This document shows positions 1-64,000 of a stretch of DNA of 64,000 nt, piece after piece. This DNA is from Hydrolagus affinis (taxonomy: Eukaryota): the NCBI GenBank assembly GCA_012026655.1, contig JAAILG010001348.1:1-64000 (forward strand), in the 5' to 3' direction. Each line of letters opens with the position of its first letter. Positions within the stretch are counted from its first letter, which is position 1. Below the pieces are notes generated by a model. That model was not told the origin of the DNA, did not search any database, and worked only from the letters and a program-made list of their open reading frames with translations. The translations under genes and the position numbers were made by a program.

Positions 1-120
1 CCCCCCCAGGCTACAGGGTGTCTATCACCCCCCTCCCCACCCCCCAGGGTACATGGTGCCTACCTCCCCCTGTGCCACCATGTCTGCCTCCCACCCCAGG
101 ACTACATTGTCAGTTTCAAC

Positions 121-478
121 TAGGGTCCGTTGATATGGAAATTTTCCGATATCGATGTATCGGTGGGCTCATATCGCTTTATACCGATATATTGATATCT
201 CCGGGTTTTTTTATCCTGCATTCGGAGGTGCGTGCTCTAGGCCCAGGAGGTTTGCAATGCCGGCAACAAGGCAAGTTGAAAAAGTTTTATATTATACCGA
301 TATAACCGATATATCGATATATCACCGGACATGATATACTGATATTTTGCGATACACCAATTTTTTTTATATCCCGAATTTTTCGATATACCGATATATT
401 CGAATTTCCAATATCGGCATATCAATATGAAAAATTATACCGATATAACCGATATATCGATATATCGCCGGACACTAG
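121..478. mobile_element. Non-autonomous hAT-like DNA element (MITE)
   Basis: Imperfect 16-bp TIRs (tagggtccgttgatat versus reverse complement tagtgtccggcgatat). 8-bp flanks gtttcaac / gtttgaac (7/8 match). Internal CGATAT-rich repeats. Confidence 0.65.
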
Positions 479-896
479 TTTGAACAAACTCAGATTCCTG
501 TTGTTGGCTCAGAAGCCTCTGGAGCAGAGGAGAGAGTGCGACCAACTGAACCCGGGTTGACACCTATTTTAACAACAATAATAATCTTGCATTTGAAATG
601 GTACCTGACCAAGTCTTCGAGACATCGCAAAGCTCTTCACAGAATATCCAGTAGAGTGAATTGACTGTATTTTTTTGTGTGGCCAAAATTTGGAAAATTT
701 TTGATTTGCTTCCAATTGTACTCGTCTTCAAGTGACTGAGTAGATCACACTGTGATTTGCATTGTTGTTTTGGTCAGTGATTCCAAGAGGGGAATGGAGG
801 AATTATTCACTTGTTTGCAGCTTAGGGTGGGGGGGGTCAGATATAGTTAGAGTGTTTTCCTGAATAATATTGGTTTGCCTTTATTCAAATCTACAG

Positions 897-1229
897 CCAA
901 GATGACATTGAGAACGAGTCCTGCTGAATCATTGGTAAATGAAGATGTACTCCTACAGTTTGAAATTGCTGACCTGACAGGCATTTCGTTGGATAGAAAC
1001 AATCTTGGAGTTCTGTGGGCCTTCAATGGTGAAACTATTATTCAATACAATAACGGAGTCTTGAACATTGCCTCGTCAGGCATTGAGCTGCTGGAAACTT
1101 CCATCCTAAAAGGAAACATGTCACTGTTATTGAAAAAGGTGACGATGAAAGAAATGGGAGAATATCAGTGCACAGTATTTGTGGCTCCAAATGAGCAAGC
1201 TATTGGCAATATAACTCTTGAAGTTTTAG
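897..1229 (+). CDS. Ig gene exon: IgV-type domain
   Basis: Acceptor ctacag|, donor |gtaagt, 333 nt. C-strand Trp (GVLW), GNMSLLL, F-strand GEYQC. Confidence 0.85.
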
Positions 1230-4200
1230 GTAAGTTACTGGTGATTGTTGCAAACATTATTTAAGAATCCTACAATCATGTTTGGTTTTGATATATCACA
1301 TCAGGAGGATTTCTCAAAGCGCTTGTTAAAAGCTTGTTAAAAGGAATAGTACATGTTTGTTTTGTACATAATAATAGTTATCCTTGGTATAGTGCCTTGT
1401 CACTTTGATTCACAATTATAACTGTAAGGTACTAGTATATTTGTAGGTATTTATATTACACTACAGTACTCATATTTGTTCTGGCAGCACGGCCCTCAGT
1501 GATTGTGGTTTCGGAAGAAAAGGTGGAAATCGGCCATGGAGGAGAGATGACCTTGGATTGTCAGCTAAATGGATTTTATCCTTGCAAAGCCAGTGCTGAG
1601 TGGTTTCAGAAGACGTCACAAGACGAAATTAAGCAGTTAACAGATATATGCATTAGCCAAGTATTCACCAACACCGATGGGCTGTGCAATATATCCATTG
1701 AGGTTCGACTGTTACCTGTCATGGAGGATATTGGTAGCACTTTCTACTGTGTTGCACAACACAAGACTTTTCAAGAACCATACTTTGCGGAAGCTCGGGT
1801 TACATTGAAAGGTTAGTTGCAGTGGTCTTTGTCCTTTATTAAAATGGTAAACATCAATTCTGATTCAAGGCGTAGGGGGAAAAATGTATAGGTGCATGTT
1901 AGATTTTTTTAGGAGAGTTTTGAAAACAGGGCTAAGAGGTGAACTTTTAGATCAAATTCGAAGATTGAGATGAGGAGGGATTTTGGGAGGGAGTTTAAGA
2001 GAATGGAAGTATAGATTTCTCAAGCTTGGCCATTGATGGTGGGGAAACCAGACACGGGCCCCAGTTTGTGGAATGGGCAGGAGAGAGGCTGGAGGAAATT
2101 GGAGAAGTTTGGGTATGACACAGGTGTGGAGGGATTTACCAATGACAGGATCGTGAAGTTGATCTGATGACAGGACAGTGAATAGTGGAGTTAGGCAAGG
2201 ATGAGTGAGTTTGTCGGCACACAGATCCTTGTGGACAGGATGTGGGAAAGTTGGGCTACTTACTGTTCAGCAGAAACAGGTACATTAAGCTGCAAGGTGA
2301 TAGACCTGTGAGGCGCCTGTTTTAACACCAGTATAAGATAAAGATGTAGTATTGAGAAAGTATGGTTGAAATATCCTTACTGGGTAATGATACAGCCCAT
2401 TTTCTCCAGAAAATTCCATGTTATTCTGCACAATGTTGAACTGATAGTTATGATCTTTGTTTGTCTCTCTGATTAAGCATTTGGCACTTGTTATTCTCTG
2501 CTGTAGCGTTCTGAGCTATTGAAAAATGAAGTCAATTTGAAAAGTATTGTAACTAAATCTTAATGTTTTTTGTTTATAGAGGTAGAAATTCGTATTTCCC
2601 ATGGATCGGTCGTTGCAAGTATTATCTTGAGCATTATATTCACTGTTGCAGCAATAATACTGGGGATCTTTGTCTATATGAAGTACTTTAATAAAGGTAA
2701 TCATCTGGAAATTTTGTGTGCTACTTTCTAGGAATATATCCCTGTGCGAACTAAGAGCTTAAGGGGATGAAAGCTTCACTGTCCAGTAGTTATGTAGATT
2801 CTCTTATGTATCTTGTATGGAACAGATCATGCAAGACTGTTGTCTCTTTTCCCCTTCATTCTAACATTCATAGACACATTTGTTGGGCCAGCTAAATGTT
2901 GTGACACCCCTTGCCATCCCATCATGTCTGTCCTGTCTGTATTAAAGAGCAATCCTATCAGTCCCATTTTACCTGCCCTTTCTCCATACCTTTACTTTTT
3001 AGGTATCTATCTAGTTTCCTTTTTGAAGCTAATATTAAGAGTGTATCAGATGTGACTGGAGCTGGTCATCAAAATATGTTGGACAAATGCAATTTGAAAT
3101 ATTCTTGCTTTGACTTATGTTGTTTTATTTTCAGTTCCACCCAAAATTTCAGATATCAAAAAACCTGCTCGTATTGTACATCAAGAATCTGTTGAATTAA
3201 TGTGCCATGTGTCTGGATACCAACCCGAAGACATTTCTATTAGTTGGTACCTGAAGAGTTTGAAGGAAAAGCAAAAAAAATTGATTGGGGAATATCATAA
3301 AAGTCAAATGCAAAGTTTACCTTTTATTGGTAAAAAGAACAAAATTCCAGGCCCTGACCCGGAATTTGCAATATATGAGAACCCTGATCAGTGGGAAGTC
3401 AAAACAGTCAATGTTCAAAAAAATAAGGATGGAACATTCAGTCTCTCCAGCATTCTTTGTATCTTTCCTGATATAACTGAACACAACAAAGCTGAAATCG
3501 TGTGTGACGTGAACCATCCATCTGGCAAAAGAGTCGTCAAAATCCTCTCTTTAGAGGTTACTGGAAGTAAGTGAACAAATGTCAATTGGAAAGTGACTTC
3601 TGTAATGCGTAGCTGCTGTGAAATGTTTTGCTATGGGGCACACGTCTCCCAATTTGTGCCCATTGTAATTAAAGTCGCAAGGTTCTACAGCCAATGCTTT
3701 CTCAAGCCTCACCATTTATTGGCCAATCTAAATTCAATACCGAAGATCCATGATTTGGAGTTTTCAGGTTAATGTCTTGTTGAGTTCTCTTCAACATCTT
3801 TTCCCTAATTGCTTTCTGGAGCCCGTGTCATTCTCTTTGTAGGTCATGGTTTTGTACTGTATATTCCATCTTCATTGGAACAACAACAACAAAATTACAT
3901 TTGTATAATGTCTTTCACGTCGGGAGGTCATCTAAGGTGCTGGACACTCAATGTTTCAGACCTGAGTTGAGGTCGGGATTGGGGAGGGTGAAGGTAAAGG
4001 AGGGGATTTGGGGTGATTGATGGGACTGTCGAAGAGGAGGGTCTTGAGGCAGTACTGGAAGGAAGCTAGGGAGGGGGCGAGGCGGAGGGTTTGCGGGATG
4101 GATCAGAGTGACTGAAGGCTCGCACGCCAATGGTGGGGTGGGTGAGTTGGCGGACGGGGAGCAGGCCGGAGCCCGCTGAGCGTGGGAGTGGGCAGGGGTC

Positions 4201-7200
4201 AGGAGGTTAGGAGGTCAATAGGGTGGGGCAAGGCCATAGAAGGCTTTAAAGATGAGGAACAGGATCTTGAATCCTCTGGGTGATGGGGAGCCAATGGATT
4301 CTGGTGAGAATGGGAAAGATTGGGTCACGGAGCTTGCAGCAGTAAAAGACACGGGCCTCAGAGTTCTGGATGATCTGCAGCCTATGGAGGTAGGAGTTTG
4401 GAAGACTGAATTGGAAGCAGCGAGTTGGCATAGTCCAGTCAGGATGTGATGAAGGCATGAATGAGAGTTTCAGCGGCCTGAGGGGCGAGGTAGTGGCACA
4501 GTCGGGCAATGTTGGGTAAGTGAGGGAAGACAGAGTGGGTCATGGTTTGGATATGTGGGAGACAGTTGAAGATCGAACAAGACACCTTGGTTCCTGATTG
4601 GCTTGGTGAGGTGAGGACTAGATAAGGGGCCAACACCATGCAGGAGATGACCCTGGTTAAAAAGAATAAGGTAAATGTTTGGTTGATGTTTGGGTTGTTG
4701 ATTAGATCCCATAGGAGGAACGAACACTGAGGGAAGTGGTGAATTCTATGGAACCCACATAGGCACAGTTCACTCAAATACTGCACTCCAGTGTCTGAAT
4801 ACACTGGTTTCTGGATCCAATCTGTTGGTCAAATGCCAAATCTGTATCCTTAAATCGAGGTGTGTTTGAGACATGCCGGAAAATCACTGTGGCAAATCTT
4901 TAACTTTGGTCTTAATTAGGAAACTGCAGTTCTTCTATATACTGTATATTATATATATACTTAAAAACTTGCAAAGTAAAAGTAAATTTTCTACAATTCT
5001 GTGTAGCCTTAAATTTAAGACCAAATTCATCCTGTATGAACAGTAACACCCGCTATCTCTGGTTCCTTGGTTTGATAGTTTTACCGAATCCCGAGTTAGT
5101 AATTCATGATACTGTACATTGTAGAAAAATAATGTGCTCGCCTTCAACAGATGATATTACTATCAAATGACTATTTACCTTCAAAGCTAATGTGGGATTC
5201 TAACCAAATTAATATCTTTTTTTCTTTCCCTTTAGTTCCTCCGCAATTGGATGAAATAATTCGACCTCCTATTGTGCTTCATAACAATTCAATCATGCTG
5301 ACGTGTCCCATTAATTTTTTCAAACCAAGCTCCTTGGTTATCAAGTGGTACAAAATAAAGGATATAGGGGAGAAACTTCTCATAGTACACTATGTTAATG
5401 GCATGGATAAAAACAGCTGTCAACCACAGTTTTCCCATAGTGTGAGTAAATTCAGTTATCCTAACCACACTGAGAGTATTCACAGCAAGCTGCTATTCAA
5501 TGCAACAATTGAAGAAGATGAAAAGAGTCAGTACTTTTGTGAAGTTCAGCATCTTGCTTTGCAGAACCCAGTTGAGAAAGTTGTCGAACTACATGTCAAA
5601 GGTAATTCTTTTAAGTTAACTTACACATAAGCAGTTACTACACTTTACAGTAAAACACTTTTATATATTTCAATGGCTGATAAGGTGCTATATCCAATGC
5701 AAGGATTACTATATGAAATATGTTGGAAGCAGTTTAAACTGTTCCTTTTCTTTTCCAGCTTTTCCAATCCTGAATACCATTGTGAGTGACCCATCAAACG
5801 CTGTAGTTGGAGAGAGACTGTCTCTGTCCTGCAAAGTGCATTCGTTTTATCCAAAAAATATAATGGTTCGTTGGTTTAAAAACAAGGAGCTTCTTGAAAC
5901 CGATGACATGATGAATGCAACTCAAGGCTCTCCTGAGAAAGAGTTGTTTGAACTGACCAGTCAATATACATTTACTGTGTCGCTCTCCGACCTGAGCTCG
6001 GTATACAAATGTGAGGTTGATCATGAGAGTCTCATGTATCCAAGAGTCGAACATTATATTCCTGAAAACCTGGGTATGTTTGAAGTTATTTTCTGCCAAG
6101 TCATTTTGTGAAGCACATTTTGTAGAAGAATACATTTTGTTTCACGTATTGACATTTTTTAATTAATTTGGATGAACATATATGTTGGGCTTAAGAGTTT
6201 TTATCTATTTTGTGCTTTTCAGTTGAATTGAAATTGTAATTGTACCTTATTTTTTTTCTTCCGTTTTCTCTGGATTTCAGTGTCTTTCCCAAAGGTATCA
6301 GAAGTGTTGAGCGACCCACCCATCCCTGAAATTGGAAAGAAGTTGACCTTAACCTGCACCATAAATGAGTTTTATCCAAAAGACATTCAGGTTGAGTGGT
6401 TCAGAGACAATGTGGCAATGGAAATGAATGGGGAATATGGAACAATTACAAAAGAATCATCTAGTAAAGATGGTCTAAACTGTATAGTTACCACAGTCAC
6501 CCTTACTCCAACCACTGATGACCATCAAGCCTTATACACAGTAGAAATTTGCCATTCAAAATCGTCAACCAAATCTTACAAGCAAACTTATCAGCTGTCG
6601 ATTAAAGGTAACTTGAAGAATAGTTTATTGCAGGAGACTACAAATGTCCATCAAGATGTAAGGAGATCAGGTGGGAACTATTTGAGCAAATGTAGGAGAT
6701 GAGTGTAACCCTAAAATTATACTAGAGGTATAGGTATGCTGTTACTGTCCAATGTTGCTTTTGAAATGGTAACTTTAATAAACCATTTGAAGTAAAACTG
6801 GACAATCCAGGACAGATGATAGTGATGCAGTATATATTTATTAGTCTGAGCTCAGGGAAAATAAAGTCTCAATTGTTCCCAGAAAATGTAACTTCTACCA
6901 TTTTCTGTTGGTGCTTAAAGGTAGTAAAAGAAACACACAACTCTACTGGCACATTTCTTTCTTCCTCGCCCTCACCAACTCCAAATTATATCCTAAGCAA
7001 GTGTTCTATGTAAGAGAATGCTCTTGAAAACCATGCTGAATTCTATATGTTCCTAGCTCTATTTGTTGTGATGTACTGGTTTAGCACTCGTGATACAAGG
7101 AGAGCTTTATTCAAATAGAAATTGTGTCTCTTGCACTAATTTGTGCTTGTTCACGTTATCAGAAACTATGGAGAGTTAATGATTTGTGTAGACATAACAT

Positions 7201-8448
7201 ATCTAGACAGGTTAATAAAATAGATTCATCAGGACTTATTCATATTTGTTACCTATTAAGTATTTTTATGATCTTGTTACAGGTTCCCCCAGATTTTCAG
7301 AATTCATACTGGAACCAAAGACACTTAAGTTTGGTAAACACGTATCTGTGTCCCAAACAATGACTGGCCTTTGCACTAAAGATTTTAGTATTGAGTGGTA
7401 CAAAGGGGATAATCATGTTATTGAAGAAGTTGTGAATTCCAGCCTAACTCAGGAAACTCAAAACACTTACAGCATGAATAGTTGTTTGAAATTCCTCCTT
7501 ACTGCAGAGGTCTTTGAAAAAGATATAAGTTTTCATTACAAAGAGAATACCAAAACAGATGTGTTCAAACGACATTGTCATTTGCCTCTGAAACGTGAGT
7601 ATATTCTGAGTATTTAATATATTTCTAAAATCTTGCAATAATTTTCACATTACTGTTTATTGGATTTAGTAGTCTTCTTTGCATGGATAGAAGCTTTTAT
7701 TTAACATGGGACCGATGCACTTCTGTATTTATCTTGTTACACATTAGTCTTTTCTATTGAACCATATTATTTTTATGATTAATAATTCATTAATAATATC
7801 CTTCAATAAAAAAGACTAACGTGGAATAAAATAAAGAAGTGCTTCAGTAATAATTATTAATAATAATAATCCTTGCATTTGATGCAACCTTTGCTTAATT
7901 TCTTATTGAAGCACATTACCTGCATTTTTGTAGTGCTTTCTCCAGCTCTGTTATGGGATGTCAACCTGGACTGTGGCTTGAACCAACTATCATCCTTTCT
8001 TGGAGGACTAAGCCAGGCTGACACATAACATCTTGTTAAAGCTCAGAACAGTTTTATTCCTTCTCATTAATTGTGTCATCATGCGGTTGCTGTCAGCGAA
8101 ACTTACATTGAGCATTGCTTCTGTGTCCTCGCAGGTGTATCTCCTATAGTGTCAGAAATCATATGCAAACCTGAACGACCCAAAATTGGTGAAATGTTAA
8201 CGTTGACTTGCACGATTGATGACTTCTGCCCGGGGGATATTACCATTCTTTGGAGTAGGGGATGGGTGGATTTCCACAATGAACAATTTTTACAGGAACC
8301 CCGCATTGGTGCAAATGGACTTTACTCTACGTTTTCGGAGCTGAAAATTAAGATGGAGCCAGACGATGAACCAGAGGAATTTAGTTGTGAAATTCGACAT
8401 GCAAAAACAAATGATGTTGTGGAGAAGTTTACCAATCTGTTGGCTTAG
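897..8448 (+). CDS. B7-H6/NCR3LG1-like IgSF membrane protein, 9 coding exons (V, C1, TM, 6 x C1-type), about 946 aa without leader; 5' leader exon not found
   Basis: Nine AG/GT-bounded exons join in one frame, all with phase-1 junctions. The V-domain end GEYQCTVFVAPNEQAIGNITLEV resembles human B7-H6 [22 protein letters not shown]. The gene sits next to KCNJ11-ABCC8, as NCR3LG1 does in human. Orthology is inferred, not tested. Confidence 0.8.
1488..1811 (+). CDS. Ig gene exon: IgC1 domain (extracellular)
   Basis: Acceptor ggcag|, donor |gttagt, 324 nt. LDCQLNGFYP...W...FYCVAQH is a C1-set signature. Confidence 0.9.
2580..2696 (+). CDS. Ig gene exon: transmembrane segment
   Basis: Not in the ORF track; read by hand. 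Acceptor ttttttgtttatag|, donor |gtaatc, 117 nt. Translates EVEIRISHGSVVASIILSIIFTVAAIILGIFVYMKYFNK: about 24 hydrophobic residues followed by basic residues. Confidence 0.85.
3135..3566 (+). CDS. Ig gene exon: post-TM C1-type domain 1, with about 30-aa insertion
   Basis: Acceptor ttttcag|, donor |gtaagt, 432 nt. LMCHVSGYQP...W...DGTFSLSS...VCDVNH. Confidence 0.85.
3935..4700 (-). mobile_element. Decayed L2-clade LINE 3' fragment
   Basis: Frameshifted pieces AAETLIHAFITS and LQIIQNSEAR...IHWLPITQRI, typical of the L2 ORF2 C-terminus. Confidence 0.8.
5236..5601 (+). CDS. Ig gene exon: post-TM C1-type domain 2
   Basis: Acceptor ccctttag|, donor |gtaatt, 366 nt. LTCPINFFKP...KW...YFCEVQH. Confidence 0.85.
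5759..6073 (+). CDS. Ig gene exon: post-TM C1-type domain 3
   Basis: Acceptor ttttccag|, donor |gtatgt, 315 nt. LSCKVHSFYP...RWF...YKCEVDH. Confidence 0.88.
6281..6607 (+). CDS. Ig gene exon: post-TM C1-type domain 4 (F-strand Cys lost)
   Basis: Acceptor atttcag|, donor |gtaact, 327 nt. LTCTINEFYP...EWF...YTVEICH. Confidence 0.85.
7283..7594 (+). CDS. Ig gene exon: post-TM degenerate C1-type domain 5 (both canonical Cys lost)
   Basis: Acceptor gttacag|, donor |gtgagt, 312 nt. SPRFSEF...VSVSQTMTGLCTKDFSIEWYKG. The open frame and exon size match the neighbouring exons. Confidence 0.75.
8135..8448 (+). CDS. Ig gene terminal coding exon: post-TM C1-type domain 6
   Basis: Acceptor tcctcgcag|. 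LTCTIDDFCPG...LW...GLYSTFS...FSCEIRH, then TAG at 8446-8448. Confidence 0.82.
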
Positions 8449-9169
8449 GTATTTCCTCTTCTTACTCAGGAGGTTTCCGCAGATACAATTGTGCCTGAAG
8501 ACCTTTTCCTTCAACCGCACTAGCGGTCACCTTCTCCTCTTCATGGCTTAGCCTCGGACCCCACCACTGTTAAGCCCTCTGAGATGGGTAAGGTGTGTTT
8601 TGAGATGGTTTTAATGAAAAATGTAAATTAGTGTAAAGTTCAGAAGATGTAAATTAATGTAAAGTTCACAAGATGTAAATGGATTTACAATTATACAGCA
8701 CAGAAGGAGACCAACCATTCAGCCTATCCTGTGTGTGACGGCTCTTTTATTTAACAAAAAAGCTATTCAAATCAATCCAACTCCTCCATTCTCTCCGGAT
8801 AGCTCTGCAAAACTTGTCCTTTCCATATAATTATCTGAAGTCAATATATACTTTGTGAAACAGTGTTGCTTATATTATTTAAAATGTTTGGGTCATTTAT
8901 CACAACTACGCGATGTATAAGAAGGTTTATATAAAAGTGGAAAGGCCTTTTTTTTCAAATAACAAAAAGACATTTCTTTCAAGTAAAAGTCAAAATGCCT
9001 TACAGATGAGATTATTTAGAAATGAAGTGAATGTTATGCAGGGAAATGGGGCAGCTAATTTGTACCTATCAAAGTCCTAACAACAATGAGATGCGTAGCC
9101 AATTCATTTGAATGCAGGGCGGTGGGTGGGGACGCGAGTGGGGTGTGTAAGTATCATCACAAGTCAGAT

Positions 9170-10480
9170 ATCAAAGTTTTAGAACGCATTGTTACCAACC
9201 AACTATGTGCACACCTCTCCCTCCACTCCCTTTACGAACCCCTTCAGTCCGGTTTCTGCTCTTCCCACAGTACAGAGACTACACTTGTGAAAGTCACAAA
9301 CGTTATCCTTTCTATCGGTAACCAGGGCTCCCTCTGCCTCCTTGTCCTCCTGGACTTTTCTGCCTCCTTCGACACAGTCGATCATGACATCCTTCGCCGC
9401 CTATCTTACATCATCCACCTCAGTGGGACCGCACTTGCCTGGTTCGAGTCCTACTTCACTAATCGCCAGCAGTACATCTCTACTGACGACTTTTCCTCTC
9501 GCTTTCGCCTAAGGATCCATCCTTGGTCCCTTTCTCTGCCTTACCTGCATGCTCCCTCTTGATGATGTAATCCGCACTCATGGGGTAAACTTCTACATGT
9601 ATGTAGATGACACCCGACTCTACTTTTCCACCTCAATTTGTGACCCCTATCCCCATATGTTCTGTCAGCATATCTGTCAGACATCAAGAGCCAGATGAGT
9701 GCAAGCAAGCAAATTTCCTTCAGCTAAATGTTAACAAGACGGAATCCATACTCTTTGGCTCTCGTCGACGTCTTCAGTCCCACAGCTCTCACCTCCTCCA
9801 CCTACCCTACCTGCCCCTAAAACCCTCTGAACCTGTACATACCTTGGCCATGTTTGACCCCCAAATATCCTTTCTCCCACACATCCCTTCAACAGCACCA
9901 CTTTCTTCCATCTCCGACACATTGCCCATTTCCGCCAATATCTCACCCCAAAAGCTGCCGAAAACTTATTCCATGCCTTTGGAGCTTCTTGACTGGACTA
10001 TTCCAATGCCCTTCTTCCTGGTCTCCCGTCTGCCACCATTCGTAAAATCCAAGTTATTCAGAATTCTGCCGACTGCATTCTCACCCGTACCAAACTTCGT
10101 TCTCCGATTATCCCAGTCCCTGCCAGACTTCACTGGCTCCCTGTTTCGGAGTGGATCGATTTCAAGATCCTCCCTCATGTATTCAAATTCCTCCACTCCT
10201 CTGCACCCCACTACCTCTCTGACCTCTTCTCCTCACAACAGTACCCGTTGCCTTCACTCTACTGGGTCTGGCCTCCTTGAGCCCCGAATCCTGCGTTCCA
10301 CCATCGGCGGCCGTGCCTTCAGCCACTACACCCCGAGTCTCTGAAACTCCCTTCTTTCGCCTCACCCACTCCTTACCTATTTTCAGGTCGTGGCTAAAGA
10401 CATTTCTTTTCGACTGCTTTTGGTCACCTTTTTCCCCCTCCCTCTGGCTCGGCGCTGGGATCCATTTTATATAGCATGAT
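9170..10480 (+). mobile_element. Decayed L2-clade LINE (RT domain to 3'UTR)
   Basis: LERIV...QSGF...STET...LLDFSASFDTVDH, a YVDD remnant at about 9600, and multiple frameshifts. Confidence 0.88.
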
Positions 10481-10849
10481 ATTGCACTTTTTGCGTCTCT
10501 TAGATGTCTCAAAATGCTTCACAGAATGTACTAAAGTGAATTGACTGTAGATTTGTGGGCCAAATGTTTTATGAAGCGCTCTGACGCCGTCTGCCATAGA
10601 GGGCGATATATAAATCCAAATTGTTGTTGTTGGCATCTGGGACCTAAATTAATGACTCAATGAAGCAAAGGCGATAGTGATCTAGAAATAATTAAACAAA
10701 TAAACTTGTATTTAACATACAATGTTATATAGCAAATACCTGCCAATGTGTCCCAGCAAAAAATTATACAAAAAGAACAACAATAACTTGTATTTGTATC
10801 GCACCCTCCACACCAGGCGGCGTCTCAGAATGCTTAATACAAACAGATT

Positions 10850-11050
10850 TGATTGGAAGCTCTGGAACTCCCTTCCTCGGTCCCTTCACCTCTTCCATTC
10901 TCTTCCCAGTCTAAGGTCTCAGCTAAAGACCTTTCTCTTCGACCGCGCCTTCAGCCACCTTTCTCCCCCTGGCTCGCTGCCAAGATTCGTTATTGTGAAG
11001 CGCTCTGAGACGCCATCAGGCGTGGAGGCCACTATATAAATCGAAGTTGT
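10850..11050 (+). mobile_element. L2 3' end fragment
   Basis: ctctggaactccct...ttcgaccgcgccttc...gtgaagcgctctgagacgcc...tataaatcgaagttgttgtt tail. Confidence 0.65.
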
Positions 11051-14000
11051 TGTTATGGGATTGGAGAGAGATATTCACAAGATCTGTTGGGATGAAGAAG
11101 GCCCTTTGGCACATCCAATCTTTTCCTTCCACAACACCCAGCCAACCATTCCCCTCCTGGACAGCATCAAACTGTTTTTTAGATGAGTCCAAGGTCTCAA
11201 CCATGCTTTTTGCCAACCCTTTCCTGTCATTAATAACAGTGGTCAAGATAGTTTTGCAGATTAAAATCGGTATTGAAATGTAGGGAAGTGTAAAGAATTG
11301 AAGAGGAGAGAGAACAGAATGTGGAAGACAGGAATGTGAGGAGGTTTTGTCCAAAGTGATGGCCAGTTTGTGAACTCAGAAAAAATTAGAAGCTTCAGAT
11401 CAAATACTCTCTTGGGATTTGATCTGAAATTCCAAATTTCAAAGATATTCACAAGATATATCATTTTCAATCCATGACTGTTTGTGGGACACTGCTGTGC
11501 ACAATTGGCTGCCCATTTCGCCCAAAAACATACAGTCAATTGACTTTACACTATATTCTATGAAGCGCTTTGAGACGTCGATAAGATGTGAAAAGCGCTA
11601 CATCAAATGTAAAGATTATTATCATTCTATATTTTTAATTTTCTGTGCCATTCACATATAGTTCCTTTATCAGCAAATGTTTCAAACCCCGCCCACCTGC
11701 ATACTTAAGATAGTGCTAAATTTCAAGAGGTAGAATGTTATATTCTCAACTGACAGTGAGGAGGTTTCGTATTGAATGTTTGTTTACTCTTGGTCTTTGC
11801 CAAACTCACCTATGACCCACACGTTGAAACTACACAACGGATCAAAAGAAAGCGACTGAATCAATCCAGTACTGAGATATGTTAGGGTATCCCTTATTTG
11901 GTATTTTACTAAATCATTTTGGAATATAGGTCTTTAGGGATTAAAACTGCAAGCCAAAAAATATCTTCAAGCTGTACAAAATATCAAAAAGCACAATAAT
12001 GTATATTTGTAAATATTTAAAATGCTTTTGTATATCTGGGACTACATTGATTTAGGTTAATATGATCTAACATTTGATGAAAAATAATGCTAATTTAATT
12101 GCATAATTAATGTATGCACCAATAATCCTGTGTAAATTGCTTTTGGAATGGGGTTCAAATATTGTTATATTTTTGTAAAATGTTTAATTGTACCTTTCTA
12201 AATAAATATTTGGATTTCCATGTGTTGCTTGAATTGTTACTAAATTCGTGGAGAAGAACTTTTAATCTTTAAAACCATGAATATTTCCCAAAGGCTGAAC
12301 GGTCCTGTGCGAAAGAGAGAACTTTTTATGGCACCTTATTCAGCAAGAATCTCAAAGGGCTTGATAGTTAGTACCTGGTGTTGTGCATTTTCATCGATAA
12401 ATGCAGCAGCTATTTACACCAGTGAAGTCCCACAGATAGTACTCTAAATGGCTAGCTTTGCATATGGTTTTAGCTGATTAGGCTTCAGTAGTACCCTGAT
12501 GGACTTTCTGGAATTACCCTAGCCTTGGTTCTTGCTAAACTTCACCCTGAACCCTCCACAATTAAGTAAAGAAAATGAATCCCTCCAGGGATAGATTACA
12601 TATCCCATTCCAATAAATAGCACTATAATTCCCATGTGTAGATGGGATAGATGGAACTCTGTTTGGTTGACATCTCGTTGATATTGGAGATCTGACTGTA
12701 CATCAGTTATGTTTGAGGTGTAAACAGTGCAGTACAACACCACACTGGATGCTATAATGTCAAATTCCAGCAGGAGGTTTGAACACACAACTCCCATTGA
12801 TCCAGAGATCAATTTTACTAACTAACTTGTGTTATTTGCTGATTGAGATCTTGGGATATCACTATTCAAATGTAGTTTGTTGATGTTGATAAGGTAAGGC
12901 TGTTGTTCTCTAGGTATAAACAACTTGTGAACGCTTGTATTCGCTATAAACGTTTATTTATATAAACTCCCTCGCACATTGGAATTGTAAGAGGTTCGGA
13001 TGGAGACAATCAAACAGTGGCGTAATAATCCAAGGTTTATTTAGTAATACAAACAGCTTAACTTTTTCTTAAAACTGAGAATCATAAGTACAGTAGGATA
13101 TTGATTCCACTGGGAAAGTGTGCTGACCCCCTACACAACTATTTCAAAATTACATCTTTTATGTGTCTCTAACTCTACCTCCCTTCCCCTTTAGAGATAG
13201 CCCCCACTCTTCAAATGCTGCTTTGCATACAGAGATATGGACATCTTCTGGGCAGCCTTACACAGGCCTAAACATATATATATATGTATACCGGTATGTA
13301 TATATATATATATATATAATAGCCTTAAGAAACATTAAACATCACAAATATATTGTTACAGAAAGGGCACTGAGCATGGGAGAAGAGGGCGATGACCATA
13401 GGCGGAATTGAAGAGGTAAGTCTTCAGGTGGGATTTAAAGCCAAAGAGGGGTGAGGCAGTTAAATGAGGTTTCAGAGGTTAAGTAGCAATGGAAGTGCTG
13501 ATCCCTGGACTATCATAAATTAATTTGCAACTAATATCCCTATTATTAATATAGGAAATGCTTTTTATGGCAGGTTTGAATCCATATTGTTAAAGCCATC
13601 AATTGCTAATAAAAAAGTATTGATATTGCATTAGAAACAGAGTAGGATGCAATTTGCACATTGTGGGATTTCTGTGTGTATCTCATGTTGAACAAGTTGC
13701 AGGTGTCAGTGTTTGATCCACAAACACTTAACAAGCTAGAGCTGTTAGCAATCTGAACCATCTGAGGTTTGTTCCAGGAACAAAGAGGGTCTTGGTATGT
13801 GTCTCATAGGGGTGTTTAAAGCTGTGCTATTTTGCAAGGATCTTCGCCACTTTGTGAACCTGATATGTAAGTGTTACCATTTACTGCACTGTTTACACTA
13901 CAATCACAACTTAGGTATCACCCACATATAAATCACATAGAAATTGCGTTTGCCTTGAATTTTGGTTACATTGCGGTTGTGGAGAAATGTATCAAATTAT

Positions 14001-14884
14001 TTACCAAATGTATTACTCTGTATTTGCTGGTCCTGCTGTGCTTTGGGGGAGAGAGAGAGTGCATGGAAATGGAGCCTTTTTAAAAGATTTATGTCATGTA
14101 ATGGAGGATTAAACTACAGCAGTTGAAATTTGACCCCCTGAAGGGTGTGTTAGATCTTTTGTGCTTTAGCTTTCTTTAATGTAGAACCATACTCAGTTCA
14201 ATAGGAGACATACACTATTGTTCCTTCCTGTATGTGTGTGTGCGCATGGCAATATCATGACAAACTCCTACCCGGGAATTTTATTGCTAAACAGTTCGCC
14301 AACAACTGCTCTAGCTTTCTCTGCCCACCCCACTATCTTCAGAACCTTTAATCATTTACATTCTGCAATAAAATGCTCCCTTTGGTTCTTGGTTTGTCTT
14401 AATCCCAGCTATTGAGCACATAGCTGCTGAAACTCTAGAACATGTACCTGAAACTACAGTACTTGGTCAAAGTTGTAATGTAATGGGAGCTAAGTACTGT
14501 ATAAAGGTCAGAGTACAGTACACATTCTTTGGCTTGAATTTTAGTGGATTAAGGTGTTTTTTTGACACTTTGCTAAACGAACGAAATCGCTGGGTAGTAA
14601 CTTGTCAGTTAATGGAATTTGTCTTCGTTTCGGTTCATCGAACTAAATAGTCTCGTTCCGCATACCTCCGGGAGAAATGTACACTAACTCGTCTCTCCGT
14701 GACTTCCTTCCCCCAATACTGTGTCATGTTTCCTGTGAACCTCGCCCTCATTTGCAACTCAGCCTTGTGATTAGACTTCTCACCGTGAATCAATTGTGTG
14801 TGTGTGTGTGTATGTTTGCGCCATCTGGTGGGTGATAATTTATATTTTTAAAAATAGAGGGATTAGGGGATAGGGCAGGTAATT

Positions 14885-14969
14885 AGAGTTAAGTCAGAAG
14901 ATCAGCCATGATCTTATCAAATGGTGGGGCAGGCTCGAGGGGCCGAATGGCCTACTCCTGCTTCTAATT
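14885..14969 (+). mobile_element. CR1-type 3' tail (shark HER1/HE1-like) abutting a gap
   Basis: gatcagccatgatc...gaatggcctactcctgc. Related tails occur near 16080-16380, 24540-24720, 31830-31945, 51265-51335 and 58690-58810. Confidence 0.65.
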
Positions 14970-15069
14970 NNNNNNNNNNNNNNNNNNNNNNNNNNNNNNN
15001 NNNNNNNNNNNNNNNNNNNNNNNNNNNNNNNNNNNNNNNNNNNNNNNNNNNNNNNNNNNNNNNNNNNNN
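14970..15069. other. Assembly gap (100 N)
   Basis: Run of N. Confidence 1.
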
Positions 15070-18000
15070 TTGGTCATTTCAATCCACGACTGTGTGTGGG
15101 ACACTGCTGTGCGCAATTGGCTGCCGCGATTCGCCCACAAATATATACAGTCAATTCACTTTACAGTATATTCTGTGAAGCGCTTTGGGACGTTGGTAAG
15201 ATGTGGAAAGCGCTATATCAAATGCAAGGATTATTATTATATTATTATAATACTGTAATAATAACAATCTTTACATTTAATATAGAGCCTTATCACACCT
15301 TTGAGATGTCTCGAAAAGTGGTTTTCAGGATATACTTTTGCCCACAAAATATACAGTCAATTCACTTTACTGTTTATTCTGGTAACAACAGCCAAATTGC
15401 ATTTTTATGGTGCCTTTCAAGTTGGGAGGACGTCCCAAGGCGCTGGAAGTACTTTAAGCACTCAGGTACTATATAAATGCTAGTTGTTGTTTTCTGCAAG
15501 AGGTGGTAAGGCGCTATATCAAATGCCAGGATTATTATTACTGTAAAAATTGGTATGTATTATGGGTGAAATATGATGTCGCTTAAATTGGATTTGGTTT
15601 GATCTGAGTTTAAAGTTGCTGTGTGGTGAAAATTGTGTTTTAACCGACTTAACCTGAAAGTATTTTTTGCACTTTTCACACCTATATTAACTTATGAAGG
15701 TGGTATAGCCATGCTCTGTACTGTGTCATTTGTATTGTGACCCCTTTTACCAAATGCTACTGGGCAAAACAGAATTGTGATGGAAGTATGTGAACTTGAA
15801 AGATATTTGAATGGCTTGGAGCCAGACAGAGTGGTTGGCAAGGATGTAAAATATAAGGTTTCTCCCACAAAACATACAGTCAATTTACTTTATAGTATGT
15901 TCTGTGAAGCGCATTGAGACAGCTCAAATACATCATAAAGTGCTATATGAAATGCAAGGACTATTATTATTTAGGTTAGAAAGTAGAAAGATGATCCTTC
16001 AACTATAGTCATCAACAATAATTTACATTCGTTCATAATCCCGGAATATTGATTTTTATAAAGTTATTAAAACGTTATTGAAGAACAGGTCTGTTAGGTT
16101 ATGGGGAGAGAGCTGGGCAGTGGGATTGAGTTGCTCTTTTCAAAGAGCCAGCATAGACTAGATGGGATGAATGGCCTCATTTGTGCCGTATGGTTCTATG
16201 AAAAGAAACGGGAAGTTAGGAGAAATTTTTTCACACAGCAAGTTGTTCAGATCTGAAATGCATTACCTGAAAGGTTGGTGGAAGCTGATTTGATAATCTC
16301 TTTTAAGAGAGAAATAGATAATTATTTGGGGAGAACAAGTTTTCAGGACTATGGGGAGAGCGCGGGGGAAAATGGGATTATTTTTCACTGTGGCCAGACT
16401 AATTTAAATTACATTAAGTGTGACAAATGGAAATAAGGGAAGCTGAATTCTTAAAAAGGAAGTAGAACTTTACTGTATATGGATTGCAAATGTACTGTAT
16501 AATTTATTCTGTAAATGAACCAGTGTTCAATCAAGCAATGGTGTCTTAACTTGTGATTGATTATGCTTTAAGGGGATTTGAATCCTAGTGGGGCAGATGG
16601 GATTTGAATCCTCATGGGATAAATCCTTTACATAGACTGAGAACTGCTGTGATAGTTTTTGTCGGTGAACGTCACAGCCATTTTATGCACAATAAATTAT
16701 TATATTACAATGGGTAATATGAGGAAGCACTATTCTTTCAAAAGGGACAGCACAGACTCAATGAGCTGAAGAACTGTATCGTATTCTGTACATTTCTATT
16801 GGCAACTGTAGTGAAAGCCAATTCATTTAAAAATGTTTTCTGGTAAATCCAACTGAAAGGAGAATAAAATACCTTGATTAAGCCAGTGCAAAGTGAAGTG
16901 ACAACGTTGTAGCATTTTGTTTGGTCAGCTGGGAGTCTTTATACCTGTAATTGGCATATTTTAAGTACCCAAAGCCAGTATTCTACAGGAAAATTTATAG
17001 AAATTAGAGCATGCATTCCCCCCCACCCCAGCCCCCTTCCCCAGAGGAGGGGGACATTAGATAAGTACCTGCTTATCTAATGCTAGAATGAATCAGGCTA
17101 GCAAGAGCCAGTTGTGTGCATAGGGCATTGTTGCCCAACCTGTGACACAGGGCCTATCAAAAAGCACCTGTCCCCACTCCCGAACATTTGCACATGCCTA
17201 GATAAATCTGTGTATAATCTGTATTATTTTGGAATTTTTTCTTGATTGAATATGTGGTTTGTAGCTACTAGAATTTTACCAGCCAAAACTTCACAGGTTA
17301 CCACTGCAAACGTGGTTGTCTAGTAAACTTTTTGCTGTTTGTTCAGTGAGGACCATTTTACTCATTAGACTTCCAGTGTTCATGCATTGTAGACTTTCAG
17401 TGTAAATGGGAGACGACTGCATAGAATACCTGCCCACCCCAAATGGCTGGTCTATCTCTTCTAAATTCACCTGACTAGTCAGCTATTAACCATGCCTTAG
17501 AATCCTGAGCTCCAGTCTTGTTTAGGAATGGGATTATTAATTATTATTGCCAACACCACTACAATGGATCTATTGCCTGGCAGGGCTCCTGTTTTCCTCC
17601 ACCCCTCTCTGAGTATCTGTATCTATAAGTGAAGTCCTCAGGCATATTGGTTAGAGCACTTGCCTTGCAAATGAGAGGATTGGGGTTTAAATTTTGTACC
17701 GGGCGAAATGCCTAGACAAGGTTCCCAAGGTTAGACATGTTAGACATGTTCTCCGCATGTCTTTGTTTACCTAGGGGTAAGTAGAAACCCAGTAGTTAGT
17801 CGATTGGCAGATTGTTTTTCGGTGAGAAATGATTCCCTTGAAATATTGATAATTTAGTTGATTTAACTAAATTTTCAATCAACGACTGTTTGTGGGACAG
17901 TGCTGTGTGCAATTGGCTGTCAAGTTTTGTCACAAAATATCCAGTCCATCCACTGTACAGAATATACTGAAGCGCTTTGAGACGTCTTGAAGACATGAGA

Positions 18001-18971
18001 AGGTGCTATATCAAATGTAAGGATTATTATTATGATTGCAAACGTTGCCGTACAGGTTATGGGGAGCTCCTTAGAGCTGGCATTGCAGGCTAAGCTTTGA
18101 CATTAAGTGAAGCTGTTGAATTGGAATGGCAGCAGCAGGTGCCAGTGTTAAATTAGCTCAGTTGCGCAGTGTGAGAGCTGGTAACTATGGCAGCCTTTTA
18201 CTGCTCACAGCAATAAAATATACTGTAATACATTTTCAGCTGTGTTAAGAGTCTTTTACGCAAAACTGGCTGGCGGAAGTTGAGGATGTGTGTAAAATCA
18301 TTAAGGATAGCACTGGATATAGGGCTAAAATCAACAGAAACGGTTAAAAATCGTAGAATTCATCAGTACAGAAAAAGACCATCTCTCGGTATGAGCTATA
18401 TTCAGTCTCACTCCCCTACTTTCCCTATGGATGCATTTAAAAAATATTTATCTATTATTATAATAATCCTTGCATTTGATGTAGTTCCTCATGACATCTT
18501 TGAGAAATCTCTAAGTGCGTCACAGAATATAACAACAACTTTGATTTATATAGCGCCCTCCACGCCAGACGGCGTCTCAGAGCGCTTTGATGTCAAGCGC
18601 TATAATGTCAAGTGAATTGACTATATTAGGAGGGGCGAAATGTGGCAGCCGATTGTGCGCAGAAGTGTTACACAAACAGTTGTGGATTGAGTGACCACAT
18701 CATTATTATTAGCCAATCGACTAACAACTGGGTTCCTATTTACTGCTGAGTAAACAGAGGCATGTGGAGTAAGAACACTTGTCTAAGGTTTCACCCTGCC
18801 CAGAAATCAAACCCAGATTCTCTTGCGTATGAACCAAGTGCTTCCAATCAATAGACTTCACTTTATTCCCTAATCCTGTTCACTAATTCCCTGCACATGA
18901 AAACCTCAACACTCTTTGGTTGGTACAAATTAACCAATGATAACAGTGATTGTTAATAAATAACCTGCAGT

Positions 18972-18977
18972 TTTATT
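18972..18977 (-). terminator. Candidate KCNJ11 polyadenylation signal (AATAAA)
   Basis: AATAAA on the minus strand about 190 nt downstream of the KCNJ11 stop. Confidence 0.4.
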
Positions 18978-19164
18978 TGCTGACAAACAGTTAACTTACA
19001 TTACCTTTTCTGAAAAGTGATCTGACATGCAGGAGATATGTTGAATTACGAGAGAGAAGTGACGGTGAGTTTGTGAACCAATTTGCACATACTCATGCGC
19101 TAGCTGTACCTCCTCAGATCGAACGAGTGTAAGCCTTCCTTGTGGTTTCCATGTGTCCTGGAAG

Positions 19165-20289
19165 TCATTCAAAGATAGCCTTCTTTTTGAATGAGCGCCG
19201 TTTCGACGGCAACTCAAAGACGGGTGCCATGAGAGTGATGCCCTCCGATTCCATGCTCTGTGCGCTAACGTTCGGGGTGGGCACCTTGACTGTGTTTCCA
19301 AACTTGGAGTAATCGACCGAGTACTTCCCGTCTTCCTCCGTCACCACCGGCACAAAGCGATGGCCCCAGAGGATCTCGTCGGACAAGTAGGAGGTCCTGG
19401 CTTGGGTGGTGATGCCCGTCGTCTCCACCACCCCCTCTAGGACCACAATGACCTCCAGCTCCTGGCGTTGGAGATCGGCGGGCTTCACCGTGTACAGGGG
19501 ACTGTCCTTGTCGATGATGTGTGAGATGACCAGCGGGGACACCAGGAAGATGCCGTTGGTGTCTACCGGGTTGTCCATGCGGATGTCGATCTGGTTGAGG
19601 GGCTGGACCTCGCCTTCCGCGGTCTCGGTCTTGCAGACCACCTGCATGCGGATGCTGGCGCTGATGATCATGCTCTTCCTCAGGTCGCCCACCCTGAACA
19701 TGAAGCACAGCTGGCTGTGCCTGGGGGCGATGACGGCGTGCTTGCTGAAGATGAGGGTCTCGGCGCGCCGGTGGGCTTGCGAGGTCTTCATGAAGATGCA
19801 GCCCAGCATGATGGCGTTGATGACCAGCCCCACGATGTTCTGGATGATGAGCACGGTGATGGCGCTCGGACACTCCTCGGTGATCATGCGACCGCCGAAG
19901 CCTATGGTCACCTGCACCTCGATGGAGAAGAGGAAGGCGGAGGTGAAGGAGTGGATGCTGGTGATGCACGGCTGGTTGCTGGGCGGGCGATGGAGGTCAC
20001 CGTGGGCGAAGGCGATGAGCCACCAGATCATGGCAAAGAGCAGCCAACTGCACAGGAAGCTCATGGTGAACACCACCAGGGTATAGGGCCACTTGAAGTC
20101 CACCAGGGTGGTGAAGACATCCTGGAGAAAGCGGCCCTGCTCTTGGATGTTGGTGTGAGCCACATTGCAGGTGCCGTTCTTGGCTACGAAGCGAGCCTGG
20201 CGTCTCCTCTCCTTGTAGATGGGCTGGGACACGTCCTCTGCCAGACGCAGCACATACTCCTCGGGTCGGAGGGCTTTACTGGCCAGCAT
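19165..20289 (-). CDS. KCNJ11: ATP-sensitive inward rectifier K+ channel Kir6.2, intronless, 374 aa
   Basis: TIGFG selectivity filter, [11 protein letters not shown]-terminus and [14 protein letters not shown] motif, collinear with human Kir6.2. Intronless CDS directly downstream of ABCC8, which distinguishes it from KCNJ8. Confidence 0.96.
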
Positions 20290-21250
20290 GCCTGGCCCAT
20301 GCTATAGGTGGCCGGTTGAGGAGGTTGGGTTGGTGGGGCTGTGCCGTGGGTGGATGTGATGGGGGGGAGGCAGGGAGGCCTTCAGTGAGAGCTGGAGCTG
20401 TTCTGAGCTGGAGCTGGACTGACCTGTCGGTGTTACTGTTTTTAGGGGACGAAGGAAGGACGTGCTTTTTTCCCTGTGTTGCCGAGTTCCTCTCCGATTC
20501 CAGCAGAACAGCTGCCCACGCCAGTCAGCACAGCAATCTGATATGTATGTGAGCTCAGTGAGGCAGTAGATACAAGGCTGCAGTAAACAGGGAAGGAGGG
20601 GGGAGGGTGGGTCGGGGGAGGGTGGCGATTGGCACAGAAAGTGTCGGGGGAGAAGGAGGGGAGATGGTTGTTGGAAGGGATTAGACAGTGTTTTGAGAGA
20701 ACAGAGAGATGTTAATATTCCTGGTGTGTGTGTGGGTGGGTGGGTGAGATGGATCCTGTTGTGATTTGCTGGATACTGTTTGGAGGATCCCGTCATTTGC
20801 CAGAACTGTCCACACAATCCCCTCTCGGGAAACCTCCGACCGAACATTGCGATTTGGGAAACGGTGGATTAAAATGTGGCGGAGGATGCAGTGGGAATGG
20901 GGGTGAGAGGCGCTGTCAGAGGCTGTGGGTGGTCCTGAGTTTGGTGTGGCGTACGCGGGGCATGTTTAAAAAAAGGAATTGCCCTGGAGGGAGTGGGGGA
21001 GGCGCGGGGGGGGGGGGGGGGTTAAACCGGGTATCCTTTGAGCTAAACTGTCTCCTAGGTGACATTCCTGGCGATGGGATATCACAATGGAGCCTGTCCT
21101 CAGTGACGCACTCTTATCTAGTCCAGTTCCTCAGCTAAATGAATCCGCAGTATTCTAGCCCAGCCTGGCTCATCGACAGGACTCCCCAAGGACAGACCAG
21201 TCACTGAGGGGGCAGGGATTGATCCCATTCAGCTCCTGTTAATCCTCCAA
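20290..21250 (-). promoter_or_regulatory. GC-rich region 5' of KCNJ11: probable 5'UTR/promoter
   Basis: Raised GC and CpG content with G-runs immediately upstream of the ATG. The TSS cannot be defined from sequence. Confidence 0.4.
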
Positions 21251-22955
21251 AGCCCTGATGTGTGGGTTGGTCCTAGATAGATGGACAAGCAGAGGGAAAG
21301 CTTGCCGATCAGCAGTTTAAGGAATTGTCACCGTGGGAACTGAACTCAAAGGGTCCCACATCCAGAAACATTAACAACGGATTTCTCCAGACGAAGGAAT
21401 GCTTTGTGTATTTGTTTCAAGCCTTAGGGTGTTTAAAGTAATATGAAAACAGAATATAATAAGTAATATGCATACAACGTCTTTAATTATCAAATAATAT
21501 TTTTTTTCCGGGGAGGTTGGTAATGTTTACCTTGAATGAACTGAAGGGTCTTGTCTATACAGTATTACAGTGGGCAGGAAGTTTGCCGCATTGAGATGTA
21601 AAAATATTCCTATCAATAGCGTTTGGAATTGTGGTGAGCTGAAAGTGAACTCGGATTTGTTCCCCCAAAAAATGTTTTGACTTGTCCTTGTTTACTTTTA
21701 AAGGTTTCAATGTATGTATGAGCCTAGATTTGAAACTAGATCAATTTTAAAATATATATATATGTGTGTGTGTTGTGTACTATATATATTGCTCAATTCT
21801 GGAGAGTATTATGCGTAGACCGAAAAGAGCCAAGGGTTGGGGACCCCAGAGAATGTGTTGAGATACTGCTGTAGCTTAACTAGTTTAAAAGCTCTGTATC
21901 TGGCCATTGTGTACATTGACGCCTCACACTACAGGACCAGCCTTACCCATTAGGGATTGAGTTTGCAGGATTAACAGGAGCTGATTGGAAAGAATTCTTG
22001 CTCCCAATGCCTTTCCAAACACGGCTGGTGAGCCACGGCTTGTCCAGCAGTAATGTGAACCTGCCTGGCTCAGGAACTGTATTGACTAAGACTGCCACAG
22101 TTTGCCTCCGTTCTGATAGTATCCTCCAAACATGTAACCTTGCAGCCAGATTAGCTCCATGGGGACCCTGCTGAAATTCTTCTGCCCCACCACCCCCCAC
22201 CCACCTTAGTGTTAGGCACATGGAGATCCTGAGGCACAGGTACCACAATGAGAATTGAGGCAAAATGCAAGCTTTCATTTGTGTCCATTTTTTATCTTGT
22301 CTCATTTCTTTATTAGTGTCATGGGGCATTAGCGAAGTTGACCAGCGTTGTGGGATCTTGTGAACTTGTGAATAAAATGTCGTGGTCTTGGTGAAGGGAG
22401 TGATGTATTAGTGTGTATCAGGTTTTATGTGGTGATTCAACATGGAAAGTTAAGGAAATAGACCATTTGTCCCATTAGACTCCCTTGTGTGAAATCCAGG
22501 TTATTTCATTGCCTGTTATGCAAAAGTCTTGACCTTCCCTTTAATTTGTGTCCTTTTGTAGAGGTAACACCTCGGAGTAAAAATTTATTTAAGCTTCTTG
22601 GCTGCAGGGAGAATGCCTTTTATACCAAGGCTACGCATTTCTGATTTTTATCCCCCACCTGGTGATTTTAAGGCAATAAACACCATATCAAATGCACAAA
22701 GTTTTAAAACAAAGCTGATTTGACTTCCTCCAATGTTATAGCCTCAATGTAACACTGTCAATAATAATCCTTGCATTTGATATAGCACCTTTTTACATGA
22801 TGGTGATTCAAGGTACTTCACAAGATACACCGTAAAGTCGTTTTGACTGTGTTTTGTGGGTGAAATCAAGTGTTTTTAAAGTTTATATTGTGCAGGAATG
22901 GGAGAGGGATGTCTCTTGGACAATAGGAACAGCACACAATCCTTGCAAATCTACC

Positions 22956-22961
22956 TTTATT
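22956..22961 (-). terminator. Candidate ABCC8 polyadenylation signal (AATAAA)
   Basis: First AATAAA on the minus strand, about 44 nt after the stop. Other hexamers exist further on, so usage is unknown. Confidence 0.35.
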
Positions 22962-23004
22962 TACAAATAAGACATTAAGAGAAATTATAGCCAATATCCA
23001 GATG

Positions 23005-64000
<40,996 letters not shown>

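Follow-up and report, generated by a model that had tools for sequence, protein, structure and literature searches.

A predicted B7-H6-like membrane protein gene of the chimaera Hydrolagus affinis with six C1-set Ig exons after the transmembrane exon

The stretch of DNA analysed in this work (hereafter the window) consists of positions 1 to 64,000 of contig JAAILG010001348.1 from Hydrolagus affinis. Judged from its sequence, it carries the chimaera ortholog of a B7-H6 (NCR3LG1)-like gene that is conserved among jawed vertebrates outside the amniotes and is uncharacterised. The product is probably a B7-H6-like type I membrane protein that bears a cytosolic rod of six C1-set Ig domains as a scaffold or sensor, and that has a transmembrane (TM) exon that can be skipped.

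Exon structure and domain content of the gene

Nine exons on the + strand were identified between 897 and 8448, at or within a few bases of where the initial annotation had placed them. The exons and the neighbouring gene are as follows.

897 to 1229, + strand: V-type Ig exon; splice acceptor at its start, phase 1 at both ends, weak Pfam V-set match
1488 to 1811, + strand: predicted membrane-proximal extracellular C1-set Ig exon (C1a); Pfam C1-set above the cut-off, RNA depth of 4-10 reads
2580 to 2696, + strand: TM exon of 39 codons including the split codon; supported by hydropathy, conservation, and RNA depth
3135 to 3566, + strand: D3, post-TM C1-set Ig domain with an insertion; supported by Pfam, the AF2 model of the ortholog, and RNA depth of 5-16
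5236 to 5601, + strand: D4, post-TM Ig domain; Pfam score just below the cut-off, confident Ig fold in AF2
5759 to 6073, + strand: D5, post-TM Ig domain; Pfam C1-set, RNA depth of 3-11
6281 to 6607, + strand: D6, post-TM Ig domain without the canonical disulfide; Pfam C1-set
7283 to 7594, + strand: D7, post-TM Ig domain without either canonical cysteine in the window; Pfam C1-set
8135 to 8448, + strand: D8, last post-TM Ig domain and protein end; Pfam C1-set, TAG at 8446-8448
19165 to 20289, - strand: KCNJ11 (Kir6.2), a separate neighbouring gene used as synteny anchor; ORF of 374 aa, PDB Kir6.2 match with E 7.6e-180

Each of the nine exons has an AG acceptor, a GT donor, and a polypyrimidine tract, and each is in phase 1 with a length that is a multiple of 3. 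The first acceptor and all 16 internal splice sites are intact. The exons join into 945 open codons before the first stop, TAG at 8446-8448, which bears out the open phase-1 frame proposed earlier. The order of the encoded parts is V, C1, TM segment, six C1-set domains, and stop. The post-TM part was measured as 688 aa and the intron between the TM exon and the next exon as 438 nt, in agreement with the initial annotation (about 690 aa and 438 nt). No further exons of this family were found 3' of D8 in the window, and no TM or anchor signal follows D8 at the end of the window protein.

Since the V exon opens at a splice acceptor, a leader exon should precede it. None was found on the window contig or in the Callorhinchus model, whose starting Met lies within the V exon. 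The leader exon is missing from the window because the contig starts at window base 1, only 896 nt before the V exon and inside a tandem repeat, which places the leader exon off the contig. A signal peptide is present in 13/13 elasmobranch orthologs, including an ortholog from an RNA contig.

The TM exon has an acidic start, followed by 23 hydrophobic residues and a basic, Tyr-rich stop-transfer flank. Its 19-residue Kyte-Doolittle mean is 2.84, and a scan of all 945 residues found no other hydrophobic segment, which upholds the earlier description of a clean TM exon with no second TM segment. The TM exon is strongly conserved over 15 orthologs (dN/dS 0.42).

The V exon matches Pfam V-set weakly (23.1 bits against a cut-off of 26), and the C1 exon matches C1-set with 23.7 bits against a cut-off of 21. 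The Callorhinchus ortholog (P0192), which is 69% identical to the window V exon in amino acids, reaches 71 bits for V-set. The B-strand Cys of the V domain, present in 14/14 orthologs, is replaced by Phe in the window (codon 959-961). The B7-H6-like nature of the ectodomain is borne out by comparison with solved structures and by the neighbouring gene. Chains of human B7-H6/NCR3LG1 are the only PDB matches of the window C1 exon at E<=1e-4 (E 5e-6). The ortholog ectodomain matches B7-H6 with E ~1e-22, and its next match is at 1e-11. The V exon alone gave no B7-H6 match, only weak CEACAM1 and CD276 matches. KCNJ11 lies 10.7 kb downstream on the minus strand, and Callorhinchus locus L005 is arranged likewise. 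Human NCR3LG1 also adjoins KCNJ11.

The six post-TM domains were described as C1-type in the initial annotation, and the HMM profile check calls C1-set for all six exons. Five of the six pass the Pfam C1-set gathering score of 21 singly (D3 41.7, D5 52.1, D6 45.5, D7 22.1, and D8 40.7 bits), and D4 reaches 19.8 bits for C1-set and 20.2 bits for V-set. Every post-TM domain scores higher for C1-set than for I-set, and the whole ortholog scores 186 bits for C1-set (PF07654). In the AF2 model of ortholog residues 256-941, all six domains fold as confident beta sandwiches (mean pLDDT 87.9), and D3 carries a disordered insertion of ~25 residues with pLDDT of 30-39. Foldseek matches of the array model are Ig heavy-chain constant regions, UrIg2, SIRP-gamma, and titin.

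The Cys(B)-Trp(C)-Cys(F) core is present in C1a, D3, D4, D5, and D8 of the window. Among the orthologs, the Cys pair is kept in 14/15 for D3, 14/15 for D4, 15/15 for D5, and 14-15/15 for D8, and that of D3 is often lost in paralogs. D6 has Val on the F strand in the window and Val or Ile there in 15/15 orthologs, with the B-strand Cys kept. D7 has neither Cys in the window; in the orthologs its F-strand residue is always Phe or Leu, and its B-strand position is variable. An N-x-S sequon in D4 (model residue 418) is found in 12/15 orthologs and is kept as well as the ectodomain sequons. A conserved motif precedes the protein end, which has the same position in all 15 orthologs.

Orthologs, family members and selection

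The window gene and Callorhinchus LOC103174893 are 1:1 orthologs with 79% identity. One-to-one orthologs with the same layout, 941-974 aa in length and with the same end residue, were found as 13 RefSeq species models and one Logan RNA contig. The partial model of the Narcine ortholog is 890 aa long. At least 66 non-redundant database cluster representatives have this layout as well, with signal peptide, V, C1, a single internal TM, and an array of 3-12 or more C1-like domains without a second TM. These members come from sharks, rays, chimaeras, reedfish (Erpetoichthys), coelacanth (Latimeria), lungfish (Protopterus), and amphibians (caecilian, salamanders, and many frogs). The members that were looked up carry the name "uncharacterized". 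One family fragment is named SIRP-beta-like. No published description of this layout was found in the searchable literature, which did not cover key B7H6 papers.

Neutral divergence like that between the window and Callorhinchus (dS ~0.2) would be expected to leave ~20 stops (minimum of 10 in 500 simulations). Neither species shows one. The dN/dS is 0.53 for the array and 0.82 for V. It is ~1 for D4 and D5, and 0.25-0.53 for TM, D3, D6, D7, and D8 (lowest in D6 with 0.25; D7 0.43).

These values bear on the possibility that the gene is decaying to a transcribed pseudogene in the window species, so that its odd layout would have no functional meaning there. That reading could draw on the Cys to Phe change in the V domain, which occurs only in the window genome, on the unfound leader, on the intron retention after D3 seen in one RNA run, and on the high dN/dS of D4, D5, and V. 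We regard it as very unlikely, given the intact splice sites, the open frame that neutral drift since the Callorhinchus split would have interrupted, the low dN/dS of the other five regions, and the expression of the locus from the correct strand; the absence of the leader is explained by where the contig starts.

Transcripts and the side of the membrane

Stranded polyA RNA reads from three runs (X2, X3, and X4) were mapped to the window locus. The read depth is exon-shaped and on the correct strand, hence the locus is expressed. Position 2690 in the TM exon is covered by 6, 2, and 1 reads in X2, X3, and X4, compared with 4-12 in the flanking exons, and both introns beside the TM exon are nearly empty (0-2 reads). 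The TM exon depth is about equal to that of the neighbouring exons in X2 and X3. In X4, the mean depth of the TM exon is ~2.6 against 6-11 in its neighbours (a quarter to two fifths), and at single positions 1 read against 7-12. One run also shows retention of the intron after D3.

The whole layout in one message is exhibited by a skate-like Logan contig (L004, SRR5172152, 3886 nt), the sole full-length RNA contig found. It carries a 5' adapter and no introns, and runs from an ATG at 185 through signal peptide, V, C1, TM, and six C1 domains to a stop at 3082, followed by 800 nt of 3'UTR. Its TM exon is joined directly to D3. An elephant-shark paralog entry (V9K7L7, P0174) also contains the TM and the array, with several residues unlike the genome model. 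The TM exon is thus present in polyA RNA at the locus and joined to the array in a relative. For the window genome itself, read depth and the transcripts of relatives, rather than reads across the splice joint, suggest the linkage of TM to D3.

The initial annotation treated the locus as one gene, and this stands. The alternative of a short V-C1-TM B7-H6-like gene and a separate six-C1 gene with its own leader in the 438-nt interval is largely refuted and most improbable: the shared phase 1 does let any Ig exons join in frame and one ATG-to-GT phase-1 candidate leader exists at 2924-3002, but this candidate is weakly hydrophobic, frame-shifted by a 1-nt deletion in Callorhinchus, located in a segment that is repetitive in a DNA run, and covered at a mean RNA depth of 0-0.8 against 2-15 for D3, and the fused layout is kept in the L004 transcript, 15 orthologs, and 66 family members.

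The TM exon is probably a cassette exon. It is included in nearly all gene models of the family, and RefSeq isoforms that are missing exactly this exon are annotated in Microcaecilia (caecilian, isoform X3) and in a Heterodontus (horn shark) paralog (isoform X3). Together with the low TM exon depth in X4, these isoforms indicate that a secreted eight-Ig isoform probably coexists with the membrane form, and that the form with the TM may not be the sole or main product.

Topology rules would place the array in the cytosol, and the family-wide statistics favour this location. Among the 66 members, which share ancestry so that the counts are not phylogenetically independent, the canonical Cys pair is present in 73/80 (91%) of C1-like domains before the TM and in 180/351 (51%) after it (p 2e-12), N-x-S/T sequons occur at 1.70x expectation before the TM and 1.11x after it, and the net charge around the TM is -0.6 before and +2.9 after, which fits type I. 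The Trp is kept in 94% family-wide despite the loss of Cys pairs. The intracellular array proposed in the initial annotation is therefore favoured in part. The orthologs keep four Cys pairs (D3, D4, D5, and D8) and one sequon (D4), as is expected of an array that also functions where conditions are oxidising and proteins are glycosylated, and TM-skipped isoforms are annotated.

These last features could also mean that the array works outside the cell. The relevant product would then be the TM-skipped secreted eight-Ig protein, which might act on NKp30-type receptors as a soluble decoy or an opsonin-like ligand, and the tail of the TM-containing form would be tolerated and not functional. The two annotated cases of exact TM exon skipping, the several-fold lower TM exon depth in X4, and the Cys pairs and sequon conserved over ~15 chondrichthyan orthologs agree with this, and C1-set domains are elsewhere extracellular and, to our knowledge, so far known only outside the cell. 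We nevertheless consider it unlikely. In the other two runs the TM exon reaches the depth of its neighbours, and it is included in the sole full-length RNA contig and in nearly all gene models. Family-wide, half of the post-TM domains are without the Cys pair, and sequons occur about as often as expected by chance. Moreover, ending the protein after the TM would be cheaper for a membrane form, yet no stop or read-through signal is used there (0-1 intron reads). We thus prefer the reading in which the membrane form carries a cytosolic array.

Proposed mechanism and comparison with known systems

In the preferred reading, the principal mRNA would consist of the leader (off the contig), V, C1, TM, and six C1-set exons in one frame that ends after the last Ig domain. 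The signal peptide would direct V-C1 to the ER lumen, from where it would reach the cell surface as a presumed ligand of NKp30-type receptors. The hydrophobic exon and its basic C-terminal flank would stop transfer. No other hydrophobic segment occurs in the last 688 residues, which would be synthesised in the cytosol and form a rod of six Ig-fold domains. If butyrophilins with their B30.2 tail are taken as a model, this tail would most likely serve as a folded scaffold or sensor inside the cell and would control or report the display of the ectodomain. Skipping of the TM exon, which is in phase and a multiple of 3 in length, would give a secreted eight-Ig protein from the same gene.

We tentatively suggest, as a possibility that falls short of our main reading, an NK-ligand family whose C1-set Ig tail is a functional intracellular scaffold or sensor working inside-out like butyrophilins, with a TM cassette that switches the array between the cytosol and the outside. 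If true, the display of a B7-H6-type ligand would be coupled to cell state in non-amniote jawed vertebrates, and one mid-gene cassette exon would place the same array in the cytosol (membrane form) or in the extracellular space (secreted form).

Human B7-H6/NCR3LG1, the NKp30 ligand (PDB 3PV6, 4ZSO, and 6YJP), is the best solved-structure match of the window C1 exon and of the ortholog ectodomain. Both proteins have V and C-type Ig domains and one TM, and the window protein is predicted to share the type I plan. They differ in the tail. The tail of human B7-H6 is short and non-Ig, with Gag-like similarity and tyrosine motifs, whereas the window gene encodes six C1-set Ig domains (688 aa) there.

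Butyrophilins (B7-related V-C-TM proteins with a cytosolic B30.2) resemble the predicted window protein in having a B7-like ectodomain and a folded cytosolic beta-sandwich domain. They offer a working model in which the tail binds something intracellular and alters what the ectodomain shows. Their tail is a single PRY/SPRY domain and their locus is another one, in contrast to the six tandem C1-set Ig domains of the window gene. No PRY/SPRY (B30.2) match was found by Pfam in any window exon or ortholog.

The SIRP family (V-C1-C1) is an example of C1-set domains outside the antigen-receptor and MHC families, and SIRP-gamma ranks with the best matches in sequence and in fold. However, all SIRP Ig domains precede the TM. 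By E-value, titin I65-I70 (PDB 3B43) ranks first among the Foldseek matches of the six-domain model. Titin consists of cytosolic tandem Ig rods in which, as in the window array, some domains are without a functional disulfide. The overall TM-scores are low (~0.2) because only the bead-on-string plan is shared. Titin domains are I-set and have no signal peptide or TM, whereas the window domains score best as C1-set, a TM is present, and the orthologs have a signal peptide.

Shark UrIg and UrIg2 have a non-rearranging V and many C1 domains, with the TM at the C-terminal end, and belong to the antigen-receptor/MHC complex (PMC12227049). All Ig domains of UrIg2 are therefore extracellular. UrIg2 (PDB 9DMX) likewise comes from a cartilaginous fish, has a single V and a long series of C1-set domains, and was one of the matches of the array in sequence and in fold. 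The window gene differs from UrIg2 in that its TM follows the second domain, its protein ends without a TM, and its locus lies beside KCNJ11.

Exon structure and identity of the gene

The gene consists of nine exons on the + strand between 897 and 8448. All nine have canonical acceptors (a polypyrimidine tract and AG) and GT donors, a length that is a multiple of three, and phase 1. The third exon carries the transmembrane (TM) segment and D3-D8 denote the array behind it.

Exons of the gene
897-1229, + strand: V exon, weak V-set match (Pfam)
1488-1811, + strand: second exon, C1, C1-set match (Pfam)
2580-2696, + strand: third exon, TM, with 23 hydrophobic residues between an acidic start and a basic Tyr-rich flank
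3135-3566, + strand: D3, C1-set match (Pfam)
5236-5601, + strand: D4, C1-set match (Pfam) slightly below the cut-off
5759-6073, + strand: D5, C1-set match (Pfam)
6281-6607, + strand: D6, C1-set match (Pfam)
7283-7594, + strand: D7, C1-set match (Pfam)
8135-8448, + strand: D8, C1-set match (Pfam), ending in the TAG at 8446-8448

The spliced exons form 945 stop-free codons that close at TAG 8446-8448, and the protein has no hydrophobic segment besides that of the TM exon. D4 is the sole exon among C1 and D3-D8 that falls under the Pfam C1-set cut-off. The initial annotation reported a V-C1-TM layout followed by six C1 domains in frame with no second TM, and the splice sites, open frame and hydropathy agree with it. 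Its exon coordinates and its gap of 438 nt between the TM exon and D3 were correct, as was its post-TM part of about 690 aa, which measures 688 aa. The observation is confirmed.

The best-matching protein is Callorhinchus milii LOC103174893 (P0192), which shares 79% identity over 941 residues and is colinear exon by exon. KCNJ11 (Kir6.2) lies 10.7 kb downstream of the gene on the opposite strand, and a Kir gene lies 9.5 kb downstream of LOC103174893. These features make the source a holocephalan distinct from Callorhinchus. The only solved structures that matched the C1 exon at E<=1e-4 were chains of human B7-H6/NCR3LG1. The ectodomain of a shark ortholog matched B7-H6 at ~1e-22 and the next protein at 1e-11. 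The V exon alone was too diverged to retrieve B7-H6 from the solved structures. By ectodomain similarity and the adjoining KCNJ11, the gene is placed with B7-H6, to which it has been likened in this work, and the B7-H6-like character first proposed for it is upheld by these matches.

The contig, which belongs to a highly fragmented assembly of 1.11 Gb, has its first base at position 1. A leader exon was not found in 1-896. A 35-bp tandem repeat occupies positions 1-70, so that the contig begins within it, and this is probably the reason for both the assembly break and the absent leader exon. The Callorhinchus locus has an array of the 35-bp repeat of ~0.9 kb (L005:8746-9670) located 0.3-1.3 kb upstream of the V exon. 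A tblastn search with nine N-terminal (signal-peptide) sequences of the family gave no match in the 10 kb upstream in Callorhinchus. The RefSeq model of P0192 (L005:10001) starts with a Met within the V exon and lacks the signal peptide that 13/13 elasmobranch orthologs have. Either the chimaera leader is unannotated or the TM serves the protein as a signal anchor. Positions 121-480 hold a high-copy element with many 'atatcgatat' motifs, for which 40 scored candidates of the 6444 found at first look in the genome are 83-89% identical.

Transcripts and conservation of the layout

The skate-like ortholog P0190, whose nearest model is from a skate (80% identity), is encoded on Logan contig L004 (3886 nt, run SRR5172152). 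The contig has a sequencing-adapter remnant at its start and no introns. From the ATG at 185, it encodes a signal peptide, then V, C1 and TM, and behind them six C1 domains up to a stop at 3082, followed by an 800-nt 3'UTR. In L004, a single assembled message, splicing has placed the TM exon after the C1 exon and ahead of the array. The elephant-shark paralog V9K7L7 (P0174) in UniRef also has the TM and an array, and several of its residues differ from the genome-derived model. Its accession series is presumably derived from transcript assemblies; no record of a nucleotide contig encoding P0174 was found.

Reads were compared with positions 1450-7449, where X1 is a genomic DNA run and X2, X3 and X4 are stranded polyA RNA runs of one sample. 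The RNA cover at the locus is exon-shaped and comes from the + strand in X2, X3 and X4. The reads stem from this locus because they share variants with the DNA run, which is from the same organism or a very close one. In X2, X3 and X4, respectively, the depth at single positions was 5, 2 and 10 reads in the C1 exon, 0 in all three in the intron upstream of the TM exon, 6, 2 and 1 at 2690 in the TM exon, 0, 1 and 0 in the intron downstream of it, and 8, 1-3 and 12-16 in D3. The summed depth of the TM exon is similar to that of its neighbours in X2 and X3 and about a quarter to two fifths of theirs in X4, all of these being small numbers. The RNA evidence in the window is one of depth; the joints listed all come from high-copy repeats, and 1811>2580, 2696>3135 and 1811>3135 are not among them.

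Several other features were observed in these runs. Very high-copy repeats lie within two introns (~3850-4650 and 5650-5850); their summed contig depth in the DNA run is as high as ~846,000, and every RNA run has transcripts of them from both strands. At the beginning of the intron that follows D3 (3567-3850), cover is 6-7 reads in X4, against 7-16 in D3, and 0-3 in the other runs. This cover in X4 is either partial intron retention or pre-mRNA, and reading through the intron meets a stop two codons in. All RNA reads, and likewise the other individual's DNA contig, have C in place of A at 2690, which converts Asn to His in the juxtamembrane flank. The DNA of that individual differs from the assembly at ~1.3% of positions.

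An exhaustive profile-free search with exon D3 as query retrieved 252 representatives, of which the best 150 were examined for layout. Of these 150, 66 have a single internal TM, behind which lie 3-12 C1-like domains without any further hydrophobic segment. The members come from sharks, rays, chimaeras, reedfish, coelacanth, lungfish, a caecilian, salamanders and many frogs. The longest of the matches, P0001, has 2158 aa, and P0167, a member of a Xenopus cluster, has 2597 aa. All of the ~40 members looked up are named "uncharacterized protein", "Ig-like domain-containing" or similar, and one family fragment carries the name SIRP-beta-like. A second search gave a tight orthogroup made up of one RNA contig and the RefSeq models of 13 species; its members are 941-974 aa long, apart from a partial Narcine model of 890 aa. 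A signal peptide is present in 13/13 elasmobranch members, and 15/15 orthologs (the one in the window included) have a highly conserved TM exon and the same terminal residue after a conserved C-terminal motif. This arrangement of the mRNA is genuine, ancient and not a local accident. Judged from these sequences, the layout is conserved across the sampled non-amniote jawed-vertebrate groups, and this species appears as one more instance.

Family members share contig MU249848.1 in Callorhinchus (LOC103174893, LOC103174895 and LOC121850342) and a chromosome in Pristis (LOC127577890 and LOC127577746), Heterodontus (three) and Protopterus (LOC122810504 and LOC122810505). The two lungfish genes are in tandem. 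The family may therefore be locally clustered. The anurans have large expansions. Strongly acidic Asp/Glu/Ser-rich linkers occur between post-TM Ig domains in paralogs of horn shark and elephant shark, namely at residues ~958-990 of P0174, and after residue 266 and near 1483-1509 in P0161 and P0003. Asp/Glu/Ser-rich composition is commoner in cytosolic disordered regions.

Predicted placement of the array and its alternatives

By standard topology rules, D3-D8 would lie in the cytosol because the protein has a signal peptide, a 23-residue hydrophobic segment and no later one, and this placement is well founded as a prediction. Among the 66 members, which are related sequences, the 15 residues ahead of the TM carry a net charge of -0.6 and those behind it +2.9, with the flank after the TM more positive in 59/66. 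In the same related members, N-x-S/T sequons reach 1.70x the shuffled expectation before the TM and 1.11x after it, with the higher density before the TM in 56/66. The canonical B/F Cys pair is present in 73/80 pre-TM C1-like domains versus 180/351 post-TM (Fisher p 2e-12, from counts that are not phylogenetically independent), and the core Trp stays at 94% while the Cys pair drops. These three signals agree with a cytosolic array.

The serious rival holds that the main importance of the array lies in a secreted, TM-skipped isoform. In RefSeq, a caecilian gene and a horn-shark paralog each have an isoform that lacks nothing but the TM exon (37 and 31 residues, respectively) relative to its sisters. 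The TM exon is a probable cassette because of these exact TM-less isoforms and its reduced depth in X4. Its skipping would keep the frame and give a secreted eight-Ig protein, which probably coexists with the anchored form. Among the 15 close orthologs, the Cys pair is found in none for D6 and D7 and in 14-15 for D3, D4, D5 and D8, and a D4 sequon is kept in 12/15, as well as the two conserved ectodomain sequons. D6 has an unpaired B-strand Cys in 15/15; therefore, Cys conservation by itself is no proof of a disulfide. The pattern would fit an array present part of the time in each compartment via two isoforms, and it is the main reason for limited confidence in an exclusively cytosolic role. 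The intracellular C1 array of the initial annotation is thus partly supported, by its mRNA architecture and family-wide signals, while its cytosolic placement stays a prediction with a secreted isoform probable.

A pseudogene is unlikely. The V-domain B-strand Cys (959-961) is uniquely Phe (TTT) in this assembly and Cys in 14/14 orthologs, which favours a pseudogene, and the Phe could mean that the V disulfide is truly lost, or be a polymorphism or an error of assembly. However, the maintained open frame and the expression of the locus speak against a pseudogene, and this reading was rejected. Neutral drift at the Callorhinchus distance (dS ~0.2) would give ~20 stops (500 simulations, minimum 10), and 0 occur in either species. 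Against Callorhinchus, V-C1 has a dN/dS of 0.73, the TM exon one of 0.42 and the array one of 0.53; within the array, D6 has 0.25 and D4 and D5 have ~1. Such values are typical of fast-evolving immune ligands. A separate leader-bearing gene for the six C1 exons behind the TM exon, the alternative named at the outset, was looked for in the 438-nt interval and rejected: the lone candidate leader (ATG 2924 to donor 3002) is frame-shifted in Callorhinchus, practically without RNA cover and weakly hydrophobic.

Fold and comparison with known Ig-domain proteins

AlphaFold2 predicted six confident beta sandwiches for the Callorhinchus tail (22-sequence alignment, mean pLDDT 87.9), with a disordered insertion in D3. 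The Foldseek neighbours of this model are tandem-Ig proteins, namely titin I65-I70, the IgE and IgM heavy chains, UrIg2 and SIRP-gamma. Membership of the titin family was considered and rejected.

Possession of C1-set domains marks antigen receptors, MHC, tapasin, SIRP and a few B7 members. To our knowledge, these domains are treated as strictly extracellular or luminal, and we know of no counterpart of this tail in described B7 members. The full-text literature gave no account of B7H6-like genes with Ig domains that follow the TM; key work on B7H6 evolution lay beyond its coverage, and an earlier mention is possible. If the placement is true, this conserved family, which is at least 400 million years old, would have 3-12 or more C1-set domains behind a stop-transfer anchor and would break the extracellular-only rule. 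It would also reveal the ancestral tail of the NKp30 ligand before its replacement in amniotes, and a new receptor-ligand architecture, either a folded cytosolic Ig rod or a topology switch by one cassette exon. The sequences are already public as "uncharacterized protein".

Butyrophilins have a cytosolic B30.2 domain. Membership among them was rejected, as no B30.2 was found in the exons of this gene or its orthologs. UrIg2 shares with this gene the possession of many C1 domains. However, those of UrIg2 all precede its C-terminal TM (PMC12227049), and membership of that family, which was also considered, was rejected on this ground.
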